From sequence record OR192075.1: a stretch of DNA of 64,000 nucleotides. One strand, given 5' to 3'. The notes below the pieces were generated by a model. The model was not told the origin of the DNA. It searched no databases and saw nothing but the letters and a program-made list of their open reading frames with translations. Numbering within the stretch: position 1 is the first letter of the stretch; each line of letters starts with the position of its first letter. Below are positions 1-64,000 of the stretch, piece by piece. Both the position numbers and the translations under genes were made by a program. Source of the DNA: Escherichia phage MIZ6.

Positions 1-260
1 TCATTAGACACACGAATGTTTCCGGTTCGGTCATCAACCGTAATATCTGCTTCATCGCCTACCAGATTCAGAATACCCAGGAAAGAGTTAAGATCATAGA
101 TCCCAATTTCGTGTTCCAGTTCTTGATTCAGAGTCGCTTCACCATATACAACGTTTGTCATGTTTTTGGTGATCAGGACGTTTCCTTTTTTCAGGATGAT
201 ACCTGGGTTAATCGCGGAAAAGTTTTTCAGGGTAGCAATGGTTTCTTTAGTCAGTTTCAT
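1..260 (-). CDS. 45: DNA polymerase sliding clamp gp45, N-terminal part (gene runs off window start)
   Basis: ATG at 258-260 on minus strand; translation MKLTKETIATLKNFSAINPGIILKKGNVL... resembles T4 gp45 N-terminus; synteny downstream of gp46. Confidence 0.8.
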   Translation of the reverse strand, partial: MKLTKETIATLKNFSAINPGIILKKGNVLITKNMTNVVYGEATLNQELEHEIGIYDLNSFLGILNLVGDEADITVDDRTGNIRVSN

Positions 261-290
261 CAAATCACCTTTATCATGTTAATCAATTAA

Positions 291-689
291 TTACGGGTTT
301 ACTTCGTGCTCATTTTGAATCTTTAGCATTCTTTCGATAAATTTTTTCTCGGCTTCCTTGTCGGATGAGTGAGTATACTTCAATCCAATGTAAGCTGTCA
401 AGTATTGTTGCAGAGCATAGACAGTAACAGGATTCTTTGCGGTCTTTTTGCCATCGAGATATACCAGATCACCACGAACATCAAACGCAAGTTTACGACG
501 AATCACATCATCAACAAATTTATCTAGGACAAAATACCACTCAATACACTCTATCCCGTGACGGTAGTTCATTACATCATTATCTTTGATATAGTCAAAC
601 GGAATATGGCATAATTTACTATTTTGTAGGATGAATAGCATTTGTTCTTTTAAGCTCATACGTTTCATTCTATCACTTCCCATCAGCAA
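291..689 (-). CDS. hypothetical protein (position of T4 rpbA between 46 and 45)
   Basis: 132-aa ORF in track; synteny only. Confidence 0.45.
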   Translation of the reverse strand: MLMGSDRMKRMSLKEQMLFILQNSKLCHIPFDYIKDNDVMNYRHGIECIEWYFVLDKFVDDVIRRKLAFDVRGDLVYLDGKKTAKNPVTVYALQQYLTAYIGLKYTHSSDKEAEKKFIERMLKIQNEHEVNP

Positions 690-1050
690 TTGCGATCAGA
701 CGAGTTACTACTACGCCAGCGGCTTCAATCAGCAATTCATCAGTGTCAATCTGATAACCCTTTTCGAGAATATCTTTACCTCGAATAGTTTTAGCGCCTT
801 TAGCAATTGAATCTTCGTAATACTTGCGCATTGCCGCGATCCATTCTTTTTGCACCATATCATCAATATGAGCATACAGTTCAAAACGTGCTTGCTGCGG
901 GATAACCTTCATTTTAGCTTTCTCGCTTTCCGGCATTTGTAGTACCCACGCTTTACGGATCTTGTTCATTGCTCGGTCAAATTCGAGGCTGGTTTTCTTG
1001 TTCTGAATGTCTGCTACAGTAATTTTAGCCAGGTTTGCGGAAGTCGTCAT
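673..1050 (-). CDS. hypothetical protein
   Basis: ORF track 673..1125; likely true start ATG 1048-1050 (MTTSANLAK...) preceded by GGAGA. Confidence 0.5.
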   Translation of the reverse strand: MTTSANLAKITVADIQNKKTSLEFDRAMNKIRKAWVLQMPESEKAKMKVIPQQARFELYAHIDDMVQKEWIAAMRKYYEDSIAKGAKTIRGKDILEKGYQIDTDELLIEAAGVVVTRLIAIADGK

Positions 1051-1081
1051 AATATTAATCTCCAAAAATAAAATCAGTATA

Positions 1082-1312
1082 TCACGTTCTAAAGTTTGTT
1101 GCAACCCCAGCATCAGGGTAATCAAGTTTATCTAAGTTGGGGACCAGCATAAACTCATGATGACGACAAGACAACATTTTTGTTATGTCTTCATCGCTGT
1201 ATATGCTGTTTTTCATATCCCCCATACTAACTACATATTCTTCACCGGAATATAGATTGATTAAGGTATACAATTCTAACTCCGGCTGCGTTACTCTGTC
1301 AAATGTTAACAT
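1082..1312 (-). CDS. hypothetical small protein
   Basis: 76-aa ORF; start overlaps end of gp46. Confidence 0.4.
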   Translation of the reverse strand: MLTFDRVTQPELELYTLINLYSGEEYVVSMGDMKNSIYSDEDITKMLSCRHHEFMLVPNLDKLDYPDAGVATNFRT

Positions 1313-2996
1313 TCATTTCAGTGAATCGCCCACGTTTAACCATCTTGAGATGACGGCTAAAATCATCAGGGTTATGGTCACGATGGCTGATAATATACAC
1401 GTTATCATCTAACTTGTCAATGATGGAATCAAGTGCTTTTACGCCTTGAACGTCCGTAGCCCCATCATAAATTTCGTCGAGTACCAACAAAGAAATATTA
1501 GTACCAGATACCTTACCAGCAACATCACGCCATGTAAAGAGCATCGCAAGATCAATACGTGCTTTTTCGCCTTGACTGAATGATGTATACGAAAACGATT
1601 CACGCCCCCGTGATTTGATTGTTTCGTTAAACTCTTCATCTAGCGTAAAGATATAATCCGCTTCCATGATATCAAGATAATATGCAATCCGATCATTGAA
1701 ATATGGAATATATTTCTTGACGATAGACGCCTTAACACCGGAATCCTTCAACATTTCTGTTACAAATCCACGGTGATATTTTTCAAGAACTAGCTTTGAT
1801 TTTTCATTAGTAATCTCTACCAGTTCGTGTTCCAGTTTAGCAAGTTCTTCGGAATTGTCAACCCTTTCTTTTTGTAATTCCTGAATTGCTTTCTGGATCT
1901 GCTTAGCACGACCTACAGATGCCGTTAAATTCGCTCTCTGTGACTCTATAGCGCGTTTAATTTCCAAGACCTTAGTTTGTGCTGTCTGGAAAGAATTGGC
2001 CTTCTCTGCGTACTCTACGCGTTTCTCGTCAATCAGAGACAGTTTATGTTCTGCTTGTGCTTTTTGTTCTCGTACAGCTTGATCATTACCCTGAATGATC
2101 GGTTGTGTGCACGTAGGACAGATCCCGCCTTTCTCATGCATATGAATAACACGGTCAAAGTTCTGGATCTGTGCACCAATCTGTGCGATAGCCGTATTAA
2201 TTTTAGCCAATGCCGCGCTAGGATCTTCCGGCATAACAACAGCCAATAGCTCATCGGTCAAGCGCGTTTCTTCGGCTTTAAATGCTTTAGCAGATTCTAC
2301 CTCTTTATCATACATATTCTGTAAACGCTGGAGATTCTCGGCACTCGCCTTGCTAGCGTCTTCTATGTACTTTTTATGAGTGTTGATTTGTTGCTGAACG
2401 TGATTAGCTTTCATTTCCTGCATTTGGATATTCTGGGTAATCTCGCGCACATACGCTTTATTCAGTTTATCCATTTCGCCTAGTGTAGCAATATCAAGCA
2501 AATCCTCGACCAGTTTACGGCGACCCGCTGCCGGAAGACTCATAAACGGAACATAACCAGCAGTGCCTAAAACAACGATCTGTTTAAAGCTGGCTAGGTT
2601 CATGCCTATGATACCTTCAAAATATTCCTGAAAGTCTTTGGTGCTTGCGCTCTCGTCGATCTTTTGACCGTCTCGATGCACTTCGAATACTTCCGGCTTT
2701 TGTCCACGTTTAATATAAAATTCTTTCCCGTCCAGTTCAAACCAGACTTCGACTAACAGTTTCTTTTTGTTGACGCTGTTAATCAATTGGCCTTTCTTGA
2801 TACTACGAAACGGTTTACCGAACAACACAAAGCAAAGCGCCTCAATCATGGTCGATTTACCAGCACCGTTAACACCAGTGATTAGTGTCTTTTTGAATCC
2901 GTCTAGCTGAATCTCTACAGGTTCAGCACCCACGCTCATTATATTTTGATAGCGCAAGGTTTTAAAATTTAACTTTGCCATTAATCCACTCCGCAA
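1299..2996 (-). CDS. 46: recombination endonuclease subunit gp46 (Rad50/SbcC-like ATPase)
   Basis: 565 aa; Walker A GVNGAGKST near N-terminus, long coiled-coil middle, CPTC zinc hook-like motif; length and synteny as T4 gp46. Confidence 0.9.
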   Translation of the reverse strand: MRSGLMAKLNFKTLRYQNIMSVGAEPVEIQLDGFKKTLITGVNGAGKSTMIEALCFVLFGKPFRSIKKGQLINSVNKKKLLVEVWFELDGKEFYIKRGQKPEVFEVHRDGQKIDESASTKDFQEYFEGIIGMNLASFKQIVVLGTAGYVPFMSLPAAGRRKLVEDLLDIATLGEMDKLNKAYVREITQNIQMQEMKANHVQQQINTHKKYIEDASKASAENLQRLQNMYDKEVESAKAFKAEETRLTDELLAVVMPEDPSAALAKINTAIAQIGAQIQNFDRVIHMHEKGGICPTCTQPIIQGNDQAVREQKAQAEHKLSLIDEKRVEYAEKANSFQTAQTKVLEIKRAIESQRANLTASVGRAKQIQKAIQELQKERVDNSEELAKLEHELVEITNEKSKLVLEKYHRGFVTEMLKDSGVKASIVKKYIPYFNDRIAYYLDIMEADYIFTLDEEFNETIKSRGRESFSYTSFSQGEKARIDLAMLFTWRDVAGKVSGTNISLLVLDEIYDGATDVQGVKALDSIIDKLDDNVYIISHRDHNPDDFSRHLKMVKRGRFTEMNVNI

Positions 2997-3225
2997 TCAC
3001 ACATTCCATAATATTAAATGCTAACACATCTTCATCAATGTTGTAAACACTTGCCGCCTTCACTTTAACTAATGTGTCTCTGCGATCTGGCAACATGATC
3101 ACATAATCCAGTGTCGCAGGATCATATGTCATAAAGGGATCAACATAAATCCCTTTATTCAATGCCAGATATTCGCGAAGACCTTCTATAACCCTGTGTC
3201 TAAGGTAGGTCATCGATAGAATCAT
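2962..3225 (-). CDS. hypothetical protein (46.x position)
   Basis: 87-aa ORF between gp46 and gp47. Confidence 0.45.
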   Translation of the reverse strand: MILSMTYLRHRVIEGLREYLALNKGIYVDPFMTYDPATLDYVIMLPDRRDTLVKVKAASVYNIDEDVLAFNIMECVIAEWINGKVKF

Positions 3226-3818
3226 TTTAGTTTATGTTCCTCTAAAAATTCTTCAATTTCACCTTGCAGGTCTTCCGCTTGCTGTTCCAGAATATCGCGA
3301 AATTCACCTACAGTCAAGCGGTAATCACATTTCACCAGTCGATGCGGGAGAATATACCCTTTATACATTGTCTCTGACGCTTCCAGGAATACCCCACTAT
3401 GCATGACAGAGATCCAACCTGTTAACGTCAATGGAGTATTCGGAAAATAATACTTGCTGGATTGTTTCCACTGTACGAAAGCACCATATACAATAGGATT
3501 ATATTCACCAACCACACTCTTAATAATGGATTCTACTTTGTCTTTTACAAAGTCGCCAATGTCCATAGTTATCATCAACTCTTTTGGATGAATAATTTTA
3601 AGGTAACGACGATAGCCATCATCATAATACAGCTTAACTACTGGTTCACCCCACATAGACGAAATATTCGCTTTCAGATATCCATAAATCGGATTCTTAT
3701 CATATGATTGTTTTAGCGTGTAGGTATGCAACAGCGTAATAAAATGTCGCATTACCAGTTTATCTGGATCAGCCGCGACCATAGTCGTATTCATAATATG
3801 TTCCTCGTTCAATTTCAT
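3222..3818 (-). CDS. hypothetical protein (46.x position)
   Basis: 198-aa ORF, coupled stop/start with neighbours. Confidence 0.55.
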   Translation of the reverse strand: MKLNEEHIMNTTMVAADPDKLVMRHFITLLHTYTLKQSYDKNPIYGYLKANISSMWGEPVVKLYYDDGYRRYLKIIHPKELMITMDIGDFVKDKVESIIKSVVGEYNPIVYGAFVQWKQSSKYYFPNTPLTLTGWISVMHSGVFLEASETMYKGYILPHRLVKCDYRLTVGEFRDILEQQAEDLQGEIEEFLEEHKLK

Positions 3819-4086
3819 ATTGTTTCAGGTCTTCTAAAAGTTCATCCACTGCTTGTTTCAGCACATGACGCAGCGTAAAGTAATAGCTTTCATCAAATTC
3901 TATTTCCGCGCGAGGAATAGAGCGAAACTTACACTTAACGGTAGTATCAGTGAGTCGCTTTTCGACCATCATCCGAACTTCTTCATGCTCTTTGGAATAC
4001 CATACATCAACGGAGATCCCCTTACGTCGAGCAAACATAGGCAATGCCGCATTAAATTCCATGACCTTTTGTGCAAGTGTTTTCAT
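3769..4086 (-). CDS. hypothetical protein
   Basis: 105-aa ORF. Confidence 0.45.
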   Translation of the reverse strand: MKTLAQKVMEFNAALPMFARRKGISVDVWYSKEHEEVRMMVEKRLTDTTVKCKFRSIPRAEIEFDESYYFTLRHVLKQAVDELLEDLKQYEIERGTYYEYDYGRG

Positions 4087-4346
4087 CGTACAGACCCCAT
4101 AGATCCACGCGCAATAACATTCTGAGTAATATCAGCAACCTTACGGGATACGATGTTTGTTAGCCCCTCTTTGGTGATATGTTCACGATCAAATGGGATT
4201 TCGTCATGAGTCCATAAACCATAGTTAGACCGAAATGATAGCATATACTGACCATCTCGCACAACCTCAAATACATGGATCTTAGTGAATTTCGATAAAC
4301 CTTCGTTGATTTCTTTCAGTGCATTAGTAATCATAACAACCTCCAA
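4083..4346 (-). CDS. hypothetical protein
   Basis: 87-aa ORF. Confidence 0.45.
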   Translation of the reverse strand: MEVVMITNALKEINEGLSKFTKIHVFEVVRDGQYMLSFRSNYGLWTHDEIPFDREHITKEGLTNIVSRKVADITQNVIARGSMGSVR

Positions 4347-4388
4347 TCAATTTTTAGAGAGTATAACGGGGATTTCTCCCCGCGTCAA

Positions 4389-5414
4389 CTAACTTTTTGC
4401 GCTATTTACTTCGGCTAAAAGTTCATCAGAAATACGCTTGACCGCCGCAAGTTCTTCCGGTTCTAGGTTTTGTTCTTCCAGATATTCATAGACCATCTGA
4501 ATAGTGCTTTTAACTTCAATAACACCTGTTTCCTGTGATGCGCTACTCTCCAGCTTATGGACCACTTTTAGCTTGTGTACAACGGCCTCTAACGCGCTTT
4601 CTAACTTACTTAACCCATTATCAGCAACCGTTGCGATAAGACGCACACTAAGCCCCTTAAAGCGTTCTACATCGATTTTATCATCTGACGGGTAAGTGAT
4701 ACGCACATGATAAGTTTTATCATTCTGGATAAACTCTTTTTTGTGTGTATCGGTATCGAATACCCAAAAACCACGCGGATCGTTTTCGTCACCAGCCGTT
4801 AGTGTGTATGGTGTACCAATATACGTTACGTTACCGCCATCACTGATAGTATGAAAGTGACCAGAAAACACTTCACGGTATTTCTTGAGGAAGTCCGCGC
4901 TATAACCTTCTGATTTTAGCCCTTTATAGAAATAGTAACCGGACAATTCCCAATGGCCTACACAATATTCGCTGAATGAGTTTTGAATAAACTCTAAAAT
5001 CTCTGATTTATTGTCATCACAAAACCACGGGAACAGATCAAATGATACACCATCAAAGGTGACTGTTTCCGGCTTATCGATAACTTTAATACAATCATAC
5101 TGGCTTAACACTTCACGCGGTGCGTTAGGCTGGATCTTGTTTCGTTTAAACATATCATGGTTCCCGACCGTGATATAACAAGTAATACCAGCCTCTTCCA
5201 GTAACGGGATGACCTTAGTGCGGTTAAATTTCATGGTTTCATGGGTAATTGCTTTTCGGCAATCAAACCAATCCCCTGTTTGAATCCATGTCTTAATATT
5301 ATGCTCTTTGGAGTATTCAACCGCCTTCTTGATGGTATCAAGAATATACTCATGCACCCACGGATCATCGCCACCGATACCAGTATGCAGATCACCTAAA
5401 AGCAAAATTTTCAT
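4389..5414 (-). CDS. 47: recombination endonuclease subunit gp47 (Mre11/SbcD-like phosphoesterase)
   Basis: 341 aa; metallophosphatase motifs (GDLH, GDxxD, GNHD, GHxH); matches T4 gp47 along its length. Confidence 0.9.
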   Translation of the reverse strand: MKILLLGDLHTGIGGDDPWVHEYILDTIKKAVEYSKEHNIKTWIQTGDWFDCRKAITHETMKFNRTKVIPLLEEAGITCYITVGNHDMFKRNKIQPNAPREVLSQYDCIKVIDKPETVTFDGVSFDLFPWFCDDNKSEILEFIQNSFSEYCVGHWELSGYYFYKGLKSEGYSADFLKKYREVFSGHFHTISDGGNVTYIGTPYTLTAGDENDPRGFWVFDTDTHKKEFIQNDKTYHVRITYPSDDKIDVERFKGLSVRLIATVADNGLSKLESALEAVVHKLKVVHKLESSASQETGVIEVKSTIQMVYEYLEEQNLEPEELAAVKRISDELLAEVNSAKS

Positions 5415-5504
5415 AGTCTCTTCCTCTCTTCGTTTTCGATGCTCTCACTATATCACAGAAAAATAAAAAGGGAAACCCCTTTCAGAGTCTCCCTTATAAA
5501 GCCA

Positions 5505-5792
5505 TTACAGCATACTTAATACAGTTTGCCGTGTACTAATCCACATAGCAGAAAGCAGTTCTGGCGTGTGTGGCTGTTTGTAGATATCACGTAACTTTCC
5601 GATAGCGTAGATATACGCATCGCGGTTATCATCGATGATAGCTTGTTCAGCCCACCGCTTAAGGCGTGCAATCTCTCGCGAGTTCTTACGCAAGATCTTT
5701 TCCGCTTTCTTAGCGGCTTTAGCCTCTAGTTCTGCTTGTACTTTGTCTACTTCATTCACTGCAATCTGGTCATGCTGTTCATTGCAAGTCAT
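5505..5792 (-). CDS. hypothetical protein
   Basis: 95-aa ORF between gp47 and gp55. Confidence 0.45.
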   Translation of the reverse strand: MTCNEQHDQIAVNEVDKVQAELEAKAAKKAEKILRKNSREIARLKRWAEQAIIDDNRDAYIYAIGKLRDIYKQPHTPELLSAMWISTRQTVLSML

Positions 5793-5793
5793 A

Positions 5794-6027
5794 TTATTTT
5801 ACCTCTGGGATATAATCAATTATTAAAGAAAATTCATCTTCTGATACATTATAGCTATGTGAGATTGTACCCGTAAAGACCTCAAGATCCGGTGATTTGA
5901 TATTGCACGGATCGATAATCACCGGAACGCCGCAATCTCTCAAAAATAATTTGGCGAAATACGGCACGAGGTCAGTTTCAAACTCTGCTTCTTCCAGCAA
6001 ACGGGAAATGTTAATTTTCAATCTCAT
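5794..6027 (-). CDS. hypothetical protein
   Basis: 77-aa ORF. Confidence 0.4.
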
Positions 6028-6544
6028 AAAATTGGTCCAAGCTAGGCAATTCCTCGGTCAATACATCTTCAACCTTTGGCGCTTTCGGTTTATTGACCGA
6101 TTCCTCGTAGTTGTTGATTTTATCGTAAATGTCCTGTATGAATGCCTCATCAGCAATCTGGCACATATCAGCGTCGCGTTCGTCATATACATGATGCACA
6201 AAATATTTGTATTTTGCGGCTGTCGCTGTTCTTTCTTTTTTAATGCGCTGTACAAAAGCATTAAAGCACGCTTGCGTGATGTAAGCATGAGGATTTTTAT
6301 ACTTTGTCTCGTCAAAATTAATCAAACCCTTGACCGCCGCTTCGATTCCGTCGTCGATCATTTCTTCGCGCCATGTTTGACTATAACCAGAAAAGTTAAA
6401 ACGACGTGATAGATTTTTAGAGATTTGCATAATTGCTAGGCCGATTTGATCGCTCATTGGAACTTGCCGACCTTCTGCTGCAATTTGTTGTTTCCAACGG
6501 CAAATTTCTTCGTAAAGCTCTTTATTGTTTACATAATCAGACAC
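6011..6544 (-). CDS. 55: late-transcription sigma factor gp55
   Basis: 177 aa; ...[63 protein letters not shown]... closely resembles T4 gp55. Confidence 0.9.
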
Positions 6545-6584
6545 TTCGCACCCTCGCTATTATTTAGGAAATAACCCTTTCGGG

Positions 6585-8054
6585 CTATTCCCCATTACCA
6601 TTATACTTTCTTTGCTTAGTTATCCACACTCTAACCATCTCTACGGATTCACCGTCAGACGGATCAAGAGTTTTTCCTTTTTTCTTCATGCGGTACTTAA
6701 ATCCGTTAAATCTTGCATTCTCTTGCTCGTTAAAGTCGAACATCTTTTTAAATGATTTTCGCCCTTTACGCTCACCGCATTCTAGCGGAATCATTCGGTC
6801 TGTTATTACATTGGCATTAGGCAGAAACGTTTTTAGATAATCCACCAACGCCCAATCAGGAACATATAGATTAACATTCTCCTTGCTCTCGTTGTCTCTC
6901 AGGTTACAACGCAAACATAATTGAAATGCTGGTTCCAGATAATCAGACACATGACGCGCTTTCAAAAACTCGTTTGTTGGGAGATCACAACTATTAGCAA
7001 GACCTTTTAAAATATCAATCTCCCATCGTTGAGGGTTAAAGCTGAACATCACAGCAACATTTTTATGATGAATGTAAGAGTTAAGACCATAAGATCCGTA
7101 AGGTATCCGCTCACCAATACCATTTGTGCACGCTTCACGGTCCCGATTCACGGTATAAATGAAGTCATCACCACATTCATTTTTAACCATATCAACAAGA
7201 CGTTCAAAGGTATTGTTTGTTTCTGACTGGTGACGCGACCATCGTTCGGAGTCCGTCATAAGGATGATGTTAACTCTATCTGTATTTTTATACTCTTTGA
7301 AATATAGTCTGGATTCTAGCGCACTCGGAACAAAATCGCAATTTGCATAGTATCGTAGATACTTCCCACTATATGTATCAAAGAGATTTGCACATGCTAT
7401 CGTAACCTTTTTAAAGTCTCCCCACGTACCGTGTTTGTTATCGTTCAAGAAAACAATTTTCGACCCATTCTTCCGGTGTCCTTCGTTATGTTTTACCATA
7501 ACGTTGATTTTCTTCTCTAATAACGCCTCATAAAGCCCTCTAAGAGAAGAATCGATCATATCAGTACCATCCTTTGCACTTTCTATCTTTTCTTTGATAG
7601 CGGCCTTCTCAGAGTCTTTTAGAACTAAGTTCTGTAGGCATTCCGATTCGTCGGCGATTGGTTCGCAATGCTTCGTGATAAGTTCAAGATTAGACTTAAA
7701 CGGATACTCATTAAATTCAACCAGTTGAGGAACTTCATCAATGTAAAGAGCATATTCACCAAACATTTTTGAACGTTCCATATTAGATAACGCTGTATGT
7801 GTAATGAATATCACATCAGCACCATCTTTAACTGATTGCATTATAGACGCTTGCACTGTCTTAAGGCTTCTTAGTCTTGTGCTATCAATCAAGACAGCAC
7901 GACCGCCCATTCTTTTAAACTTATTGTAAGATTGTTCACTTAAAACACGAGATGGCGAAGCAATAACCGCTTTTTCTTTTGTCTCTAGGACGTGGGAAAG
8001 TATAGCATCAGTTTTCCCCGCCGCTGGCAATGCGATTAATGTTTCAATCTTCAT
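6585..8054 (-). CDS. P-loop NTPase with helicase-like motifs and a large unassigned C-terminal region
   Basis: 489 aa; Walker A LPAAGKT, motif Ia-like SPSRVLSEQ, Walker B ALYIDEV in first ~110 aa; remaining ~370 aa no recognisable motif; start overlaps stop of upstream ORF (ATGA at 8054). Confidence 0.7.
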   Translation of the reverse strand: MKIETLIALPAAGKTDAILSHVLETKEKAVIASPSRVLSEQSYNKFKRMGGRAVLIDSTRLRSLKTVQASIMQSVKDGADVIFITHTALSNMERSKMFGEYALYIDEVPQLVEFNEYPFKSNLELITKHCEPIADESECLQNLVLKDSEKAAIKEKIESAKDGTDMIDSSLRGLYEALLEKKINVMVKHNEGHRKNGSKIVFLNDNKHGTWGDFKKVTIACANLFDTYSGKYLRYYANCDFVPSALESRLYFKEYKNTDRVNIILMTDSERWSRHQSETNNTFERLVDMVKNECGDDFIYTVNRDREACTNGIGERIPYGSYGLNSYIHHKNVAVMFSFNPQRWEIDILKGLANSCDLPTNEFLKARHVSDYLEPAFQLCLRCNLRDNESKENVNLYVPDWALVDYLKTFLPNANVITDRMIPLECGERKGRKSFKKMFDFNEQENARFNGFKYRMKKKGKTLDPSDGESVEMVRVWITKQRKYNGNGE

Positions 8055-8359
8055 TAGAAACCCTTACGTCGTGCTTTCTGGCATTTCTTGATCATTTTAT
8101 CAGAAATTTCGCGCTTAGGTGCAATCTCTTTCACACCGAAAGCACTAATGCCAAATTCAGAGAGAATATATTCAACTAACAATTCACGCACACGCGCTTT
8201 ACCGATATTCACGCCGTTATTTTTCAGATATGTCTGGCCTTCGACTTGCATCAGATCTAAATCAGCGTCGGTAATATTGATTTCTTCCATGCGCCCAAAT
8301 CGAGAGTAAACCATGTGTGCGATTGTATTGTGTACTAACATAATATATTCCTCACTCAA
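8054..8359 (-). CDS. hypothetical protein, translationally coupled to the P-loop protein
   Basis: 101-aa ORF ending at 8054. Confidence 0.5.
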   Translation of the reverse strand: MSEEYIMLVHNTIAHMVYSRFGRMEEINITDADLDLMQVEGQTYLKNNGVNIGKARVRELLVEYILSEFGISAFGVKEIAPKREISDKMIKKCQKARRKGF

Positions 8360-8362
8360 GAA

Positions 8363-8470
8363 TTACTTAATGATACTTACTTTACCAGATCCGTGACAAT
8401 GAGCGCAACACCCATCACCACGCAATCCTGTTCCGTTACAGTGTTTACACTTCTTCAACGGTAAAGCCAT
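8363..8470 (-). CDS. candidate 35-aa zinc-finger peptide (two DnaJ-type CxxCxGxG repeats)
   Basis: ATG 8468-8470; translation MALPLKKCKHCNGTGLRGDGCCAHCHGSGKVSIIK; below track cutoff; weak RBS. Confidence 0.3.
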   Translation of the reverse strand: MALPLKKCKHCNGTGLRGDGCCAHCHGSGKVSIIK

Positions 8471-8510
8471 TATAACAAATAAAGCAATAATGAACACCGA
8501 AACTAAATTC

Positions 8511-8780
8511 TCAATAATCATAAATCGCCCTCAGTTCTTTATAGCCTCCAATGTGCTCGTTGTTAATGAATATCTGGGGGTATACAAACCGGAGGCTCTT
8601 TGAGTTCAGCCTCCCCGCCAGTTCTTCAATCATATCACGGTCGGGAATAATGTCAACCCCGACCTGCTTGAATACTGGTTTAAGTGTATACGGAATACCC
8701 AGATCATCCAGTAGCTTCATTGCACTAATACAACCATAACAATGATAAGCCTCTTTCGGTATGCCGTATATCTCGATCAT
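8511..8780 (-). CDS. nrdH: glutaredoxin-like protein NrdH
   Basis: 89 aa with CYGC redox motif; synteny next to nrdG/nrdD. Confidence 0.75.
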   Translation of the reverse strand: MIEIYGIPKEAYHCYGCISAMKLLDDLGIPYTLKPVFKQVGVDIIPDRDMIEELAGRLNSKSLRFVYPQIFINNEHIGGYKELRAIYDY

Positions 8781-9277
8781 TTCTCAGCCTTTAATCTTTC
8801 TAGTTCTTCTTCCAGTTCCTTGATCCGTTGGTCACGTTCAAAGTCACGTTGTAGCTTAGTGGCAAATACCCGCTTAAACTGATTGTAATCATCGATTTTA
8901 AACACTTCTTCTTCGCCATAGCGACGTACAGAAACTTCGTAGTTATTGAAGAATTGTTGCATCATTGCTTCGGATGATAGTTCTGCTGATACTACTTTAA
9001 AATATTGATCTTCTGTAGGCGAAAACCAATTACAAGCATAAAGATAAACCTTTTCATTGTCTGGGCACTGGTAAGCCTTACCATCGATTTCAATCACAGA
9101 AACATATTCAGGTATAGTAGATGAATCAATAGCTAAGACTTTAAACTGACGGTCCCCGATAAACTCAGAGATCACACGATTCGCATCACTGGTTGCAAAG
9201 GCTTTACGCGCTTGTTCGCTTTTCCACTGATAGGTCATACCAACAACAAACATATTACCAACCTCGCTCTTTACCAA
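8777..9277 (-). CDS. paralogous modular protein A (beta-rich domain plus C-terminal coiled-coil tail)
   Basis: shares KSEQARK and domain pattern with neighbours; tail ...QRIKELEEELERLKAEK. Confidence 0.6.
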   Translation of the reverse strand: MVKSEVGNMFVVGMTYQWKSEQARKAFATSDANRVISEFIGDRQFKVLAIDSSTIPEYVSVIEIDGKAYQCPDNEKVYLYACNWFSPTEDQYFKVVSAELSSEAMMQQFFNNYEVSVRRYGEEEVFKIDDYNQFKRVFATKLQRDFERDQRIKELEEELERLKAEK

Positions 9278-10079
9278 TCAAAAATTCAACTTCACGACGT
9301 TTAATGTCTTCTTGAAGGTCTTTAATCTTCTGGCGATCTTGCATGATTTCGTCCATTTTGTCAAGTGCTGCAATAAAATCATCGAAACGTTCAAAGGTTT
9401 TACCTTCATTTGCTTCGCCAAATTTAACCATAGTCAGACCGTAACGACTACTAAACAGACGTTTCAACTGTCCAACGATCTTAGAATCAGTGGTTATAAC
9501 TTCCAATTCTTCTACTTCTTGAAAGAATTTTCTATCAGAATCAATAAACCAGCTAGTTCCTTTATGGTTGCTATCTTCGGTTGCACTCATTAGAGTATGG
9601 TCTTTACCATCAATTTCAATTACATCAATTTGCCCACATGGACGAACATTTTTAACAGTAAAAGGTCTATAATTTATTGCTCGTGCAATAACATAATTAA
9701 GGTTAGATACGTTTTCAGCATAATGGCAGAAGTCGGTCATAGCATTCGCATCTTTCCAAGTATAAGTTTTACCAACTTCCCATTTCTGGGGAACTTCTTC
9801 AACTTCACGAAAGAATTTTCTATCGAATGGACTAAAGAAATATGTTGCCGTCCAAATGTCTTTTCCTGTAGCAGTTTTCGCCGTATGATAAACACCGTCT
9901 AGCTCTATTGCATTAATCCAACCATTACCCTCGATCTCGATGATGGTAAATGGCTTGTCACCAATAGCTGCACTAATATCGCTATTAAGTGGAGAAAGAA
10001 CACCTTCTCCGTTAGTAATAAACTCAGTTTTAGCGTTTACATCTTTCCAGGTGTAAGTTTTACCAATTTCCCATTTCAT
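9255..10079 (-). CDS. paralogous modular protein B (internal tandem duplication of the ~95-aa domain)
   Basis: MKWEIGKTYTWKD...DRKFFREVEE repeated as KWEVGKTYTWKD...DRKFFQEVEE. Confidence 0.65.
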   Translation of the reverse strand: MKWEIGKTYTWKDVNAKTEFITNGEGVLSPLNSDISAAIGDKPFTIIEIEGNGWINAIELDGVYHTAKTATGKDIWTATYFFSPFDRKFFREVEEVPQKWEVGKTYTWKDANAMTDFCHYAENVSNLNYVIARAINYRPFTVKNVRPCGQIDVIEIDGKDHTLMSATEDSNHKGTSWFIDSDRKFFQEVEELEVITTDSKIVGQLKRLFSSRYGLTMVKFGEANEGKTFERFDDFIAALDKMDEIMQDRQKIKDLQEDIKRREVEFLIGKERGW

Positions 10080-10091
10080 AATATATTCCCC

Positions 10092-10577
10092 TTAACCGAT
10101 TTTATCAAGTTCGTTTAATGCTTTCTCTGCTTCCTGTATAGCTTGCACCCTTTCCGGCATTTTGTCAAGAAAATCTTTCAACTCTTCAAAACTGGAGATA
10201 TGACGCAAGGCATTAGCACCGATAGCCGCATGTGATTTGCATTCAAAGCGAATTTTATAATTATCCATAGCCAATTTGAGAAGATCAATTAGATCATATT
10301 CACGACCAGGCAATAAAACTTCTTTGAAGCACGCTCGGTCGCCATCGGAAAACCATATATTATCGCCAACATCGATAGAACTAATATAATCCCCTTCGTG
10401 ATTATAGATTGAACGTACATTACCCCAACGGTCTACAGTAGCGACAGTAAATGGTTTATCTAGATATGTAAACACACCATCAATATTAGGTTTTTGTTCG
10501 TAACGCCAACAATCACGCAAAATACGCTTTTCGTACTCACCAACCAACTTATATGTCTTCCCTTCTTCCCATTTCAT
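10092..10577 (-). CDS. paralogous modular protein C
   Basis: likely start at MKWEEGKTY...; same domain and helical tail (..MPERVQAIQEAEK..). Confidence 0.6.
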   Translation of the reverse strand: MKWEEGKTYKLVGEYEKRILRDCWRYEQKPNIDGVFTYLDKPFTVATVDRWGNVRSIYNHEGDYISSIDVGDNIWFSDGDRACFKEVLLPGREYDLIDLLKLAMDNYKIRFECKSHAAIGANALRHISSFEELKDFLDKMPERVQAIQEAEKALNELDKIG

Positions 10578-10581
10578 AATA

Positions 10582-11109
10582 TCATCTCTCATTTTTGATA
10601 TGTGATTCTAATTGGATCATACGGTCGCGCGTTTGCTTATATTCTCGGATAGCACCGATCCGGCTAGGCATACCATCCAGTACGCTCTTAATCCCTTCTA
10701 GGGTAGTGATTTTAGCAATACTATTATGCAATCCCATCTTATCGATTAACTGAATGTCGTAGGCTTCCATAAGCAGACCCAGACGTTCTAAAGTTAGGTC
10801 TTCTTCTTTTTCTTCCGATTCTGGAATCTTAGGTTCAATAGTAACTTCGGTAAAGAAACGACGCTCGCCCGACCAAAACCACACACCGGAACAGCCAATA
10901 GGGGATTCTTTTAACGTCATAGAGTCGTAACCGCTGCCGATAATAGTAATTTCTCTAACATCACCATCATCGTCAATGTCTTCTACCCTAAACGGGCGAC
11001 CAGCCAACAAGTCAACAATACATCTGTTAATAGACGACGAAAATTTAGTCAGTTCGGCTTTCGACGCTTCGCATTCAATCTTGTAAGTTTTACCAACTTC
11101 CCATTCCAT
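10582..11109 (-). CDS. paralogous modular protein D
   Basis: likely start MEWEVGKTY...; tail ..GMPSRIGAIREYK.. Confidence 0.6.
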   Translation of the reverse strand: MEWEVGKTYKIECEASKAELTKFSSSINRCIVDLLAGRPFRVEDIDDDGDVREITIIGSGYDSMTLKESPIGCSGVWFWSGERRFFTEVTIEPKIPESEEKEEDLTLERLGLLMEAYDIQLIDKMGLHNSIAKITTLEGIKSVLDGMPSRIGAIREYKQTRDRMIQLESHIKNER

Positions 11110-11119
11110 AATAATCACC

Positions 11120-11629
11120 TCAAATAATTTTCACTGGAATACTATTAACAATCTTGTATTGTACTTGATTGTCAGACCCCCGCCACGGCTTCTTCGTTGG
11201 CATATCTTTAATATAACGACCATCGATGAACATGTCAACTGATTCTACAATTTTTCTTTGCTCATCATTCAATTGGTCAAGGGTATAACCAGACCATAGC
11301 CAAATATCTTTATTTGGCATCCATGATTTTACTTCATCGATGATCCGCTGTACACCCTTTAAATTGCGTTTATACAGTGGATCGCCACCTAAGAATGTTA
11401 GCCCCTGAATAAAATCAGGTCTAAGCAGATCCAGAATCAATCCCATTGTATCATCGGTGAATGGTTCCCCGTTCTTAGGATTGAGTATACTGGAATTAAA
11501 GCAACCATCACATGCGTGTGAACATCCGGTAACGTAAAGGGAGACTCTCACTCCCTCACCGTTAACCATATCACAATCTTTAATATCGGCATAGCGTAGT
11601 TTGCCGTATGTATCAGAACTCATATTCAA
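11120..11629 (-). CDS. nrdG: anaerobic ribonucleotide reductase activating protein NrdG (radical SAM)
   Basis: 169 aa; CxxxCxxC cluster (CSHACDGC) near N-terminus; synteny with nrdD. Confidence 0.85.
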   Translation of the reverse strand: MNMSSDTYGKLRYADIKDCDMVNGEGVRVSLYVTGCSHACDGCFNSSILNPKNGEPFTDDTMGLILDLLRPDFIQGLTFLGGDPLYKRNLKGVQRIIDEVKSWMPNKDIWLWSGYTLDQLNDEQRKIVESVDMFIDGRYIKDMPTKKPWRGSDNQVQYKIVNSIPVKII

Positions 11630-11765
11630 TTACCCCGAACTCGTTTACAATCTGCGCTTTATAGTAACCACCGCGAGATGCTAATAGATAAGCTGGGCTT
11701 AGGTATTCGTATTCACGGATTTCTACTTGTGCGTTTTCAGTTTCCCAAATCAGTAAAGTCCACAT
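11613..11765 (-). CDS. hypothetical small protein (50 aa)
   Basis: track ORF 11613..11840 has the promoter inside its 5' end; true start likely ATG 11763-11765 with AGGAGA. Confidence 0.4.
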   Translation of the reverse strand: MWTLLIWETENAQVEIREYEYLSPAYLLASRGGYYKAQIVNEFGVIEYEF

Positions 11766-11807
11766 ATTTGATTCTCCTGTAAAGTTGTATCTCGTCTTGA
11801 TGAATAT

Positions 11808-11836
11808 AGTATAGGGGATCTCGCGATCCCCGTCAA
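11808..11836 (-). promoter_or_regulatory. sigma70-like early promoter
   Basis: -35 TTGACG 11831-11836, 17-bp spacer containing palindrome GGGGATC-GCGA-GATCCCC, -10 TATACT 11808-11813. Confidence 0.55.
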
Positions 11837-11840
11837 GCAT

Positions 11841-12389
11841 TTATTTTAAATTTTTTCGAATGTATTCAGACCATTCCTTCCCTGTCATTTCGGACCCGTT
11901 CTGGAAACTGAAATATTCATACGGCATCGAGTCAAGATAAAACAGGATCATACATCGCGCCATATAATACCAATCACGATTAAAGTAAACTACGTTATCA
12001 CCAGTACCATCAACCCCTTTATCATAACCATCGCGGGTACGGGCGACCCATTGAATAGTATCATTTTTCTCGCGGATCGTAACAGGTTCCCAATATCCAG
12101 CACATCCAGCATGACCACACGAACAAGTCAGGAAATATTGACCTTTTGCTTTGTTGTCATCCCATTCACGATGGATTGGTTCGATCTCGTGAAACAGTGC
12201 TAAGCAATCATGATTATGCAACACTGGCTTACCATCAATCAATGCATGGAATGTATACAAACGACCAGTAGACAAATAGCTATCCTCACGCTCAACCAGT
12301 TCAATAGCAATCTTTTTAGCTCGTTCTTTGTGTCGTTGTGCTTTACGCTTACGGTTTAATGATTTCATATTCACCTCACACATTATCAA
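11841..12389 (-). CDS. hypothetical protein
   Basis: 182-aa ORF; Cys/His-rich segment CSCGHAGCAGYW. Confidence 0.5.
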   Translation of the reverse strand: MIMCEVNMKSLNRKRKAQRHKERAKKIAIELVEREDSYLSTGRLYTFHALIDGKPVLHNHDCLALFHEIEPIHREWDDNKAKGQYFLTCSCGHAGCAGYWEPVTIREKNDTIQWVARTRDGYDKGVDGTGDNVVYFNRDWYYMARCMILFYLDSMPYEYFSFQNGSEMTGKEWSEYIRKNLK

Positions 12390-12796
12390 AGGTCGCGATA
12401 TAGTACATTATGAAAATGAGAACTTGCATTACCAATATTGTAGATAATAAATTCTTCATCCGGCGCTTGCGCTACAAATTGAGTATGAGCAACCGCCACA
12501 ACCTTAAAAATACGATCCGTGATCTTGTGTTTAATTTCTGCTCCTACTTCCATAGGAACATATTCATGTGTTTCTGTTTCAGTCGCAAAACAGCCATCTT
12601 CTTCATAAGCACGAACAAATCGATCGCAATCAGTACGCTTAACAAATTCAAGAGTATATAATTCTCGTGAATTGTCGGTATAGACCAACACAGAATTATT
12701 CTGATAGCGAATCACATACAGGTTATTATCATCGTCAATTACGCAAAAGCTACGGATTTGTGTTCCTTCGCCTTTACTCCAGCAGATATTAACCAC
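12386..12796 (-). CDS. hypothetical protein (GTG start with GAGGA RBS, or -1 frameshift continuation of upstream ORF)
   Basis: 136-aa ORF; 5' end overlaps 12739..12930 by 58 nt in the -1 frame. Confidence 0.5.
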   Translation of the reverse strand: MVNICWSKGEGTQIRSFCVIDDDNNLYVIRYQNNSVLVYTDNSRELYTLEFVKRTDCDRFVRAYEEDGCFATETETHEYVPMEVGAEIKHKITDRIFKVVAVAHTQFVAQAPDEEFIIYNIGNASSHFHNVLYRDL

Positions 12797-12930
12797 CGTT
12801 CCTCTAATAAAAAACTTTCCTTTAAATTAAAACTAGACAATGTGCTAGCGTGCATTTTCACAACAACACCATCGCCAATTTCCAGTTTACGAAGTTTAAC
12901 TTCTTTGCTCAGTACACAAAACATCATCAT
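12739..12930 (-). CDS. hypothetical protein (63 aa) containing T_TTT_TTA slippery heptamer
   Basis: ATG 12928-12930 with GAGAGGA RBS and promoter upstream. Confidence 0.5.
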   Translation of the reverse strand: MMMFCVLSKEVKLRKLEIGDGVVVKMHASTLSSFNLKESFLLEERWLISAGVKAKEHKSVAFA

Positions 12931-12959
12931 GTTGTCCTCTCGTTGTTTTCGATGTGAGC

Positions 12960-12988
12960 ATTATACATTAGCTAATCATGTTGTCAAC
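12960..12988 (-). promoter_or_regulatory. sigma70-like early promoter (cassette with terminator 13005-13024)
   Basis: -35 TTGACA 12983-12988, 17-bp spacer, -10 TATAAT 12960-12965. Confidence 0.6.
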
Positions 12989-13004
12989 ACCCCAAAACGA
13001 AAAA

Positions 13005-13024
13005 GCCGACCCTTTCGGATCGGC
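13005..13024 (-). terminator. rho-independent terminator hairpin after nrdD
   Basis: GCCGA-CCCTTTCGGA-TCGGC flanked by A/T runs. Confidence 0.55.
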
Positions 13025-13030
13025 TGAAAA

Positions 13031-14893
13031 TTACATGTGCTTAACGCGGTTTACCATCTCGGAGTGTTTCCCGTGGTTGAATGGACGCAGATCAACAGAT
13101 CCAAGATATCCACTAACGCGACGGATAACATTCATCTTTTCCAGATTGTCATTGCCGCAATCAGGGCAAACAAAACCAGACTCGGTCGCTCTCATTTCCT
13201 TAGTAGATCCGCATACATGACATACATCAGAAGGAGTATTAACACCGAAGTAGTGCAATTTATCCATTGCATAGTCTACTACAGTTTCAAGACCTTTCAG
13301 GTTGTTTTTCATGTCTGGGAACTCAACATAAGAGATCATGCCCCCGGACGCCAGCCAGTGATAATCTTTCTCAAAGTCGATTTTCTCAAATGGAGTGACT
13401 TTCCGGTCTACGTCAAGGTGGAATGAGTTGGTGTACCAGTCTTTATCGGTAGCACCCTTAACAATACCAAATTGCTCTCGGTCCAGTCGATTAAATCGAT
13501 AGCAAAGGCTCTCGGCTGGCGTACCGTAAAGACTAAACCCAAGTCCAGTTTCGTCCTTCCATTTTTCAGTATAATGACGCAAGATCTTAAGAATATGTTT
13601 ACCGTATCGCTGCGCAACTTCCGAATCAAACGGATGAACACCAAACAGGACGCTCAATACCTCATGTAAACCAATATATCCAAGAGAGATACTAGCGCGA
13701 CCATCTTTCAGAACTTCCAAAATTTCATCGTTTTGATGAATACGGAAAAATGCACCTTCGGTATACAGTACAGGAGCAACATTGGCTTTAGCCCCTTTTA
13801 AAGCGTCTACGCGACTCATGAGCGCATCAAAGCAAATAGGCATACGATTAGCTAGCTCTTGTTCGAATAGCTCAATTCTGCGCATTACAGACTCTTTACC
13901 AGCACGACGAGCGGCAATAAGGGCAATACGCGGAAGATTCAGAGTCACAACACCTAAGTTATTACGTCCGTCTAATACTTCCTCGCCTTTCTCATTATGC
14001 CACACACCCAGGAAGCTACGACAACCCATCGGGCTAACCGGAACACTAGATCCGGTGATACTACGGTTATTCTTTGCAGAGATATAATCAGGGTAAAGAC
14101 GCTTACTAGAACATTCCAATGCAAGTTGCTTAATGTCGTAGTTCGGATCTTCCGGTTTAAGGTTTAATCCTTCTTCTAAGAACATCACCAGCTTAGGAAA
14201 CACCGGAGTGATACCATCTTTACCTAAACCTTTAGTTCGAACTTTCAGGATCGCTTTCTGAATCAGTTTTTCTTCCCAGCTAGTACCCATACCAAATGTT
14301 AAAGTCACAAAAGGTGTTTGACCGTTGGTGGAGAACAAAGTGTTGATTTCATATTCCAACGCTTGATACCCGTCTAGCGTTTCTTTTTCTGTCTTCTCTT
14401 GTGCATAGAGAGTATCAGCTTTGATTCCGTAGGTTTCGGCATCAGCAAGGTGTTTATAATATGTTTTCTCAACGTATGGAGCTAACACCTGATCGATGTT
14501 TGCAATTGTGGTCCCGCCATATTGATGACTTGCCACCTGTGCGATAATTTGAGCGGTTACAGCACAAGCAACACCGATCGATTTAGGACTTTCGATTTGT
14601 GCGCTACCCAATTTAAAACCATTCTCTAGCATGTCTTTTAGATTAACAAGACAGCAGTTAGTAAACGGCATAGCGGGTGCATAATCCATATCATGATAAT
14701 GAATATCACCGTCTACATGCGCTTTATAGATGTGCTCAGGTAACACGGTTTTAGCAATCTGTTTAGACACAGCGCCAGCAATCAGATCTCGACGTGTCGG
14801 GAATGTTCGCGCGTCTTTGTTCGCGTTCTCTTTGCTTACTTCGTTTTCTTTACCCGTTGCGATCTCTGTAATGTCTTTGATTAGTTTTTCCAT
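13031..14893 (-). CDS. nrdD: anaerobic ribonucleoside-triphosphate reductase NrdD (intact, no intron)
   Basis: 620 aa; C-terminal glycyl-radical motif RRVSGYL and CxxC...CxxC zinc ribbon; continuous reading frame. Confidence 0.95.
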   Translation of the reverse strand: MEKLIKDITEIATGKENEVSKENANKDARTFPTRRDLIAGAVSKQIAKTVLPEHIYKAHVDGDIHYHDMDYAPAMPFTNCCLVNLKDMLENGFKLGSAQIESPKSIGVACAVTAQIIAQVASHQYGGTTIANIDQVLAPYVEKTYYKHLADAETYGIKADTLYAQEKTEKETLDGYQALEYEINTLFSTNGQTPFVTLTFGMGTSWEEKLIQKAILKVRTKGLGKDGITPVFPKLVMFLEEGLNLKPEDPNYDIKQLALECSSKRLYPDYISAKNNRSITGSSVPVSPMGCRSFLGVWHNEKGEEVLDGRNNLGVVTLNLPRIALIAARRAGKESVMRRIELFEQELANRMPICFDALMSRVDALKGAKANVAPVLYTEGAFFRIHQNDEILEVLKDGRASISLGYIGLHEVLSVLFGVHPFDSEVAQRYGKHILKILRHYTEKWKDETGLGFSLYGTPAESLCYRFNRLDREQFGIVKGATDKDWYTNSFHLDVDRKVTPFEKIDFEKDYHWLASGGMISYVEFPDMKNNLKGLETVVDYAMDKLHYFGVNTPSDVCHVCGSTKEMRATESGFVCPDCGNDNLEKMNVIRRVSGYLGSVDLRPFNHGKHSEMVNRVKHM

Positions 14894-14910
14894 TGTATCA
14901 CCTATGAAAA

Positions 14911-14929
14911 AGCGGGATTTTCTCCCGCT
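14911..14929 (-). terminator. terminator-like hairpin upstream of nrdD
   Basis: AGCGGGA-TTTTC-TCCCGCT followed by T5 on minus strand. Confidence 0.5.
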
Positions 14930-14938
14930 CGTTGATAG

Positions 14939-15433
14939 TTATTTTACCAGTTCTGCTAATTCTTTTTCTTTAGCTTCCAGTTCAGCCTTAAGCTGTTTAA
15001 TCTCTTGTCGCTTCTTATTAGCGGCTTCTTGCTTACTATTTCGGATAACCTGATCTAGATACAACTCCCAATCCTGAATATTTTTGATAATATAACCGTC
15101 AACATTAATTGGTCGGATATTTAGTACAGCTTCCAGTTTAGTCGCAAAAACTTTAATTGCTGGGGTGAAGTATTCATATTCGTTATCTTCAAACCAATAA
15201 CCTAGACTTGCATTATCAATACGAAGACGAAGTTCAAGATCAAGGTCTTTATCTTCGGTGTAAAGATCTTTCACCTGACCCAGCGAACTAACAACAACTT
15301 TAAAACGAATTTTATCTACACCACCAAACACATCAGTAAGTATACCAGCAATTGAGCTATTAGCGCAAGATTGGTCGCTGAATGCGTCAAGGTTTTCTTT
15401 AGTTACAGTATACCAAACATCTTGTACCCACAT
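14939..15433 (-). CDS. hypothetical protein with C-terminal coiled-coil tail (family-related)
   Basis: 164 aa; tail ..KKRQEIKQLKAELEAKEKELAELVK; own promoter and RBS. Confidence 0.55.
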   Translation of the reverse strand: MWVQDVWYTVTKENLDAFSDQSCANSSIAGILTDVFGGVDKIRFKVVVSSLGQVKDLYTEDKDLDLELRLRIDNASLGYWFEDNEYEYFTPAIKVFATKLEAVLNIRPINVDGYIIKNIQDWELYLDQVIRNSKQEAANKKRQEIKQLKAELEAKEKELAELVK

Positions 15434-15463
15434 AATATAATCCTCTCGTTGTTAAGTGGGAGT

Positions 15464-15491
15464 ATTATAGCATACTCCCTTCGCATGTCAA
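15464..15491 (-). promoter_or_regulatory. sigma70-like early promoter with inverted repeat around -10
   Basis: -35 TTGACA 15486-15491; -10 TATAAT 15464-15469 bracketed by GGGAGTAT (15458-15465) / ATACTCCC (15472-15479). Confidence 0.6.
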
Positions 15492-16666
15492 GCACTAACT
15501 TTTTTCTTTATTGCTTTCACCTTCTGGCGAATTGCTCGAATCTCTTCGATCTCTTTTTCAGTATCTTTAACAATTTCTTTGCGATTCTGAATATCTTTAT
15601 CGAGATTATCATCAAGTTTAGGCAGCATGTCAATCAAGAACTTTTTAAGGTCTTTCAGGTTGCGAATAACAGTACCTTCACCCATTACCGCCACGCCTAC
15701 ACCATCCGGCAGATCACCAAACAGCTTAACCAGTTCAGACAGATGATCATGATCTTCTAGTGCTTCTTCTGATTCAGATGGCAGTTCAACAAAGTTATAA
15801 CGTTCATCATTGCTGATCAGGTGATACCAGCAAAGCCCAAAAGATTTAGGAGTATATTCTACACCACCAACTTCAACTGCGTCAACACTTCCGAAAGAAT
15901 CTACTTTAGTTACCTTAAATCCATGTTCCAGCGTTTTAATAATTTCAATAACATGACTGGATACGGTTTCAGTATTAAACCAATGAGGCAAATTATGTGG
16001 ATTTGGCTTGTATCGTTCGCCTACTTTAAATCTCTGACCACGCTCTTGCATACGGACATATTCAACTCGCGTGATTTCCGCGAAGTATTCAAATTCGCTA
16101 CCGTCAAACAAGCAATTCCATTGATCACAAAAACGATCCGCCTTGACGGTTTCACCTTTCGCGGTGATCATGGTAGCTGATCCGTGCAATTCTTCTTCAA
16201 CCAAAAAGCCATATTCGACAAAATCAACAAGTTTCATGGCTTCTTTGTGCTCTGGGTCATGCTCTCCCCAGAATCGCTTAAATTCTTGCAAACCTTCTGG
16301 TGTAAACGAATAACATTTACCTTTTTCAAAGTAAGTCGGCATTGCATCCTCTTTCTTGTTCATCGCTTCGTATGCCTCTTTTGAGATGCGTTTAAAGTAT
16401 TTACGCTCATCGTGCATAATCATAGTAGCCCAATAATAAACGATATCCTCAGCGGAATAAACTACATCTCCAGCTTCAATAGTAATAACATGACCGTTGT
16501 CATCTTTTTCTAATACTTTAAAGCCCTTTTCGACGATTTCAGCAACCCGAATATGACCACGGCGCGAAGCATCGGTCAGAATAATTGAATAGCGAGAAAA
16601 GTCTAGAAACTCATCTTTACCACCTTCACGGAATGCATAGTAATGACCTTCAAAGAATTTAGCCAT
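15488..16666 (-). CDS. paralogous modular protein E (three repeats of GFKV-type domain plus helical tail)
   Basis: 392 aa; repeats GFKVLEKDD..ERKYFKRI, GFLVEEEL.., GFKVTKVD..ERYNFVEL. Confidence 0.65.
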   Translation of the reverse strand: MAKFFEGHYYAFREGGKDEFLDFSRYSIILTDASRRGHIRVAEIVEKGFKVLEKDDNGHVITIEAGDVVYSAEDIVYYWATMIMHDERKYFKRISKEAYEAMNKKEDAMPTYFEKGKCYSFTPEGLQEFKRFWGEHDPEHKEAMKLVDFVEYGFLVEEELHGSATMITAKGETVKADRFCDQWNCLFDGSEFEYFAEITRVEYVRMQERGQRFKVGERYKPNPHNLPHWFNTETVSSHVIEIIKTLEHGFKVTKVDSFGSVDAVEVGGVEYTPKSFGLCWYHLISNDERYNFVELPSESEEALEDHDHLSELVKLFGDLPDGVGVAVMGEGTVIRNLKDLKKFLIDMLPKLDDNLDKDIQNRKEIVKDTEKEIEEIRAIRQKVKAIKKKVSA

Positions 16667-16694
16667 AATATAATCCTCTAGTTGTTTAAATGGG

Positions 16695-16723
16695 AGTATC
16701 TTACTACTCCCGTTTCATCATGT
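16695..16723 (-). promoter_or_regulatory. sigma70-like early promoter with inverted repeat around -10
   Basis: -35 TTGACA 16718-16723, 17-bp spacer, -10 TAAGAT; arms GGGAGTA 16689-16695 / TACTCCC 16702-16708. Confidence 0.6.
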
Positions 16724-16729
16724 CAAGCG

Positions 16730-17290
16730 TTAAAGTGACTTTTGGATCTCTTTCAGTTCAGCTACTTTATCGGCGCTGAATTTAGCGTAGGTATCATGTC
16801 GAATAATTTCACTTTCAAGAAAGGTTTCCAGCCGAGATCTATTTTCAATAAGGAACTCTTTCAGGTCTTCCGCGTTCTTGATAAAGATTTTATTGTCAGT
16901 AATGTCATCTTCAATCGCAAAGGAGATAGAGCGAACTTTACCAAACAAGTTAATCAGATCTTCCAGCGATTCTTCTTTCTTAACTGGTTTCATTTCTTCA
17001 AACTGCTTTTTAGTGATGCGTTTAAAGTATTTGCGCTCGTTTGCAGCAATCAGAACAGATGCACCTTCATACCCATGAGTTTCTACCAGATACACACGCC
17101 CCATCGCATCAACAGTGAGAACTTTAAAGCCGTTACAAAGCACGTCATACAAGAACTTATTATGTTGCGGACATCGTTTGATAAATTCTGCGGCTGTTTC
17201 TGCACTACGGAAAGTATAGTAACGACCTCGTTCAAAAACAGCATCATTTGAAGACTTAGCCGGATACAATTTATACGTTTTCTGTACCAT
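16730..17290 (-). CDS. paralogous modular protein F
   Basis: likely start ATG 17288-17290 (MVQKTYKLY) with GAGGAT RBS; GFKVLTVDAMGRV..ERKYFKRI. Confidence 0.6.
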   Translation of the reverse strand: MVQKTYKLYPAKSSNDAVFERGRYYTFRSAETAAEFIKRCPQHNKFLYDVLCNGFKVLTVDAMGRVYLVETHGYEGASVLIAANERKYFKRITKKQFEEMKPVKKEESLEDLINLFGKVRSISFAIEDDITDNKIFIKNAEDLKEFLIENRSRLETFLESEIIRHDTYAKFSADKVAELKEIQKSL

Positions 17291-17304
17291 AATATAATCC
17301 TCTA

Positions 17305-17577
17305 TCATTTCACTAATTGAACAGCACGAAACAGAATGCGGTCACACGGAAGAAGCATAAATTCCCAACGCGGATCAAAGTCTTTAGCGGTATATGTTTT
17401 CCCATCAACCGAGATTTCACTTACATAACCAATAGGTGACACTTTAAGAACAGTAAACCCATTCTTGATGACTTCGTAGGTATCTTTCAATCCTTCGTAG
17501 TCATCCTCTAGGAAGTCTTTACGTGCTTGCTCAGATTTAAAAACATAGGCAACACCGGATTTAAACATCTTACGCAT
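17305..17577 (-). CDS. paralogous protein G (single domain)
   Basis: likely start ATG 17575-17577 (MRKMFKSGV) with AAGGAG; shares KSEQARK with A and GFTVLKV with E/F. Confidence 0.55.
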   Translation of the reverse strand: MRKMFKSGVAYVFKSEQARKDFLEDDYEGLKDTYEVIKNGFTVLKVSPIGYVSEISVDGKTYTAKDFDPRWEFMLLPCDRILFRAVQLVK

Positions 17578-17608
17578 TGTTGATTCTCCTTCTTGATTAG
17601 ATGGGAGT

Positions 17609-17637
17609 ATTTTACTACTCCCATTTCTTATTGTCAA
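17609..17637 (-). promoter_or_regulatory. sigma70-like early promoter with inverted repeat around -10
   Basis: -35 TTGACA 17632-17637, 17-bp spacer, -10 TAAAAT; arms GGGAGTA 17603-17609 / TACTCCC 17616-17622. Confidence 0.6.
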
Positions 17638-17640
17638 CTA

Positions 17641-18114
17641 CTATCTTAATCTTTGTATAAATTGTTTCTTATACTTCTTCGTGATCTCTTCTCGTGTATC
17701 AGCGTCGCAGTAATCGAAACCTTCTGCGTCCATAATAGCAACCATCTCCGCGCGTGTCAAGCGTGAAAATCGTTTTACTTTATCAACAGCATATTGAGGA
17801 TGTAAATGATTGTTGGTGTAGTCTCCTTTGATGTAATTAACATAGTTTGTAGCCCAAACAACGAAATCAGCACCTAAAGCACCAACACCAAACCGTTTAA
17901 AGTCTCCGGTCAACGATCCTTCTAGGCGGTTGCAACACGAATGAAGCAATCCCCTTACGCGGCCTTGCCCTTTACCATCTAGATCGTGGTCGTGGTCAAG
18001 ATGGTTTTTGCTCATATCCTCAAAAAGTGGCAATTGACAAAGGGGGCAAATGCCCCCCTGTTTTTCGAATAGTTCTTGTTTGTACTCTTTAGCACTCTTA
18101 GCAGTCAGTAACAT
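17641..18114 (-). CDS. 49: endonuclease VII (Holliday junction resolvase, gp49)
   Basis: MLLTAKSAKEY..CPLCQ..HLDHDHDLDG..VRGLLHSCCN.. resembles T4 endo VII; track start 18129 is likely upstream of the true start. Confidence 0.85.
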   Translation of the reverse strand: MLLTAKSAKEYKQELFEKQGGICPLCQLPLFEDMSKNHLDHDHDLDGKGQGRVRGLLHSCCNRLEGSLTGDFKRFGVGALGADFVVWATNYVNYIKGDYTNNHLHPQYAVDKVKRFSRLTRAEMVAIMDAEGFDYCDADTREEITKKYKKQFIQRLR

Positions 18115-18138
18115 AAATTCACCCTCCAAAGAAGGTAT

Positions 18139-18432
18139 TTAACCATTAATCTTGTTTTTGACTACAAAGGATCGGAACTCATCAAAGCCACCGATATAAT
18201 CACCATCATAGAAAATCTGCGGCATGGTGGCAATAACTTCTACCCCTGCGCGATCCTGAATGTCGGCAATGATAGAATCAATCTTTACCGGACGACCGTT
18301 TTCGTCCACACCATCATTGACAGGAATATAGATGTAAGGGATCTTACGCGATTCACAAAGGCGCTTTGCATTCTGGCAATACTTACAGTTGTAACCTTCA
18401 AAACCAAAAATTTCTACCATGTTGTACCTCAA
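18139..18432 (-). CDS. nrdC: glutaredoxin/thioredoxin NrdC
   Basis: 97 aa with CKYC redox motif; synteny. Confidence 0.75.
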   Translation of the reverse strand: MRYNMVEIFGFEGYNCKYCQNAKRLCESRKIPYIYIPVNDGVDENGRPVKIDSIIADIQDRAGVEVIATMPQIFYDGDYIGGFDEFRSFVVKNKING

Positions 18433-19241
18433 TCTACGTTAGTTACATAAACTTCTTGTGTATCAGAAGACTTACCACCTGAACGATCTAGGCAATAGGT
18501 CTTATTCAACAGGACGCAGTTTAAATCATTCCGCTTGATAAAGTCAAGAAGATGATCATTTACCTTTCCCTTATGATGTGTGACATTACTGATACCAAAC
18601 TGAAAACCACGCGCCATAATAGATTCTACCCACTGATAGAATTTAATCTCTTCCTCGTCACTCCAGAACTTATTATATTCCGCAGAAGTGATAAGGTACG
18701 GCGGGTCCAAATAAACGAAATCACCTGGCAAGATCTCGATCTCGTCATAACGACCAGACGTAAAACTGATTCGACCGTCTTTGTTTTCTTCCTTAAAATT
18801 CAGGACACGCTCTACCGCGTTTTCGTTAAAAGTCCGGCGACCAAAATTAGCATTAAATTCGCCCTTCCGGTTATGGCGGTTAAGGTTGCTAAAACTGTGC
18901 TGAATCAACACAAACAGCGATAGCGGATCTGGATTCTCGTTATACTTCTTACGGAATGCCATGTAAGCATCTTTATCATCGCGAGACAAACCATTTTCGG
19001 CAATAATCCGCTTGATCGTAGAAACCGGATCAGGACACTCGTCAATGGCCTTGTAAGCATCAATTAAGCGGTGATCATAGTCATTAGCCAGAACATCCCC
19101 TTCGACGTACAGAGACACGCTCAAACCGCCACAAAAGGCATCGACAAAGCGGTTATAGTGCTTAGGGAAATATTTACTAACACCGGGCAATAACTTTTCC
19201 TTATTGCCCGTATAGGGAATTAAACCTAATGCTTTCTTCAT
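18429..19241 (-). CDS. dam: Dam DNA adenine methyltransferase
   Basis: 270 aa; FVDAFCGGLSV SAM-binding motif and DPPY catalytic motif; resembles T4 Dam along its length. Confidence 0.9.
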   Translation of the reverse strand: MKKALGLIPYTGNKEKLLPGVSKYFPKHYNRFVDAFCGGLSVSLYVEGDVLANDYDHRLIDAYKAIDECPDPVSTIKRIIAENGLSRDDKDAYMAFRKKYNENPDPLSLFVLIQHSFSNLNRHNRKGEFNANFGRRTFNENAVERVLNFKEENKDGRISFTSGRYDEIEILPGDFVYLDPPYLITSAEYNKFWSDEEEIKFYQWVESIMARGFQFGISNVTHHKGKVNDHLLDFIKRNDLNCVLLNKTYCLDRSGGKSSDTQEVYVTNVD

Positions 19242-19672
19242 TATCCCTTCCTCAAATAAGTTCGTTCAATCTCTACCAGTTCGAAAAATTCTTGCCAATC
19301 ACACGGAAAGTTACAGTTTCCAAAATGGTCTTCGTTATAGAGTTCTTTACCGGATGGCAACTTAATATCTGTTACAGTATACCAACCGCAACAATCGCAA
19401 TCACCCTCAGCAACAGAAACCTTCGTAGGAATTTGCATCATTGCCAGATAGGTTGGCACGTCAGACTGTTCAAAGATCATGTAACCTTCATGGTCAAACG
19501 AGACAAAATTGTCATCACCCAAAAAAGGAATGTAATGGTCATAATCGGTTACATGTTGACCGTGTAATTCCCATTCTACAATTTTAACATTACCACTAAA
19601 CTTTATACCCATAATTTCAACAAGAAAATGAGTATCGTCAATGTAAATCTTACTAGGGGTTGGATAAACCAT
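19241..19672 (-). CDS. hypothetical protein
   Basis: 143-aa ORF; CDCCGWY cysteine cluster. Confidence 0.5.
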   Translation of the reverse strand: MVYPTPSKIYIDDTHFLVEIMGIKFSGNVKIVEWELHGQHVTDYDHYIPFLGDDNFVSFDHEGYMIFEQSDVPTYLAMMQIPTKVSVAEGDCDCCGWYTVTDIKLPSGKELYNEDHFGNCNFPCDWQEFFELVEIERTYLRKG

Positions 19673-19682
19673 TATATAATCC

Positions 19683-19979
19683 TCATATCTCAGAGAATAG
19701 AATCTCTGTTAGCTTCACTGACTGCTCTCTGAATGTTAGCGTATACTCGAAAGGAAAGTCAACACCCAACTTCAAAAGAGAATAGCCTACCGCCTCTTTA
19801 TGCTTATCGGTTATGGCGATCCTAACCAATTCCCGTTGAATCTCTTTAGGCGGTGAATGGATAGTAACACGGGTATCATGTAATGTCCAATCACCATTTC
19901 GAATTAAGATTAACGGTTTATCATCATTGAAGATCACCGACCCCTTTCCGGTCGGTGAATGTTTTATATTAATCATCAA
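19683..19979 (-). CDS. hypothetical protein
   Basis: 98-aa ORF. Confidence 0.45.
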   Translation of the reverse strand: MMINIKHSPTGKGSVIFNDDKPLILIRNGDWTLHDTRVTIHSPPKEIQRELVRIAITDKHKEAVGYSLLKLGVDFPFEYTLTFREQSVKLTEILFSEI

Positions 19980-20190
19980 ATTCTAAGAAATATTCTGGAA
20001 CGATATAACCGTTAAAGTCATTGCACTTATAAAAATGTGGTGCATTTAATGCTGGATGAGCATTAGTAAAGAGTTTACCCTCTAGAAACAGAATGTAATT
20101 AATCGGTCTAATACCGACAGAATCAGGATCTAAACCTTTTTCTTTCAGTTCAGCCAGCGTTAAAACTCGTCCAGATCGTAACTTAGCCAT
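19969..20190 (-). CDS. hypothetical protein
   Basis: 73-aa ORF. Confidence 0.4.
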   Translation of the reverse strand: MAKLRSGRVLTLAELKEKGLDPDSVGIRPINYILFLEGKLFTNAHPALNAPHFYKCNDFNGYIVPEYFLEFDD

Positions 20191-20476
20191 GATTTACCCC
20201 AAATTCATCAAGATTATGTCGCAGCATTTCAGAGTATTTTTCTACTTCCTTAATCTTAGTGTGGATCTCCACGATCTCATCTTCACTATCAGAAAGTTTA
20301 ATGGCAATTGCTAGCGTGCTTTTACCAGCTTTCATAGTCTCTTTACGTTCAACCAATAGATCCGCGTGTTTCAATAGTAATTCTTCACGTTGAACATAAG
20401 CGACGGTCAAAGCATCATCAGCGATTTCTAAAGCATTTTCAGCGACACCAACAACCATTTTACGAGTAGACAGCAT
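20183..20476 (-). CDS. hypothetical protein
   Basis: 97-aa ORF. Confidence 0.45.
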   Translation of the reverse strand: MLSTRKMVVGVAENALEIADDALTVAYVQREELLLKHADLLVERKETMKAGKSTLAIAIKLSDSEDEIVEIHTKIKEVEKYSEMLRHNLDEFGVNHG

Positions 20477-20490
20477 AAATTCACCTCACA

Positions 20491-20799
20491 TTATTTCACG
20501 TTAACGCCGTCATCAATCCAGCCGACGCTATTTGGTTTAACAGTTTTACCATAGGATGCATACTTAATCAAGCATGGTTTAACATCATTATCAAATCTTC
20601 CTAAACGTACTCCCAAATCAGGAATATCCATGTATGCGGCTTTATACCCCCATGTGCCGTATTCAGAATCAATCTCAACCGGACGGCCTTTAAAAGCATA
20701 CACTACACCGTGACGGTCAACGATAACATAGCGATAACCAGCCGGAAGATACACAGTTTCGCCGTAAACTTTAACTGGAGTAGCAGAAGAGATAAACAT
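20491..20799 (-). CDS. hypothetical protein
   Basis: track start 20835 lies in the promoter; likely start ATG 20797-20799 with GAGGAT. Confidence 0.5.
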   Translation of the reverse strand: MFISSATPVKVYGETVYLPAGYRYVIVDRHGVVYAFKGRPVEIDSEYGTWGYKAAYMDIPDLGVRLGRFDNDVKPCLIKYASYGKTVKPNSVGWIDDGVNVK

Positions 20800-20833
20800 A
20801 ATATAATCCTCACATCGTTCATTTGATGCGGTC

Positions 20834-20862
20834 ATTATATGATAACCGCATTTTCATGTCAA
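20834..20862 (-). promoter_or_regulatory. sigma70-like early promoter with inverted repeat around -10
   Basis: -35 TTGACA 20857-20862, 17-bp spacer, -10 TATAAT 20834-20839; arms ATGCGGT 20826-20832 / ACCGCAT 20845-20851. Confidence 0.6.
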
Positions 20863-20868
20863 CAGTTT

Positions 20869-21243
20869 TTAAAAATCTTCTTCCGGTTTATATCGACCGT
20901 CATCGACTGGTTTTGGACTGAATCCGGTATGTTTGCGCGGCTTCGCTTCCGGTTTCCCCGCGATCGATAGTCCAAGCCATTTAAGAAGTTTGTATGAGTA
21001 AGCGATGATCACAACCACCCACGTTAAAGGCCATACAATAGAACAAATGGCATATGCTCCGGTATCGACCTCTTTGGTGTCCTTATCGAATCTGGCATAC
21101 AAGCAAATTATAAGATATGTGATCATTGCACCAGTAGGCCAAATATAAAGCACATTAACAATATCTTGTGTTGTCACGTTATCCTCCTTACATGTCTTGC
21201 AGTGCATAAAAGCATTTTTCTTCGTAGTCATAGAAAATGTCAA
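20869..21243 (-). CDS. hypothetical membrane protein
   Basis: 124 aa with two hydrophobic segments; start uncertain. Confidence 0.45.
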   Translation of the reverse strand: MTFSMTTKKNAFMHCKTCKEDNVTTQDIVNVLYIWPTGAMITYLIICLYARFDKDTKEVDTGAYAICSIVWPLTWVVVIIAYSYKLLKWLGLSIAGKPEAKPRKHTGFSPKPVDDGRYKPEEDF

Positions 21244-21466
21244 AGTATGCTTTTTCTACATACTCACCATTGATCCAAGCGGCAGTAACAATCAGAGTGG
21301 TCCAGTTAGATCCGCTCTCAACGGTAAAGGTTTTAATACCCAGCTTCGCTGCCAAGTCACGAGCAAACTGATCGCAACCACGGCAGGAAGTGATATTGGA
21401 AGTTTTGATTTTAAAGCCACCGCGAGTTTTAGAAATTTCTACTTTAGCGAAAGACAGGTTGCTCAT
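21188..21466 (-). CDS. hypothetical protein
   Basis: likely start ATG 21464-21466 (MSNLSFAK) with AAGGAGAAT leader. Confidence 0.45.
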   Translation of the reverse strand: MSNLSFAKVEISKTRGGFKIKTSNITSCRGCDQFARDLAAKLGIKTFTVESGSNWTTLIVTAAWINGEYVEKAYFDIFYDYEEKCFYALQDM

Positions 21467-21508
21467 TTTGATTCTCCTTAAGAAAGTGTGTTTCGTTTTG
21501 ATGTGTGT

Positions 21509-21537
21509 AGTATAGGGGATCACCGATCCCCTGTCAA
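21509..21537 (-). promoter_or_regulatory. sigma70-like early promoter
   Basis: -35 TTGACA 21532-21537; spacer palindrome GGGGATC-ACC-GATCCCC 21515-21531; -10 TATACT 21509-21514. Confidence 0.55.
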
Positions 21538-21546
21538 CAACTTTTT

Positions 21547-21876
21547 TTATGATTTTAGTGAATTAACCACTACATCAAAATGATGTACAGAGTACACCTT
21601 ACGAAACACATACTCATCGTGTTTAGGAATAGCGCCTAACCGCTTTATTTCGCTCGCTGACACGATAAACCGTTTATCCGGTGCATTTACCTTATATGCT
21701 TCAACAACGCACGGAAAACGCGTTTTAGCGAGTTCGGGATAGTTTTCTGACTCCATCAGGACAATGAATACCCTGTTACATTGATTGTAGAATCCTGTTT
21801 TTGATTTCATCAAGTTTTCTTCTCTGTACAATTCGTGCAATCTTCCTTTCATGATTTCGTTGGTTCTTGTCTTCAC
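21547..21876 (-). CDS. hypothetical protein
   Basis: 109-aa ORF; start ambiguous. Confidence 0.4.
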   Translation of the reverse strand: MKTRTNEIMKGRLHELYREENLMKSKTGFYNQCNRVFIVLMESENYPELAKTRFPCVVEAYKVNAPDKRFIVSASEIKRLGAIPKHDEYVFRKVYSVHHFDVVVNSLKS

Positions 21877-22117
21877 AGTTTACCCATTCAACAAGATCTT
21901 TACCCAACTCGAAAGCCCATTCTCGGTCTTGCTTTACGTTTTGTAGGTATGGACTTTCTGACACTCTACGAAGTGATGTTGTCGTAACAAGAATGATCTC
22001 AGGAATGGTCGGATGTTCTTTTCCATATACAATAGGACGCGAGTCACTATCAATACCTTGTAAGAAGGTGTATCCTGAATCACTTAGAATCATATACTTT
22101 TTCATTTCACACATCAC
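21776..22117 (-). CDS. hypothetical protein
   Basis: 113-aa ORF. Confidence 0.45.
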   Translation of the reverse strand: MMCEMKKYMILSDSGYTFLQGIDSDSRPIVYGKEHPTIPEIILVTTTSLRRVSESPYLQNVKQDREWAFELGKDLVEWVNCEDKNQRNHERKIARIVQRRKLDEIKNRILQSM

Positions 22118-22371
22118 AGTTTCCTCAACCAGTTATTAAAGCGAGCAAACCATGACGCTTTTCGTGCTTCTTTTACTTTATGTGCACGAAAACCACTGAA
22201 ACACCATTCATAATCATCACCGAAACATGATTCAACAGGAACACCCGCATTTCGTAGTTCTCTGGTCTTTATCATGAATCCTTGACATAAGGGGCGACCT
22301 TCAACAATGATAGGAAGTTTAACTTTTTCCATGAAAGTATACCCAGCACGGTCAATAATTTCAATTTTCAT
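22114..22371 (-). CDS. hypothetical protein
   Basis: 85-aa ORF. Confidence 0.45.
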   Translation of the reverse strand: MKIEIIDRAGYTFMEKVKLPIIVEGRPLCQGFMIKTRELRNAGVPVESCFGDDYEWCFSGFRAHKVKEARKASWFARFNNWLRKL

Positions 22372-22616
22372 TTTACATTATCTCCATAGATCTTTCCATC
22401 AATATCAATTTCACCAGCGCGAACATCTAGGATAAGATGCGGTAGGTGTATGCAGTTTTCCCACCCTACGCGCTTCATTTCTGAAACAGTGACGTAAGCC
22501 CACCCGTTCGCTGTAATAAAGTCTACTTCAACCTTGAGAGGAAAGCAAGACTTTTCTATGTCTTCGAATCCGATAATGTGTTTTGTCGTTGAATATGGAA
22601 TATATCCGATGATCAT
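22368..22616 (-). CDS. hypothetical protein
   Basis: 82-aa ORF. Confidence 0.45.
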   Translation of the reverse strand: MIIGYIPYSTTKHIIGFEDIEKSCFPLKVEVDFITANGWAYVTVSEMKRVGWENCIHLPHLILDVRAGEIDIDGKIYGDNVK

Positions 22617-23074
22617 TTTGTGATCTCCTTATACTCAACACACCATAAGCGGGTAGCCCATGATAAACGCTCATAACGCTGGCAGAAATCGGACCATAGA
22701 TATTGTGTACCGTCTTGCATGGTTGAAATATGCGTTTTCTCACCTACTTTCACGAAAGAAGTATTCGATTTTGTGATCTCGACCGGAGTATATCCGAAAG
22801 CGGGTTCCAAGTCAACATCTGAACTAAATGCCAATTTAACAGAATTTGTTTTTCTGACCGCTGTCCGGTTTCCTTCTGGGTACAACACAGCAGGTTTAGC
22901 GCCTAAGCGGATAAACTCAGTATTTTTAATGAACAGAATATCATGATAACCGTCATATTCCGACACTTCCATAGTAACAGGAAAATTGATATGTGCTAAA
23001 CCTGGTAGATCTCGCATATCATGAAATGTAGCCATAATCTTTTTCATTCTATATTCCTCACTCTTCTGTTTCAT
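22613..23074 (-). CDS. hypothetical protein
   Basis: 153-aa ORF. Confidence 0.5.
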   Translation of the reverse strand: MKQKSEEYRMKKIMATFHDMRDLPGLAHINFPVTMEVSEYDGYHDILFIKNTEFIRLGAKPAVLYPEGNRTAVRKTNSVKLAFSSDVDLEPAFGYTPVEITKSNTSFVKVGEKTHISTMQDGTQYLWSDFCQRYERLSWATRLWCVEYKEITK

Positions 23075-23255
23075 TTCTTTTATATGGTACTATAACAGGA
23101 TTAATACAGCAAGCACCAATTACGTTATGAGCACCACAATTTAAACATTTATAGTCATGGAACTTATTAAGGAATCGACCAAACTCATAACCGACTAGCG
23201 CCGCATGTACTTGAGTCTCGATCTCATCCATATCAGCCAATGTTTTAACCTTCAT
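23058..23255 (-). CDS. hypothetical Cys-rich small protein
   Basis: 65 aa; CLNCGAHNVIGACC. Confidence 0.4.
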   Translation of the reverse strand: MKVKTLADMDEIETQVHAALVGYEFGRFLNKFHDYKCLNCGAHNVIGACCINPVIVPYKRNETEE

Positions 23256-23265
23256 AATATAATCC

Positions 23266-23556
23266 TCAAATTGTAGTTTTGCGAAGATGGTTATTACATG
23301 CTTTTAATGCATCATTCGCGGTGTCATAGCGAGTATTATCATAGCACCAATAACCATCTGTCAACCGATAAATTAATCCATCCTTTTTAGCTTCTATGAA
23401 AGATAACTCTTTGAAAGTTTCTACTTTCTTTGCTGATACTCCACGGTCACGGCGTTTATAGAGTTTAGCTAAAATGCGTTCAGCTTGTTCCTCTTTATCA
23501 CCTGACAGATCCCAGATGATGTTTCGGATATGCTTGATTAATTGTTCAGTGGTCAT
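23266..23556 (-). CDS. hypothetical protein
   Basis: 96-aa ORF. Confidence 0.45.
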   Translation of the reverse strand: MTTEQLIKHIRNIIWDLSGDKEEQAERILAKLYKRRDRGVSAKKVETFKELSFIEAKKDGLIYRLTDGYWCYDNTRYDTANDALKACNNHLRKTTI

Positions 23557-23585
23557 CTTTGATTCTCCTTAGTTGGTATGCGTGC

Positions 23586-23613
23586 ATTATAGCATTGTGA
23601 TTATCTTTGTCAA
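23586..23613 (-). promoter_or_regulatory. sigma70-like early promoter (cassette with terminator 23631-23650)
   Basis: -35 TTGACA 23608-23613, 16-bp spacer, -10 TATAAT 23586-23591. Confidence 0.55.
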
Positions 23614-23630
23614 CACCCAAAAACAAAAAA

Positions 23631-23650
23631 GGCTACCCCGAAGGATAGCC
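23631..23650 (-). terminator. terminator hairpin
   Basis: GGCTACC-CCGAAGG-ATAGCC followed by T-run on minus strand. Confidence 0.5.
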
Positions 23651-23657
23651 CATAAAA

Positions 23658-24443
23658 TTACACGCGAGCACCGTAGATCGTGCCTACTTTATCCCAGCGA
23701 GGGGCATTACCAGTAACAGCTTTACCCGCAGCACCACCAGAGTGAACAGTTCCTCCAGTACCACCTTTAATATATGAAGATTTGCCAGCAGCTCCCAAAT
23801 CTCCACCATCTCCTCCATAATGAACCCCAGAAACAGTGCCTTTACCTGGGGCAGAAATTGTACCAGCAGATGCTGCCGCTGCGCCGCCTCCTGCCGCACC
23901 CGCAGCACCAAATGGACGGCCTCCACCGCCGCCAAATTTCATATCCATTTGAGGGAAAGGATTGTATCTAGCACCAGCACCGCCACCACCGCCACCACCA
24001 ATAATACCATTATTGTTTATTCTTAAACGAGTTCCAATTCCGTTATTTATTGCATTTCCTCCTGCTCCACCAGCAGAGTTACTTCCGCCATTTCCTCCAC
24101 GACCTAATACATGAACACCAGAGTTAATAATGAGTGTTACATATTCGTTTGTCAGTGAGCTAGGGAAATCAAGACAAGGAACGCCAGTAGATTGGGAAAC
24201 AATATTACCCGTGATAGTAATTACTACCGGAGTAGATCCTTGTGCTTTCATCCAGTTAATAAGAGTGTCTTTATTGTAAGAGTTACTAGCACCAATGCTA
24301 TAATGAATCTCTTTAGAGCGTCCGACCATTGCCGACATATACGCCGGACGACCTAAGCGAACAGCTTGCATTGCGGCGCTCATCCACCGTTGACCAGTCT
24401 CGGACACAGCAGATGATCCTACCCATCCAGAAGATATTGCCAT
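23658..24443 (-). CDS. glycine/alanine-rich low-complexity protein with ~110-aa N-terminal globular region
   Basis: 261 aa; runs GGGGGGGAGA, FGGGGGRPFGAAGAAGGGAAAA, GGDGGDLGAAG; GAGGAAA RBS. Confidence 0.6.
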   Translation of the reverse strand: MAISSGWVGSSAVSETGQRWMSAAMQAVRLGRPAYMSAMVGRSKEIHYSIGASNSYNKDTLINWMKAQGSTPVVITITGNIVSQSTGVPCLDFPSSLTNEYVTLIINSGVHVLGRGGNGGSNSAGGAGGNAINNGIGTRLRINNNGIIGGGGGGGAGARYNPFPQMDMKFGGGGGRPFGAAGAAGGGAAAASAGTISAPGKGTVSGVHYGGDGGDLGAAGKSSYIKGGTGGTVHSGGAAGKAVTGNAPRWDKVGTIYGARV

Positions 24444-24463
24444 AAAATTTCCTCACAAGAAAA

Positions 24464-24479
24464 GCCCCAATTAAGGGGC
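24464..24479 (-). terminator. terminator hairpin upstream of Gly-rich gene
   Basis: GCCCC-AATTAA-GGGGC followed by TTTTCTT on minus strand. Confidence 0.5.
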
Positions 24480-24497
24480 ATTGATTGATAATATTAC

Positions 24498-24719
24498 TTA
24501 GATGACCTCTGCTTCACCATTCAGGAAGAAAGACCATGTTTTGTTAGGATAGCGAAGCGCCCATGATTCAGCGGTTTTAACACCAGATTCGAACAATTGA
24601 CGGCTGGTTACTTTAGCCATACCATCTTCGATGGCAACGTTTTCAATAATCATCGGGTACTTAGCGCCACGCATGAAACCGAAGCCAGCGGAAGATTTGA
24701 TAATTTTAACCGTTGCCAT
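24498..24719 (-). CDS. hypothetical protein
   Basis: 73-aa ORF. Confidence 0.45.
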   Translation of the reverse strand: MATVKIIKSSAGFGFMRGAKYPMIIENVAIEDGMAKVTSRQLFESGVKTAESWALRYPNKTWSFFLNGEAEVI

Positions 24720-24760
24720 TTTTGATTCTCCTAGAAAGTGTATCTCGTTTCGATGTGTGT

Positions 24761-24789
24761 ATTATGCAATAACACCGGAACGCTGTCAA
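24761..24789 (-). promoter_or_regulatory. sigma70-like early promoter
   Basis: -35 TTGACA 24784-24789, 17-bp spacer, -10 CATAAT 24761-24766; conserved CATCGAAACGAGA leader. Confidence 0.55.
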
Positions 24790-24807
24790 CACTTTCTAAG
24801 AAAAATT

Positions 24808-25092
24808 TTAAACTAATCGAATGTAGCCCAAAATTTCAGCATTTTTAGCCAGATCTAAAATTTCCCATTCAAGATCGCCGTAGTCATAATTTGCAACCAT
24901 CAACTGACCATTTTTCATGCAGCAATCATGAGAGAAAATTTGCCCCGCATAAACTACGATAGTAATAAACTTTCCTGATTCTGGCGGTGTGGAAGACAAA
25001 GCGACCATATGACCATTCAGCTTAGTCACCAGTGATGGAACAATAAAATTCGGGCTTACCTGAATACCGTTAAATTCGTTTGTGTCTTTCAT
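24808..25092 (-). CDS. hypothetical protein
   Basis: 94-aa ORF. Confidence 0.45.
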   Translation of the reverse strand: MKDTNEFNGIQVSPNFIVPSLVTKLNGHMVALSSTPPESGKFITIVVYAGQIFSHDCCMKNGQLMVANYDYGDLEWEILDLAKNAEILGYIRLV

Positions 25093-25439
25093 GCCAGACC
25101 TCGCAAAACACTAATAGCATAATCATGCTGGTTATTCATAATATCAATTGCATTGTGATAACGAGCTAAACCATCAAGGATAAATTCTTGTTTATCCTGT
25201 TTCAGTTTGGTATCACGCGCAGCCATAAGAGCATCAAGAACAGGTCCAAAGTGATTATCTAATTCATCTTCGGTTGCAATGTTTCCTATTGCCTCGTCGA
25301 TCCGTGATTCTAATGCTTGCTTTTCGTTGATCACTTGCTGGGTATATTCCAACACATCAAGAATATCGCGGGTAACGTCGCCATGATAAGGTATCCCCGC
25401 ATGAAGATGATCGATTAATCGCTGAATATCAATGTTCAT
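25089..25439 (-). CDS. hypothetical protein
   Basis: 116-aa ORF. Confidence 0.45.
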   Translation of the reverse strand: MNIDIQRLIDHLHAGIPYHGDVTRDILDVLEYTQQVINEKQALESRIDEAIGNIATEDELDNHFGPVLDALMAARDTKLKQDKQEFILDGLARYHNAIDIMNNQHDYAISVLRGLA

Positions 25440-25774
25440 TTGTAACCCTCCTCTGAAAGCACATCCCAGATCGTTGCGTCAAGATGCATTAAATTCCACA
25501 TAATAGAGTCATAACTACCGAAGCCAGAAGTAAAAATTACATCACACTGGCGATATGTCTTATGAAAATCGGTGGCTGTCTCTGCATCAATCGGCATATC
25601 GTCACCGGAAAGCACCAGACATTTAAGAATCATAACTCTGTTAGCCGTTGGCGCTTGCTTAGTCTTTTCAGCATATTTTTCGATGATCCGTTTTGCCTTT
25701 TCTTCTTTGATACGTCCAGACCAAATCCGGTTTCGGTATTGATTCATAATAATTTCAATCACATCATTTTGCAT
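25436..25774 (-). CDS. hypothetical protein
   Basis: 112-aa ORF. Confidence 0.45.
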   Translation of the reverse strand: MQNDVIEIIMNQYRNRIWSGRIKEEKAKRIIEKYAEKTKQAPTANRVMILKCLVLSGDDMPIDAETATDFHKTYRQCDVIFTSGFGSYDSIMWNLMHLDATIWDVLSEEGYK

Positions 25775-25973
25775 TCTTCACGGTCTCCATAATTGTTTTG
25801 TAAGCCAGTTTAAGATGATCACCGAAAAACTTTGCGGTGTTACCCTTCGGATCGCGGAGCATGGTTTCTACGATCTCATCGGTAGTAACAATTTCTCCTT
25901 TCTTTGCTGCATGTTCTACCATATACTTCAAAGTTTCTTCGGAAGCAAGTGCTGCCGCTACTGGATTAATCAT
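25764..25973 (-). CDS. hypothetical protein
   Basis: 69-aa ORF downstream of promoter cassette. Confidence 0.4.
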   Translation of the reverse strand: MINPVAAALASEETLKYMVEHAAKKGEIVTTDEIVETMLRDPKGNTAKFFGDHLKLAYKTIMETVKNAK

Positions 25974-26002
25974 TTTGATTCTCCTTTGTTGTCGATGTGT
26001 GC

Positions 26003-26031
26003 ATTATGCTATACCCTATTCCGGTTGTCAA
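26003..26031 (-). promoter_or_regulatory. sigma70-like early promoter (cassette with terminator 26047-26068)
   Basis: -35 TTGACA 26026-26031, 17-bp spacer, -10 CATAAT 26003-26008. Confidence 0.55.
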
Positions 26032-26046
26032 CACCTAAAAACGAAA

Positions 26047-26068
26047 AAGCCACCCTTTCGGATGGCTT
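26047..26068. terminator. terminator hairpin flanked by A-run and T-run (either strand)
   Basis: AAAAAGCCACCCTTTCGGATGGCTTTTT. Confidence 0.55.
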
Positions 26069-26301
26069 TTTGATTATATTTTATTCACGTCCATTTGTAT
26101 AGTAGTGTTTGAATCGACCTTTGCTAAACTAGTTAAACATAGTAACCAATTCACCATCCCTTTCCAATGATAACACTTCCTCGTCTTAGACGGGTCTTCT
26201 GATTCGGCAGTAATTGAACACGCGAAAGTATGAGGAAGCCAAATAGTTGTGTTGATGCTAGTATTCTTTTACTTCTGGTATGTATCCCAATGTGACTAAC
26301 A

Positions 26302-26700
26302 TTAAGCCAATCGAGTGAGTTTATAAATTGTTTTAAAGCATAGAGCTTTGATATCGTCTAAAACGCTCTGTAACGAGCTATCAACATCATTATAAATCTC
26401 ACTAGCCATTTGCGTTAACTCTTGCAAATAGGCAATTTCGCTCATCTCCTTGCGGACGACCAACGTTGGCCGATAACGACCAGTGATCCCAATATTGGTT
26501 TCAGTGAAATCATCAACCAATTCTTGCATTTCAAGATAGAACTCTTCTAGAGCCTTATGTTTTGCATAAGATCCAGGACCAGTTACCCCAAAATGCGCAG
26601 AATGCATATAAGTAACACTCATCAGACATTCACCGATAAAGCGGTCAACTTTATTATCTTTTCCATCTTCGGACGTCTTTCGAAAATCACTGAATTTCAT
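26302..26700 (-). CDS. hypothetical protein (possible ferritin/Dps-like helical bundle, weak)
   Basis: track ORF 26302..26799; likely start MKFSDFRK at 26700 with GGAGAA; segment HSAHFGVTGPGSYAKHKALEEF. Confidence 0.4.
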   Translation of the reverse strand: MKFSDFRKTSEDGKDNKVDRFIGECLMSVTYMHSAHFGVTGPGSYAKHKALEEFYLEMQELVDDFTETNIGITGRYRPTLVVRKEMSEIAYLQELTQMASEIYNDVDSSLQSVLDDIKALCFKTIYKLTRLA

Positions 26701-26989
26701 GTTCTCGATTCTCCATATTATGCAACATAACAAACTGTTGTGCGGCATATTCCCCCATAATAAAACACTGCTTAGAATCCATACATTTACTACGAGCATA
26801 CATCTTCATAATATGGGCATGAAATTTCTGGCTGGTTTCAATGGAAGGAGATATTTTGTTTACATATACTATCATTGCACCGTCGAAATAATCAGTAAAG
26901 TCACCAGTTGGATCATATTGATCAGCACTGACACTTCCGACCGCAGTCAAGCATATTGCCGCTGTTAGAGTTTTACGAATAAATGACAT
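26687..26989 (-). CDS. rI: lysis inhibition regulator rI-like periplasmic protein
   Basis: 100 aa; N-terminal signal/anchor; Cys pattern resembling T4 rI; sits immediately upstream of tk as in T4. Confidence 0.55.
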   Translation of the reverse strand: MSFIRKTLTAAICLTAVGSVSADQYDPTGDFTDYFDGAMIVYVNKISPSIETSQKFHAHIMKMYARSKCMDSKQCFIMGEYAAQQFVMLHNMENREHEIQ

Positions 26990-27057
26990 AAGTCATTCCC
27001 CCAGATTAAAAATATTCAGTTATATTTATAATCTGGGGCTTTATTTATGATTAACTC

Positions 27058-35246: not shown

Positions 35247-35452
35247 GTCACCGTTTTGTAAAGAAACACAATAAAATCCAAGACAAGAAAGACAGTGTAA
35301 ATGATCATCGTCAAGACAGTAAACACTGTCAGATTTTCATCGTTAGTTAATTCATAGTCGCCCATCCATACAATAACAAGATATAGCATTGAAAGAATGG
35401 AAGCACCTACGAAGTTAAAAAACATATTCTTGAGCGTCATATTAACAACCAT
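35243..35452 (-). CDS. small membrane protein
   Basis: 69 aa hydrophobic. Confidence 0.4.
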   Translation of the reverse strand: MVVNMTLKNMFFNFVGASILSMLYLVIVWMGDYELTNDENLTVFTVLTMIIYTVFLVLDFIVFLYKTVT

Positions 35453-35624
35453 CGCGGCTTAAGTCAACAGCAATTGCATACAGCATAATGAATATGCTAG
35501 CAGATCCAAGAATCAATGCACCGTCACATTTTGAAACTCGCTCATCAAAATGCAACAGTATCCATCCGAGGATGTTAAAGGCGCACACCGCGCCTATATT
35601 ATCTAACCAATTAATCTTTTTCAT
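35442..35624 (-). CDS. small membrane protein
   Basis: 60 aa hydrophobic. Confidence 0.4.
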   Translation of the reverse strand: MKKINWLDNIGAVCAFNILGWILLHFDERVSKCDGALILGSASIFIMLYAIAVDLSRDGC

Positions 35625-35632
35625 AATATACC

Positions 35633-35959
35633 TTAAAAAGAAACAGTTTTCAAGAAATCCAGATTTTCAGTACCGAAAACAGAAAAGTAGTGTTTTCCTT
35701 TTTCGGTTTTAGAGAAAGCGATTGTCTTCTCTACATGGTGACGGAAGCCAGACAGACGATCGCCCAGGTCAAGGCGGCAAGCGTAAGTAGTGCCGTTTTC
35801 GAAAGTAACCTCGATTTGAGTTTTGTCATATTCGCTTTCATAGGCTTTTGCTGCCGCTTCCAGTGCTTTACGCTCGAAGTCTTCGAAGTGGAATACTTCG
35901 TTTGCGTTAGCGAATACAGAAGATTCAGAGAAGATAACTTTAACAGATACTGGTTTCAT
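35633..35959 (-). CDS. hypothetical protein
   Basis: 108 aa; promoter cassette and AAGGAG RBS upstream. Confidence 0.55.
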   Translation of the reverse strand: MKPVSVKVIFSESSVFANANEVFHFEDFERKALEAAAKAYESEYDKTQIEVTFENGTTYACRLDLGDRLSGFRHHVEKTIAFSKTEKGKHYFSVFGTENLDFLKTVSF

Positions 35960-35992
35960 TTTGATACTCCTTAGTAGTTCGTGTTTCGTTTC

Positions 35993-36021
35993 GATGGGTG
36001 TATTATGCTATACACCCTCTC
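35993..36021 (-). promoter_or_regulatory. sigma70-like early promoter with inverted repeat around -10
   Basis: -35 TTGACA 36016-36021, 17-bp spacer, -10 CATAAT 35993-35998; arms GGGTGTAT 35987-35994 / ATACACCC 36001-36008. Confidence 0.6.
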
Positions 36022-36038
36022 GTGTGTCAACAACTTTT

Positions 36039-36227
36039 TTAGTCTTTTTTCATAATTTCTAGAGCAGTTTCTACCGCACCTTTCCACCCCTCCCACATAA
36101 TGGACATAGTAATGAAGTTAAAGCACCCGCAGGAATCAGCCTTTTTAGAAATAAACCATTCTGCAAACGCTTCGCTCATACCATGCTCTTTAGCGGATTC
36201 GCGTAATTGTTCAATTTGGTCTTCCAT
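36039..36227 (-). CDS. hypothetical protein
   Basis: 62-aa ORF. Confidence 0.4.
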   Translation of the reverse strand: MEDQIEQLRESAKEHGMSEAFAEWFISKKADSCGCFNFITMSIMWEGWKGAVETALEIMKKD

Positions 36228-36236
36228 AGTATCACC

Positions 36237-36437
36237 TCAACACTTAACGTTATTCAAACGATTTTGAAAGTACATATAGCAAGCATAATTTTGTTTTGGC
36301 TGTACCGTATCAGATAAGCACGCTTTTACAGCCTCGCGGTCCGATGGATCTACGCCCTCAGCGTTAAGCAATGCTAAGATCTGATAATAGCGTACTCTCA
36401 GTTGCGTTAATGGTTTCTCTCCCATAAAACCCTCCAA
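36237..36437 (-). CDS. hypothetical protein
   Basis: 66-aa ORF. Confidence 0.4.
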   Translation of the reverse strand: MEGFMGEKPLTQLRVRYYQILALLNAEGVDPSDREAVKACLSDTVQPKQNYACYMYFQNRLNNVKC

Positions 36438-36665
36438 TTAAAGTTGTTCTGCAATGTATGCGGTGCATTTACGGAGTTTAGCCATCGCACCACCTTTCAT
36501 GTCGCTTGCACCTACAAGGTTCATGATCTCTAAGCGGTCAGTCGGATTCAGTCTAGTAGCCCAGATCTGGTTAGCCAGTTCCATTTTACCCATCTGCGGT
36601 TCCATCTCAAACAGTTCGCGCTCAAAGTCGATAATTTCTTTTGCTGCGTCTTTAAAGTTAATCAT
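36438..36665 (-). CDS. hypothetical protein
   Basis: 75 aa; promoter cassette upstream. Confidence 0.45.
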   Translation of the reverse strand: MINFKDAAKEIIDFERELFEMEPQMGKMELANQIWATRLNPTDRLEIMNLVGASDMKGGAMAKLRKCTAYIAEQL

Positions 36666-36694
36666 TTTGATTCTCCCGTTTCGTTGATGGTTGT

Positions 36695-36723
36695 ATTGTA
36701 GGGGAGTTATCCTCCCCTGTCAA
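36695..36723 (-). promoter_or_regulatory. sigma70-like early promoter
   Basis: -35 TTGACA 36718-36723; spacer palindrome AGGGGAG-TTATC-CTCCCCT 36700-36718; -10 TACAAT 36695-36700. Confidence 0.55.
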
Positions 36724-36731
36724 CACTTTTA

Positions 36732-36917
36732 TCAGAAATATGCAATATAGTTTGCCAGTCCTACAGAGTCATCATTCGGCATTGCTTTTACTGCCAGTTC
36801 AAACCCTGCTTCAACTTTCTGTTTAGCGGATTCTTCGTTATAACCCCAGATTACCAGAATAGCTACTACGTTTTCTTTGCTTACTGCTTTCAGTGCTTTA
36901 GTGATGCGACGTGCCAT
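36732..36917 (-). CDS. hypothetical protein
   Basis: 61 aa; promoter cassette and GGAGAATCAAATTATG leader. Confidence 0.45.
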   Translation of the reverse strand: MARRITKALKAVSKENVVAILVIWGYNEESAKQKVEAGFELAVKAMPNDDSVGLANYIAYF

Positions 36918-36963
36918 AATTTGATTCTCCGTTTAAGAAAGTGTGTTTCGTTTCGATGGGTGT

Positions 36964-36992
36964 ATTATGCTATAGGCCGGATCTGGTGTCAA
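36964..36992 (-). promoter_or_regulatory. sigma70-like early promoter (cassette with terminator 37026-37043)
   Basis: -35 TTGACA 36987-36992, 17-bp spacer, -10 CATAAT 36964-36969; 29 nt identical to the 35975-36003 copy. Confidence 0.55.
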
Positions 36993-37025
36993 CAACTTTT
37001 TTAAAAAATTTTAGGCAATAAAAAA

Positions 37026-37043
37026 GCCACTCCGAAGAGTGGC
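37026..37043 (-). terminator. terminator hairpin with UUCG tetraloop
   Basis: minus strand GCCACTC-TTCG-GAGTGGC followed by T6. Confidence 0.6.
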
Positions 37044-37046
37044 TTA

Positions 37047-37194
37047 TAGGGAAGGTAGCGAATCTTCCTTGTCTCCAACCTGCTAGCGGCCTAGCAAGGG
37101 AATGCTTTAGCGTACCGGATCGCCCACATACGCTGTAATAAATGCGGCTAGGTGACGTCCAAATCATTCTAACCGCGCTGTCTTTAGTTCACTA
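37047..37194 (-). ncRNA. candidate structured RNA / structured 3' UTR upstream of terminator
   Basis: ~150 nt between stop at 37195 and terminator hairpin 37026-37043; three predicted local hairpins; no ORF with RBS. Confidence 0.25.
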
Positions 37195-37413
37195 TTATTT
37201 ATATCGCTTTCTCTCGCGACGTTTTTGATCTTCTTCCTTGATAGAGTTAAATGCATCAAAAAGACACATGACACTGATAATGAACATAACCGTATTTTCT
37301 ACGATATCCCACGGCTTCGCATCAGTACAGATCCCCCAAACGGTAAGAAATGCAAATAAGGCAGAAGAGATCACAAGCATGATACTTGCTAAGATATAAA
37401 AAGTCATTTTCAT
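37195..37413 (-). CDS. small membrane protein
   Basis: 72 aa, two TM segments, basic tail. Confidence 0.45.
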   Translation of the reverse strand: MKMTFYILASIMLVISSALFAFLTVWGICTDAKPWDIVENTVMFIISVMCLFDAFNSIKEEDQKRRERKRYK

Positions 37414-37604
37414 GGTTTTACCTCAATTCTTCGATATTCATCACACATCCACGCAGTAAGCAAGAATCCCAACACATAAGCAACAAAATACGTTAATGCT
37501 TCTTCTGGTTCGGTGCTATGCGCCATCATCAGACCAGCGAGAAAGGTCTTAACAATTACATTTAAAATAATTAGCCACGCAAATAATTTCATCGTTTGCC
37601 CCAT
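37410..37604 (-). CDS. small membrane protein
   Basis: 64 aa. Confidence 0.4.
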   Translation of the reverse strand: MGQTMKLFAWLIILNVIVKTFLAGLMMAHSTEPEEALTYFVAYVLGFLLTAWMCDEYRRIEVKP

Positions 37605-37828
37605 TTCGGTCGAGTCTTTTCAAACTTATACATTCCGTAACAATCTCGAATCATCCACGTAACAAGAGCACCAGTCAACACAGACAATACACAGAAGAAG
37701 TAAAACGGTCCGGTTGCATTATCAACATGAGCAAGCCAGGTAAAGAAAACACATGCTAAGAATGTAAAGAACATCATAAAGCACAAGAAAGCGAAATATT
37801 TTATACTACTCATAGCGCCACCATACAA
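37589..37828 (-). CDS. small membrane protein
   Basis: 79 aa. Confidence 0.4.
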   Translation of the reverse strand: MYGGAMSSIKYFAFLCFMMFFTFLACVFFTWLAHVDNATGPFYFFCVLSVLTGALVTWMIRDCYGMYKFEKTRPKWGKR

Positions 37829-37916
37829 CAGATCATAAGAAAACCCAACGCAATAAGAATTGCATCAAATTTAGTGAACTCAGGCCCACCTATCAACATC
37901 ATTCGTTCTATTTCGT

Positions 37917-38159
37917 TCATAGCGTACAAAGCCATTTAAAAGCACCACATAAAGCGAGCAGAATACTAGGTATAAACGAGACCAAAACAAGACTACAAAA
38001 ATCATCTAAGGTAACACCGGAATAGCTACCTACTGTAACAACACCGATCATCAGACACAGAAAGAAAACAAATGCAATCATAAACAAAGTATTGCTAAAC
38101 AGTTTAGTGATCATTAGACACCCCACGACGATCAATTTCAAAAACTTTTTTATCATCAA
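37917..38159 (-). CDS. small membrane protein
   Basis: 80 aa. Confidence 0.4.
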   Translation of the reverse strand: MMIKKFLKLIVVGCLMITKLFSNTLFMIAFVFFLCLMIGVVTVGSYSGVTLDDFCSLVLVSFIPSILLALCGAFKWLCTL

Positions 38160-38307
38160 CGAAGCATGTCACAACTGCCTCGTTGACTTCCGCAAATTGT
38201 TGTGTCACCCACTTAAGGTCAGAGCGAAACAATGTTCTATTAATAACAAATGTTTTACCGCTCTTATCCTTACCCATAAATTTTGCTTTAACCATATCCA
38301 ATTCCAT
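38104..38307 (-). CDS. hypothetical small protein
   Basis: 67 aa, soluble. Confidence 0.4.
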   Translation of the reverse strand: MELDMVKAKFMGKDKSGKTFVINRTLFRSDLKWVTQQFAEVNEAVVTCFVDDKKVFEIDRRGVSNDH

Positions 38308-38316
38308 ATTATCACC

Positions 38317-38520
38317 TTATTTGCTAATCGCTAAACCCAATCCGAAGAGAGCACCCGATGCTACAGTATACCCGAAAGTTTCAAAGGCAGTAAAGATATC
38401 TAAGCCACCAGCTAACAGAGTTGCGGTAAACAGAGTACCAGCTACGAACATAAAAGTTTTACCGATAAATTTCATTTTGATTCTCCTTTCGTTTGTTTGT
38501 GGGGGTATCTTACTACCCAC
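38317..38520 (-). CDS. small membrane protein
   Basis: 67 aa; promoter cassette upstream. Confidence 0.45.
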   Translation of the reverse strand: MGSKIPPQTNERRIKMKFIGKTFMFVAGTLFTATLLAGGLDIFTAFETFGYTVASGALFGLGLAISK

Positions 38521-38536
38521 CGTTTCATGTTGTCAA
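38507..38536 (-). promoter_or_regulatory. sigma70-like early promoter with imperfect inverted repeat around -10
   Basis: -35 TTGACA 38531-38536, 18-bp spacer, -10 TAAGAT; arms GTGGGGGTA / TACCCAC. Confidence 0.5.
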
Positions 38537-38542
38537 CTGTTT

Positions 38543-38935
38543 TTAAGAAAATTTTACTTCGTCTACAATGTCTTTCATGACATTGATTTCCATTCCGGTC
38601 AGAACACGTTGGAACATGTGCTGAACATACGCTTTCAGGTATTCATTTGATGGCTTGCTATCGAAAGTCTTTTTAGTGTAGTAGTCATCACCGAAAGCTA
38701 CTGTAATTACATTTTCGTCGTCGTTCCAAGCGATATAAGCAAATTTGCCGTTATCCCAGAAGCGAGCACTAATTGCTACTTTTGTTGAATCGAATCCTAC
38801 TTCGCTGTGAGATTCAAGAACTACTTGCGTGCCAGTTTCTTTATGAATGTAGTAGCGGGATACTAAGTCAAAGTTACGGGTGTAGTGACATTCGAACTTA
38901 TCTTTAAACATCATCATCATTTTTGATTCTCCCAA
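38543..38935 (-). CDS. hypothetical protein
   Basis: 130-aa ORF; promoter cassette upstream. Confidence 0.5.
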   Translation of the reverse strand: MGESKMMMMFKDKFECHYTRNFDLVSRYYIHKETGTQVVLESHSEVGFDSTKVAISARFWDNGKFAYIAWNDDENVITVAFGDDYYTKKTFDSKPSNEYLKAYVQHMFQRVLTGMEINVMKDIVDEVKFS

Positions 38936-38958
38936 GTGTTTTTCGTTTCTATGTGTGC

Positions 38959-38987
38959 ATTATGCTATAGTCGTTTATGGTTGTCAA
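38959..38987 (-). promoter_or_regulatory. sigma70-like early promoter (cassette with terminator 39006-39024)
   Basis: -35 TTGACA 38982-38987, 17-bp spacer, -10 CATAAT 38959-38964. Confidence 0.55.
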
Positions 38988-39005
38988 CACATAAAAACAA
39001 AAAAA

Positions 39006-39024
39006 CCCCGAAAATTTTTCGGGG
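39006..39024. terminator. terminator hairpin after 57B-like gene
   Basis: AAAAAAACCCCGAAAATTTTTCGGGGTAT. Confidence 0.55.
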
Positions 39025-39031
39025 TATAGAA

Positions 39032-39502
39032 TTACAGTTTGGTCGTCCACTCCAGGTCTAGATCTTCGACATATTCATGAGATCGGACAATCTCTAAATC
39101 GAACTCTAGGTCAGTGCCAAATTTACGCGCACCAACATCATAAGAAAGCGTGATATGCGGTACATATTCAGGATAATCCCACGTCGCACCTAAAGCAGTT
39201 CCGATATCGTGTCTGAATTGCATGTAGTCGCTTTCAAATGCCAACACAAGCGCATTAGTACCGGATTGAGTTTCAAACACTTTCAGATGGCATAGAGAGC
39301 CTAAAAACTTTTCACCCTCTTCTGGGATAAACGGAACATAGACACGAGAATATAAGATAGTGCTATGCAGTTTATCACGAGGAACGGCATTAGGCAGATC
39401 GTAGAACTCCTGCAATTTTTCAATGCGGTCTAGTGTATCCTCAGTGAATTTAACAGCCGCATATGTACCTTTAACGGATTCTCGAAACGGGGTCATAATC
39501 AA
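39032..39502 (-). CDS. 57B: 2H-phosphoesterase-fold protein at T4 57B position (Acb1-like anti-CBASS candidate)
   Basis: 156 aa; two H-x-T motifs (HSTIL ~aa46, HITLS ~aa116); sits immediately downstream of 57A/gene 1 as T4 57B does. Confidence 0.55.
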   Translation of the reverse strand: MIMTPFRESVKGTYAAVKFTEDTLDRIEKLQEFYDLPNAVPRDKLHSTILYSRVYVPFIPEEGEKFLGSLCHLKVFETQSGTNALVLAFESDYMQFRHDIGTALGATWDYPEYVPHITLSYDVGARKFGTDLEFDLEIVRSHEYVEDLDLEWTTKL

Positions 39503-39765
39503 GCCTCCGTGATCAGTTCTACTTCCTCTTTAGCGTCTTCCGCTGCTTCGTCTTTAGGGAGAAGTGCTTTCACTTCTTCGACAATAGCATCAAGGGAAAC
39601 AGTGCCGTTTTCGTCTGGCTGAATACCCAGAATGCGTACCAGTTCCATCAATACACGCTCACGATCTTTCAGTTGGCCTTCTAAGAATGCGGCCTTTTCT
39701 TGAGTGTCAAACAGACGTACTTTCAGGACATTAATCATTTGTTCATGCTGATTGGACATATTCAC
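39499..39765 (-). CDS. 57A: gp57A-like tail fiber chaperone
   Basis: 88 aa acidic coiled-coil protein adjacent to gene 1; synteny. Confidence 0.55.
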   Translation of the reverse strand: MNMSNQHEQMINVLKVRLFDTQEKAAFLEGQLKDRERVLMELVRILGIQPDENGTVSLDAIVEEVKALLPKDEAAEDAKEEVELITEA

Positions 39766-39791
39766 ATCTCCTACTTGTTGATAACTTTTTA

Positions 39792-40448
39792 TTAAATGTT
39801 CGCGAGAATCGCGCTTTCAAATTCTTCTAATGTACCATTATTTATGATAATGGTTTCACCGTCAATAGGCAAAATTCCTTTTTCGGTGGAGTGAGTCGAT
39901 ACAATACCAGTATCACGCTGAATATGCAACACCTTAGCACCCATAGCACGCATGAGAGCAATTTCAATAGGCTGACGCACATCAACCACTACAAAATACC
40001 CTTCTTCATTTTTGCGCTTCATAAACTCATTCACGAAGAGATTACACCAATAAAGCGGATTGATCAAGTTAACCATTATATCAGTACCGAGAGTGGTTAA
40101 CATGAGACGAATAGACCAGACGTTATTATGTTTTTCGCCGATCTCATTAACGACCTTGTAAATCTCAGCCAGACGATCACAAGTAAAGGAACTACCGCCA
40201 TACTTCGAATCTAGCATAAGCAGACACTGAATAAACCACTTATGCGCGGTATAGGTATCAATACCTAGATCGGCTTCTCTGTCACGCCCTAACCCGTCAA
40301 AGTCAAGATAAGTCAGACCTAAGTCTGGTTGACATTCGCATAAGATTTCTTTGATCGGTGCTGCCAGTTGATAACTGTGTCCATCAATGATTAACGCGGC
40401 AGTATCTTTTCCTACTCGCTTTTTACCACAAAGTGCAATCAATTTCAT
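39792..40448 (-). CDS. 1: deoxynucleoside monophosphate kinase gp1
   Basis: 218 aa; MKLIALCGKKRVGKDT P-loop; LGTDIMVN and C-terminal region resemble T4 gp1. Confidence 0.85.
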   Translation of the reverse strand: MKLIALCGKKRVGKDTAALIIDGHSYQLAAPIKEILCECQPDLGLTYLDFDGLGRDREADLGIDTYTAHKWFIQCLLMLDSKYGGSSFTCDRLAEIYKVVNEIGEKHNNVWSIRLMLTTLGTDIMVNLINPLYWCNLFVNEFMKRKNEEGYFVVVDVRQPIEIALMRAMGAKVLHIQRDTGIVSTHSTEKGILPIDGETIIINNGTLEEFESAILANI

Positions 40449-40463
40449 TATATAAGCCTCTTA

Positions 40464-41054
40464 TTACTTTCTAAAAGCAGGGTGCATAGCTTTAATACCT
40501 TCCACCCTCTGACGATCCGCCGCCTGAATTGCTGGGCGAGGAACGATCAGTTGACCATCACGTTCAATGCTCATTGTTTTAAAGGGAAGAATTGCAGTAC
40601 ACACCAGAGATTCATGCATATCATCGGTGTATGTTAACTCAAGTTCCCCCAATTGTGAACACCAACAACCATAAAAGTTAAAAGTGCACACAATGTTACG
40701 TCGTTCGTTGTCCATCATGTGAACTTGAACGGCTTCCGGCATTGAATCCTTCCACGCAGTGGAGTTACCGTTATTGTAGTCTACTATAGAAAGCATCCAT
40801 GTGTAAAGGTTTAGATAGCTTTCCAAATGCTCATCGACAATAAACCGGACTACCAACGGGTCAAACTCCACATGACTAGACGGATAATCAGCGACCGCCA
40901 AACCATATTGACCAGCAACTTGCTTAGTCGGTGGAATGGTTATAGCCGGAAGTGTAACACCTTGAGCATTTAAAGTAAAGCCTTTTGTTAGTTGTCCATC
41001 TGGAATATTGATCTGCCAGTTGCTAGGGTTAGCATAGTTAAAGAGATTAGACAT
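40464..41054 (-). CDS. 3: gp3 tail completion protein
   Basis: 196 aa; synteny 1-3-2-4 as in T4. Confidence 0.6.
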   Translation of the reverse strand: MSNLFNYANPSNWQINIPDGQLTKGFTLNAQGVTLPAITIPPTKQVAGQYGLAVADYPSSHVEFDPLVVRFIVDEHLESYLNLYTWMLSIVDYNNGNSTAWKDSMPEAVQVHMMDNERRNIVCTFNFYGCWCSQLGELELTYTDDMHESLVCTAILPFKTMSIERDGQLIVPRPAIQAADRQRVEGIKAMHPAFRK

Positions 41055-41244
41055 TACTGATTCCTCAAATGAAAATATTTATTAACAATTGTCGCTTTGC
41101 GACGTGCCGTAGGCACTGACTACTTTTTAACCGAAACAAATTTTTTATTATTCTAAAGATCTTTCTTCGTTTTGGTTATGTTTTAACCAATAACTATATT
41201 TTTATACAGTAATAAATAAAACGGGTACTATACGAGGACTTCTT

Positions 41245-41499
41245 ATGACAGAAGACATTTTGTTAAAACTCTATGATCGTCTGGATAACGAATTAGCAAC
41301 ATTGCGGGGTGAAGTTCTCTATTTGTCTAAATGCAATACAGATCTGCTTAAGCAGATTGCAGAAAGGGATGATCAAATAAAATCCCTTTCAGGTGCATTA
41401 CGTGATCGCGACAAGGCATTAGAGATTTTACAGCGTGTTACCAATAAGGAAGAATTAAAAGACTTCTTACATGGTTATGCTCATGCCATCGATCTATAA
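41245..41499 (+). CDS. hypothetical coiled-coil protein, oppositely oriented insert between gp3 and gp2
   Basis: 84 aa; followed by bidirectional terminator. Confidence 0.5.
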   Translation: MTEDILLKLYDRLDNELATLRGEVLYLSKCNTDLLKQIAERDDQIKSLSGALRDRDKALEILQRVTNKEELKDFLHGYAHAIDL

Positions 41500-41506
41500 T
41501 AAAAAA

Positions 41507-41523
41507 GCCCGTCAATGACGGGC
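41507..41523. terminator. bidirectional terminator between convergent genes
   Basis: AAAAAAGCCCGTCAATGACGGGCTTAATCTTAT; palindromic stem flanked by A6 and T-rich tract. Confidence 0.6.
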
Positions 41524-41529
41524 TTAATC

Positions 41530-42351
41530 TTATGCATCCTTCCAAACTTTCCTTGCGTCGTATTTCTTGCCTTTTGACATAAACTGATATGTAGGCATAT
41601 AGATAATATTGCTCCAGTCTTTCGGGCTAATCTCAACAAGTTTTGTTTTAATGTGTCCCGGTAGATATGCTTTGATCATGTGGTCACTACCACGCATACC
41701 TTTTACATCGCTCCATTTGATTTTTAAGCGTGTTTTATTGCTCAAGGTAGGAGTAGATGCATATTGCTTTAAAAGTGCCTCTAAAAACTGCTGACGGGCT
41801 TTAGGCGTTACATAGTGTAAGTTAAGACCCAGCATTACAGTATTACCCGCCTTTGTCTTAGAATCACCCAGACAAATGATCAGCGGGAAAACATCCCAAT
41901 ATGGCAAAGTGTCTTTATACTTCGCATCATACATAAAGGTATAGATTCGCCCTACTTGCGGTTTTACAATCTGGTGTCCCTTTATTCCCGCTTTTATTGT
42001 TTTAGTAAACCACTCCTGTGATTTTTCTTTAGGACGACTCTTTGATACAGCACGCATAGACGCACGAAAATCATTAATCATCATCATTGCGCGTTGCTGC
42101 TTATTGAGACCCTTTGCACTTTTCCCTTTTAGTTTTTCAACTTCTATTGCTGTTTTAATTTCGCTGGCATAACGAGACATACTTTTAGTGAAAGTCGCAT
42201 AGGCTATTCCCTTAGAATCTGCAAATGCTTTAGCTGTCATTCCTTTGGCTTTTGTTTTCGCAAATTCTACACCCAATTCGACCCACTGTTTAGACTTTCT
42301 TTTTTGGGGAGACGGCTTTTCGTCTTCGGTGATTATTTCAAATACGCTCAT
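41530..42351 (-). CDS. 2: gp2 DNA end protector protein
   Basis: 273 aa (T4 gp2 ~274 aa); synteny between gp3 and gp4. Confidence 0.65.
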   Translation of the reverse strand: MSVFEIITEDEKPSPQKRKSKQWVELGVEFAKTKAKGMTAKAFADSKGIAYATFTKSMSRYASEIKTAIEVEKLKGKSAKGLNKQQRAMMMINDFRASMRAVSKSRPKEKSQEWFTKTIKAGIKGHQIVKPQVGRIYTFMYDAKYKDTLPYWDVFPLIICLGDSKTKAGNTVMLGLNLHYVTPKARQQFLEALLKQYASTPTLSNKTRLKIKWSDVKGMRGSDHMIKAYLPGHIKTKLVEISPKDWSNIIYMPTYQFMSKGKKYDARKVWKDA

Positions 42352-42362
42352 AATATTATCCT

Positions 42363-42836
42363 CTATTTGTTAAGCCCTTTAAAGCCAAACACTTTCTTTA
42401 ATGCATGTTCGGTTATGATCTTAAACTCCATGTTATGCTTTTGGCATAATTTCACGGCAGCTAACCATTTTTCAGTATTTTTTGTGTATGTCCATACTTC
42501 ATGCATATATCGTTGCTTTGTCTTCGCGGTCATTCTTTTTGGCTTTTCCGGTGGCCTTGTCTCTTTAGCTGGTTTAACTTCCCATAAATGCTCCTTGCCA
42601 TCATCAAACTTAACGTAAAAATCCATAAAGTATCTGTGTCTTTTTCCGTCGGTTGATGACTCATAAGGAATTACTACGGTCTCAGATCCCCATTTTGCAA
42701 CTCTAGGATTGCGGTCTAAAAATTTCATTATATGTAATTCCCAACTTGACCTGTAGACGATTTTTTTCAGGTCGCCTTTATACTTCTCAGGATTTTCAGG
42801 TCTATATTTACCCTTATATGTGTTGCAATTACCCAT
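42363..42836 (-). CDS. 4: gp4 head completion protein
   Basis: 157 aa; ..NPEKYKGDLKKIVYRSSWELHIMKFLDRNPRVAKWGSETVVIPY.. resembles T4 gp4. Confidence 0.85.
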   Translation of the reverse strand: MGNCNTYKGKYRPENPEKYKGDLKKIVYRSSWELHIMKFLDRNPRVAKWGSETVVIPYESSTDGKRHRYFMDFYVKFDDGKEHLWEVKPAKETRPPEKPKRMTAKTKQRYMHEVWTYTKNTEKWLAAVKLCQKHNMEFKIITEHALKKVFGFKGLNK

Positions 42837-43531
42837 TATACCACCTTCTTCTTGCAGTTGTCACCATGCCATCTAACATAATTTCCCTGATTGGCTGTTT
42901 TTCCACAATGAGGACAGGTGAAATACGGACGGGACTTTGACAATTCACTATATTTTTGTTTCATTTCTGGTGTGTTATGAATACGTTTCCATTTCTCTAC
43001 GTTTTCTTGTGACAACTTTCTACCCTTACCCGCTTTAGAGATGTTGTCTCTCCATTCTTGTGTAATTTCTCTTGACGCAATATTTCTTTTATGTTCTTCT
43101 GTAAACACTCTACCTTTTAATGAAGCAGATAATTTCTGTCGATGTTCCTCAGACAATTTAATTCCTTTTCTCTTTCCTTTAGTTGCTTCTGATATTCTGC
43201 GTCTAGTCTCTTCGGATCTTTTTCTTCCTGTATGAAATTTTCTTGAAGTCTCGACCGCAAGTTTTCTTACCCACTCAAATTGTTTATTGTTATAGTTGGT
43301 AGACCCCATCAATATTTTCGCCGCATGTACAACTCCGTGATGTGTTGGATGCATTTTTGCTAAAAGTTGATGAGCAACAAAATGTTCAGACCCCGTTAAC
43401 TCCACTATATTTTCTGGACTATCATCGCCTCCCATACAACGAGGAATAATATGATGTTTTTCTTTATATCCTTCAAGCGTTCTATGCTTTGCGCGTTCAA
43501 TTAATCGATCATAATGTTTTTGATAGTCCAT
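42836..43531 (-). CDS. free-standing HNH homing endonuclease with NUMOD-type DNA-binding repeats
   Basis: 231 aa; HHIIPRCMGGDDSPENIVELTGSEHFVAHQ HNH motif; repeated SEExRRxISxxxKGK units; C-terminal CPHCG zinc ribbon; inserted between gp4 and gp53. Confidence 0.8.
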   Translation of the reverse strand: MDYQKHYDRLIERAKHRTLEGYKEKHHIIPRCMGGDDSPENIVELTGSEHFVAHQLLAKMHPTHHGVVHAAKILMGSTNYNNKQFEWVRKLAVETSRKFHTGRKRSEETRRRISEATKGKRKGIKLSEEHRQKLSASLKGRVFTEEHKRNIASREITQEWRDNISKAGKGRKLSQENVEKWKRIHNTPEMKQKYSELSKSRPYFTCPHCGKTANQGNYVRWHGDNCKKKVV

Positions 43532-43546
43532 TTTAGCACCCTTTAT

Positions 43547-43554
43547 TATAAATA
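43547..43554 (+). promoter_or_regulatory. T4-type late promoter (TATAAATA) upstream of gp53
   Basis: TATAAATACATAATAC about 33 nt upstream of gp53 ATG. Confidence 0.6.
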
Positions 43555-43586
43555 CATAATACTATTTATCAATTGAGGGTGCTAAA

Positions 43587-44141
43587 ATGCTCTTTTCTTT
43601 CTTCCCTGCCATTGAATACAACGGCAAGATGATTACTGACATTGTGCGCAATTACCGCGCATATTTCAACGCAATAATTTCTGATTATAACATACAAACA
43701 TATTACATTCAAGGGAGTCCACGACCGGAACAAGTTGCATATGAAGTATACGGAAACCAACAACTTTATTGGATCTTGCTGATGCTTAATGACGTATACG
43801 ATCCGTTCCATGACTGGATCACCGATCAAGAGACAGCATATGAATCAGCCGAACAGCGATATGCAAATGTAGGAGGAAATCAAGTATTATACCACGTTGA
43901 TATTGACGGAAACAAGTATTGGAATCTTACCGAATATCCGAAAGGATCAAGCAATTGGTATGATAAAGGGGATATTCATCATCGTCATTTGCAGTTTCAA
44001 GGTGCACTATCGGCAGTAGACACACTGGAAGATGCGATCCTCCGTAATGAGGAACGACGCAAGATCAAGATCATAGATCCTACACAAATTAAACAATTTA
44101 TTAATGCATTCATTCGAGAAATGGAAAAGGCTGATGTGTAA
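43587..44141 (+). CDS. 53: gp53 baseplate wedge protein
   Basis: 184 aa; late promoter TATAAATA at 43547-43554; synteny before gp5. Confidence 0.75.
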   Translation: MLFSFFPAIEYNGKMITDIVRNYRAYFNAIISDYNIQTYYIQGSPRPEQVAYEVYGNQQLYWILLMLNDVYDPFHDWITDQETAYESAEQRYANVGGNQVLYHVDIDGNKYWNLTEYPKGSSNWYDKGDIHHRHLQFQGALSAVDTLEDAILRNEERRKIKIIDPTQIKQFINAFIREMEKADV

Positions 44142-44152
44142 GGTGATTAATT

Positions 44153-45952
44153 ATGCTAATGTTTAATAACTCCGTTAAATGGTTTACCGGAATTGTAGAA
44201 AACAGGGAAGACCCATTAATGCTGGGGCGTGTTCAGGTTAGGATTCATGGTATACATCCCTCGCTATCCGCACACGGTGACATTCAAGGTCTTCCAACCG
44301 AAGATCTATTATGGATTACGCCAGTACAAGATATTACAAGCGCGGCGATCTCCGGTATAGGTCAAAGCCCTACTGGTATTGTTGAAGGTTCAATGGTATT
44401 TGGTTTGGCTTTAGATGAACGTTATTTAAACTGCGTTATTCTGGGTACTATTGCCGGACAATATACAGAGAAACCACTCACTACAGAGGGTTTTTGTGAC
44501 CCTTCTGGTGCATATCCTCGTTATATTGGTAATGATGTTAATATTCTTGCTCGTGGCGGTATTAACCCAGAAACCGGACAAACAACAAAACCTGATAGTG
44601 TCTATATTCGAGATGAAAACACTGGAGTTGCAGTAAATCCAGACGACGAGCCATTAGACCAAATTCCGGTTGATGATAATCCTGATTTTACAATAGAAAA
44701 AATGCTGCGGGGCGATGAGGGATATCGCGAGAAATGGTATCTTGATTCAGAAGGATATCCGACAATAGGCATCGGGCATTTGATCATTTATAAGAAAACC
44801 AGTGATCTTGGTATTATCAATAATGAACTTTCTAAGCTGGTAGGGCGTGAAGTTACAAACGGAAGACTTACCGCCGAAGAAGTTAGTAAAGTATTTGCCG
44901 ACGATATAGAAAAGACTCGTCGTGATATGCGCAAACATCCACGAATTGCACCTGTCTATAATAAATGTAATGCCTCTCGTCGCATGGCATTAGAAAATAT
45001 GGCGTTTCAAATGGGTGTTGGTGGATTGGGTAAATTTAAGAATAGTCTTGCTGCGATGTTAGCGGAAGAATGGAAACAAGCCTATGATGGATTACGTCAA
45101 TCTGTATGGGCTAACCAAACTCCAGGACGCTCCAGCCGTGTTTCTAAAATTATTTTAACTGGTAACTTAGAATCATATGGCGTAATTGCTCCAAAGAAAG
45201 AGGAATCAATTTCTGATGATCCGCGAGCACGTTTAAGAAATGCCCGTATTGCGGCCTATAAGACGCAGAGAGCAGAAGAAGACCCAGAAGCACCGTTTAC
45301 CCCACAAGACACACGAATCATGTTTAAAGAGCCTAAGAGTTCGTATTCTGCAAGGTATCCATATAACCATGTGTACGAGTCAGAGAGCGGTCATATTATC
45401 GAGATTGATGATACTCCTTCTCATGAGCGATATCATCGTAAACATCCTTCTGGTACATTTGAAGAAACCAGACCGGACGGAACGAGGGTAGAAAAGATTG
45501 AAGGCGATGATTATCTGATCGTTAAACAAGGCCGGAAAGTAAACGTCAAGGGTAATTTGCAAGTTGTTGTTGAAGGTGACGCGCAAGTTTATTATATGGG
45601 TAATGTGATGCAAACCGTTGATGGTAACGTCACTGAATTTATTCGTGGCAATGTTAATCAGACCGTTGAAGGTACTGCTAACATGCATGTTGTTGGTGAT
45701 GTTATCGCACAGCTTGACGCTAATTTGACGGCTAACGTCAAGGGTAATGCTGAATTAATGATCGAGGGTAACACTACCGAAACAATTAAAGGTAACTATG
45801 ATTTAACCGTTGAGGGTAATTTTAATATGACAGTCAATGGCACTAAATCAGATCAGGTTAATGGTGACTGGTCCCGTAATTGTGGTGCAAGCGTTAAAGA
45901 TATTGCATCTGGTACAGTTAAAATTGATGGTAGCCGTATTGATCTTGGGTGA
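44153..45952 (+). CDS. 5: gp5 baseplate hub / tail-associated lysozyme with C-terminal beta-helix
   Basis: 599 aa; lysozyme motif DSEGYPTIGIGHLI; C-terminal VxGxxxxx repeats. Confidence 0.9.
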   Translation: MLMFNNSVKWFTGIVENREDPLMLGRVQVRIHGIHPSLSAHGDIQGLPTEDLLWITPVQDITSAAISGIGQSPTGIVEGSMVFGLALDERYLNCVILGTIAGQYTEKPLTTEGFCDPSGAYPRYIGNDVNILARGGINPETGQTTKPDSVYIRDENTGVAVNPDDEPLDQIPVDDNPDFTIEKMLRGDEGYREKWYLDSEGYPTIGIGHLIIYKKTSDLGIINNELSKLVGREVTNGRLTAEEVSKVFADDIEKTRRDMRKHPRIAPVYNKCNASRRMALENMAFQMGVGGLGKFKNSLAAMLAEEWKQAYDGLRQSVWANQTPGRSSRVSKIILTGNLESYGVIAPKKEESISDDPRARLRNARIAAYKTQRAEEDPEAPFTPQDTRIMFKEPKSSYSARYPYNHVYESESGHIIEIDDTPSHERYHRKHPSGTFEETRPDGTRVEKIEGDDYLIVKQGRKVNVKGNLQVVVEGDAQVYYMGNVMQTVDGNVTEFIRGNVNQTVEGTANMHVVGDVIAQLDANLTANVKGNAELMIEGNTTETIKGNYDLTVEGNFNMTVNGTKSDQVNGDWSRNCGASVKDIASGTVKIDGSRIDLG

Positions 45953-45960
45953 GGTAACTA

Positions 45961-46527
45961 ATGGTTGAAATTCTTCCGATGAGTTCAAAATTGGAGGATA
46001 TCAGCGAGCGAGAAATCTTTGAGGTGGTGTTCTCTTATAAAGCAACGCCACCGGATGCAAATACCACATACACGATTAAAGAGTTTAAGATCAGCGAGTA
46101 TCGCCCTAATAAGGGCGTTACCGTTGAAGAAACTAAAATATCTGGTGAGTATCGGGATAGTTTTTCGCTTGGCGCGGATTCTCTTAAATATATAACGAAA
46201 GATAGAATTAAAAAATCTGCCGGAAGTTTTGATGATTTACCAGATCCAACTACCGCAGATCTATATTATTTTAACGCTCCTACACGTCTACAGGAGGTTT
46301 ATACTTATAAAGTCACCCTAACCTATATCCAATCTGTTTCAGAGTCTTCTGGTGGTTCTGGTGAAGGAAATAGTGGTGGTTCCAATAGCCGAGAGGGTGC
46401 TGGTGAAACTAATCCGCCTCCGGTAGTAACCGAACACACAATAGAGAAAGTTTATACTCAAACCGTTTTTGGAAATTGGGATGTGTGGGCGCAGCAACTA
46501 AGAGATTATGTACATAGGGGTGTTTAA
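45961..46527 (+). CDS. hypothetical protein (T4 5.1 position)
   Basis: 188-aa ORF between gp5 and PAAR-like gene. Confidence 0.55.
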
Positions 46528-46820
46528 TGGCTGGATTATCCTACGATAACGCTAAAACTACAGGGCACGGAAACTACCCACCTACGGTAATTAATGCAAC
46601 TCAATCTAAGGTATTTGTTGAGGGTATCCCTGTATTAGTCGAAGGAGACCCAATTACACCACACACAAAAACAACAAAGCCTTATGATACACACGGGGGA
46701 ACTACGGTCGCCAGTACCCCGAAAGTATTTGTTACCGGAAAGAAAGCAATTCAAATGGCAGATCGTATTAGCTGTGGCGATACCGTCGCTATGGCATCAC
46801 CGAAGGTATTCATAAAATGA
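46527..46820 (+). CDS. 5.4: gp5.4-like PAAR-repeat spike tip protein
   Basis: 97 aa; ..[18 protein letters not shown].. and ..[15 protein letters not shown].. Confidence 0.65.
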
Positions 46821-48721
46821 CAAAGCAAAAGATTACACAAATTCCTGATATTTTTAATGCTGCTACATTCGATGAAATTAAAAGCGCATTAACAGACTGG
46901 ATGAGAAACCAGGAAGAATTTAAAGATTTTGATTTTAATGGTGCTGGTATTAACGTATTGATGGACTTGCTCGCATATAACACTCTGTATATTCAGCAAT
47001 TCGCTAACGCCGCGCTATATGAATCTTTTATCAGAACGGCAATTAAGCGTAGTTCAGTTGTTCAAGCCGCGCAAGATTTAGGATATTTGCCAGCAAGTAA
47101 AACTAGTGCATCGACTACAATTATGTTGCACGTAACACATCCGCGAAATCCGGCAAGTATTCGAATCCCACGAGGAACTAAATTTATTGCAAGTGTGGAT
47201 CGCCAGACTTCTTACCCGTTTGTGACTACAGAAGACGTTGTGAGCGTTTTAGGTTCAAATGGTTTATATACGCCTATGCTTAAAGTCGCACAAGGTCGTA
47301 TTGTTCGTACAGAAATGTTATTTGATCCGAAGAAACAAATTCTGATCCGCGATCCTGATATTGACCGCGCTCAGGTTAAGTTGTGGGTAGATGGTGCTGA
47401 ATGGAAAGACTGGACGCGAGAAAGTATTGTTAATGCAACTGGCGCTAGTAATATTTTCTATATGCGTGAAACCGTAGACGGACATACTGAAATTTTCTTT
47501 GGTGAGGGTGAATCAACTTTATCTGCCGCTGGCGGTGCACTGGAAGCAAATTATATTGGTGGACTTAAGCCGTCAACTGGTGCTAATATTGTTATCGAAT
47601 ATATCAGCACTAAAGGCGCGGAAGCAAACGGTTCAGTTAATTTCACATACGCGGATACATTGGCATCAATTTCTATTGTTAAAATTATTGAGAATCCGAC
47701 AAATGATCGTGATTATGTCGGTGCAGATGGTGGTGGTGATCCTGAATCAATCGAACGTATCCGTGAACTTGCTCCGGTAATGCGTGAATCTCAGCGTCGT
47801 TGTGTGACTGCTTCCGACTATGAGGCTTTTGTGTCTAGCCGTTTTGGTAGTATTGTTCAGGCGGTACAATGTTTCACCGACCGAGAAAAACCGGGTTATG
47901 CTTTTGTTGCTGTTAAGCCTAAATCTGGCTTGCGCTTGACAACCGTTCAAAAAGAAGATATGCGGGATTATCTGGCAAAATATAACCTTGCCCCTATCAC
48001 GCCGAGCATCATTGACCCTAACTATCTGTATATTAAACAGAATATTAAAGTTTCCTATTCAATCAACGACTTGTCAGAATCAGAGCAGTGGTTGCGCGGT
48101 GCGGTTATTGATCAGATTGATGCATATTATACCGACGAAGTGGAAATTTTTAACCAGACCTTTAGTAAGTCTAAAATGCTTGCGCGTATTGACAAAGCTG
48201 ATGTATCTGTGATAGGTTCTAGTGCAGAAATCGAGATGGTGCGAGAGATCGACAACTTCTATAAAGCACCGATGGCTGGAATCAAGTTTTTAAACCAGTA
48301 TAAGAGCGGAATCAAGTCTAGTTCATTCAACTTCGAAAAGGACGACAAGCAATATCCAATCCATTATGTAAGTACAGAAATGAACAAAGAATCCGGTTTA
48401 GCTAAATTGCTGGTTGGACCTTTCCCTGTTGATTCTACAATCGCTTTACCGCACTATTCCGGCACTGATTTTGATAAAGAGGTTATTGACGGGGCGGACC
48501 TATACTTTGAGGTTGGAGAGGTTCAGCATTATGACGACCTTATTTCATGGGATCTGGGTAAACTGAATATCAATAGCGATCGCTTTACTGGTTCATATAT
48601 TGAGTTGACAGCTAAACCGATTGCTGATAACATCTTTACTAAAGACGGTTCTTTGATCGTGTTTGAAAACGATCTCCGTCCTCAGTACACAACTATTAGT
48701 CTGGAGGCAATTGCTCAATGA
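46817..48721 (+). CDS. 6: gp6 baseplate wedge protein
   Basis: 634 aa; ..[39 protein letters not shown].. resembles T4 gp6. Confidence 0.9.
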
Positions 48722-51700
48722 TTAAAGCGCCTAGTGTAACTAGCTTGACAATAGAAAAATTGTCTGCTAATCAGGCGTATATCACATGGGATGACGTAGG
48801 CGAAAACTTCTTTTATTTTGTGGAGTTAGCCGAAACCAGAACACGAGACGGGGAGATCATCCCCGTCGATGAGTTAAGCTGGGTAAACCTGGGATATACT
48901 GCCGAACAAAACTGGTTTGAGGATAAAAACCTTTTTCCAGAATATTATTACAAGTTTCGTGTAGCAGTAGCCGCAGAAGGATTTGAACAAAGTAAATGGG
49001 TTGAGACAGAAGAGTTTCAGACATTTAAAACAAACGCATATAATTTTTCTATGATGCGAGAGTTCAACCTTGCAAACGAGTTTATAAAGGAAAAATTTAC
49101 ATACGATAATCGAGAGTATGTCAAGTTTAATACTGACCTGATTCAAGCATCATTGATGAAGGAAGATTTTGTCTTTAGTCCTGAATATGCAAACATGACA
49201 AATATCTCAAACTACATTGTAGTTGATGAGAACTTTCATGAAATACAGGACCACATAGAAAAAGTTTGTACTGATATAAACCGCACTATGTTAGCGGAAA
49301 TGAACGGTGTTTTGTACCTTTTCGAACGGTTCCAGCCGATCGTGAAAGTGTCAAATGATAAAGGCCAATCATGGAAAGCATACAAGGCTTTTAATGACCG
49401 TGTAGGCAATCCGGTTTCCCGTACATGCGTTTATCAGTCTAAAACCACTACTTACGTTTTAGGATATGATCGAATCTTTTACGGACGACAAGCGAGCGAT
49501 ACTCGATGGAGCGCGGACGATGTTCGATTTAGTGATGATACGATCACTTTTGCAAAGGTCGGTGACGAAAACGATTTAGGCTTTGACGTTGAGGTCTTTG
49601 GTGTATTTTCCAGATTAACAGGTGATACCACAAAATACGCCGAAGCTATGGCGTGTAGTGATGACTATTTGTGGGTTGGTGCTAAAGATGTTATTCGCAG
49701 GATTCGTCTTAAGAATACTCCTGTTGATACCGTACAGGGTTCGCCTACGTTTGGAGAAAAAATATTCGATCCTGATGTTATCCGAGTAACAGGAAATGAT
49801 AAAGCTGTCATTCAGAAAATGGATGTGATCGACGGTAAATTGCTTGTATTTGTTACGGGTGAAGTTAAACAGCTTTATCAAGATCCAACTAAACCAGAAA
49901 ACGTTGTTCCGTCAGATGATGCTGGTGTATACTTAATAGGGAGTGATGGTCTGTCTTTTCAGAGAGTATTTGGCAACACTCCGCAGGAAAGGGAATATAT
50001 TCAGCATGGGTTCAGTAATATGTCAACCAATGGTGATGAGGTGTTCATAAGCCATTATAATCATCACTTCGAAAGCATTTTACCTGATCCAGAAACTGCC
50101 GAGAAATATGAATTGGGCGAAGCTGTAAAATATTCTCAGGAGCCAACTTATCTAACTGATAAGAAAATACATCAAACTACTTTCAGAGCAAGTTATGATG
50201 ATTTGCGTATTTGGGAGTTAGGACCGCAAGCGTATTATAACGAGGCTGATTATACATGGATGCGTCGAAACGGTGTCCGTGTGTGGATCACAAATGATAA
50301 TCGCCCGTTGGTTGTTTATCCAGAGGTTATCTATACTCAAGAAGTTGATACGTCTGGCATTCTTGACCAAAATAGGGTCAACCGAGAAGTTTATGATAAA
50401 GGGACCGTGACCTGTTATCTTAACAATGTTAAATTTGAAGGATTCAAACAATATGCATCCGGTGTAATGTTCCATAAAAACACAGGAGAGATCATAGGAT
50501 TCTATCAATTTAATTATCGTGTTCGTGATCAGGTTGGTGTATATTGGAAACCTACAAATGTAGCATTTGTTGCTGAATTGCAAAATCAGGTTCGAGAGGT
50601 TCCCTGGGTTCCGGTTCACTACGATCGAGAGCAAGATCCAGATTTGCGGCCTTTACTGAATAAGATGACCCCTGATAGCTTTTTACTTGAGAACGAAAAT
50701 TTCAGAAAATTCTCTGAATATTATCTGCAATTCTTAAGCGATGGTTCAGGAACATATTATAATAAACTAAAAAATCTGATTAAAAACAAATATCCACGCG
50801 AGAAAGATGCATATGAGTATCTTTGGTCAGAGATGAACAAACGAAACATCTATGCAGATAAAAACAAGCGAGATGCGGTAGTAAGATTCTTTGAATCCCG
50901 CAAATCAGATTTTTATTCCACTAAGGGCGTGGAGGCTTCTTATAAGTTCTTGTTTAAGTTACTTTATAATGAAGATGTGGAAATTGAGGTTGAATCACAA
51001 GCCGGACTAGAGTATGATATTGTTGTTAGTTCAACGAACATTGACGAGGATATCGTAGGTCGCACGATTTATACTCCAACCGGACGGGCTAACGTGACGT
51101 ATCTTGAAAGGGAATATGAAGGTGGTCGCCTACGCTGGCGAGTAACCATTCATAACCTGATCGGGCGGTTCGAAGAAGGTCAAGTGATCAAATCAGAGAA
51201 AACAGCGTTTGAAGGGATGATCCTTGTTGGTGTACGTGGTAAAGAGTTGTTGAGTAGTTCAATCGACTATATCAACCGCTCACGAAGCCAATACACCATG
51301 AAGATTAAAAGTGCATTGCCAGTTTCGCGCTATGCAAATGATGTAATGCGATTCGTTCATCCTGTCGGCTTTGGGTTTATCGGTGTTACCCTGCTTACAA
51401 TGTTCATTAACAGCGGGTTAAGCATGAAGCACACCGAGACTATAATTCAATCTCTGAAAAATTATAAGTTTGACAGCGGATTGCCTAGCGTGTATCCTGA
51501 TCGGGTGGCAGACCTTGACGTTGACGGAAACATTAAGAAAGACCCGCTTACCGGAAAAGCATTATATTTGACTTCACCTTTAATTGGTGAAGAATTTCCG
51601 GTTCCTCCTGAATATGATCAGGAGAACAGCGAATTGTTCCACGGACTTAAAGCAAGCGAACGAAGATTTGCAATGAGTCCACTGTTTGACCAGTCGGCGG

Positions 51701-51804
51701 TAACATTCTCTATGTTCCGTGAACTTGTAGATAAACGGTTGAAGGATAATATAGGGAATCCACGCGATCCGAAGAATCCGACACAGAGGAAAATTAATGG
51801 CTAA
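48718..51804 (+). CDS. 7: gp7 baseplate wedge protein
   Basis: 1028 aa (T4 gp7 ~1032 aa); synteny. Confidence 0.85.
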   Translation: MIKAPSVTSLTIEKLSANQAYITWDDVGENFFYFVELAETRTRDGEIIPVDELSWVNLGYTAEQNWFEDKNLFPEYYYKFRVAVAAEGFEQSKWVETEEFQTFKTNAYNFSMMREFNLANEFIKEKFTYDNREYVKFNTDLIQASLMKEDFVFSPEYANMTNISNYIVVDENFHEIQDHIEKVCTDINRTMLAEMNGVLYLFERFQPIVKVSNDKGQSWKAYKAFNDRVGNPVSRTCVYQSKTTTYVLGYDRIFYGRQASDTRWSADDVRFSDDTITFAKVGDENDLGFDVEVFGVFSRLTGDTTKYAEAMACSDDYLWVGAKDVIRRIRLKNTPVDTVQGSPTFGEKIFDPDVIRVTGNDKAVIQKMDVIDGKLLVFVTGEVKQLYQDPTKPENVVPSDDAGVYLIGSDGLSFQRVFGNTPQEREYIQHGFSNMSTNGDEVFISHYNHHFESILPDPETAEKYELGEAVKYSQEPTYLTDKKIHQTTFRASYDDLRIWELGPQAYYNEADYTWMRRNGVRVWITNDNRPLVVYPEVIYTQEVDTSGILDQNRVNREVYDKGTVTCYLNNVKFEGFKQYASGVMFHKNTGEIIGFYQFNYRVRDQVGVYWKPTNVAFVAELQNQVREVPWVPVHYDREQDPDLRPLLNKMTPDSFLLENENFRKFSEYYLQFLSDGSGTYYNKLKNLIKNKYPREKDAYEYLWSEMNKRNIYADKNKRDAVVRFFESRKSDFYSTKGVEASYKFLFKLLYNEDVEIEVESQAGLEYDIVVSSTNIDEDIVGRTIYTPTGRANVTYLEREYEGGRLRWRVTIHNLIGRFEEGQVIKSEKTAFEGMILVGVRGKELLSSSIDYINRSRSQYTMKIKSALPVSRYANDVMRFVHPVGFGFIGVTLLTMFINSGLSMKHTETIIQSLKNYKFDSGLPSVYPDRVADLDVDGNIKKDPLTGKALYLTSPLIGEEFPVPPEYDQENSELFHGLKASERRFAMSPLFDQSAVTFSMFRELVDKRLKDNIGNPRDPKNPTQRKING

Positions 51805-52792
51805 TGAAAATAGTGTGATCTATCGCTCAATCATTACTAGTAAATTCAGAACGGAAAAACTTCTGAATTTCTATAATTCTGTAGGCGATGAGGCAAATCA
51901 AATTACAATTTATGGAACGTTTGGACGTTCGGAGCCGTGGTCAGAAAACGAAAAAGAGGTGGGCTTTGCCCCACCTTATCCGACCGATTCAACGGCTGGT
52001 GTTGTTGACATGTGGACCCATATGATGGGGGCGGTTAAGATTAACAAATCACTTCTTGATGCGGTTATCCCTCGTAAAGATTGGGGTGATACCGGACAGG
52101 ATAACCCGCGCACATTCTTTATCAATGACATTGTTGTTGTCAACTCAGCACCATATAACAGAACTGATGTTGGTAGCGGCTGGATGGTGTATCGCGTAAC
52201 CGATGTTCCTGATCGCGGTTACTGCTCGATTTCAAGCATTGACGCTAAAGTAGAGTGTTTGAAGTTGGGCGGAAAGTGGACCCCCACTCATGAATCAATT
52301 GCGCCACCTGTAGGAAAGGGCGATTCTATTGATATGGGTGATGGGTATCGTTGGGAATATCTGTACACAATTCCACCTGATGCGGCGATCAACCGTTGCA
52401 CCAATGAACATATTGTTGTACCGTTCCCCGATGAACTGCGACAAGATCCGGCGCGTTGGGGTTATGACAATGTGATCACCTGGTATAATGACTATAATCT
52501 GCTTTATCGGCTGAAAGTAGTAACTTTGCGTTTTCAGGCTTATATGGACTCTGCGCAATTCCCAACTACCGCGTTAGTGGGTAATACTGGTTTCCGTCAG
52601 TTAAGCATTATCCTTAACCCATTGGAAAAGAAAGCACGCCCTAGCGATCCAGACGTTAAAGCGGTCAAAGATAAGTACCGACCGCAAGACTTAGAGCCAC
52701 ACTCAGGCGAAATGATCTACATGGAAAACCGACAACCTATCGTTCGGTCATTAGATCAAACAGAACTTGTTTCTGTATTGTTTGAGTTCTAA
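51797..52792 (+). CDS. 8: gp8 baseplate wedge protein
   Basis: 331 aa; synteny. Confidence 0.85.
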   Translation: MANENSVIYRSIITSKFRTEKLLNFYNSVGDEANQITIYGTFGRSEPWSENEKEVGFAPPYPTDSTAGVVDMWTHMMGAVKINKSLLDAVIPRKDWGDTGQDNPRTFFINDIVVVNSAPYNRTDVGSGWMVYRVTDVPDRGYCSISSIDAKVECLKLGGKWTPTHESIAPPVGKGDSIDMGDGYRWEYLYTIPPDAAINRCTNEHIVVPFPDELRQDPARWGYDNVITWYNDYNLLYRLKVVTLRFQAYMDSAQFPTTALVGNTGFRQLSIILNPLEKKARPSDPDVKAVKDKYRPQDLEPHSGEMIYMENRQPIVRSLDQTELVSVLFEF

Positions 52793-52807
52793 GTGTATGA
52801 TTTAAAA

Positions 52808-52827
52808 GCCAATTCGAGAGAGTTGGC
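52808..52827 (+). terminator. terminator hairpin after gp8
   Basis: GCCAATTC-GAGA-GAGTTGGC followed by TTTTT. Confidence 0.55.
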
Positions 52828-52844
52828 TTTTTCTATTTTGGGTG

Positions 52845-52872
52845 TTGACAATCTTGTCTGATAAGGTATAAT
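52845..52872 (+). promoter_or_regulatory. sigma70-like early-type promoter on plus strand, inside the late module
   Basis: -35 TTGACA 52845-52850, 16-bp spacer, -10 TATAAT 52867-52872; preceded by terminator 52808-52827; drives the three-gene MTase cassette. Confidence 0.6.
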
Positions 52873-52901
52873 GATCACATCTAAACAACGGAGGATAAAT
52901 T

Positions 52902-53159
52902 ATGGCACGTCGTAAATTTACAGATAATTGTGAAGCAATTCAGGTATCCCCTTGCGGTTGGGATGTGATCGCGAACGGTGAAAAGATCGGAGAGATCATC
53001 GATCATACTCATTCATCACTAGCCGATTACACCGATGAACTATGGGAGGGTATCAACTTCATGAATGACACTAAACGATTCAAGACTATCGACGAAGCTA
53101 TCTATTTTGTGTATAATCCAACTTTCGGTATGTGGGGTAATAGAAAATGGCACGCGTAA
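52902..53159 (+). CDS. hypothetical protein, first gene of inserted cassette
   Basis: 85 aa starting MARRKF; GGAGGA RBS; downstream of sigma70-like promoter. Confidence 0.55.
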   Translation: MARRKFTDNCEAIQVSPCGWDVIANGEKIGEIIDHTHSSLADYTDELWEGINFMNDTKRFKTIDEAIYFVYNPTFGMWGNRKWHA

Positions 53160-53479
53160 ATATTAAATTGCATTACACAATGAATAAAGCTAAGTTCCCA
53201 ATGCAAAAGCATTACTATGGTCTACGTGCACAAGATCCTAAACTCTATGGTACTCATTGGTTTTGTAAACATGATAACCAATGGCACACATACGAAGAAA
53301 TGCACGAGATGATGAAACAGGGTATTGAATTTAGTTATTCTAATTATGACCATCGTATAACTTGCATTCGAAAATTGAAACGATGGATTCGTAAGAATCC
53401 GCAATTTAAAAACTTTGTGTTCTTTATGTCTCATGTTTATTTGGGACATAGCGTTACCGTCACAGCAAAGGTTAAATAA
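53147..53479 (+). CDS. hypothetical protein, second gene of inserted cassette
   Basis: 110 aa starting MARVNI; overlaps neighbours. Confidence 0.55.
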   Translation: MARVNIKLHYTMNKAKFPMQKHYYGLRAQDPKLYGTHWFCKHDNQWHTYEEMHEMMKQGIEFSYSNYDHRITCIRKLKRWIRKNPQFKNFVFFMSHVYLGHSVTVTAKVK

Positions 53480-54318
53480 TGGCACGACTTTCTAAACAAG
53501 AACAAAAATTACACGATCGGGTGATGGAGTTGATTAATTCAGATCGCCCATTGACATATGAAGAAAAAGAATTTTGCTATAATAACTATCATGGCGATGG
53601 TCTAGGCGGTTCAGGTGCATTCTTTACCCCAGAAGGGCTTGCATGGGATTTTACCATCGATGCACATTGCACAGGAAAAGTATTAGATCTTTGTGCTGGG
53701 ATCGGTCGCTTATCTTTTTGTATGTTACATCGTTGTAAGCCAGAAAAGATCGTATGCGTCGAACTCAATCCAGAATTTGCGCGGATTGGCAAGAGACTAT
53801 TACCGGAGGCAGAATGGATCACCAGCGATGTATTCGAATTTGAGTCAAACGAAAAATTCGATGTGGTGATCAGCAATCCACCTTTCGGGAAAATCAATAC
53901 AACCAACACAAAGGATGTATTTGAGTACACTGGCGGCGAATTTGAATTTAAGGTTATGACATTAGGCCAGAAGTTTGCCGATGTTGGCTATTTTATTGTT
54001 CCTGTGGGTTCCGCTGGTTTTGCTTATTCCGGCAGACCTTATTATGACGGGACCATGAAGTCTAATAAATATCTAAAATGGAGCAAACAAACTGGTTTGG
54101 TGACTTATGCCGGATGTGGGATCGATACATCAATCTATCGCGATGAATGGCACAGTACCAACGTTTTAACAGAAGTGGTTGAGGTTCGGTATTACGAGAA
54201 AGAAGCCGTAGAAGCGCCTAAATCACGCCCTAACGAACAAATAGAAGAAAGTAAGGAGATTACCTTACCGAAACAGGAAAGCGAGTCTGGGACGCTCTCA
54301 GATTTGTTTGACATTTAA
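53479..54318 (+). CDS. N6-adenine-type (gamma-class) methyltransferase
   Basis: 279 aa; motif order AFFTP - VLDLCAGIG - VISNPPFG. Confidence 0.75.
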   Translation: MARLSKQEQKLHDRVMELINSDRPLTYEEKEFCYNNYHGDGLGGSGAFFTPEGLAWDFTIDAHCTGKVLDLCAGIGRLSFCMLHRCKPEKIVCVELNPEFARIGKRLLPEAEWITSDVFEFESNEKFDVVISNPPFGKINTTNTKDVFEYTGGEFEFKVMTLGQKFADVGYFIVPVGSAGFAYSGRPYYDGTMKSNKYLKWSKQTGLVTYAGCGIDTSIYRDEWHSTNVLTEVVEVRYYEKEAVEAPKSRPNEQIEESKEITLPKQESESGTLSDLFDI

Positions 54319-54324
54319 TTATAA

Positions 54325-54342
54325 GCCGTCCTTGTGGGCGGC
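54325..54342 (+). terminator. terminator hairpin after MTase cassette
   Basis: GCCGTCC-TTGT-GGGCGGC followed by T7. Confidence 0.55.
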
Positions 54343-54359
54343 TTTTTTTGTATGTATTT

Positions 54360-54367
54360 TATAAATA
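54360..54367 (+). promoter_or_regulatory. T4-type late promoter (TATAAATA) upstream of gp9
   Basis: TATAAATAATAC about 28 nt upstream of gp9 ATG, directly after terminator 54325-54342. Confidence 0.6.
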
Positions 54368-54394
54368 ATACATCATAACATGAGGAATTAAACA

Positions 54395-55249
54395 ATGGCA
54401 CAAGTTCCAAAGAAAAGAATAGACACAGGTACTGTCGGCAATCCATCGACTGGCGATATCTTATATGATGGCGGCAATAAAATTAACGATAACTTTGATT
54501 CAATATATGACGCATTTGCTGATCAGCGGTTTAAAGACGTAGACCACGGCGTGGGAAGAATGGTTATTCATGCAACCGGATACTATCAGAAGCATCCACG
54601 TCAAAGCTACGCTGGTTCCGCTGTTGAGATTGGGAGTCTACACGATATCGATACAACTCAAGGCGCACTTATTGCTATTCTACCTAAAGCAAAGGTCGGT
54701 GAGGGTGTTGTATTCATAAATAGTAACGGTAGCCTTTCAACGACGACACCGCTCAATATTCGAACTCAAGCAGGTGATTCTATTAGCGGTTATTCCGGTG
54801 ATGCTACAATAACACAACCATTTTCAAAAGTCACTGTTTGGTGTACTGCCGTTGAAGGTAGTCGCGTAACATGGCGATTGGGTATCGAAAGTATGTTTAC
54901 CGATACAACAACGCCATTAGATAAAACAGTTAACGTAACTGGAGTAGCAACAAACGTTGCTATTGCCGCAAAAACAGAATACGTTTCCATCAAATTATTA
55001 ACTACCGCTAGCAATACATCCGGTTCAAAAATGCGTTCAAGTGAAACGCTACTGATGATTGATTCTAAAGCCGGAAAAGTTTATGCGACGGAATATGCAG
55101 TTTTGCAGAAGACAGAAGATGAACTATACACGGTTCGTTATTTCATCGGTTCCGGCGATAAAGTATATGCAGAGTATAAGGCTACTGGCGAAAATATTCG
55201 TTTAGCAGTTAAAGCCGTAGACACTATTAAAATCGGGGTTGCTACATGA
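54395..55249 (+). CDS. 9: gp9 baseplate wedge / long-tail-fiber socket
   Basis: 284 aa; ..RIDTGTVGNPSTGDILYDGGNKINDNFDSIYDAF.. resembles T4 gp9. Confidence 0.85.
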   Translation: MAQVPKKRIDTGTVGNPSTGDILYDGGNKINDNFDSIYDAFADQRFKDVDHGVGRMVIHATGYYQKHPRQSYAGSAVEIGSLHDIDTTQGALIAILPKAKVGEGVVFINSNGSLSTTTPLNIRTQAGDSISGYSGDATITQPFSKVTVWCTAVEGSRVTWRLGIESMFTDTTTPLDKTVNVTGVATNVAIAAKTEYVSIKLLTTASNTSGSKMRSSETLLMIDSKAGKVYATEYAVLQKTEDELYTVRYFIGSGDKVYAEYKATGENIRLAVKAVDTIKIGVAT

Positions 55250-57048
55250 AACAATTAATTAATATCGGTAACGTTGTTGATGACGGTACAGGTGATTATC
55301 TAAGAAAAGGCGGTCAAAAGATTAATGACAACTTTTCTGAACTTTATACTAAGCTGGGGGATGGTGATATCCCTCATGCATCCGGCGCGTGGAAAACTCA
55401 CACACAACCAGTATTAAAACCAAATTTTGGTGATGCATGGGCGATTAATACAACGAACAACGCTGTTTCTGTTGAATTGCCTAAAGGAAGCGCGAGTGAT
55501 TATAATAAAACAATTAAACTTCGTGATGTTTGGCGCTCATGGGCTGCACATAACGTAACGTTGAAGCCAGCACAAGGTGATACCATTAAGGGATCTCCAA
55601 TCGACCGTGAGTTGTATAAAGATTTCATGGATGTTGAATTGGTTTATTGTGCGCCCGGACGTTGGGAATATGTCGAAAATAAACGAGTAGATACTATCAC
55701 CACTTCCGATTTAAGCACAGTCGCTAAGGAAGTTTATATTGCAACCGAAGGACAAACAGACTTCCCTAATGTGTTTGGTTCCAATACTTACAATATTCGA
55801 AATGTTGAAGTGTATTATCGCGGTAACTTGCTTTATTATGGCAAGGATTTAACCGATGATTCTAACTATGGTTCAATCGGTGAAAACGGTGATATTGTTC
55901 CTCTGGACGGTAAAAGCATTAAATTACGCTTCCCTTGTTCGGCGGGTGATACCATTCAAATCATCACTTATATGGACGGTATCGCATCCTTCCGGTCAAG
56001 CTATATTACTCATACAATCCGCGTTTATGAAACAGGAATGACCACTTTGGAATCCATCCCTGGTGAAGTTTGGGTCGGTGAACTTGCTAATAAGAAAGAG
56101 TTTACTAATGCTGAATTAGGCGTAAGTAAGCGAGATCTTATTAATCCAAATTCATTTGAATTGCTGATCAACGGCACACAAATGATTAAAGCGGGTGATG
56201 CGGATTTACCTTCCTTTATTTGTGAAGGTGCTGACGGTGAAACGGAAGAAACCTGCGTACTTGCTGGCGGTCAATGGGTGGAATCTGGTGAAGATTATTC
56301 ATTAATGTTTGACGAAAACAGCGTGGTGACTGGTATTAAATTATCTAAAGCACTAGATAACAGAGACACTATCACAATTCGCTGGTTTAATAATGATATC
56401 GGAACATTAATGGAATGGGACGGTGTAGGCGGTATTAAAGAAAAAGCAGATAAAATCTATCTTAATAACGAAGATGAAGTTACTCTGACAAATCGAATTG
56501 AATATACCGATTTCCAGAATCCAAGCCAAGCAACTAAACGCCCAATGGAAGATTATACAGGTCGTGTGATGGATATATATTCCATCTTTGATATTTTCCA
56601 TCCTATAGGCACAATTTATGAAAACGCGCATAACCCAGCTAACCCGGCGACATATATGGGAATTGGTACATGGGTACGTTATGCGGAAGGAGAATTTCTG
56701 GCTGGTTGGTCTTCTGACGCAAGCGATCAAAACTTCGCACTAAACAACAACGATCTTGATACACATGGTCAACCTACACACACCGCAGGTGGTAACGGTG
56801 GTGATGTTGCATACCAGATCAAGAAAAATATGATTCCTGAATTACAGAGCAACGATCGAGTTCTTGTAAAAGATGATAACGGAAATATTATTATCGGTGG
56901 TTGTCAGGTAGACCCTGATGCAGTAGGTCCAGCGTTTACCAAATATCGAGAAGATAATGTTAAGGTTAATCAGGGAAATACCGATCCATCAATGATGGGT
57001 ATTCTTCCTCCATACAGAACTGTCTATCGTTGGCTAAGGGTAGGTTAA
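55246..57048 (+). CDS. 10: gp10 baseplate wedge protein
   Basis: 600 aa; synteny. Confidence 0.8.
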   Translation: MKQLINIGNVVDDGTGDYLRKGGQKINDNFSELYTKLGDGDIPHASGAWKTHTQPVLKPNFGDAWAINTTNNAVSVELPKGSASDYNKTIKLRDVWRSWAAHNVTLKPAQGDTIKGSPIDRELYKDFMDVELVYCAPGRWEYVENKRVDTITTSDLSTVAKEVYIATEGQTDFPNVFGSNTYNIRNVEVYYRGNLLYYGKDLTDDSNYGSIGENGDIVPLDGKSIKLRFPCSAGDTIQIITYMDGIASFRSSYITHTIRVYETGMTTLESIPGEVWVGELANKKEFTNAELGVSKRDLINPNSFELLINGTQMIKAGDADLPSFICEGADGETEETCVLAGGQWVESGEDYSLMFDENSVVTGIKLSKALDNRDTITIRWFNNDIGTLMEWDGVGGIKEKADKIYLNNEDEVTLTNRIEYTDFQNPSQATKRPMEDYTGRVMDIYSIFDIFHPIGTIYENAHNPANPATYMGIGTWVRYAEGEFLAGWSSDASDQNFALNNNDLDTHGQPTHTAGGNGGDVAYQIKKNMIPELQSNDRVLVKDDNGNIIIGGCQVDPDAVGPAFTKYREDNVKVNQGNTDPSMMGILPPYRTVYRWLRVG

Positions 57049-57049
57049 T

Positions 57050-57694
57050 ATGATTTCTAAAACACGTTCAAAAGCTAGTGTATTTTCCAGCGATGCGGCG
57101 TTTATTTCATACGATCCAGGATCGAAAGATCCTGTTATCGGTGGTTCTCGTCCAATTGGTGGCGTTAATGTCGATCAATCAAGAAAAGGTTCCTATGTAA
57201 ACAACGTTCAATCTGCAATTGATGACCTTTATTCATTGTCAATGATCCGAATTGGTGATGTGTTGGTTACAACCAACTCAACTCCACCACAAGCCGCAGG
57301 ACAGATTGAAACTCTGTCATTTTCTGGTTCTGTTAACAATCAACATAATCCAGACGCAAACAAAGTATTAATTGATGTTTTGGGTTATCCATTTATTGTT
57401 GATGTTGGGTCTTCCGGCGTTTCTCTATGTGAGAAAGTAACGGAAAAATTTACCGAACTAATGAATAAAAACATTATGTTCAAAGAAGTAAAAAGAAAAG
57501 GAAGTAGCAACGACCAATTAGAAATTCATTATATCGATTCTCTTGAACACCCACCAACCGATATTAACAAGTACGGAATTACAATCACAGGAAATGTTGA
57601 TTCTCCTGCTCGTGTTGGTTATGGTTCATGGTCTCGAATGGGTACAGAAGAGAAATTTGGAACTACCCTATATTATTTCAAACGTATTGCATAA
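57050..57694 (+). CDS. 11: gp11 baseplate wedge / short-tail-fiber attachment
   Basis: 214 aa; synteny. Confidence 0.75.
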   Translation: MISKTRSKASVFSSDAAFISYDPGSKDPVIGGSRPIGGVNVDQSRKGSYVNNVQSAIDDLYSLSMIRIGDVLVTTNSTPPQAAGQIETLSFSGSVNNQHNPDANKVLIDVLGYPFIVDVGSSGVSLCEKVTEKFTELMNKNIMFKEVKRKGSSNDQLEIHYIDSLEHPPTDINKYGITITGNVDSPARVGYGSWSRMGTEEKFGTTLYYFKRIA

Positions 57695-57705
57695 GGTGAT
57701 GTATA

Positions 57706-59106
57706 ATGGCAAACAATACTATTAACCATGTAAAAGACGATGCTCAATACGTCAAGTTTAACCCTGTAAATGATTGGCCTCAAAGCATTACCAACGTACA
57801 AGCGGCTTTAGCCGCTATTAATGGCTTTGCCGTAAATGGATTACCGGACGCTACGGAAGATACAGCCGGGGTCGCTGCAATCGCAACTCAGGAAGAAGTA
57901 AACGACGGCACTGTAGACAATAAGATCGTGACTCCAAAAACACTAGCTGTTAAAATGTCACGTCCAGATGCTACAAAAGAAGTAAAAGGCATTACCCGAT
58001 TTGCCACGATGGAAGAATCGCTGCAAGAGAGCAACGAGAACATGGCAATCGGTCCAGACACACTAAACCATTACTTCACCACTAAAAAGGCGTCAGAGAG
58101 CGTTCAGGGGACTATTAAGATATGTTCTCTTGAGGCAGCAAAGATTGGCAGCGATGACACAATGGCAGTAACACCGAAAAAGATGCACACTGCTATTGCA
58201 CAGATTGTGCCGGGATTAATTCCAGATCAAAACACAGCAACCGAAAGCGCACAGGGTTTAGTTCAGTTAGCAACTAATGCGCAGGTTTTACAAGGCCAGA
58301 TTCGAGAAGGTTTTGCAATTAGCCCTTATGCATTTGCAAATGCTCGCGCCAATGAGAATCAGGCGGGTACTGTTAAGATCGCCAGCCAGTCACAGATGAA
58401 TGCTGGTTCAGATGATACTGTAGTTGTTTCTGCTAAGAAGTTTGCAAGCACTAAGGCAACAACGTCTCAATACGGCATTGTTAAACTACGAGACACCGTA
58501 GGAAGTGAGGCTAACGCTGCACTATCAGCAAATGCTAAGGTTCTTCCTAGCACTGGCGGTACGGTAAGCGGAAACGTCTATAAAGGTTCAAACTCAGACG
58601 GCAACCAGTTTGTTACTAAAAATGAATTAGCGAATCACGCAATGCCAATTGGTGGTATTATCCTTTCTGGATTCAATGCCGATCGAGGTGACTTTCTGAT
58701 CTGTAATGGTCGTTCACTGAATAAAAATCAATATCCGCAATTATTTTCTGCGATTGGTTATACCTTTGGTGGTTCAGGTGACAATTTTAATATTCCTGAT
58801 ATGCGCGGTTTAGTTGCTCGTGGTTGCGATCATGGAAGAAACCTTGATCCAGGTCGTCGATTTGGTTCTTATCAAGAAGATGCTATGCAGAGAATTACTG
58901 GTAAATTCCCTGTAGCTGACCGCTGGCGCGGTTGGTATGGTGGCGCATTTACTGCACAGCGCGGTCAATGGAGCACGAACTATAAAAACGGTGGTGGTGA
59001 TGATTGGGGTTCTACTGTTAACTTTGATTCAGGAAGATCCGTAAGAACGGCTAACGAGACTCGCGTCAAGAGTCTGGCATTAAACTATATCATAAGGGTG
59101 CGCTAA
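57706..59106 (+). CDS. 12: gp12 short tail fiber
   Basis: 466 aa; N-terminus ..YVKFNP..ITNVQAALAAI.. and C-terminal ..IPDMRGLVARG..LALNYIIRVR resemble T4 gp12. Confidence 0.85.
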   Translation: MANNTINHVKDDAQYVKFNPVNDWPQSITNVQAALAAINGFAVNGLPDATEDTAGVAAIATQEEVNDGTVDNKIVTPKTLAVKMSRPDATKEVKGITRFATMEESLQESNENMAIGPDTLNHYFTTKKASESVQGTIKICSLEAAKIGSDDTMAVTPKKMHTAIAQIVPGLIPDQNTATESAQGLVQLATNAQVLQGQIREGFAISPYAFANARANENQAGTVKIASQSQMNAGSDDTVVVSAKKFASTKATTSQYGIVKLRDTVGSEANAALSANAKVLPSTGGTVSGNVYKGSNSDGNQFVTKNELANHAMPIGGIILSGFNADRGDFLICNGRSLNKNQYPQLFSAIGYTFGGSGDNFNIPDMRGLVARGCDHGRNLDPGRRFGSYQEDAMQRITGKFPVADRWRGWYGGAFTAQRGQWSTNYKNGGGDDWGSTVNFDSGRSVRTANETRVKSLALNYIIRVR

Positions 59107-60875
59107 TGATTGAACAATTAAACATCCACGAGATCCCACATGTTGACGGTGTACCAAGCGAAGGACAGCACCGTATTAACTGGATCAAGAATGGCGAATG
59201 TTTAAGCGCAGCAACGACACAGACTGGCAATGACGGGACGCTTAACCGCGCCCCTGTTGCAATTCAAGAAAACGTTGCACGCGTAAACGAAAACGCAAAA
59301 TCAACCGTCGCTAAAGTTAACGAGGTTGTAACGGCGGTTAACGATATTAAAACAACTTTAGGGGTAATTTCTGACGGAAGTATCATTGATGTGGTTAACC
59401 AGACTGTCGCAAAAGTTGAATCCGTCGAAGATAACTTAGGAGAAACAGCAAGAACTCTACAAACAACGGTAGACGCTGTATCAGAACTTAACATCAAGAT
59501 TGGTGATCGCCCCGCTGCCGATCCTAGCACAAGAACAATCTATGATGACATTTCTTTCATCAAACAAGAAATGGGTTCTTATCCTAACTTTAATATCAAT
59601 GGTTCCCCTGATGCTGGCAGTTCCGGTTCTGGCATCAAATACCGAGTTATTCAGAATACCGCAGCATTAAATGACCACGGTCGCCGAATCATTCAGCTTG
59701 AAAACGACTGGCAAGATTCTGACGTAGGCGAGTTAACAAAACAAGTTAACAAAATGCGCAGTGAGATCGGCGACACGTCTCTTGCAACACAAGAAAATGT
59801 GTATGTTCGTCTCCGCACCAACGCAAGAAACATTGCTAACTTATCAAACGAAGTTCTAGAAGTCAAGAAAGCAATTTTGTTTGATTCAATCCCTGATATC
59901 GGGACTAAAGTCACTACGCTGGGAACTAATTATGAACGTCTAAACAATGATGTTAATGGTGTAGATTCCGGTATTCGTCCTCGTCTTCTGGCTGTCGAGA
60001 ATAAGATCGGAACGCCTCAATCGGCTGGAAGCATTGACTATCGATTAACCAACACAGAGCGAGAATTTTTAGATCTTAAACAGGTTGTTGGTGTAAGCGG
60101 TGCTGACGGTTTGCGCGGTGAAGTTGTTCGACTTTCCAATGAGATTGGCACTGACAGCGATCGACATACTCTAGCCGGACGTCTTAAAGTTGTAGAAAAC
60201 ACTCAGGGTCGGTTAGAAGCAAGCGTACAGGACATGGAACAGATTGTAGGTGATCGCGAATCAGGTTTGACCGCTGGCGTTATTAAACTATCAAGTGATA
60301 TCTATGGCGATGATGGTTCAGAAGATCCATTTACTCAGAAAGGCGTGATTAAAATCGTCAAAGAGCTACAAACATCTAACGGAAACAAAGTAGATGATGT
60401 ACCTGATGACGGTTTCCATTATCTGCGTAAGCGCGGAGAATGGGTGCAAGTTGCATATGCTACTGGAGCATTTAAAAATACCGCAGATATTACGGTTGAA
60501 CTTGACGAACAGGATGTTTATAAACCGATTCCGCTTAACGACATGGCGGAAGAAGTTAATGCTCGTCAAATGGTGAAAAGTGAATCTGTTGTTACCGTTC
60601 AGGACAAAGGTTTATTCCGTTGTGTATTCCGTTGTGATGTACAAGCTCAACATAATGCAACATTCATTGTTGCGATTTTCAAAAATGGACAGATGGTACA
60701 TGAAGCGAAAAATGGTCATTACGGAACAGACGAATTGATCAGCTATTCTACCAGTGCTTTCCTAAATATTGAAACGGGAGATCAGATTAACATCAGTATT
60801 AAGGGTGTATCTGCCGAAGCAGTAGCACAGCCAGTACAAATTAAAGAGTTCCTCTTTGGGATTTCTCCGGTATAA
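59106..60875 (+). CDS. wac: fibritin (wac) with foldon-like motif followed by ~135-aa C-terminal extension
   Basis: 589 aa; N-terminus ..VDGVPSEGQHRINWIKNGE..; foldon-like PDDGFHYLRKRGEWVQVAY at ~aa 430-450. Confidence 0.8.
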   Translation: MIEQLNIHEIPHVDGVPSEGQHRINWIKNGECLSAATTQTGNDGTLNRAPVAIQENVARVNENAKSTVAKVNEVVTAVNDIKTTLGVISDGSIIDVVNQTVAKVESVEDNLGETARTLQTTVDAVSELNIKIGDRPAADPSTRTIYDDISFIKQEMGSYPNFNINGSPDAGSSGSGIKYRVIQNTAALNDHGRRIIQLENDWQDSDVGELTKQVNKMRSEIGDTSLATQENVYVRLRTNARNIANLSNEVLEVKKAILFDSIPDIGTKVTTLGTNYERLNNDVNGVDSGIRPRLLAVENKIGTPQSAGSIDYRLTNTEREFLDLKQVVGVSGADGLRGEVVRLSNEIGTDSDRHTLAGRLKVVENTQGRLEASVQDMEQIVGDRESGLTAGVIKLSSDIYGDDGSEDPFTQKGVIKIVKELQTSNGNKVDDVPDDGFHYLRKRGEWVQVAYATGAFKNTADITVELDEQDVYKPIPLNDMAEEVNARQMVKSESVVTVQDKGLFRCVFRCDVQAQHNATFIVAIFKNGQMVHEAKNGHYGTDELISYSTSAFLNIETGDQINISIKGVSAEAVAQPVQIKEFLFGISPV

Positions 60876-60884
60876 GAAATTAAA

Positions 60885-60899
60885 GGGGCGTTAAGCCCC
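60885..60899 (+). terminator. terminator hairpin after wac
   Basis: GGGGC-GTTAA-GCCCC followed by TTTTT. Confidence 0.55.
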
Positions 60900-60921
60900 T
60901 TTTTCGTTTATAGGTGATATT

Positions 60922-61854
60922 ATGTCAGGATATGTAACCAATAACCCAAGAGAATTAAAAGACGCTATTCTGCGTCGTTTAGGCGCACCAGTAATTAACG
61001 TAGAAGTAACAGAAGACCAGATTTACGATTGTATTCAGAGAGCATTAGAACTCTATGGGGAATATCATTTCGATGGTGTGAATAAAGGATATAAAGTATT
61101 TCGTGTTAGTGCCGAGCAAGCGCAACACGGGGTATTTGATTTAAGCGATTCTGGAGTATTCGCAGTAACTAAAATAATTCGAACAAACGTAGGTAGCGCG
61201 GCTACGATGGATGGTACTGCCGTTTATCCGTGGTTTACTGACTTTCTGTTGGGTTTAGCTGGTGTAAATGGCGGTTTAGGATCTGGCTGTAGTAAATTTT
61301 ATGGTCCAAATGCAATGGGTGGTGATCTAGGATATTTCGAACAGCTTATGAGCTATCGAGCCACTATGCAAAATATGCTCAATCCGCTGCCAGATTATTG
61401 GTATAACAGCGCAAACGGACAACTTAAGATAACAGGAAACTTCCGAGAAGGTGATCTCATTGTTGTTGAATTATATGTTAAAAGCTATGTAGACGTTCCT
61501 GATATGATCGGCGCGGTTGCTGGTTATGCTCATGCGGGAGGATGTTCTACCGCTGGCGGGATTAGCGCCGTTTATGATAATCCAACTGCTGGTTTAAGCG
61601 GGATTGTTGCTGGCATGGGACCGATCAGTGAGAACAAGCAGGGCGCATATAATAACCGTTGGGTTAAAGACATGGCAACCGCTTTCACTAAGGAGGTGTG
61701 GGGGTCCATCATGGCTAAACATCAAGGTCTGCAATTACCCGGCGGTGTCACTGTTGATGGTATCCGAATCATTGAAGAAGCACGCGCCGACATTGAGAAA
61801 TTGCGACAAGAACTAGAATTATTAGATCCTCCGTTCGGCATCCTCATGATTTGA
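60922..61854 (+). CDS. 13: gp13 neck protein
   Basis: 310 aa; synteny. Confidence 0.8.
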
Positions 61855-61892
61855 TTTATTGTGGGGGAGTATTCCCCCATTTGGAGTAACAT

Positions 61893-62633
61893 ATGTTTAA
61901 CAACACTCTTTTTGCTCGCCTTGAATCGCAAAAGGATTATGAGAATACACGACAAACAGAGATTCTTAATCCTTATGTGAACTTTCACAAATATACAAAT
62001 ACTCAGACGTTAGCCGACGTTATGGTCGCCGAAGCTATTCAGATGCGAGGTGTAGAATTATATTACATCCCTCGTGAATTTGTCAAGCCAGATATGATCT
62101 TTGGTGAGGATGTTCAAAGCAAATTTACTAAAGCATGGAAATTTGCGGCGTATATTAACTCATTTGATGGGTATGAAGGAGCGGGTAATTTCTTCTCTAG
62201 TTTCGGGTATCAAGCTAATGATGAATTAACTTTTACGGTTAACCCCAACCTATTCAAACATCAAGTAGATGATCAAGAGCCAAAATCAGGTGACTTAATT
62301 TATATTCCGATGAGTAATGATTTATTTGAAATTAATTACGTTGAGCCATATCAGCCGTTTTTTCAGGCTGGCAAAAATGCCATGCGTAAAATTATTGCAG
62401 AGAAATTCGTGTATAGCGGTGAGGAATTGCGACCAGAATTACAACGCAATGAGGGAATTAATGTTGATGAGTTTGCGGATCTGGATCTTGCACCGATCAC
62501 TAATCTGGACGGGTTAACAGATATCAACCTAGATCAGTACAAAGAAGATAAGCAATTCAGAAGCGAAGGACAAGATTTTATTGATCCGTTTGATCCTATT
62601 AATGGCAAGGGTTCACCTTTCGCCGATTTTTGA
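61893..62633 (+). CDS. 14: gp14 neck protein
   Basis: 246 aa; synteny. Confidence 0.75.
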
Positions 62634-62659
62634 TAAATACTCATAAACAAGGGGGTCAA

Positions 62660-63493
62660 ATGTTCGGTTGGCACTATAATTCGTCAATTAGACGGTATAT
62701 TGTATTGCTGGGTAATTTATTCTCCGGCGTACAAATTAAAAGGGTGCGTAGCGACGGTGAGCGTTTTATTAAAGTTCCTATCACCTACGCAAAGAAAGAA
62801 AAATTCATGATGAGTCTGGACAAATATAACAATATCTCAAGTGAGGAAGACGTAGCAAAGGTAGAAACTATTTTACCGCGTATGTGTCTTTCTTTGATTG
62901 ATATGACATACGCCCAGAACTTTAAAACAAATATTGCAAATAAGACAGTACCAAAATATACGGCTGATGGAATCAGGAGCGTAACACAATATAATCCTGT
63001 ACCATATAAGTTTACTTTCGAGTTAGGGATTTATACGCGTAACGAAGATGATATGTTTCAGATAATTGAACAGATTCTTCCTTACTTCCAGCCTCATTTT
63101 AACTGTAAGATTAAAGAACTACACGGTAATGATGTATGGATTGATCGAGATATTCAGGTCACAATTAGTTCTATTACTCCAGATGAACAGGTAGGCGAAG
63201 ATAAGTTTTCTCGTCGTCGTCTTGAGTGGACCATTATGTTCGAATTTATCGGGTTTATATATCCTCCAGCTACCGACGTTAAGGGGGAAATCAGAACGAT
63301 TTATCTTGATTTTCATGCCAATTCTCGTGAATTGAATCCTAGCGGTAATTTTGAATCAGTGGATCACGAGGTCGTTAAACGTGACGTCGAGCAAGAAGAA
63401 TGGGATGGAACAATCAAAGAATCATATTCTAGTGATATTCCAATACCAGTTGCACCGACCCCACCGGGTCCACGTATTGTAAGAGAATTTTAA
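62660..63493 (+). CDS. 15: gp15 tail completion/sheath stabilizer
   Basis: start ATG 62660 (MFGWHYNSSIRRY..) with GGGGG RBS; resembles T4 gp15. Confidence 0.85.
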   Translation: MFGWHYNSSIRRYIVLLGNLFSGVQIKRVRSDGERFIKVPITYAKKEKFMMSLDKYNNISSEEDVAKVETILPRMCLSLIDMTYAQNFKTNIANKTVPKYTADGIRSVTQYNPVPYKFTFELGIYTRNEDDMFQIIEQILPYFQPHFNCKIKELHGNDVWIDRDIQVTISSITPDEQVGEDKFSRRRLEWTIMFEFIGFIYPPATDVKGEIRTIYLDFHANSRELNPSGNFESVDHEVVKRDVEQEEWDGTIKESYSSDIPIPVAPTPPGPRIVREF

Positions 63494-63506
63494 GAGGTAA
63501 TTTATT

Positions 63507-64000
63507 ATGTCAGATCTAGGCTTAGATATGAAGCAATTAATGAATTTCGAAAGTCTAGGTCTTCCGGGGTCATTCGACGCGGAAGAAGATCGAGTGAGCT
63601 ATGATCCGCTCGTCTTGACTCCGGTCGAAAGTCATCCAGAAGATCGTAATATTGACTTACAACGAGATTATAATGAGGCACGTCAGAATATTCATTTTCA
63701 GAATCAGATGATGATGGACGCCGCAAAGATTTATCTTGAACTTGCAAAAAATAGTGAGTCTCCGAGGTTCCTACAAGCATTTAACGGCCTCATGCAGCAA
63801 ATGAGCAACAACAATAAAGAATTGCTGAACATCCATAAGGATATGAAGAAAATCACCGAGCAAGCTGGAGAGAAAAAGAAAGATAATACCCCAGCCGCAC
63901 CAGTTAATATCCAGAATGCGACCGTCTTTATGGGTTCTCCTAGTGATTTAATGGATGAAATCGAAGACGAGGAAGCGCGAGTTATTGAAGGTGAGACAGT
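63507..64000 (+). CDS. 16: gp16 terminase small subunit, N-terminal part (runs off window end)
   Basis: ATG 63507 with AGAGGT RBS; ..NIHFQNQMMMDAAKIYLELAKNSESPRF..LNIHKDMKKITEQ.. resembles T4 gp16. Confidence 0.85.
   Translation, partial: MSDLGLDMKQLMNFESLGLPGSFDAEEDRVSYDPLVLTPVESHPEDRNIDLQRDYNEARQNIHFQNQMMMDAAKIYLELAKNSESPRFLQAFNGLMQQMSNNNKELLNIHKDMKKITEQAGEKKKDNTPAAPVNIQNATVFMGSPSDLMDEIEDEEARVIEGET

Follow-up and report, generated by a model that had tools for sequence, protein, structure and literature searches.

Phage DNA replication is studied with T4 as the reference, and the three helicases of this phage are usually taken as a complete set. What, beyond this set, is encoded between nrdH and gene 55 of Escherichia phage MIZ6? 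Within a 64,000-nucleotide window of the MIZ6 sequence (OR192075.1), this position is occupied by a gene for a 489-aa protein, which an earlier note made from the sequence alone had considered either a nucleic acid-dependent NTPase or a DNA-modification enzyme. By fold class and motif set, the protein is a complete two-domain SF2 helicase-type ATPase, an additional predicted helicase rather than a novel enzyme type; we assign a probability of roughly 0.6 to its acting as an accessory motor on phage DNA. The value of this assignment lies in annotation and in providing a target for biochemistry, and it reveals no new principle. An entry listed as a "hypothetical protein" in at least 243 genomes becomes a testable enzyme, the notion of an orphan with a single RecA core is corrected, and a neighboring small ORF is tied to the characterized topoisomerase I inhibitor gp55.2.

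A conserved gene of T4-like phages

The 489-aa ORF was found where it had been reported (Table 1), and a homolog search of phage records retrieved an RB49 protein with 100% identity. PHROG 2467, a family of phage proteins of unknown function, matched over the full length (E = 8.8e-175), with positions 8-502 of its 502-position profile aligned to residues 1-489, and PHROG 31024 matched more weakly. Homologs occur in 243 phage records, where they are full-length, intact, and 35-100% identical to the query. Given ~1880 gp55-bearing phage records, ~13% of these genomes (about one-eighth of T4-like phages) carry a fourth, conserved motor, predicted to be of the SF2 type; RB49 and RB43 are among the carriers, as is every one of the 77 T4-like records from Aeromonas. 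The locus is syntenic, stable across long evolutionary distances, and not part of a variable island. A plasmid collection yielded a single partial match. In line with the earlier note, T4 has only small 55.x ORFs at this position, of which 55.1 (87 aa) is unrelated to the helicase, and no a-gt gene adjoins gene 55 in MIZ6. In Pseudoalteromonas phage PH357, the neighbors of the helicase gene are annotated as hypothetical proteins throughout.

Table 1. Features of the helicase locus in the MIZ6 window. A1 and A2 are the alignments described in the text; residue numbers refer to the 489-aa protein.
Feature	Position (nt)	Strand	Basis or conservation
489-aa SF2 helicase-type ATPase gene	6585..8054, stop codon included	minus	ORF list; RB49ORF044c
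Motif I/Walker A, ALPAAGKTD, residues 8-16	8007..8033	minus	P10, G13, K14, T15 invariant in A1; K14 in A2
Motif Ia, IASPSRVLSEQS, residues 31-42	7929..7964	minus	S33, L38, Q41, S42 invariant in A1
Motif Ib-like, VIFITHTAL, residues 81-89	7788..7814	minus	V81, F83, T85, H86, L89 invariant in A1
Motif II/Walker B, ALYIDEVP, residues 102-109	7728..7751	minus	D106, E107 invariant in A1 and A2
Predicted ~85-aa insertion in RecA1 between motifs II and III, residues 112-197	7464..7721	minus	Model secondary structure
Motif III-like, KVTIACAN, residues 216-223	7386..7409	minus	T218 invariant, N223 nearly so in A1; model beta strand 216-221
Predicted second RecA-like domain (RecA2), residues 255-420	6795..7292	minus	Model
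Motif IV, FIYTVNRDR	7137-7163	minus	In RecA2; conserved as FIYTxNxxR
Motif V, IPYGSYGLNSY	7074-7106	minus	In RecA2; conserved as YxxHGLNxY
Motif Va, NVAVMFSFNP	7032-7061	minus	In RecA2; conserved as FSFNP
Motif VI, YLEPAFQLCLRCNLR	6897-6941	minus	In RecA2; conserved as EPAFQLCxRxNxR; Q378, R382, R386 invariant
C-terminal tail, residues 421-489	6588..6794	minus	GRK-containing linker of low model confidence, followed by two long helices
T4 gene 55.2 homolog, 95 aa from ATG	8054..8341	minus	RB49 annotation; mechanical ORF extends to TTG at 8359
Best sigma-70-like site, TTGACA-16-TATGAT with TG, inside nrdH	8629..8656	minus	Consensus scan only, 11/12
First terminator-like hairpin downstream, after a-gt.4	5468..5495	minus	Consensus scan

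A complete SF2 core with an insertion and a basic tail

Conservation was assessed in two alignments, one of 26 homologs at 32-74% identity (A1) and one of 33 sequences reaching down to ~20% identity (A2). The Walker A, Ia-like, and Walker B strings described earlier are all present (LPAAGKT, residues 9-15; SPSRVLSEQ, residues 33-41; ALYIDEV, residues 102-108). Positions G13, K14, T15, S33, L38, Q41, D106, and E107 are invariant in A1, as are K14, D106, E107, G323, Q378, R382, and R386 in A2. Because motif residues are invariant in both alignments, the Walker motifs, judged by their conservation, are not chance matches. Motifs I, Ia, II, III, IV, V, and VI occur in order with conserved catalytic residues, and in profile searches motif Ia aligns with the motif Ia of DDX52, PriA, and reverse gyrase.

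An AlphaFold 2 model of the protein (pLDDT 87.8, pTM 0.76) contains two tandem RecA-like domains. In the predicted layout, RecA1 comprises residues 1-111 and ~198-250 and is interrupted after motif II by an insertion; RecA2 spans residues ~255-420 and is followed by a basic helical tail of ~65 aa. The earlier note had seen neither a second helicase domain nor a motif VI, yet the model places RecA2 within the supposedly unassigned C-terminal region of ~370 aa, and motifs IV, V, Va, and VI are conserved there. What had appeared to be a single RecA core is thus a full SF2 core plus an insertion and a tail.

Within the insertion, C130, D165, and L178 are invariant in A1, and the segment also aligns in the ~800-aa relatives described below. 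The Arch domain of XPD/DinG helicases is inserted at the same site, an equivalence that is positional only, and is about twice as long. The tail (residues 421-489) contains 17 K/R against 10 D/E, with W477 invariant in A1. Many relatives share a GRP/GRK motif after RecA2, and the C-terminal tail is the variable position of the family, where some short relatives end in a helix-turn-helix (HTH) and others carry a primase-like domain. The tail of the 489-aa protein has no detectable homology to either type. We considered a degenerate HTH in this region and found no support for it, as the hhalign alignment stops at residue 418.

Comparison with known helicases

At the sequence level, similarity to known SF2 families is weak and confined to RecA1 in both Pfam and PDB profile searches. 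The match to curated SF2 families is nevertheless significant: Pfam DEAD scored 27.4 bits against a gathering cutoff of 26, and among 33 family members DEAD matched 21 and ResIII 12. Searched against the PDB, a broad family profile retrieved the RecA1 domains of DDX52 (1.3e-5), PriA (8e-5), reverse gyrase (8e-5), and Mfd (2e-4); the protein alone and a close-family profile gave no meaningful PDB match. NCBIfam returned no match to the protein.

The best Foldseek matches to the model were CasDinG, XPD, and DinG (E values of 2e-9 to 1e-7), a ranking that was not reproduced with a long relative as the query. The closest overall fold is that of XPD/Rad3/DinG, especially the Fe-S-less CasDinG and the Finegoldia magna and Staphylococcus aureus DinG proteins, at an identity of ~10-16%. 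In contrast, the Pfam signatures of this group (DEAD_2 and Helicase_C_2) do not match the 489-aa protein at E ≤ 1 and are not among the 25 most frequent of the 36 families matched by the 33 relatives (E ≤ 0.05). Motif II reads DEVP rather than DEAH, and the protein is smaller (489 aa vs 550-900 aa). It also lacks the Fe-S domain or four-Cys set that XPD/DinG carry between motifs Ia and II, where only 60 residues of ordinary RecA core are present; the only invariant cysteines, C130 and C380, both lie outside that segment. Some accepted members of the group, e.g., CasDinG, also have no Fe-S cluster.

The protein is neither a paralog nor a replacement of the T4 helicases UvsW (SF2), Dda (SF1B), or gp41 (DnaB-like), and UvsW matches it no better than generic SF2 proteins do. 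Replacement of a T4 helicase is ruled out, as RB49 retains dda, 41, and 61 together with uvsW (PMC1524935). A literature search on Krischvirus helicases gave no useful result.

Relatives fused to primase-like domains

Residues 1-456 are homologous to the N-terminal half of a set of ~800-aa proteins (hhalign probability 100, E = 1.6e-56). In integrated elements, these fusion proteins adjoin integrases, resolvases, and a terminase. Their C-terminal domain contains an hhhDxD motif and matched PHROG "DNA primase" entries in four of four proteins tested (4e-8 to 2.5e-4), whereas Pfam and PDB profile searches with this domain were negative; the designation primase-like reflects the PHROG labels and the DxD motif only. 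Judged by profile alignment, the phage helicase has a common origin with the helicase plus primase-like proteins found in integrative elements.

A family of this kind has been predicted. Kazlauskas et al. (2018; PMC5862659) described virus and plasmid SF2-like helicases, T4-like phage members included, and reported uncharacterized proteins of "some T4-like phages and SPbeta" as the closest homologs of the SF2-like domains on all3500-family primases. By description only, our protein resembles their pVOG1685/pVOG9714 helicases in its occurrence in T4-like phages, remote SF2 similarity, and relation to primase fusions. The order of domains differs: the helicase lies C-terminal to the primase in those fusions and N-terminal in the ones found here.

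These fusions, which have the architecture of initiators, raise the prospect of a UL9-like origin-recognizing protein, whose tail would bind a specific phage site and whose SF2 core would open the DNA for loading of gp41/gp61, a route that T4 lacks. The HTH of some short relatives, a Pfam Herpes_ori_bp (PF02399) match in one of 33 relatives (E = 0.0014), and the UL9 similarity remarked for the related pVOG9714 (PMC5862659) are consistent with such a role. The 489-aa protein itself, however, matches neither Herpes_ori_bp nor an HTH family, its tail cannot be aligned with the HTH tails, and the proposal is a special case of the DNA helicase reading without direct support. We regard it as unlikely. 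In the more specific form of an initiator with an Fe-S-less DinG/XPD-like core, descended from helicase-primase initiators of integrative elements, it appears about equally unlikely; if true, the RB49, RB43, and Aeromonas branches would have helicase-driven origin firing that T4 lacks.

Predicted function

The reading we favor is that of a catalytically intact helicase-type ATPase, most likely an accessory motor acting on DNA. The nucleic acid-dependent NTPase of the earlier note is accordingly the leading candidate, with which the SF2 motifs and fold searches agree. ATP would be hydrolyzed in the cleft formed by the two RecA domains, involving K14, D106/E107, and the motif VI arginines R382 and R386, and hydrolysis would power translocation along, or possibly unwinding of, DNA rather than RNA. 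The enzyme would be co-expressed with the early-type genes around it (nrdH, 55.2, and 55) and would serve as an accessory, non-core factor in phage DNA replication, recombination, or repair, adding to gp41, Dda, and UvsW and having no obligate partner in gp55.2.

SF2 motifs are no guarantee of unwinding. In Escherichia coli IEE, the SF2 domain hydrolyzes ATP in a DNA-dependent manner but has no helicase activity (PMC9943667), and many SF2 proteins translocate without unwinding. The MIZ6 protein could likewise use ATP to move along DNA or to displace proteins, perhaps stripping host or defense proteins off phage DNA. Its accessory, patchy distribution is common among counter-defense genes, and its structural neighbors in Foldseek include Hna and DdmD, which, like CasDinG, are defense helicases. 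Against this proposal, which we consider improbable, the PADLOC defense models gave one sub-threshold, irrelevant match, and the gene occupies the stable, syntenic position described above.

The upstream gene and gene order

The small ORF upstream matches Pfam DUF7570 (98 bits vs a cutoff of 27) and T4 gp55.2 (BLASTP, 47% identity over 74 residues, E = 3e-19), by which it is identified as a gp55.2 homolog. Homology to a characterized T4 protein, which had been named in advance as grounds for refutation, therefore exists for this ORF and was not found for the 489-aa protein. The 101-aa length given earlier came from a mechanical ORF call beginning at TTG; in RB49 the annotated start is the ATG at 8341, preceded at 8 nt by a GAGG. 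T4 gp55.2 occupies the same place between nrdH and gene 55 and differs in length (108 aa vs 95 aa) and in a divergent N-terminal third. DNA binding and inhibition of E. coli topoisomerase I were demonstrated for the T4 protein only (PMC4396842).

The helicase start does overlap the upstream stop, sharing one base (TAATG, nucleotide 8054). The two-gene unit proposed on this basis, however, amounts to conservation of gene order. The upstream neighbor varies, and the start of the helicase gene touches or overlaps it in each case: in RB49 and RB43 this neighbor is 55.2, in Aeromonas phages an ORF of 191 aa, and in Erwinia phage Cronus one of 57 aa. The sigma-70-like site inside nrdH, a candidate from consensus scanning, might act as an early promoter for the ORF046-55.2-helicase-55 run; no T4 late promoter or MotA box was found near the helicase gene.

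Functional coupling was weighed as a module for the control of supercoiling, with the helicase acting on the DNA on which gp55.2 inhibits host topoisomerase I. Helicases pair with type IA topoisomerases in reverse gyrase and RecQ-Topo III, of which this module would be a split analog. Besides the one-base overlap and the activities of T4 gp55.2, it is favored by the closeness of the two genes: in ~22 of 29 T4-like loci, spread over several genera, 55.2 ends at or within ~70 nt of the helicase start, and this holds also for RB43, in which gene 55 is not the next gene. The reverse gyrase helicase domain is also among the best sequence-profile matches, but that match spans generic RecA1 motifs only. 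Distribution argues against the module: 55.2 is present in at least 1084 phage records vs 243 for the helicase, so that most 55.2 genes, T4's included, work without it. The two genes lie 0.8-2 kb apart with other ORFs between them in Cronus-like, Serratia, and 44RR/25-type Aeromonas phages, one helicase locus has no 55.2 within 4 kb, and helicase relatives outside T4-like phages have no neighboring 55.2. An obligate pair is ruled out by these distributions and non-adjacent loci, and the module as a whole is quite improbable. A bolder variant of the UL9-like proposal would have the helicase act with gp55.2 on topoisomerase I-bound DNA.

RNA helicase and DNA-modification readings

A DEAD-box-type helicase acting on phage or host RNA was also considered. 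The Q motif is absent, with only 9 residues preceding motif I, and motifs II, III, and VI read DEVP, CAN, and QLCLRCNLR (QLCxRxNxR in the family) rather than DEAD, SAT, and HRxGRxGR. Structural comparison of the whole protein ranks DNA helicases best, and family members carry fused primase-like and HTH domains, making an RNA substrate very improbable. Most implausible is a DNA-modifying activity, or a fold other than an NTPase in which the Walker motifs arose by chance, for which nothing was found beyond proximity to the a-gt site of T4: the motif residues are invariant at ~20% identity, the model and fold searches yield SF2 ATPases only, and no transferase or methylase signal emerged from Pfam, PHROG, NCBIfam, or fold searches. 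The gene occurs in phages with and without dCMP hydroxymethylase, and its presence does not follow cytosine modification: the helicase and this enzyme (gp42) are encoded together in the Aeromonas phages phiAS4 and Aes516, ruling out a link to unmodified-cytosine DNA or a substitute for the glucosyltransferase.

A complete SF2 ATPase

The 489-residue ORF carrying LPAAGKT (residues 9-15), SPSRVLSEQ (33-41) and ALYIDEV (102-108) is present as an earlier note described it, and the motif residues are invariant in homologues. Across 26 homologues (32-74% identity), G13, K14, T15, S33, L38, Q41, D106 and E107 do not vary; in a wider set of 33 sequences, K14, L38, D106, E107, G323, Q378, R382 and R386 are invariant. 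Such invariance down to ~20% identity indicates that the motifs are under selection and excludes a chance match. The earlier note, whose observations are confirmed in part and whose interpretation is partly supported, left a C-terminal region of ~370 residues unassigned. That claim did not survive structure prediction. Run on the alignment of 26 sequences, AlphaFold2 gave a confident model (mean pLDDT 87.8, pTM 0.76) that resolves the region into an insertion, the remainder of the first RecA-like domain, a second RecA-like domain (RecA2) and a helical tail (see table). Conserved blocks in the C-terminal half match SF2 motifs III (VTIAxAN), IV (FIYTxNxxR), V (YxxHGLNxY), Va (FSFNP) and VI (EPAFQLCxRxNxR). 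In T4-like proteins, the C-terminal tail is basic and helical, with 17 K/R among its 69 residues and an invariant W477.

Pfam DEAD matches residues 11-130 with a score of 27.4, marginally over the gathering cut-off of 26; among the 33 relatives, DEAD is matched by 21, ResIII by 12 and Herpes_ori_bp by one (E 0.0014). Searching PDB sequences with the single protein or a close-family profile returned nothing, and a broad profile matched the first RecA-like domain (RecA1) of SF2 proteins, namely DDX52 (1.3e-5), PriA (8e-5), the reverse gyrase helicase domain (8e-5), Mfd (2e-4) and flavivirus NS3. The best Foldseek matches were CasDinG, XPD and DinG (E 2e-9 to 1e-7, TM 0.42-0.48). Given these profile matches and the Foldseek ranking, the protein is a complete SF2 ATPase, and the solved structures closest to it are those of 5'-3' DNA helicases in the DinG/XPD group. 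We do not file it in that group because the Fe-S domain between motifs Ia and II is missing (C130 and C380 are the sole invariant cysteines), neither DEAD_2 nor Helicase_C_2 gives a signal for the protein (E<=1) or ranks with the 25 most frequent of the 36 Pfam families that its 33 relatives match at E<=0.05, and motif II reads DEVP. It is instead a further SF2 helicase within an uncharacterised subfamily.

Distribution and domain fusions

PHROG 2467 (unknown function) matches the protein end to end (E 9e-175). By tblastn, the helicase occurs in 243 phage records, from Aeromonas (77), Escherichia (53), Cronobacter (19), Enterobacter (18), Citrobacter (12), Klebsiella (9), Serratia (8), Proteus (7) and, for the remainder, Erwinia, Morganella, Yersinia and others; identity beyond Krischvirus is 35-42%. 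Set against the 1880 records retrieved with gp55, this places the gene in ~13% of T4-type genomes.

Searched exhaustively, 1.84 billion representative proteins yielded 355 relatives at E<=1e-3, many of them ~800 residues long. The N-terminal 460 residues of these long proteins are homologous to residues 1-456 of the phage protein, a match that takes in the insertion (hhalign probability 100, E 1.6e-56). Their C-terminal domain, with invariant D570/D572 (GIWLDxDxG) and HGFD motifs, gave no Pfam or PDB sequence match and matches PHROG "DNA primase" families in all four cases (4e-8 to 2.5e-4). The long relatives sit in integrated elements beside integrases, resolvases, transposases or a terminase. 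In the bacterial representatives P0081, P0058, P0066 and P0145 (loci L033-L036 and L040-L042), the helicase module is N-terminal and the primase-like domain (hhhDxD, HGFD) C-terminal, an order opposite to that of all3500 primase-helicase fusions; P0145 has an additional N-terminal extension of ~390 residues. Some short relatives carry a C-terminal HTH (HTH_23, HTH_7), and many have a GRP/GRK motif directly past RecA2. The stretch past RecA2 is thus a variable DNA-related appendix; homology of the T4-like basic tail to the HTH tails was not detectable.

The subfamily has already been mentioned in passing in the literature, where we found no experiments on any member. Kazlauskas et al. (2018) pointed out that certain primases of the all3500 family carry fused domains with "only remote similarity" to SF2 helicases (PMC5862659). 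The published description of pVOG1685 fits, making it a candidate identity for the family.

Proposed role

On the fold, motifs and family relations established here, the protein would be a motor of the SF2 type, powered by ATP and with all parts of its active site intact (Walker A lysine, Walker B DE pair, motif VI glutamine and arginines), acting most likely on DNA and probably as a helicase or translocase. Unwinding and its polarity are presumed, and E. coli IEE urges caution: its SF2 domain has all helicase motifs and DNA-dependent ATPase activity, yet does not unwind (PMC9943667). Both the insertion that follows motif II and the basic tail would help to handle DNA, and the motor would be accessory to phage DNA replication, recombination or repair.

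Replacement of a T4 helicase was rejected, as RB49 has dda, 41 and 61, and uvsW is also present, being conserved in RB49, RB43, 44RR and Aeh1 (PMC1524935). Tracking of unmodified cytosine fails because phiAS4 and Aes516, among 48 Aeromonas phage records with dCMP hydroxymethylase homologues, have both such a homologue and the helicase.

Gene order and the 55.2 neighbor

Over window positions 5500-9300, identity is 100% to Escherichia phages MIZ2 and MIZ3 and 99% to RB49 (Krischvirus, Straboviridae); every gene in this stretch is on the minus strand. In RB49 names, the order is nrdG, four paralogous ORFs, nrdH, a 52-aa ORF, 55.2, the helicase gene (RB49ORF044c, annotated "hypothetical protein"), gene 55, a-gt.5, a-gt.4 and gene 47. 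As the earlier note had it, T4 carries only a small ORF at the helicase position (55.1, 87 aa, unrelated), and nothing at the MIZ6 locus corresponds to its a-gt gene. The positions of the best promoter and first terminator consensus matches are consistent with early-type co-transcription of the helicase gene with 55.2 and gene 55; neither a T4 late promoter nor a MotA box was found near the gene.

Coordinates of features (window positions unless residues or another locus are named)
Feature	Position	Strand	Basis or remark
489-aa ORF	6585..8054	minus	ORF list
RecA1	residues 1-111 and about 198-250		AlphaFold2 model
Insertion after motif II, ~85 residues	residues 112-197		AlphaFold2 model
RecA2	residues about 255-420		AlphaFold2 model
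C-terminal end: low-confidence linker, then two long helices	helices 435-486		AlphaFold2 model
55.2 start (ATG), 95 aa	8341	minus	RB49 annotation; GAGG 8 nt upstream
52-aa ORF	8363..8521	minus	between nrdH and 55.2
Four paralogous ORFs, 166, 274, 166, 178 aa (RB49ORF048c-051c)	8777..11118	minus	between nrdH and nrdG
Best sigma-70-like site, coding strand	8656-8629	minus	inside nrdH; consensus match only
First terminator-like hairpin	5495-5468	minus	after a-gt.4; consensus match only
191-aa ORF	L014 3429..4004		Aeromonas T4-like; overlaps helicase start in 44RR/25-type, where RB49 has 55.2

The upstream ORF, proposed earlier as the partner in a two-gene unit, is a homologue of the characterised T4 protein gp55.2 (Pfam DUF7570, 98 bits; 47% identity over 74 residues, E 3e-19). 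T4 gp55.2 is a DNA-binding protein that prevents E. coli topoisomerase I from relaxing negative supercoils, and it raises phage fitness (PMC4396842). The stop of the upstream ORF does overlap the helicase start, by one base (TAATG), and adjacency is frequent: in 29 T4-like loci surveyed in IMG/VR, a 55.2 homologue was detected in 28, and in about 22 it ends at the helicase start or no more than ~70 nt away. Obligate pairing is contradicted by the remaining six, where other ORFs intervene and 55.2 is 0.8-2 kb upstream (Cronus-like L006; Serratia-type L008 and L012; 44RR/25-type Aeromonas L013-015 and L031), and by the spread of 55.2, which is found in at least 1084 phage records; T4 is one of them and does not have the helicase. 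A 57-aa ORF overlaps the helicase start in the Cronus-like locus and the 191-aa ORF does so in the Aeromonas loci; outside T4-like phages, helicase relatives have no 55.2 neighbor. The adjacency is best read as gene order kept in tightly packed operons, with no sign of an obligate functional pair, although the two proteins may interact. An initiator-type or gp55.2-linked function of the helicase is improbable.

Several features of these loci were observed in passing. L022 (a 165,977-base IMG/VR contig) is the sole locus of the 29 where no 55.2 homologue was detected in the 4 kb before the helicase start; its helicase stop also abuts the gene 55 start. The 191-aa ORF of L014 has no Pfam match; its N-terminus (GVGSRETP...GRSGGADKADDAFE) presumably recalls SLOG/DprA-like Rossmann proteins. 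In RB49 (L001 7641..8195), a-gt.4 and gene 47 are separated by ORF040c, which encodes an HNH/AP2 endonuclease; at this point, window positions 5415..5504 hold just a 90-nt spacer with the terminator-like hairpin, so the mobile endonuclease is missing from MIZ6. The 52-aa ORF combines a hydrophobic N-terminal helix with a zinc-ribbon-like CxxCxGxG...CxxCxGxG motif, and matches DnaJ_CXXCXGXG weakly and PHROG 3931 at E 8e-10. The four paralogues match one another with BLASTP E-values of 1e-4 to 7e-15, and the 274-aa member contains the N-terminal WExGKTYxW module twice.

Follow-up and report, generated by a model that had tools for sequence, protein, structure and literature searches.

Two paralog arrays of the GoF/Frd.2/MotB.1 family flanking nrdD and nrdG in RB49-like phages, with PeSL cassettes and exchange of single domains

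The 64,000-nucleotide stretch of Escherichia phage MIZ6 analysed here (OR192075.1; hereafter the window) is Krischvirus DNA, from a T4-type coliphage of the RB49 kind, and carries four small genes between nrdD and endonuclease VII (array 2), with four more downstream of nrdG (array 1). What are these genes, how did they multiply and what might their products do? The T4 gene goF (comC-alpha), to which the evidence below connects them, has puzzled geneticists since the 1970s. A structural paper of 2025 still found no function for wild-type GoF (Kim et al., PMC12152347), and the searchable literature holds no experimental work on any of the eight array proteins. Across the whole of array 2 the window is 100% identical to phage MIZ2 and 94.7% identical to RB49, and DNA-level matches to the region come from Krischvirus only, where the two-array arrangement was found in 58 records. 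The four array-2 reading frames coincide with annotated coding sequences of GEC-3S and RB49; E and F bear the RefSeq name "goF" (F as ‘goF mRNA metabolism modulator’), and E is annotated ‘frd.2’ in RB49.

All four array-2 open reading frames lie on the minus strand, at the coordinates that an earlier, sequence-only reading had given them. Gene G (17305..17577; 90 aa; phrog_16115; dN/dS 0.16) is a lone beta-barrel domain without a C-terminal module. Gene F (16730..17290; 186 aa), which starts 14 nt past the stop of G and is translationally adjacent to it, combines a short N-terminal extension, a basic barrel (net +8, pI 9.6) and a C-terminal helical module. In gene E (15488..16666; 392 aa; phrog_8944), three tandem barrels, E1 (16379-16666), E2 (16061-16342) and E3 (15758-16036), precede a C-terminal module of a helix, a beta-hairpin and a 55-residue helix (15488-15757), and gene H (14939..15433; 164 aa; phrog_15067, phrog_3710) joins the most divergent barrel (15158-15433) to a C-terminal module with a charged heptad helix. 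Array 2 ends before nrdD at a predicted intrinsic terminator, GAGCGGGAGAAAATCCCGCTTTTTC (14905..14941, minus strand; −16.9 kcal/mol, z −5.0), and the equivalent site of GEC-3S also carries an annotated terminator. Array 1 (8777..11109, minus strand) consists of A (8777-9253), B (9255-10079, two barrels), C (10092-10577) and D (10582-11109), closely packed with no cassettes between the genes; these share a 32-nt 5' coding repeat (family D1, 78-94% identity), and a 12/12 sigma-70 match at 12987-12960 is a candidate promoter for them. With the five domains of these four genes, the domain copies within ~9 kb number 11, short of the at least 12 counted earlier; the open reading frames between nrdG and nrdD gave no match to the domain (E >= 0.27).

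The domain in question spans ~90 aa at the N-terminus and is common to G, F, E, H and all four array-1 genes. Searched against the 622 open reading frames of the window, an HMM built from array 1 alone matched E (2.6e-10), G (1.3e-9), F (2.2e-5) and H (1.6e-3), and one built from array 2 alone matched B (4.9e-16), A (5.9e-8), D (1.3e-6) and C (3.1e-6), with the next unrelated window reading frame at E >= 0.14; cross-hits among PHROGs are consistent with the connection between arrays. These reciprocal detections (E 1e-3 to 5e-16) bear out the earlier proposal that the two arrays form one linked superfamily, as does the motif KSEQARK(D/A)F shared by G and A, which are the closest cross-array pair (34% identity). 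The three internal repeats described in E are also real, E2 still being detected by a model built without it (domain E 2.1e-6). H is the weakest member (held-out E 1.6e-3 to 4e-3), with a match that spans the full length of the domain.

Searches beyond the window led to T4. An HMM of the window's 11 domains matched the N-terminal domain of T4 GoF at 33.6 bits (residues 4-91), Frd.2 at 14.1 and MotB.1 at 9.7, and a family-wide HMM raised these to 61.4, 37.0 and 19.3 bits, respectively. An exhaustive profile search of 1.84 billion representatives returned 77 hits at E <= 1e-3, mostly of 140-270 aa, among them the GoF ortholog P0094 (E 9e-4), and the PHROG matches phrog_8944, 13003 and 2980 are each named ‘goF’. 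On this profile evidence, G, F, E and H are paralogs of the T4 GoF/Frd.2/MotB.1 family of early proteins, which are non-essential and have been described as a ‘Tevenvirinae LSm-like fold’ family with a small beta-barrel N-terminal domain (Kim et al. 2025, PMC12152347). They share with the T4 proteins the homologous N-terminal ~90-aa five-stranded barrel (by profile and predicted structure) and restriction to phages; the succession of one N-terminal domain, linker and variable C-terminal domain is that of A, C, D, F and H, and predicted promoters make early expression likely. In contrast to T4, where three single-barrel genes are dispersed, Krischvirus has nine genes and 12 barrels, with eight of the genes gathered into two arrays on either side of nrdD/nrdG, and whereas the C-terminal domains of the T4 proteins are unrelated, seven of the eight array genes in Krischvirus share one heptad-helix module. 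The ninth member, Dc2, lies directly upstream of gene 41 in RB49, and the T4 goF/motB.1 position (gene 39 to dexA) holds no counterpart gene in RB49.

Structure prediction, which the sequence-only reading had proposed, was run on F and E and gave the barrel once in F and three times in E. The AF2 model of F (pLDDT 87.3) places strands at residues 24-27, 55-60, 66-70, 77-81 and 89-92, and that of E (pLDDT 70) repeats the same order of strands and helices three times over, with a pTM of 0.33, so that the relative placement of its domains is not defined by the model. In both, b1 is followed by two helices and then b2 to b5, a five-stranded small beta-barrel whose nearest fold is the FeoA-type SH3-like barrel. 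Barrels of that type, also found in DtxR, carry helical insertions and serve in contacts between proteins. A Foldseek search of viral models returned 44 hits at E <= 1e-3, all viral and mostly from T4-like myoviruses, including VR7 ‘GoF putative mRNA metabolism modulator’ (E 5.5e-6); against the PDB, Foldseek found no significant match. The structural neighbours of the barrel model include FeoA and IdeR chains, which are also neighbours reported for GoF (Kim et al., PMC12152347). This resemblance to FeoA and to the C-terminal SH3-like domain of DtxR/IdeR (CATH 2.30.30.90) is one of fold and not evidence of membership: no sequence similarity of the barrels to FeoA-type domains was detectable, the barrels here belong to phage early genes, and metal-binding histidines are not noted for GoF by Kim et al. 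(PMC12152347). Proteins of the two arrays carry one, two or three barrels: A, C, D, F and H have one N-terminal and one C-terminal domain, B has two barrels, E three, and G is a barrel only. The charged helical tail that had been ascribed to all of them is present in seven of the eight genes, as a C-terminal module of helix, beta-hairpin and long charged helix with heptad hydrophobic spacing (a/d hydrophobicity 0.58-0.67 vs 0.20-0.33 at other positions); the exception is the tail-less G.

Could the genes instead be fragments or decayed remnants of structural or enzyme genes, their repeats no more than compositional artefacts? Descent from known structural genes would, by its own terms, have refuted the sequence-only reading. 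All that speaks for this is sub-threshold Pfam noise, such as RecT or LYR, and neither Pfam, NCBIfam nor a PDB sequence search gave a match at threshold. Against it stand the reciprocal detection between arrays, the confidently predicted repeated fold, consensus promoters and ribosome-binding sites, and purifying selection on barrels and tails (dN/dS 0.07-0.30). Given the lack of a match to any structural protein, these dN/dS values and conservation in the 58 phage records, we reject this reading as wildly improbable.

The array-2 genes are accompanied by promoter cassettes, which are three for four genes and not one for each as had been claimed: F has no promoter of its own and shares only the leader GAGGATTATATTATG. 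PeSL_G (17578..17640, minus strand) has its −35 TTGACA at 17637-17632 and its −10 TAAAAT at 17614-17609, with a hairpin at 17603-17622 followed by the SD GGAG and the ATG at 17577. PeSL_E (16667..16729, minus strand) has TTGACA at 16726-16721, TAAGAT at 16703-16698, a hairpin at 16692-16711 and the leader AACAACTAGAGGATTATATTATG, and PeSL_H (15434..15495, minus strand) has TTGACA at 15491-15486, which includes the TGA stop of E, TATAAT at 15469-15464 and a hairpin at 15458-15479. Promoters are annotated in GEC-3S at the PeSL_G and PeSL_H sites. The sigma-70 matches lie at 17637-17609 (11/12; TTGACA-N17-TAAAAT), 16726-16698 (10/12; TTGACA-N17-TAAGAT) and 15491-15464 (12/12, with a TG extension; TTGACA-N16-TATAAT), the outer two exactly where they had been placed and the middle one 3 nt away. 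Every cassette has GGGAGTA-N6-8-TACTCCC across its −10, an arrangement that occurs three times in the 64-kb window against 0 expected. The predicted hairpins, with stems of 7-9 bp, fold at −13.8 (PeSL_G, z −3.6), −11.9 (PeSL_E) and −14.7 kcal/mol (PeSL_H), with z from −2.8 to −3.6 and at most one of 200 shuffles folding as well; they have no U-run, so terminator activity is not evident from sequence. Over 78 nt PeSL_G and PeSL_E share 72% identity, with conservation confined to the core, which makes their earlier description as near-identical an overstatement. The stop codons of endonuclease VII, F and E fall within the −35 or 0-8 nt from it, an SD and ATG follow downstream, and the 20 nt upstream of the three cassettes have AT contents of 75%, 60% and 75% against 60% for the window, an enrichment that is clear in two of the three.

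These features identify the cassettes, at sequence level, as the published PeSLs of phi1/RB49 (Arbiol et al. 2010, PMC2839356; Comeau et al. 2014, PMC4122927), in a subclass whose hairpin overlaps the −10. They agree with that class in the sigma-70 consensus promoter with embedded hairpin, the upstream stop codon, the 3' SD/ATG and the setting in a hyperplastic region, and nrdD was itself named as a PeSL-associated gene by Arbiol et al. 2010 (PMC2839356). They differ in forming their own sub-type, with an identical GGGAGTA/TACTCCC stem absent elsewhere in the 64 kb, and in flanking one paralog family, whereas published PeSLs flank unrelated ORFans; their activity here is predicted. Expression of array 2 would presumably be early, in three units: G and F from PeSL_G, E from PeSL_E and H from PeSL_H, up to the terminator. 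The −10 sits in the hairpin loop, and the hairpin can form only in RNA reading through from upstream.

Comparison of Krischvirus genomes suggests how such arrays change. Phage KFS-EC lacks exactly the G-F module and retains at the junction a single chimeric PeSL, its upstream half from PeSL_G and its hairpin and leader from PeSL_E, which follows the scheme given for ORF192 in Arbiol et al. 2010 (PMC2839356) and supports the cassettes as recombination substrates. A second route, in which paralogs cross over unequally within their conserved first codons, is documented by a D/C fusion, also in KFS-EC (D missing), and by the metagenomic chimera P0020. The earlier suggestion that the family expanded by recombination between cassettes is thus upheld in the KFS-EC junction and fails as a general account: array 1 has no intergenic cassettes, the repeats of B and E are intragenic, and an identity between copies of only 12-49% shows the duplications to be old. 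The expansion as a whole therefore needs more than cassette recombination. Sister phages differ, moreover, by ~300-bp blocks of one domain each, with tails and flanking genes 85-100% identical; the barrels diverge by 40-55% in phages that are otherwise the same. The N-terminal domain of H is another allele in Whisky, Brandy and JK32; of the 58 records, 28 carry the window's allele of the C barrel and 53 that of the H barrel, and metagenomic C variants have tails 96-97% identical and barrels 48-90% identical. Such mosaicism is not specific to the family, as two unrelated open reading frames between nrdG and nrdD are mosaic too. We propose three modes by which the arrays change: PeSL-PeSL recombination, unequal crossover in first codons, and replacement of single barrel blocks by deeply diverged alleles. 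It is very probable, in our judgement, that the locus is a lineage-specific expansion of the GoF/Frd.2/MotB.1 family in RB49-like phages, changed by these mechanisms, a judgement that does not extend to the ligand. Features that had been treated as unexplained were already known, each published separately: the protein family as GoF/Frd.2/MotB.1, and the cassettes as PeSLs, with their mechanism already in Arbiol et al. 2010 (PMC2839356). What appears to be undescribed is how large the expansion is and that sister phages exchange single domains of ~300 bp; the tandem arrangement of two or three barrels, the common C-terminal module and the loss of G-F from KFS-EC by way of a chimeric PeSL likewise appear to be new. 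Kim et al. 2025 (PMC12152347) mention neither RB49, paralog arrays nor allelic domain replacement.

The genes could be dispensable filler of a hyperplastic region, persisting mainly through the spread of PeSL-flanked modules by recombination and mini-circles, with little or no fitness role. The absence of G, F and D from KFS-EC fits this, as do the description of PeSLs as mobile (Arbiol et al. 2010, PMC2839356) and frameshifted variants in metagenomes (P0014, P0017, P0019, P0026). Yet all eight genes are intact in 57 of the 58 records, tails keep their identity across allele classes, array 1 is retained although it has no PeSLs, and barrels and tails are under the purifying selection noted above; we regard filler as quite improbable.

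The most likely mechanism, in our view, is that the proteins are oligomeric multivalent binders, in which the variable barrels would each bind a macromolecular ligand, with assembly left to the constant tail; we infer both the function and the oligomerisation through the tail. The ligand may well be host or phage proteins, a tentative preference; RNA, as suggested by the GoF(D25Y) phenotype, is possible but doubtful, and something else takes up what remains. An RNA ligand also underlies a rival reading, in which the proteins are Hfq/LSm-like RNA chaperones. Their RNA-binding barrels would form Sm-type rings (e.g. the three barrels of E times two through a coiled coil, making six) and act on phage or host mRNAs, remodelling them or making them more stable, in the way described for GoF(D25Y) and gene 41 mRNA. 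A reporter RNA with the gene 41 5' untranslated region is more stable when GoF(D25Y) is present, and the fold has been termed LSm-like, but in the same assay wild-type GoF and MotB.1 had little effect, and AlphaFold3 gave no confident multimers of GoF (Kim et al. 2025, PMC12152347). The small beta-barrel superfold covers Sm, KOW and ribosomal RNA binders, eL27 and Spt5 KOW are among the weak structural hits, the F barrel is basic and Dc2 adjoins gene 41; however, acidic barrels predominate, nine out of 11 (net −2 to −12), Hfq is absent from the top structural hits, and the models start at b1, without the preceding N-terminal helix of Sm proteins and with two helices between b1 and b2. Ring formation lacks support, and the divergence of barrels between otherwise identical phages would be unusual for a general chaperone, all of which leads us to consider RNA chaperones rather unlikely.

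The binder reading has a bolder form, which we consider unlikely, in which the arrays would be a variable/constant recognition system. Barrel cassettes of ~300 bp, interchangeable and pooled across the population, would recombine onto constant oligomerising tails and give each phage up to 12 different binding modules early in infection. The pool would be kept because variable host factors or defence systems exert frequency-dependent selection. The GoF family would then serve as a toolkit for counter-defence or host capture and not as an mRNA modulator. Gene-wide dN/dS is below 1 and gives no direct sign of an arms race.

Single barrels fall into discrete allele classes on otherwise isogenic backgrounds, an example being the roughly 28 to 30 split of the C barrel among sequenced phages. 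With nine paralogs of one to three barrels, such allele classes and natural deletions as in KFS-EC, the function of the family becomes directly testable. The locus is a clean case of PeSL-mediated module loss and indicates that the unit of exchange in the hyperplastic regions of T4-type phages can be a single protein domain and not only a gene. Many Krischvirus isolates are therapy candidates, for which the roles of their most variable early genes matter.

The eight array genes belong to one paralogous superfamily. The proteins of A, B, C and D (array 1) and of H, E, F and G (array 2, between nrdD and endoVII) were cut into 11 putative domains, and hold-out profile tests were run against the 622 stop-to-stop ORFs of the window. 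A profile built from array 1 only (A, C, D and the tandem barrels B1 and B2) recovered genes E (E-value 2.6e-10), G (1.3e-9), F (2.2e-5) and H (1.6e-3), and beyond these four no window ORF fell below 0.14. The array-2 profile matched B (4.9e-16), A (5.9e-8), D (1.3e-6) and C (3.1e-6), and PHROG profile cross-matches followed the same pattern as the cross-array HMMs. E2, the middle repeat of E, was recovered when held out (domain E-value 2.1e-6); H was the weakest member (0.004 held out), yet matched over the full length of the domain. The sequence-only reading, which had recognised a second array of the same superfamily here, is thus largely right. Its count of at least 12 domain copies comes down to 11 in ~9 kb: the ORFs at 11613-12796, between nrdG and nrdD, did not match (E-value ≥0.27) and are unrelated. 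ORFs 34707-35039 and 38546-38959 gave marginal, partial matches (0.009-0.15) and were rejected, and ORF 21188-21523 (phrog_15990), a partial match (6e-4, profile positions 28-85) to the broad model only, was left uncounted; it may represent a distant or degenerate relative. The copies are 12-49% identical in pairwise comparison, the closest pairs being B1/B2 (49%), E1/F (36%) and A/G (34%), so that the duplications are old, ruling out recent duplication or gene conversion among them; the RB49-type allele of C is no closer to any other window paralog. A C-terminal module, the tail, is common to seven of the proteins and can be aligned across paralogs and distant homologs; G, credited like the others with a helical tail in the earlier reading, has none.

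Sequence searches of Pfam, NCBIfam and the PDB returned sub-threshold noise only, and the family is missing from these libraries. RefSeq names E and F 'goF mRNA metabolism modulator', and E is annotated as 'frd.2' in RB49. Against T4, the 11-domain window profile matched the N-terminal domain of GoF (residues 4-91, 33.6 bits), Frd.2 (residues 2-87, 14.1 bits) and MotB.1 (9.7 bits), with neighbouring T4 genes scoring about zero; a family-wide profile lifts the three to 61.4, 37.0 and 19.3 bits. Word-indexed protein searches found close Krischvirus relatives only; to reach GoF, 1.84 billion cluster representatives had to be searched exhaustively with a profile, which returned 77 proteins at E ≤1e-3, including a GoF ortholog (P0094). 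At 140-190 aa, most of the 77 comprise a single barrel, the small N-terminal domain of the family, plus a tail; some carry two barrels, and one besides E carries three. Proteins of 800-2800 aa in the same search matched repeatedly at profile positions ~35-75 only, and were taken as unrelated repeat proteins. Scanning the rest of RB49 added one member, Dc2 (211 aa; 30.6 bits, E-value 3.3e-9), a barrel with a charged helical tail encoded directly upstream of helicase gene 41 (RB49 locus L013, 11993-12628, outside the window), whose ECD7 ortholog was also matched structurally. The profile scan gave no further members in the RB49 genome beyond the arrays and Dc2, and RB49 lacks goF and motB.1 between gene 39 and dexA, where T4 carries them. 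With eight genes and 11 barrels in the arrays plus Dc2, Krischvirus thus carries nine genes and 12 barrels, compared with three in T4. The GoF/Frd.2/MotB.1 family was defined by Kim et al. 2025 (PMC12152347), where RB49, tandem domains and arrays are not mentioned.

The AlphaFold2 model of F (29-sequence alignment, pLDDT 87.3) has an N-terminal domain of strand b1, two helices and strands b2 to b5, followed by helices, the last a 35-residue C-terminal helix. That of E (pLDDT 70, pTM 0.33) repeats the F-type barrel unit three times, then continues into a helix, a beta-hairpin and a 55-residue helix, its low pTM leaving the interdomain arrangement undefined. Foldseek found no significant match in the PDB, and 44 matches at E ≤1e-3 among viral models, all of them viral proteins, most of which come from T4-like phages or other large myoviruses; a protein named GoF and the RB49-type Dc2 are among them. 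As Hfq and Sm proteins were absent from the top fold-search matches and the predicted topology has no N-terminal Sm helix, a specific LSm/Hfq fold is unsupported by the fold searches, and we describe the predicted fold as a FeoA-like SH3-type small beta-barrel. The tails, with 33-52% charged residues and heptad a/d hydrophobic spacing, would fit a coiled coil.

Escherichia phages MIZ2 and MIZ3 match the interval 14939-17637 at 100% identity, GEC-3S at 98.9% and RB49 at 94.7%. The interval was matched by 58 records, all from Krischvirus, a group of T4-type coliphages resembling RB49; the entire stretch from nrdH to endoVII is conserved in these 58, and the gene limits of both arrays are those annotated in GEC-3S and RB49. 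All genes of the region lie on the minus strand, where endoVII comes first in 5' to 3' order, ahead of a cassette, G (17577-17305) and F (17290-16730), a second cassette and E (16666-15488), a third cassette and H (15433-14939) and, before nrdD, a terminator (14941-14905). A strong intrinsic terminator (13025-13004) lies 3' of nrdD, followed by a sigma-70 promoter with a 12/12 match (12987-12960), three small ORFs, nrdG, then D, C, B and A (11109-8777) and nrdH, all on the same strand. This promoter lacks the GGGAGTA hairpin of the cassettes, though the leader AACAACGAGAGGA is common to both, and it probably serves one early operon made up of the small ORFs, nrdG and array 1. In JSE (locus L007, 5616-6365) a homing endonuclease gene splits nrdD, and in GEC-3S (locus L001, 11483-12238) and KMB43 an HNH endonuclease lies between nrdC and dam, further evidence of high plasticity around the locus. 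Elsewhere in the window, GC skew changes sign near 44 kb (~44000), consistent with a switch from leftward early to rightward late genes.

Three genes of array 2 have their own upstream cassettes, PeSL_G (TTGACA-N17-TAAAAT), PeSL_E (TTGACA-N17-TAAGAT) and PeSL_H (TTGACA-N16-TATAAT); F has none, so the proposal of a cassette for every gene holds for three of four. In all three, the inverted repeat GGGAGTA/TACTCCC flanks the -10 (folding energy -11.9 to -14.7 kcal/mol); this pattern occurs three times in the window, always at these cassettes, against zero expected. The leader AACAAC(G/T)AGAGGATTATATTATG follows each cassette and also precedes F and the first ORF past the 12987 promoter. These cassettes are promoter-early stem-loops (PeSLs), which Arbiol et al. 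2010 reported in phi1 and RB49, describing a subclass with the stem-loop over the -10 and an association of PeSLs with nrdD. Transcription from each PeSL promoter would be expected to start downstream of the hairpin 3' arm, so that the hairpin could form only in read-through RNA from upstream, which would fit the attenuator role proposed in that study. No U-run follows the three hairpins in the sequence, and termination at them is therefore not confirmed. E ends in a TGA stop codon contained in the -35 TTGACA of PeSL_H (15486-15491), and its coding sequence thus overlaps the promoter of the following gene, H. Other PeSL-type promoter and hairpin cassettes occur at 30639-30658, 35996-36017 and 4357-4380, with the different stems GGGGGTA/TACCCCC, GGGTGTA/TACACCC and GGGGAGA/TCTCCCC.

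Comparison of the region with nine other Krischvirus genomes showed how the arrays change. KFS-EC (locus L005, 1893-2357 and 7941-8005) is missing G, F and D. From array 2 it lacks exactly G and F, with a single chimeric cassette at the junction that has the upstream part of PeSL_G but takes its hairpin, leader and start from PeSL_E, a loss by cassette recombination that matches the published PeSL excision scheme. In the same genome, the upstream region and first 12 nt of D are joined to an allele of C, the switch falling at a common GGAAG in the first codons, within a conserved 32-nt segment that B1, B2, C and D share at their 5' ends. The metagenomic protein P0020 combines a D barrel with a B tail, and both chimeras suggest unequal crossover between paralogs. 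Four other metagenomic proteins (P0014, P0017, P0019 and P0026) appear to be D and B with frameshifts or truncations, their tails ending out of frame in K-rich sequence; these and P0020 could reflect sequencing errors or pseudogenes, or be real variants.

Exchange within the arrays is domain-sized. In pairwise DNA alignments, identity drops below 80% mainly in blocks of 150-360 bp, the majority about 300 bp long, and in the family genes these blocks coincide with single modules whose flanks are ≥95% identical: the barrels of A (8950-9249), C (10270-10569), D (10780-11109) and H (15070-15429), B2 (9460-9789), part of the F barrel, and the F tail. Barrel protein identity is either ≥90% or 42-63%, with intermediate values (81-85%) only for E3 and the F barrel, in several phages. 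Tails are mostly 85-100% identical (the F tail 63-64% in two phages), and nrdD, nrdG and endoVII products are 96-100% identical throughout. Of the 58 records, 28 carry the window's C-barrel allele and 53 carry its H-barrel allele; barrels of metagenomic C variants are 90, 82, 76, 59 and 48% identical, with a constant tail (96-97%). Within allele classes, barrels have dN/dS of 0.17-0.30, compared with 0.07-0.20 in tails and 0.03-0.10 in the enzymes, and divergence between barrel allele classes is saturated. The array genes are under purifying selection, gene-wide positive selection on barrels was not found at these ratios, and the variability is an exchange of old alleles, not measurable recent positive selection. 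Two unrelated ORFs between nrdG and nrdD (11841-12796; 182 aa, phrog_8242, and 136 aa, phrog_14838) are also mosaic in Krischvirus (48-72% amino acid identity in some genomes), making mosaicism a property of the region; the domain-sized exchange unit is specific to the GoF-type family.

FeoA/DtxR-type SH3-like barrels serve in protein-protein contacts. With such domains as the nearest folds, and because most barrels are acidic (9 of 11, net -2 to -12) and differ sharply between near-identical phages above a constant tail, we tentatively favour array proteins that would act as multivalent protein-binding modules assembled through the tail. That they are RNA chaperones instead seems somewhat less likely: the lack of an RNA phenotype for wild-type GoF argues for protein binding, but an RNA role would suit the basic F barrel (+8), the D25Y mutant of T4 GoF, the only GoF form that stabilised RNA with the gene 41 5' untranslated region (Kim et al. 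2025, PMC12152347), and the position of Dc2 beside gene 41, intriguing in view of that mutant's target. The earlier interpretation was right in part, with both the GoF family and PeSLs already published and the arrays thus not a new kind of system. Literature searches on RB49 paralog arrays and Dc1/Dc2 found nothing relevant, and the scale of expansion, tandem-barrel proteins, common tail module and domain-sized allelic exchange appear undescribed in the searchable literature. With these four features together, the long-standing question of GoF-type function becomes approachable in practice.

Follow-up and report, generated by a model that had tools for sequence, protein, structure and literature searches.

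A glycine-rich gene on the early-gene strand

We analysed a stretch of 64,000 nucleotides from Escherichia phage MIZ6 (OR192075.1), referred to below as the window. On its minus strand we found an open reading frame that starts with ATG and encodes 261 aa plus a stop codon (Table 1). Residues 1-113 have an ordinary composition with 8.8% Gly, and residues 114-261 contain 33.8% Gly, 14.9% Ala and 6.8% Asn. The overall Gly content of 23% is the highest among the 75 window ORFs of at least 100 aa (mean 5.9%, sd 3.1%). When the best 148-aa stretch of each of these ORFs was compared, the gene reached 33.8% Gly vs 18.2% in the runner-up. The Gly enrichment is far beyond chance. The original prediction had described a 261-aa protein with an ordinary N-terminal part followed by a Gly/Ala/Asn-rich part, and both the ORF and its composition agree with this description. 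The two glycine-rich strings quoted at that time were also found, GGGGGGGAGA at aa 149-158 and FGGGGGRPFGAAGAAGGGAAAASAG at aa 170-194.

Four further ORFs in alternative frames are nested within the gene. They had been regarded as spurious products of the low complexity, and this view holds up: the ORFs are present, and their boundaries are not conserved across alleles. Because these limits differ from one gp38 allele to another and the gp38 frame is unbroken in all of them, the four nested ORFs are by-products of stop-free GGN/GCN codon runs and not genes.

The locus lies on the early-gene strand, between the tk/rI and the nrdD/endonuclease VII (gene 49-type) regions. Its neighbours are small ORFs without known function, with near-consensus sigma70 promoters around them. 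One of these, the 73-aa ORF upstream of the gene, has an 85-aa paralogue at 22114-22371 on the same strand, also of PHROG 7345. We found no gene 37 in the window, whose plus-strand late block (44-64 kb) contains baseplate, fibritin and neck genes.

Table 1. Features of the gp38 locus and related signals in the window (positions in window coordinates; GRM, glycine-rich motif; HVS, hypervariable segment; PeSL, terminator-plus-promoter element)
Feature	Position	Strand	Basis or remark
Gene 38, predicted long-tail-fibre adhesin gp38	23658..24443	-	ORF, Pfam, PHROG, PDB 6F45_D, Delraymugoa identity
Predicted N-terminal attachment domain, aa 1-40	24324..24443	-	Pfam PF21721
Predicted linker and first part of beta-helix domain, conserved, aa 41-113	24105..24323	-	S16 gp38 alignment
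Predicted alternating GRMs and HVSs, aa 114-243	23715..24104	-	Gly/Ala runs, S16 alignment
Predicted C-terminal strand(s) returning to beta-helix, conserved, aa 244-261	23661..23714	-	S16 C-terminus alignment; 88-100% nt identity to GEC-3S/RB49
Putative receptor-specificity module, recombinant, aa 119-234	23742..24089	-	nt-identity bins vs Bas43
Nested alternative-frame ORFs (n=4)	23684-23935; 23774-23971; 23820-24026; 23962-24114	-; +; +; +	ORF list
Shine-Dalgarno GAGG, 7 nt before gp38 ATG	24451..24454	-	sequence; invariant in four Krischviruses
Weak terminator-like hairpin GCCCC-TTAATT-GGGGC, then TTTTCTT	24464..24479	-	-11.2 kcal/mol; between 73-aa ORF and gp38
73-aa ORF, PHROG 7345	24498..24719	-	upstream of gp38, same apparent transcription unit
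Sigma70-type promoter TTGACA-N17-CATAAT	24761..24789	-	11/12 match; nearest promoter-like site upstream of gp38
Strong intrinsic terminator, 9-bp stem, UUCG loop, U6	23630..23651	-	immediately after gp38 stop codon
Perfect sigma70 promoter TTGACA-N16-TATAAT with TG	23586..23613	-	12/12 match
PeSL elements	12950-13010; 23586-23651; 26003-26071; 38960-39030; 52800-52872	-; -; -; -; +	composite motif
Nearest coding-strand late-promoter motif TATAAATA, serves rI	27023..27030	-	2.58 kb upstream of gp38

Homology of the product to T2/S16-type gp38 adhesins

To the product, Pfam assigned GP38 (PF05268, E = 1.1e-70), in which aa 45-261 cover model positions 1-218 of 218, and Gp38_N (PF21721, E = 3.9e-18), covered at model positions 1-40 of 40. 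PHROG 2056, 'tail fiber protein; host specificity', matched at 7.8e-100. In the PDB, gp38 of Salmonella phage S16 (6F45_D) aligned to aa 1-259 with E = 8.6e-49, and the second match was 9V85, a GFP-gp38 fusion (E = 3.6e-30). Homologues were found by tblastn in 795 phage records, nearly all of them from T-even relatives, and almost all of these records are annotated as adhesin or receptor-recognising protein.

The gp38 DNA is 100% identical at the nucleotide level to that of Krischvirus MIZ2 and MIZ3, in which the locus and its neighbours are also alike, and 99.2-99.7% identical to that of Delraymugoa, Aragogtheria, kaaroe, FL38, W115 and FL37. The Delraymugoa (CPL00151) protein is 100% identical, its DNA being 99.7% identical with about 2 synonymous nucleotide differences. 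The gp38 proteins of MIZ2, MIZ3 and Delraymugoa show no difference of substance from the window gp38. The window comes from a Krischvirus, i.e. an RB49-like T-even relative, and its gp38 is a full member of the T2/S16-type adhesin family. We consider it very probable (about 96%) that the gene encodes the T2/S16-type gp38 long-tail-fibre adhesin of this Krischvirus, with the mechanism and the Tsx receptor described below.

The likeness to glycine-rich motifs of phage adhesins, proposed earlier from the composition, is borne out by the GP38, PHROG 2056 and 6F45_D matches. A likeness to the translocation domains of colicins and microcins had been proposed alongside it and finds no support: Pfam, searched at E up to 1, returned GP38 and Gp38_N only and no colicin or microcin family. 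An early non-structural Gly-rich protein, for example one with a translocation or toxin domain of colicin or microcin type, would fit the composition and the position among sigma70-driven small ORFs, as well as the absence of a late promoter belonging to the gene itself. However, the adhesin domains account for the entire length, the identical protein occurs in a phage whose infection depends on Tsx, and the Gly runs would be structural polyglycine-II (PGII) motifs, not a disordered translocation domain. Homology to gp38 adhesins effectively refutes this reading, to which we give almost no probability.

Names in public records vary. The homologue is called 'tail assembly protein' or 'distal long tail fiber assembly catalyst' in GEC-3S (HE978309), JEP8, ELT4 and PHB13, and some other GenBank records label it 'hypothetical protein'. 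The 'assembly' labels would agree with a T4-type gp38, a chaperone or 'assembly catalyst' that aids gp37 folding and is not in the virion. The early-region location would suit a chaperone, and an annotated tail fibre chaperone gene (39499-39759) lies on the same strand. T4 gp38 has the same gene number as the S16/T2-type protein and is likewise linked in a general way to the distal tail fibre, but it is unrelated in sequence and acts as a folding chaperone outside the virion, the adhesin function of T4 residing in the gp37 C-terminus. The window product, by contrast, matches the adhesin family and a solved adhesin structure over its full length. Host-range mutations of RB49 map to gp38 (E230K, Y231S), exchange of gp38 in related phages switches receptor specificity, and the GenBank 'assembly' labels are names carried over from T4. 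A T4-type chaperone is thus highly improbable here.

The GEC-3S record NC_025425.1 also contains a 996-bp 'minus_10_signal' (45828-46823) that spans most of gp38. We rejected it as a promoter inside gp38, since its length is an evident coordinate error of the record.

Predicted domain architecture and fold of gp38

In most T-even-like phages, T4 excepted, the C-terminal chaperone domain of gp37 is shed, exposing a docking site, as is stated for RB49, and one gp38 monomer sits on each long tail fibre as a cap. The structure of S16 gp38 comprises a helical bundle at the N-terminus, with apex tryptophans that insert into gp37 pockets, a five-ring beta-helix, and a three-layer 'polyglycine sandwich' in which ten GRMs form polyglycine-II helices. 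The HVSs between the GRMs make the distal receptor-binding loops.

The attachment domain, the beta-helix and the GRM/HVS polyglycine sandwich of S16 gp38 have predicted counterparts in the window gp38, for which the sandwich fold is predicted by homology to 6F45. G149-G155 of the window protein aligned with S16 151-GGGGGGGG-158, the long poly-Gly helix 3, and most of the variability falls within aa 150-240, in the stretches that separate conserved Gly motifs. The S16 protein differs in its hypervariable loops, has a gap at the extra GGTGG-containing segment of the window gp38 (aa ~225-231), and has Trp as the third apex residue where the window gp38 has Tyr. AlphaFold2, run on the single gp38 sequence, gave an unusable model (pLDDT 34.4, pTM 0.25). 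Because the S16 structure shows the GRMs as a polyglycine-II sandwich, the 'low-complexity' region of gp38 would be highly ordered with a rare fold, and not disordered.

Within the attachment domain, W7 and W20 are conserved. Tyr35 (24339-24341, minus strand) occurs in all four Krischvirus gp38 alleles, and the aligned position is occupied by W35 in S16 and W37 in Bas43. From their placement in the 40-aa domain, we infer that W7, W20 and position 35 are the three gp37-docking apex tryptophan sites. Tyr35 may reflect co-adaptation with the Krischvirus gp37 tip.

By analogy with S16, the 40-residue helical N-terminal domain would plug onto the end of the trimeric gp37 fibre, and monomeric gp38 would cap the distal tip of each long tail fibre. 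A small beta-helix would be built from the middle and extreme C-terminal parts of gp38, and the GRMs of aa ~114-243 would pack as polyglycine-II helices in a three-layer sandwich. Between the GRMs, the short HVSs would loop out distally and make contact with the bacterial receptor.

Mosaic structure of the gp38 allele

The window, Brandy, GEC-3S and RB49 share 97-100% identity in the DNA that flanks gp38, and the window gp38 coding sequence is about 83% identical to that of GEC-3S. We compared gp38 with Bas43, GEC-3S and RB49 by nucleotide identity in 20-codon bins, and in protein-level bins as well. At aa 1-98 the nucleotide identity is 92-100% to GEC-3S and 62-82% to Bas43. The bins of the attachment domain (aa 1-40) are 100% identical to GEC-3S and RB49, with 62-67% nucleotide identity to Bas43. 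At aa 119-234 the identity to Bas43 is 87-100% (nt) and 93-100% (aa), and that to GEC-3S/RB49 is 46-77% (nt). The last gp38 codons are back to Krischvirus sequence. The junctions are located at aa ~99-118, before or into the first GRM, and at aa ~235-254, in the last GRM. According to the published model, GRM-coding DNA mediates swaps of specificity segments, and junctions in or next to GRMs fit this model.

The allele is a recombinant, in which the attachment domain and flanks are those of a Krischvirus and the receptor module is common with Tequatrovirus Bas43. The module at aa 119-234 is common to Bas43 (TadeuszReichstein) and its relatives Kha5h, UFV13 and Kelasse. Bas43, however, belongs to another genus, and its gene 38 lies on the late strand at the canonical place, flanked by g37 and holin t; the attachment domain of its gp38 is 63-70% identical to that of the window gp38 and carries the third Trp.

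We also observed that gp38 codons 1-7 (24423-24443, minus strand) read MAISSGW in the window and GEC-3S, and MAIKAGW in Brandy and RB49. These codons are a second small recombinant patch, the rest being Brandy-like (96.9% aa).

Tsx as the predicted receptor

In a published genome-wide RB-TnSeq screen with Delraymugoa (CPL00151), tsx was the top-scoring gene, and Tsx was assigned as the primary and Kdo as the secondary receptor. The receptor of Bas43, a Tequatrovirus that shares the receptor module of the window, is Tsx. Because the window protein is identical to Delraymugoa gp38 and its receptor module is common with Tsx-using Bas43, the nucleoside channel Tsx is the predicted receptor of the window gp38. 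Brandy49, whose gp38 is 96.9% identical (aa) to the window gp38, was the sole RB49-like phage of its study independent of OmpA. The text of the 2025 paper names no receptor for FL37 and FL38 (99.2-99.6% nt identical).

T6-type gp38 (RB6, RB14), the classical Tsx adhesin, is of the same family and, by the literature, has the same receptor, but it is about 52% identical to the window gp38. In view of this low identity, the window gp38 would represent a Tsx-binding subtype separate from the T6-type. A published Tsx predictor missed CPL00151 because its gp38 belongs to a Tsx-binding subtype different from the T6-type.

The displaced location of gene 38

In the canonical slot, which is usual but not universal, g38 stands directly after g37 and before holin t, and this is not the arrangement here. 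On the RB49 map, g34-g37 occupy 145-154.7 kb, with g37 itself at 151717-154656; a small ORF and holin t come next, and g38 lies at 45367-46143 on the minus strand, about 55 kb from g37. Displacement of g38 from g37 is the documented norm for RB49-like phages, and it was remarked for FL37 and FL38 too. Since host-range mutations map there, the displaced g38 is functional in RB49. The window gene occupies the same locus as RB49 g38, with identical flanks, hairpins and promoters, and the N-terminal 98 residues of the two proteins are identical except for codons 4-5. The proteins differ further along: RB49 gp38 has 77.7% overall identity to the window gp38, which drops to 37-53% in the HVS bins, and its receptors are OmpA and certain O antigens vs the predicted Tsx here.

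The original prediction described the gene correctly as lying among early genes on the minus strand, but used this location as an argument against an adhesin. The argument does not stand, because displacement is documented in Krischvirus as the genus norm. In this genus the gene is placed some 55 kb away from g37, on the early-gene strand, and it would lie in a hyperplastic region bounded by PeSL elements.

We noted another tail fibre gene at an unusual position. The chaperone gene mentioned above, on the minus strand and named from the MIZ2 annotation, adjoins a dNMP kinase gene. Because it too is on the early-gene strand, gp38 is not the sole tail-fibre-related gene outside the late block. 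From its position, we take the chaperone to be gp57A-like.

Transcription signals around gene 38

The weak hairpin upstream of gp38 has 5 GC pairs and an interrupted T-run, and it is an annotated terminator in the GEC-3S record. The sigma70-type promoter upstream of the 73-aa ORF is invariant in four Krischviruses and annotated as a promoter in GEC-3S. Conservation upstream of the gene is uninformative on signals, as the Krischviruses compared share 97-100% identity throughout this region. Downstream of gp38, the strong terminator has a folding energy of -14.7 kcal/mol, a stability that none of 200 shuffles reached. Together with the perfect promoter behind it, this terminator forms a PeSL element, from which the next early unit starts. 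The PeSL-like composites consist of a stem-loop, a T-run, GGTG and TTGACA-N16/17-(T/C)ATAAT, and their T-run and promoter parts are nearly identical among the window elements. Such promoter-terminator cassettes were described for RB49 and phi1.

The 106-nt gp38 leader folds no better than shuffled sequences (z = 0.17). In T4, the leader of the early transcript of the lysozyme gene e hides the ribosome-binding site (RBS); an RBS hidden in this way by the gp38 leader is ruled out by that value.

We found (A/T)ATAAATA, the late-promoter motif, ahead of gp53, gp9, gp3 and rI, at 26-33 nt from their start codons. The one serving rI is the nearest on the coding strand and corresponds to Pl:48756 of RB49, the only late promoter that Nolan et al. 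predicted near RB49 g38; they predicted none for g38 itself. Searches for TATAAATA, exact and with one mismatch, and for (A/T)ATAAATA detected no dedicated gp38 late promoter within 2.58 kb upstream on the coding strand. A late-promoter-like AATAAATA is present inside the gp38 CDS at 24044-24051 (minus strand, codons A-I-N-N), with no ORF downstream, and is most likely a chance match. The original prediction had set a known virion adhesin with late expression against its own reading: the adhesin family is what we found, and no late promoter directly serving the gene is seen in the sequence.

Behind gp8 stands the plus-strand PeSL element, whose early-type promoter (52845) is perfect; after it come two small ORFs and the gene for a 279-aa DNA methyltransferase (53479-54318, plus strand; named from the MIZ2 annotation). 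The next late promoter, at 54360, restarts gp9. As judged from these signals, 52800-54318 on the plus strand would be an early-type cassette within the late baseplate block, a mirror image of the gp38 case. Separately, a 231-aa ORF at 42836-43531 (minus strand), a homing endonuclease in the MIZ2 annotation, lies between a gp4-like head-completion gene and the divergent gp53 late promoter.

Expression timing of gp38

Transcription of gp38 probably occurs by read-through, from the sigma70-type promoter at 24789 via the weak hairpin, from the rI late promoter, or from both. We looked in the literature for transcriptome or expression data of Krischvirus and found none.

As a refinement of the adhesin identity, most gp38 could be synthesised early, with transcription from the sigma70-type promoters at 26031 and 24789, and kept in store until the fibres are assembled. 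Between the promoter at 24789-24761 and the gene there are only the 73-aa ORF and the weak hairpin (5 bp, -11.2 kcal/mol), and the sole upstream late promoter is 2.6 kb away, behind a strong terminator (26071-26044, -17.8 kcal/mol). The lack of a predicted late promoter for RB49 g38 (Nolan et al.) points the same way, as does the lack of MotA and of middle promoters in RB49, and six copies per virion suffice. On the other hand, late transcripts may read through, T4-type late promoters are short so that variants may escape a motif search, and structural genes of T-even phages are normally late. Weighing these points, we regard mainly early synthesis as plausible but somewhat doubtful. The broader proposal, in which the displaced adhesin gene no longer belongs to the late regulon but stands last in a PeSL-bounded cassette and is transcribed mainly from early sigma70-type promoters through a leaky hairpin, is more tentative still, and we consider it rather unlikely.

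Implications for T-even-like phages

The family, structure, receptor and displaced position of gp38 are all published, and the protein is not of a new type. The mosaic goes slightly beyond the literature, though known in kind, and so does the missing dedicated late promoter.

Since the host range of most T-even-like phages is determined mainly by gp38, the identity of the allele tells the receptor, and identification of allele and receptor is of use in the design of phage-therapy cocktails and in receptor prediction. The mosaic is a clear inter-genus exchange of receptor modules, the gp38 genes concerned occupying non-homologous loci. An early-type cassette that holds a structural gene with no late promoter bears on gene timing in phages without a middle mode. 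If gp38 does stand outside the late regulon, a host-range determinant of the virion would be made early and shuffled like the surrounding accessory early genes, and the receptor module exchanged between genera would then be one result of such mobility.

Follow-up and report, generated by a model that had tools for sequence, protein, structure and literature searches.

The closest described relatives of the repeats examined here are the PeSL (promoter-early stem-loop) cassettes of phages Phi1 and RB49, of which about 52 repeated copies occur per genome (Arbiol, Comeau, Kutateladze, Adamia and Krisch 2010, Genome Biol Evol 2:140; PMC2839356). In that study promoter activity was demonstrated by lacZ fusions, with PeSL206/205 reaching ~13,000 Miller units, and a PeSL with a hairpin in its spacer proved so strong a promoter that most clones gained down-mutations. 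The stem-loop of PeSL211/210 reduced expression of downstream lacZ much as rrnB T1 did, the repeats blocked the sequencing polymerase on a single-stranded template, and the cassettes were proposed to mediate module shuffling and the formation of mini-circles, with PeSL-flanked indels and mini-circles both being reported (PMC2839356). The idea was later extended to the phage pairs T4/PST and KVP40/nt-1 (Comeau, Arbiol and Krisch 2014; PMC4122927). The PeSL and PmSL elements of those pairs are likewise composite cassettes of promoter and stem-loop located in the hyperplastic regions of T4-like phages; however, their promoter consensus (TTTACW / TTGYVH) and their stems (AGNA...TCNT, A3-4G3...C3T3-4) differ, and they represent analogues belonging to a sequence family separate from the Krischvirus cassettes.

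The window considered in this work is a stretch of 64,000 nucleotides from Escherichia phage MIZ6 (OR192075.1), in which an earlier note, made from the sequence alone, had drawn attention to inverted repeats bracketing the -10 hexamer of many early promoters. In BLAST comparisons bases 35000-38000 match Escherichia phage MIZ3 (OR167179) at 100% identity, and the BLAST offset indicates that the window corresponds to the final 64 kb of that record. GEC-3S, RB49, Phi1 and about 50 further Krischvirus genomes show 96.5-98.5% identity to the same bases, and the identity of RB49 and Phi1 to the window is 96.5-97.2%. A T5-like phage, which the GC content of 39% and the strong sigma70 promoters might suggest, is rejected by these comparisons. 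GC skew, the list of open reading frames and annotated relatives together define bases 1 to ~44000 as an array of small early genes on the minus strand, which is a 'hyperplastic region' of a T4-like phage. On the minus strand, each of the sites noted earlier is a sigma70 promoter of the form TTGACA-N16-18-TAnnnT, followed by a conserved leader, a Shine-Dalgarno sequence and an ATG. The window holds 20 such intergenic promoters, 17 of which have TTGACA as their -35 hexamer; spacers are 16-18 nt long, and the -10 hexamers match TATAAT at 4-6 of the six positions. The 20 nt upstream of the -35 are 60-90% A+T, with the single exception of cassette 12987 (50%), the distance from the preceding stop codon to the ATG is 54-111 nt in most cassettes, and the genes downstream are mostly small hypothetical ORFs.

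The inverted repeats are almost certainly the stem-loops of PeSL cassettes. Because every testable defining feature at the sequence level is present and the loci are orthologous, the repeats around the -10 are a rediscovery of the element described in 2010 in the RB49/Phi1 group and are thus already known. The orthologous positions of Phi1 carry the same promoters and hairpins, and the same cassettes are present at the Phi1, JSE and GEC-3S loci and at four further Krischvirus loci. Shared with the published Phi1/RB49 elements are the genus, the loci, the TTGACA-N17-TATAAT promoter, the AT-rich upstream tract, the stem-loop with its G-run and C-run, the intergenic placement before small ORFs in hyperplastic regions and the positional subclasses (spacer, overlap with the -10, upstream of the -35); nothing essential differs beyond this being another isolate. 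One hairpin sequence is identical: the region upstream of Phi1 ORF210, the PeSL211/210 intergenic region from which we infer the sequence of the stem-loop tested in the published assay, contains the spacer hairpin GGGGATCGGTGATCCCC, which is also that of window positions 21515-21531. The region upstream of Phi1 ORF205 contains GGGGATCACCGATCCCC. A search of the whole window with the Rfam covariance models at the gathering threshold returned no match. Since the 2010 study had already named the element and characterised part of it, within the same phage group, its presence here carries no weight as a discovery. What goes beyond the 2010 and 2014 texts are the shuffle statistics, the conservation among orthologs, the mutual exclusion with upstream terminators, the dependence on distance from the stop codon and the delineation of a -10 class without U-tract; the residual value of the analysis accordingly lies in quantitative points, namely the exclusion between hairpin and terminator and the finding that arms and promoter hexamers are conserved to about the same degree.

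Among the 20 promoters the stem-loop overlaps the -10 in seven, lies within the spacer in four, stands upstream of the -35 as a terminator in six and encloses the region from -35 to +15 in one; in the remaining two it is weak or absent. Cassettes are named below by the first coordinate of their promoter, and features are on the minus strand unless stated otherwise. In class A, with seven members, the arms flank or overlap the -10; the first 4-5 bases of the hexamer fall within the 6-nt loop, and the discriminator is taken up by the C-rich 3' arm. The hairpin GGGTGTAT-agcata-ATACACCC at 35996..36017 overlaps the -10 CATAAT of promoter 36030-36002 and has an MFE of -14.6 (z -5.95); its arms are invariant in 8 orthologs, and 7 adjoining spacer columns are variable. 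The arms of GGGGGTA-gtaata-TACCCCC at 30639..30658 (promoter 30673-30645) are invariant in 7 orthologs, with 8 variable columns in the spacer. The 10-bp stem of ATGCGGTTAT-catata-ATGACCGCAT at 20826..20851 (promoter 20862-20834), which includes one U.G pair, is perfect in G2248, has its wobble shifted by one pair in SSG23 and is 9 bp long in Phi1, and in ATGGGAGTA-gtaaaa-TACTCCCAT at 17601..17624 (promoter 17637-17609) an A>G change in Phi1 produces a U.G pair. GGGAGTA-gtaaga-TACTCCC at 16692..16711 belongs to promoter 16726-16698, and GGGAGTAT-gctata-ATACTCCC at 15458..15479 to promoter 15491-15464, which combines a spacer of 16 nt with a TGn extended -10. The seventh hairpin, GGtGGGTA...TACCCCC at 38501..38521 (promoter 38536), is damaged by a 1-nt insertion of T and has a spacer of 18 nt; all seven comparator loci lack this T and have the stem GGGGGTA/TACCCCC with a spacer of 17 nt. 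The extra base reflects either recent damage or an error in the MIZ3 sequencing.

The four class B hairpins fill the spacer and abut the -10. They comprise AGGGGAG-gataa-CTCCCCT at 36700..36718 (promoter 36723-36695, -10 TACAAT), AGGGGATC-ggt-GATCCCCT at 21514..21532 (promoter 21537-21509), and two with GNRA loops, GGGGATC-gcga-GATCCCC at 11814..11831 (promoter 11836-11808) and CGGGGA-gaaa-TCCCCG at 4367..4382 (promoter 4388-4360), the last of which the earlier note had not listed. In the MIZ3 genome (locus L008, 38272 and 37878; also Phi1 locus L010, ~10070) AGGGGATCggtGATCCCCT and AGGGGATCaccGATCCCCT, both of class B, are exact reverse complements of one another, the loop being flipped between paralogous cassettes (ggt and acc). 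In the 10 nt that follow the 3' arm in classes A and B (for example 35986-35995), the leader has the consensus CATCGAAACGAAAC..., common to many paralogous copies.

Class C, with six members, has no internal hairpin and instead carries a hairpin with a T-run just upstream of the -35. Loops in this class are UUCG or GNRA: UUCG at 37017..37045 (promoter 36992-36964) and 23619..23651 (promoter 23613-23586), GAAA at 26037..26071 (promoter 26031-26003) and 12994..13025 (promoter 12987-12960), and GAGA at 52804..52839 on the plus strand, upstream of promoter 52845-52872, the sole plus-strand cassette. At 38993..39025 the terminator ACCCCGAAA-aat-TTTCGGGGT with T7 lies 5 nt upstream of promoter 38987-38959. 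The GEC-3S annotation places a terminator at the counterpart of 37017..37045, and the annotators of G2248 independently marked terminators in several of the same intergenic gaps. The spacer of the class C promoter at 12960-12987 also holds a perfect 12-nt loopless palindrome, CATTAGCTAATG. The three odd or decayed promoter copies are 19762, 24789 and 29830. At 29784-29832, after regB, a promoter is enclosed from -35 to about +15 by a 13-bp long-range stem, GCTTGACTTTCTG...CAGAAAGTTAAGC; the FL04 variant of this region folds with four sense-strand G.U pairs and is far more stable in the sense than in the antisense orientation (-10.2 vs -4.6).

All of the inverted repeats listed in the earlier note are present, and nine of its eleven coordinate pairs are exact. 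The other two are displaced by 3 and 9 nt, GGGAGTA/TACTCCC lying at 16692-16711 and not 16689-16708, and GGGTGTAT/ATACACCC at 35996-36017 and not 35987-36008; besides cassette 4388, the note had missed 38536, the decayed copy 24789 and the long-range stem of 29830.

The symmetry of these sites is far from random. In 2000 shuffles that kept both hexamers fixed, perfect arms of at least 7 bp occurred in a mean of 0.107 promoters (maximum 2), against 8 of the 20 real ones, and in none of 20 intragenic sequences that fit the same regular expression. The promoters fold with a mean MFE of -8.3 kcal/mol, compared with -3.1 for the shuffles and -3.9 for the intragenic sequences; for single hairpins the energies run from -12.9 to -14.9 kcal/mol and the z-scores from -3.0 to -6.0. 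Covariation was assessed on the unique class A copies of the whole MIZ3 genome together with those of the Phi1, JSE, UPWr_E1, SSG23, G2248, FL04 and GEC-3S loci. As the class A alignments were chosen for pairing, the percentage of paired positions is circular and only double changes count as evidence; such double-sided changes affect three pairs in one register and one in the other (GC/CG; UA/GC/AU; GC/UA/AU/UG; AU/GC with a GU intermediate). The earlier observation that the symmetry is held while the arm sequence changes is therefore borne out by base pairs altered on both sides.

Furthermore, a comparison of orthologous promoters, suggested in the earlier note as a check, reveals strong constraint on the arms. 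Across the orthologs of nine class A and B promoters, 6 of 129 arm columns are variable, compared with 18 of 52 columns in the non-stem spacer (Fisher p=5e-7), 6 of 18 in the non-hexamer part of the loop and 1 of 108 in the hexamers. In the leader following the hairpin no column of 78 varies, a constraint equal to that on the promoter hexamers. Substitutions within the arms of the 17637 and 20862 stems preserve pairing, mostly via sense-strand G.U; apart from these, a closing pair is changed in 21537, and 38536 has the T insertion specific to the window. Because the arms rarely vary and substitutions preserve pairing, the hairpin arms are under purifying selection for pairing. Covariation and arm conservation in orthologs thus uphold the earlier proposal of selection on pairing potential and not on one fixed recognition sequence. 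The shuffles, the covariation and the conservation among orthologs also exclude that the repeats arose by chance or reflect nothing more than common ancestry.

A further line of evidence comes from the relationship of the hairpins to upstream terminators. Over the full length of the MIZ3 genome an upstream terminator is missing from 25 of the 26 promoters that have a strong hairpin inside them, the single exception being a dubious call inside a gene, whereas 11 of the 25 promoters without a strong hairpin have a hairpin and T-run 12-31 nt upstream of the -35; internal hairpin and upstream terminator are mutually exclusive (Fisher p=0.0008). The copies at 36964-36992 and 38959-38987, which the earlier note had described as lacking an arm and from which it had concluded that the feature is not obligatory, do possess a stem-loop in the form of a canonical terminator that precedes the -35 by 17-31 nt, and that conclusion is misleading in so far as the armless copies bear a terminator instead. 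Terminator-bearing copies (36992, and 33674 and 34177 of MIZ3 locus L008) have often kept the 3' arm with a decayed 5' arm, the pattern that relaxed selection on a redundant hairpin would give.

The position of the upstream gene is also informative: between the end of its stop codon and the -35 the distance is -4 to +9 nt for classes A and B and 43 nt or more for class C. The hairpin thus occupies the first stretch beyond that stop codon that is free of other constraints. GNRA tetraloops (GAAA, GCGA, GGGA) are present at 5 of 11 class B loci of MIZ3 and their reverse complement at none, and nearly all copies share the polarity of a G-run on the 5' side and a C-run on the 3' side. RB49 early promoters favour C at -3 to -1, in a consensus that agrees with 5'-end mapping (Nolan et al. 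2006), and for this reason we place +1 at the A that follows the CCC of the 3' arm. With +1 downstream of the 3' arm, the hairpin would be absent from the cassette's own transcript and occur only in read-through RNA. The earlier note had reasoned that starts upstream of the repeats would turn them into ordinary RNA leader hairpins; this holds in spirit, since the cassette's own start lies downstream and it is from upstream promoters on the same strand that the repeats would be transcribed. Terminator exchange, placement after the stop codon, GNRA and UUCG loops and a downstream +1 together argue for a role at the RNA level, at the end of the upstream transcription unit. Folding energies over the whole region do not differ between sense and antisense strands (Wilcoxon p=0.36), a test confounded by flanking G.U extensions on the antisense strand, which in some copies also gains a T-run and resembles a terminator. 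Perfect palindromes fold alike on both strands. G.T outnumber A.C mismatches in the stems by 7 to 5 in the raw count and by 6-7 to 0 after post hoc removal of flank pairs and one bulge, a bias of internal wobbles toward G.U that is suggestive.

Taken as a whole, the repeats are probably best explained as PeSL stem-loops that end or attenuate read-through RNA, and with somewhat less assurance we favour terminator or attenuator activity in RNA as the function under selection. According to this model each small early gene of the hyperplastic region would be served by one cassette, in which the upstream stop codon is succeeded by the AT-rich tract, the near-consensus sigma70 promoter, the conserved leader, the Shine-Dalgarno sequence and the ATG, and every cassette would include one stable stem-loop, G-rich on one side and C-rich on the other. 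Where the upstream ORF ends at the -35 there would be no space for a separate terminator, and the hairpin may then be built into free sequence, either the spacer (class B) or the spacer and discriminator (class A). With the cassette's own transcript presumably starting downstream of the hairpin, as published 5'-end mapping in RB49 implies, the structure would form only in RNA reading in from upstream promoters on the same strand, in which it could bring about termination or attenuation and perhaps also protect the 3' end. Each cassette would consequently be expressed mainly from its own promoter, and the conserved ~100 bp of the cassette may double as a patch of homology for module shuffling, as has been published (PMC2839356).

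Set against intrinsic (Rho-independent) terminators in general, the cassettes share a stable GC-rich hairpin after the stop codon, and class C is textbook, with UUCG or GNRA loops and T-runs; class A and most of class B, however, lack the defining U-tract and overlap a functional promoter. No U-tract follows the class A stems, the 9 nt after the stem having 0-3 T (for example AUCGAAAC), and class B tails have 1-5 T in 9 nt, contributed by the -10 hexamer, so that the U-tract of an intrinsic terminator is found with the upstream hairpins of class C only. Under the accepted model of intrinsic termination, a hairpin without U-tract should pause RNA polymerase but not release it efficiently. On the same model, class A hairpins would be expected to work as weak terminators or attenuators, to mark pause sites or to protect 3' ends; they may thus terminate or attenuate transcription. 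The published termination test covers one class B stem-loop (PMC2839356). As the commonest class has no U-tract, the published label of 'effective terminator' rests on one spacer-type hairpin. A literature search found no Krischvirus transcriptome or 3'-end mapping data.

The alternative that fares best holds that the RNA hairpin is a 3'-end protector or processing barrier stabilising the mRNA of the upstream cistron, once read-through or cleavage has occurred, against 3' exonucleases, especially in the U-tract-less class A. The missing U-tract of the class A stems, their location directly after the upstream stop codon and their stability (-12 to -15 kcal/mol) would all suit such a role, which would also account for the exclusion with terminators, whose hairpins likewise protect 3' ends; on the other hand, the sole published test saw downstream expression fall, pointing to termination or attenuation (PMC2839356). 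We regard this reading as unlikely, and it is in any case a variant of the terminator or attenuator reading, not an alternative to it.

It is less probable still that the GGGG...CCCC repeat is a binding or cleavage site for a phage recombination protein, of the EndoVII type or other, through which cassettes are excised or inserted and mini-circles arise. The authors of the PeSL study speculated along these lines and published both PeSL-flanked indels and mini-circles (PMC2839356), the G-run to C-run polarity is nearly universal among copies, and between two class B copies the loop is exactly inverted (ggt vs acc). However, the polarity may stem from common descent, the arms covary such that no single motif is kept, and across the window indel breakpoints relative to six relatives are not enriched at promoters: their median distance is 2359 nt compared with 711 nt for random points, and 2% fall within 80 nt of a promoter compared with 8%, in a small sample of about 10 distinct events, several of which are homing endonuclease insertions. 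The role as recombination hotspots that the earlier note entertained therefore fits the published role of the whole cassette but finds no such backing for the hairpin specifically. It appears similarly doubtful that the U-tract-less class A hairpins are, at the DNA level, structure-specific targets of the phage recombination machinery or supercoil-sensitive promoter switches and not terminators; were this true, PeSL shuffling and mini-circle formation would be directed by the hairpins and would not reflect simple homologous recombination.

We consider it very improbable that the repeats extrude from supercoiled or melted DNA, as a cruciform or as a hairpin in one strand, and thereby block or modulate the promoter, as the earlier note had envisaged, even though they lie within promoters and include perfect palindromes that can fold on either strand. 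Arms of 6-10 bp with loops of 3-6 nt are short for cruciform extrusion in vivo. DNA structure predicts neither the swap for an RNA terminator upstream of the -35 nor the dependence on distance from the upstream stop codon, which the hairpins directly follow, and the several GNRA tetraloops confined to the sense strand favour RNA; in addition, the open complex would melt the 3' arm only, so that no hairpin is expected there. The blocking of the sequencing polymerase on single-stranded template counts in favour of this reading, but a PeSL promoter with a spacer hairpin was very strong, at ~13,000 Miller units in the published test, and hence not occluded (PMC2839356).

That the hairpins terminate antisense (late, opposite-strand) transcription entering the early region is scarcely credible. 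In its favour, the plus strand of 30636-30661 scores as a terminator with a T-run, the 9 nt of spacer 5' of the class A arms include 4-6 A, and the antisense folds are extended by G.U pairs. Against it, no part of the cassette varies more among orthologs than this A-rich tract (for example CAACAAAAC to CACATGATC in JSE), the class C partners are unambiguously sense-strand terminators, and class B stems are preceded by the -35 hexamer and no A-tract. The antisense reading of the class A hairpin at 30636-30661 (plus strand) continues into GTTTTGTTG, a tract that is not conserved in JSE and UPWr_E1.

Several minor observations concern the indels themselves. Two of the ~10 events have breakpoints at most ~90 nt from a listed promoter (23580 and 26119). 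The latter belongs to an indel hot spot at 26119-26191, ~50 nt upstream of the terminator at 26037-26071, where ~150 nt are present in Phi1, adjoined by the small ORF ORF084.1, and ~2 kb with a 2.1-kb ORF in SSG23 and G2248. An insertion at 31843-31864 lies just downstream of the terminator at 31883-31907, which is class C-like and is accompanied by a degenerate promoter, TTGGCT-17-TATGAT; homing/HNH endonuclease genes are inserted at 31843-31907 and at 33032-33056 in JSE, FL04 and G2248. Finally, a segment of ~700 nt (42824-43528) is missing from all six comparator Krischvirus loci, and the minus-strand ORF at 42836-43531, whose 231-aa product contains an HNH motif and NUMOD-like repeats, probably encodes a free-standing homing endonuclease that has inserted next to the head-completion gene.

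Follow-up and report, generated by a model that had tools for sequence, protein, structure and literature searches.

Introduction

The known systems closest to the locus described here are the free-standing homing endonuclease genes (HEGs) of T4-type phages. MobE of phage T4 is a free-standing HNH-family HEG that was shown to promote homing (PMC2790892). Free-standing HEGs often displace the expression signals of their hosts and embed signals for the genes downstream, and hairpins that sequester a ribosome-binding site and contain a late promoter have been documented for T4 HEGs and for late genes (PMC2988022). Another kind of mobile regulatory cassette, the PeSL of RB49 and phi1, combines a strong early sigma-70-like promoter with a stem-loop terminator. 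PeSLs end in a Shine-Dalgarno sequence and a start codon, and between RB49 and phi1 they act as agents of insertion and replacement; their stems are typically polyG/polyC terminators placed after an upstream stop codon, in hyperplastic regions (PMC2839356). A search of the literature returned nothing on phages MIZ2 and MIZ3, or on an HEG at gene 4.

We analysed a window of 64,000 nucleotides, the whole stretch of DNA under study, which belongs to a Krischvirus (an RB49-like T4-type phage) and is identical to MIZ2/MIZ3. An original prediction had placed a free-standing HNH/NUMOD endonuclease at its gene 4/gene 53 junction, together with an inverted repeat attributed to the gene 53 leader. The preferred explanation, which we consider likely, is that the HEG sits on the start signals of gene 4, that the repeat is ancestral, and that homing would proceed through a cut in gene 4.

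Results

A Mob-type endonuclease gene at the gene 4/gene 53 junction

The genes and protein motifs of the locus are the following.

42363–42836, minus strand: gene 4 (gp4), head completion/closure protein, 157 aa, intact
42836–43531, minus strand: free-standing Mob-type HNH homing endonuclease ORF, 231 aa, with its TAA stop at 42836–42838
42854–42916, minus strand: C-terminal zinc-finger-like motif CxxC...HxxxC (C206, C209, H222, C226), residues invariant in 5/5 orthologues
43172–43228, minus strand: best NUMOD3 DNA-binding repeat, residues 102–120 (Pfam PF07460, E=6.7e-7)
43370–43456, minus strand: putative HNH (beta-beta-alpha-metal) catalytic motif, residues 26–54, HHIIPRCMGGDDSPENIVELTGSEHFVAH, with the pattern HH...N...H..xH
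43587–44141, plus strand: gene 53 (gp53), baseplate wedge subunit, 184 aa (Pfam Phage_gp53, E=1e-58)

The N-terminus of gp4 is a TnsA-like domain. In tblastn searches, the HNH ORF product was 39–41% identical to T4-type MobE (phages T4 and LZ7) over 99% of its length, and about 35% identical to MobD; it also matched PHROG 655, 'homing endonuclease', with E=2e-64. Residues H26, H27, N41, H50 and H54 of the catalytic motif were unchanged in all five orthologues. Two stretches of the protein matched NUMOD3, with a score of 29.6 bits for a curated cutoff of 20.4, and additional NUMOD3 repeats extend to about residue 160. Matches to the Pfam families HNH, HNH_4 and HNH_5 were all sub-threshold (E 0.012–0.067). 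HNH domains of PDB chains matched a five-sequence profile of the protein weakly (E 0.045–0.25), and neither the single protein nor the profile gave a significant sequence match to a relative of solved structure. No paralogue of the gene was found elsewhere in the 64-kb window. The predicted HNH/NUMOD endonuclease at this junction is borne out by the ORF itself, the NUMOD3 repeats, the PHROG 655 match and the homology with MobE. Judged from its sequence, the gene is an ordinary Mob-type free-standing HEG, and not a new type of system. We infer that it cleaves and homes, most likely with gene 4 as its target.

The endonuclease gene is patchily distributed

In agreement with the insertion first proposed, the gene is not universal among relatives: it was present in 5/59 related Krischvirus records and absent from the other 54. 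All five carriers have an intact protein, 98.7–100% identical between them. In the neighbouring 19.8 kb, MIZ2 comes closest to phages that lack the HNH gene (99.8–99.2% identity), with the other HNH-positive phages at 99.1–97.6%, so that presence of the HEG does not track relatedness. Divergence of the HEG among the five genomes is about 1%, the same as that of the flanks, which would be compatible with one old acquisition followed by flank recombination, or with repeated homing.

Orthologues (52–61% identity) lie directly upstream of gene 4 in Tegunavirus, Gaprivervirus, Tulanevirus and Jiaodavirus, and distribution is again sporadic within Gaprivervirus and Jiaodavirus. In every orthologous locus the HNH stop codon either overlaps the ATG of gp4 or is directly adjacent to it. 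In Aeromonas phage 25, gene 5.1 takes the place of gp53 as the upstream neighbour. Linkage to gp4 is confined to the subclade of this HEG. In IMG/VR, no exact match was found to the HNH-positive junction or to the gp4 tract linked to it (see below), and five HNH-less junctions were found; a gp53-based search of the same collection for the locus yielded no more than four loci.

The endonuclease gene starts on the ATG of gene 4

Compared to HNH-less genomes, the insertion measures 695 bp (alignment gap 42833–43527) and is flanked by a short direct repeat, ATGG(G). The start of the HNH ORF coincides exactly with the position of the gene 4 ATG. As read from the sequence, gp4 now begins at an overlapping stop/start, TAATG (42834–42838), and is preceded by a further signal, also read from the sequence.

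42841–42847, minus strand: Shine-Dalgarno-like AAGGTGG for gp4, inside the last HNH codons

Four orthologous loci have an equivalent AAGG, derived from conserved Cys-Lys codons and placed 9–12 nt ahead of the ATG of gp4. At the 3' end of the HNH gene, a sigma-70-like sequence (42864–42835) was considered as a new promoter for gp4 and discarded, as its -10 element shares bases with the gp4 ATG.

Since the HNH ORF begins exactly on the gene 4 ATG, the HNH gene uses the Shine-Dalgarno sequence and start codon of gene 4, together with its predicted promoter. The original prediction that the endonuclease had taken the translation signals of a neighbour holds in that the signals are borrowed; their source, as seen in HNH-less junctions, is the displaced gene 4 and not gp53. 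The HEG would be a bare 695-bp ORF with neither a promoter nor a ribosome-binding site of its own. Lying on the gp4 ATG without such signals, it would be transcribed and translated from the former gp4 leader, probably late in infection, and gp4 would be re-expressed through the overlapping TAATG, with a Shine-Dalgarno sequence supplied by the final HEG codons. The exact-ATG junction of Krischvirus may not be the original insertion, and could result from a later crossover in the shared leader, because the orthologous HEG of Gaprivervirus and Jiaodavirus has brought its own upstream leader and is not placed exactly on the ATG of gp4.

The inverted repeat predates the insertion

The elements between the two start codons are listed below.

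43529–43542, no strand assigned: left arm of the inverted repeat, CATTTTAGCACCCT; on the minus strand, Shine-Dalgarno, spacer and ATG of the HNH gene
43545–43572, minus strand: sigma-70-like TTGATA-16-TATAAT overlapping the junction, an 11/12 consensus match only
43547–43554, plus strand: TATAAATA, T4-type late promoter for gp53, predicted transcription start about 43560
43563–43570, minus strand: GATAAATA, 7/8 late-promoter match facing HNH/gp4, predicted transcription start about 43557
43576–43589, no strand assigned: right arm of the inverted repeat, AGGGTGCTAAAATG; Shine-Dalgarno, spacer and ATG of gp53

The predicted 14-bp inverted repeat, including both start codons and bracketing TATAAATA, was found in the sequence as described, except that the 15-mer of its left arm ends at 43543, not at 43546. 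The repeat is perfect over 14 bp, and reaches 19 nt at 89% when extended. It is the sole perfect inverted repeat of at least 14 nt with a spacer of at most 60 nt in the window (none in 30 shuffles), and its 14-mer is absent elsewhere in the window with 2 mismatches allowed; shuffles and uniqueness together rule out a chance origin. Initiation regions identical over 14 nt were found between different genes in 4 of the 2145 gene pairs of the genome, and the other three pairs all derive from one stereotyped motif, AGGATTATATTATG. The exceptionality of the repeat is tempered by these stereotyped initiation regions elsewhere in the genome.

The decisive comparison is with HNH-less relatives. RB49, Phi1, W115 and G2494, read base by base, have an identical spacer (55 nt between gp4 and gp53) and the same 14-bp repeat, whose left arm there supplies gp4 with its leader and ATG. 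All 53 HNH-less records compared show homology to the window from 43528 on, directly beside the ATG, at 97.7–100% identity. As the same repeat is present in HNH-less junctions, where it serves gp4, it is older than the endonuclease. This comparison, which had been proposed as a check, runs against the idea that the endonuclease duplicated or captured the gp53 initiation region: to judge from these junctions, the repeat is ancestral and not copied from gp53. The gp4 and gp53 initiation regions of Krischvirus would simply happen to match over 14 nt, producing an inverted repeat with or without the HEG.

T4-type late promoters occupy positions -13 to -6, of which -13 is only weakly conserved among late promoters of the RB49 type (PMC1524935). 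TATAAATA corresponds to a late promoter predicted in RB49 at 64518–64560(+) (PMC1524935 supplement). The RB49 predictions of Nolan et al. include no promoter at the position of GATAAATA, and no early promoter at the junction (PMC1524935). At the equivalent place, other genera have TATAAATA or AATAAATA. A junction with facing promoters is common to T4, Serratia 4S, ECML-359, KP179 and two IMG/VR phages. All T4-type junctions examined share a compact quasi-palindrome, in which each of the facing late promoters adjoins the Shine-Dalgarno sequence of the opposite gene.

A diverged gp4 segment travels with the endonuclease gene

Next to the insertion, the beginning of gene 4 differs from that of HNH-less relatives.

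42719–42831, minus strand: HEG-linked diverged tract, gp4 codons 1–39; 43/113 nt and 11 aa differ from RB49

The tract is sharply bounded and one-sided, with 5 differences over 42000–42718, and none over 43528–43714 on the gp53 side. It was found only in the five HNH-positive records, the next best match being 78% identical; at this level, no donor of the tract was present in the phage collection. In mixed infection, the nuclease would cut genomes without the HEG somewhere in the first 120 nt or so of gp4, and repair would copy the HEG together with the diverged, presumably uncuttable, 5' segment of gp4 (42719–42831).

The HEG-positive TG1, KP182 and IMG/VR contig L026 have a split gp4: a 1-nt frameshift about 90 nt into the gene interrupts it where the HEG-linked tract ends. 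We tentatively raise the possibility, which we consider less probable than not, that the gene represents a so far uncharacterised Mob lineage targeting gene 4 in at least five Straboviridae genera. The recognition/cleavage site would lie about 90–120 nt into gp4, at codons 30–40 (W-E-x-x-x-M-x-W-L-D). Krischvirus carriers would escape self-cleavage by a recoded site, and Tegunavirus, Jiaodavirus and L026 by the 1-nt frameshift, with the essential gp4 made as two polypeptides. The pre-existing palindrome may, in addition, act as a two-way hairpin gate, making the nuclease late-only without sequence of its own.

Discussion

Several other explanations of the locus have to be weighed. One is that the endonuclease, upon or after inserting, picked up the gp53 leader and start in inverted form, which would make the repeat a product of the HEG. 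The 14-nt identity of the HNH and gp53 leaders is what one would expect from such a copy, but the HNH-less junctions refute it: RB49, Phi1, W115 and G2494 have the same repeat and spacer in the service of gp4, all 53 HNH-less records are homologous from the same nucleotide onward, and HNH-less junctions of other genera (ECML-359, KP179) also have symmetric gp4/gp53 leaders. We give this explanation next to no credence. Hardly better, and in our opinion very improbable, is a junction made of a PeSL-type cassette, into which the HNH gene was shuffled by recombination between PeSLs rather than homed. The TTGATA-16-TATAAT match is found on the minus strand, inside the stem-loop, and stereotyped initiation regions occur elsewhere in the window, but the stem is AT-rich, covers two start codons and belongs to a conserved virion module, at variance with the PeSL definition of PMC2839356, and on this account membership was rejected. 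Moreover, there is no second cassette beside the HNH gene, whose 3' end directly adjoins gp4, no early promoter is predicted here in RB49, and the same HEG lineage holds the slot in genera whose junctions differ widely in sequence. The HNH ORF might also be a remnant, decaying or domesticated, that has ceased to home, its patchiness being due to ancestral presence and later loss, or to ordinary recombination. Decay does happen in this HEG lineage, as L026 has a decayed copy (fragments of 133 and 71 aa) in the same slot; the HNH-positive junction and its linked tract gave no exact match in IMG/VR, where five HNH-less junctions were found, and the HEG has diverged among the five carriers just as much as its flanks. 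Against this, the ORF is intact and its product nearly identical in all five, the catalytic and zinc-binding residues do not vary from one genus to another, and the foreign gp4 tract, together with the mismatch between HEG presence and flank relatedness, are signatures expected of homing. A remnant is, in our judgement, unlikely.

The last explanation concerns the function of the repeat, which could form a two-way RNA hairpin; on early or antisense read-through transcripts across the junction, it would hide the Shine-Dalgarno sequence and AUG belonging to gp53 or to gp4/HNH. Late transcripts would start in the loop; because the late promoter is inside the hairpin, they would lack the 5' arm and be translatable, as is known for T4 e, soc and I-TevI, and the HEG would inherit late-only expression. 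Predicted folding energies of -28.4 and -27.9 kcal/mol (z-scores -7.8 and -7.3), with both Shine-Dalgarno sequences and AUGs in the stem, speak for such a hairpin, as does the position of TATAAATA and GATAAATA, both in the loop, with predicted starts 6 nt downstream that exclude the opposite arm. Shine-Dalgarno sequences were paired in 9/9 junctions folded, and a sigma-70-like site in gp53, on the minus strand (43712–43684, a consensus match only), could supply read-through RNA. However, pairing of the Shine-Dalgarno sequences is an automatic by-product of close divergent genes, hairpin strength varies among the nine junctions (z from -1.8 to -9.2, with L013 and L014 at -1.8), and the right arm of ECD7 has an uncompensated C-to-A change. 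The divergent arrangement is a further difficulty: upstream of each gene there is only the antisense of the other, and no co-directional genes from which early or middle read-through would come. Rfam returned only sub-threshold matches to generic hairpins at the junction, and no known RNA family. We regard hairpin gating as rather doubtful, while ranking it above a remnant. It is compatible with the best explanation, an HEG placed on the gp4 signals.

With the preferred explanation, in which the HEG occupies the gp4 start signals and homes through gene 4, the locus offers a clean natural case of an HEG cut down to a bare ORF. The element lives on the promoter, ribosome-binding site and start codon of its host gene, and returns a replacement ribosome-binding site from its own last codons. 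Gene 4 being needed for head completion, and its replacement ribosome-binding site being inside the HEG, the element is hard to lose. The sharply bounded tract leads to a specific prediction of the cut site in gene 4, the same place as the gp4 frameshift in other genera, and this prediction should be useful for marker exclusion studies in phage crosses. The inverted repeat is to be read as the native promoter and initiation architecture of the gene 4/gene 53 junction, and not as the footprint of a mobile element.

How does this locus compare with known systems? The T4 gene 4/gene 53 junction has the same compact design, CAT-N-CTCC-T-TATAAATA-N7-TATTTATA-N-GGAGG-N-ATG, but with Shine-Dalgarno-to-ATG spacers that differ and a less stable hairpin (-16.6 kcal/mol, z = -3.4). 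What sets Krischvirus apart is the identity of its two initiation regions over 14 nt, and GATAAATA as the putative promoter on the gp4 side. A predicted stable hairpin on the Shine-Dalgarno and AUG, with an internal late promoter, is shared with T4 I-TevI, segB, e and soc, and with Aeh1 mobE. Unlike in these cases, two divergent genes here contribute their initiation regions to the predicted hairpin, which is older than the HEG, and no co-directional early or middle transcription unit lies upstream. The split gp4 of the HEG-positive TG1, KP182 and L026 recalls Aeh1 mobE, which splits nrdA; gp4 is intact in the window, though, and elsewhere its split is a 1-nt frameshift and not an HEG inserted into the gene.

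With T4 MobE and the other Mob proteins, the endonuclease shares a putative N-terminal HNH motif, the NUMOD3 repeats and the C-terminal zinc-finger-like motif. Like the T4 Mob genes, its gene is free-standing between conserved genes, sporadic among close relatives, and accompanied by flanking DNA. It differs from mobE, located between nrdA and nrdB, by its position directly upstream of a head gene, and from the T4 Mob genes in that, in Krischvirus, it has no leader of its own and starts on the ATG of the host gene. Intronless homing is represented in T-even phages by SegG/gene 32 and SegF/gene 56; there, the enzymes are GIY-YIG or hybrid proteins, their cut sites have been mapped, and marker exclusion has been measured. 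Compared to them, only a Shine-Dalgarno sequence, and no promoter, is embedded here, and the tract is short (113 nt), one-sided and sharply bounded. The logic would nevertheless be the same as for SegG and SegF: the target is presumed to be part of an essential neighbour, a diverged and presumably resistant allele of this neighbour goes with the HEG, and signals of the downstream essential gene lie within the HEG coding sequence, which favours its retention (PMC2988022).

The repeat belongs to the native gp4/gp53 junction

The genes of the region are the following.

41530-42351, minus strand: gp2
42363-42836, minus strand: gp4, 157 aa, with a TnsA-like N-terminal domain (Pfam)
42836-43531, minus strand: HNH ORF, 231 aa
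43587-44141, plus strand: gp53 (Pfam Phage_gp53, E=1e-58)
44153-45952, plus strand: gp5

Perfect complementarity over 14 nt was found between CATTTTAGCACCCT (left arm, 43529-43542) and AGGGTGCTAAAATG (right arm, 43576-43589), extending to 19 nt at 89%, with a start codon at the end of each arm and TATAAATA lying between them at 43547-43554. This confirms the 14-bp inverted repeat of the original prediction, whose coordinates were right save one, the left-arm 15-mer ending at 43543 and not at 43546. No other perfect inverted repeat of at least 14 nt with a spacer of at most 60 nt is present in the 64-kb window, none was obtained in 30 shuffles, and the repeat 14-mer does not occur elsewhere in the window, even at up to 2 mismatches. 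This rarity is tempered, because the genome has stereotyped initiation regions. One such 14-nt region, AGGATTATATTATG, is exactly common to three other genes (14939-15433, 15488-16666 and 34704-35024, all on the minus strand), and is found with 1-2 base changes at several more, including gp2; a relation to the PeSL cassettes known from RB49 and phi1 is possible.

Escherichia phages MIZ2 and MIZ3 (Krischvirus, RB49-like) match the region at 100% identity, and window position 64000 is the exact end of their GenBank records, the window being approximately their last 64 kb. The HNH gene was found in 5 of 59 matching records (MIZ2, MIZ3, PTE-Eco09, ELT4 and Brandy), the matched region being about 695 bp shorter in the remaining 54. 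In RB49, Phi1, W115 and G2494, which lack the gene, 55 nt separate the ATG of gp4 from that of gp53; the distance from the HNH ATG to the gp53 ATG in the window is also 55 nt, and this spacer is identical to the other four, both arms included. Homology starts at 43528, beside the ATG, in all 53 HNH-less records matching the junction (97.7-100% identity). The left arm is therefore the native leader and start codon of gene 4. The repeat is native junction architecture and older than the endonuclease. The original prediction is thus borne out only in part: the HNH gene does use borrowed translation signals, but those of gp4, and a duplication of the gp53 initiation region is not supported, the same repeat being present in the four HNH-less phages.

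The endonuclease gene occupies the start of gene 4

The HNH ORF is a polymorphic insertion of 695 bp, seen as an alignment gap at 42833-43527 with ATGG(G) at its bounds. It begins on the ATG of gp4, without a leader of its own, and uses the gp4 leader. Read from the sequence, its stop overlaps the gp4 start in TAATG, with AAGGTGG a short way 5′ of it; gp4 now starts within this stop/start overlap, behind a Shine-Dalgarno embedded in the HNH ORF. Four other genera have orthologues (52-61% identity), each immediately 5′ of gene 4.

Tegunavirus: Yersinia phages TG1 and phiR1-RT
Gaprivervirus: E. coli phage UPEC07
Tulanevirus: Aeromonas phage 25 (upstream neighbour gene 5.1, same strand)
Jiaodavirus: Klebsiella phage KP182

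At each of these loci the HNH stop overlaps or abuts the gp4 ATG, and an AAGG from conserved Cys-Lys codons is found 9-12 nt upstream of that ATG. In Gaprivervirus and Jiaodavirus, where the gene is also sporadic, it has its own leader and does not sit exactly on the gp4 ATG, unlike in Krischvirus. Among 80 IMG/VR relatives, gp4 follows the HNH gene in this subclade only. We conclude that the slot of the endonuclease gene is gene 4, not gp53.

A decayed copy was seen in the same slot of a 170-kb IMG/VR phage contig (L026, 1489-2042), reduced to fragments of 133 and 71 aa with the NUMOD region deleted. Neighbouring slots also hold endonuclease genes: between gp4 and gp2 in phage RZ (L017 1032-1760), between gp2 and gp3 in Serratia phage 4S (L010 1501-2160; N-terminal 90 aa 53% identical to this HNH), and after gp2 in UPEC07 (L007 3441-3675). 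In Straboviridae, the gp53-4-2-3 cluster appears to be a homing endonuclease hot spot.

A foreign gp4 tract is linked to the gene

Differences between the window and RB49, Phi1 and W115 were counted around the HNH gene. There are 5-8 in 42000-42718 and none in 43528-43714, against 43, with 11 amino-acid changes, in 42719-42831 (gp4 codons 1-39). This foreign 5′ tract goes strictly with the endonuclease gene: it is limited to the five records that carry it, the next best match in the phage collection being 78%. The phages closest to MIZ2 over the neighbouring 19.8 kb are HNH-less (Delraymugoa and Aragogtheria 99.8%, kaaroe 99.4%, W115 99.3%) and the remaining phages with the gene are more distant (99.1-97.6%); presence of the gene therefore does not track relatedness. 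Both features are of the kind that homing would leave.

Three lineages bearing the endonuclease gene have a 1-nt frameshift in the essential gene 4, which divides it directly after W-E-x-F, near codon 33.

TG1 (L006): ~2270-2285
KP182 (L009) and relatives: ~2270-2285
IMG/VR contig (L026): 2108-2135

Compared with HNH-less KP179, KP182 has its extra base exactly at the end of the diverged tract, and Jiaodavirus records with gene names show two gp4 CDSs when the HNH gene is present and one when it is not. The window gp4 is intact, without frameshift. Because the frameshift coincides with the densest divergence of the window tract (codons 33-39), the comparison points to a putative target site around gp4 codons 30-40.

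Promoters and predicted hairpin of the junction

The T4 junction reads CAT-TGGATT-CTCC-T-TATAAATA-GATAATA-TATTTATA-AAC-AGGAGGG-CCC-ATG. In this design, which accounts for the palindromic character of the junction, a pair of late promoters face one another and each adjoins the Shine-Dalgarno of the opposite gene. The same design is found in Serratia 4S, ECML-359, KP179, TG1 and two IMG/VR phages; the gp4-side motif in Krischvirus is GATAAATA (43570-43563). The window has fewer copies of the late promoter core ATAAATA than expected (14 against 23.5), and two of the 14 are in the junction spacer. Exact TATAAATA has only 4 copies in the 64 kb, those near genes lying 20-35 nt upstream of ORF starts. 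For RB49, a plus-strand late promoter was predicted at 64518-64560 (window 43521-43563), with neither a minus-strand late promoter nor an early promoter at the junction, and in phages of the RB49 type late promoters show poor conservation at position -13 (PMC1524935). Two minus-strand sigma-70-like matches (11/12) were also noted, one in the spacer (43545-43572, TTGATA-16-TATAAT) and one inside the HNH 3′ end (42835-42864), its -10 element overlapping the gp4 ATG. Elsewhere in the window, between the convergent ORF 41245-41499 (plus strand) and gp2, a perfect 10-bp inverted repeat with a 1-nt spacer (AAGCCCGTCA / TGACGGGCTT, 41505-41525) is probably a bidirectional terminator.

If transcribed through, all nine junctions tested are predicted to fold as a hairpin (-10 to -28 kcal/mol, z = -1.8 to -9.2), Krischvirus being the extreme case. 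With starts placed 6 nt downstream of each motif, either predicted late mRNA would lack the opposite arm, which is the geometry of known T4 hairpin-gated late genes and homing endonuclease genes (PMC2988022). Unlike in those systems, however, co-directional upstream genes are absent here, and in ECD7 the gp53 arm carries a C-to-A change (AGGGTGATAAAATG, L011 ~1590-1603) without compensating change in the gp4 arm. Both points argue against hairpin gating, which we regard as a possible but rather unlikely add-on.

Proposed mechanism and relation to known endonucleases

We propose that transcription from the spacer, probably at a late stage of infection, covers both the endonuclease gene and gp4. 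Genomes lacking the HNH gene would be cut by the nuclease in roughly the first 120 nt of gp4, and repair would copy the endonuclease gene together with the diverged tract, which would protect against self-cleavage.

The 231-aa protein has a NUMOD3 motif (Pfam, E=6.7e-7) as well as a match to PHROG 655 ‘homing endonuclease’ (E=2e-64); Pfam HNH models match below threshold and solved HNH domains weakly. Key residues of its HNH motif, HHIIPRCMGGDDSPENIVELTGSEHFVAH, and of a CxxC...HxxxC motif C-terminal to it are invariant in five orthologues. What occupies the junction is an ordinary free-standing homing endonuclease of the Mob type; it is already annotated, belongs to an uncharacterised lineage associated with gene 4, and shares 39-41% identity with MobE of T4-type phages across its whole length.
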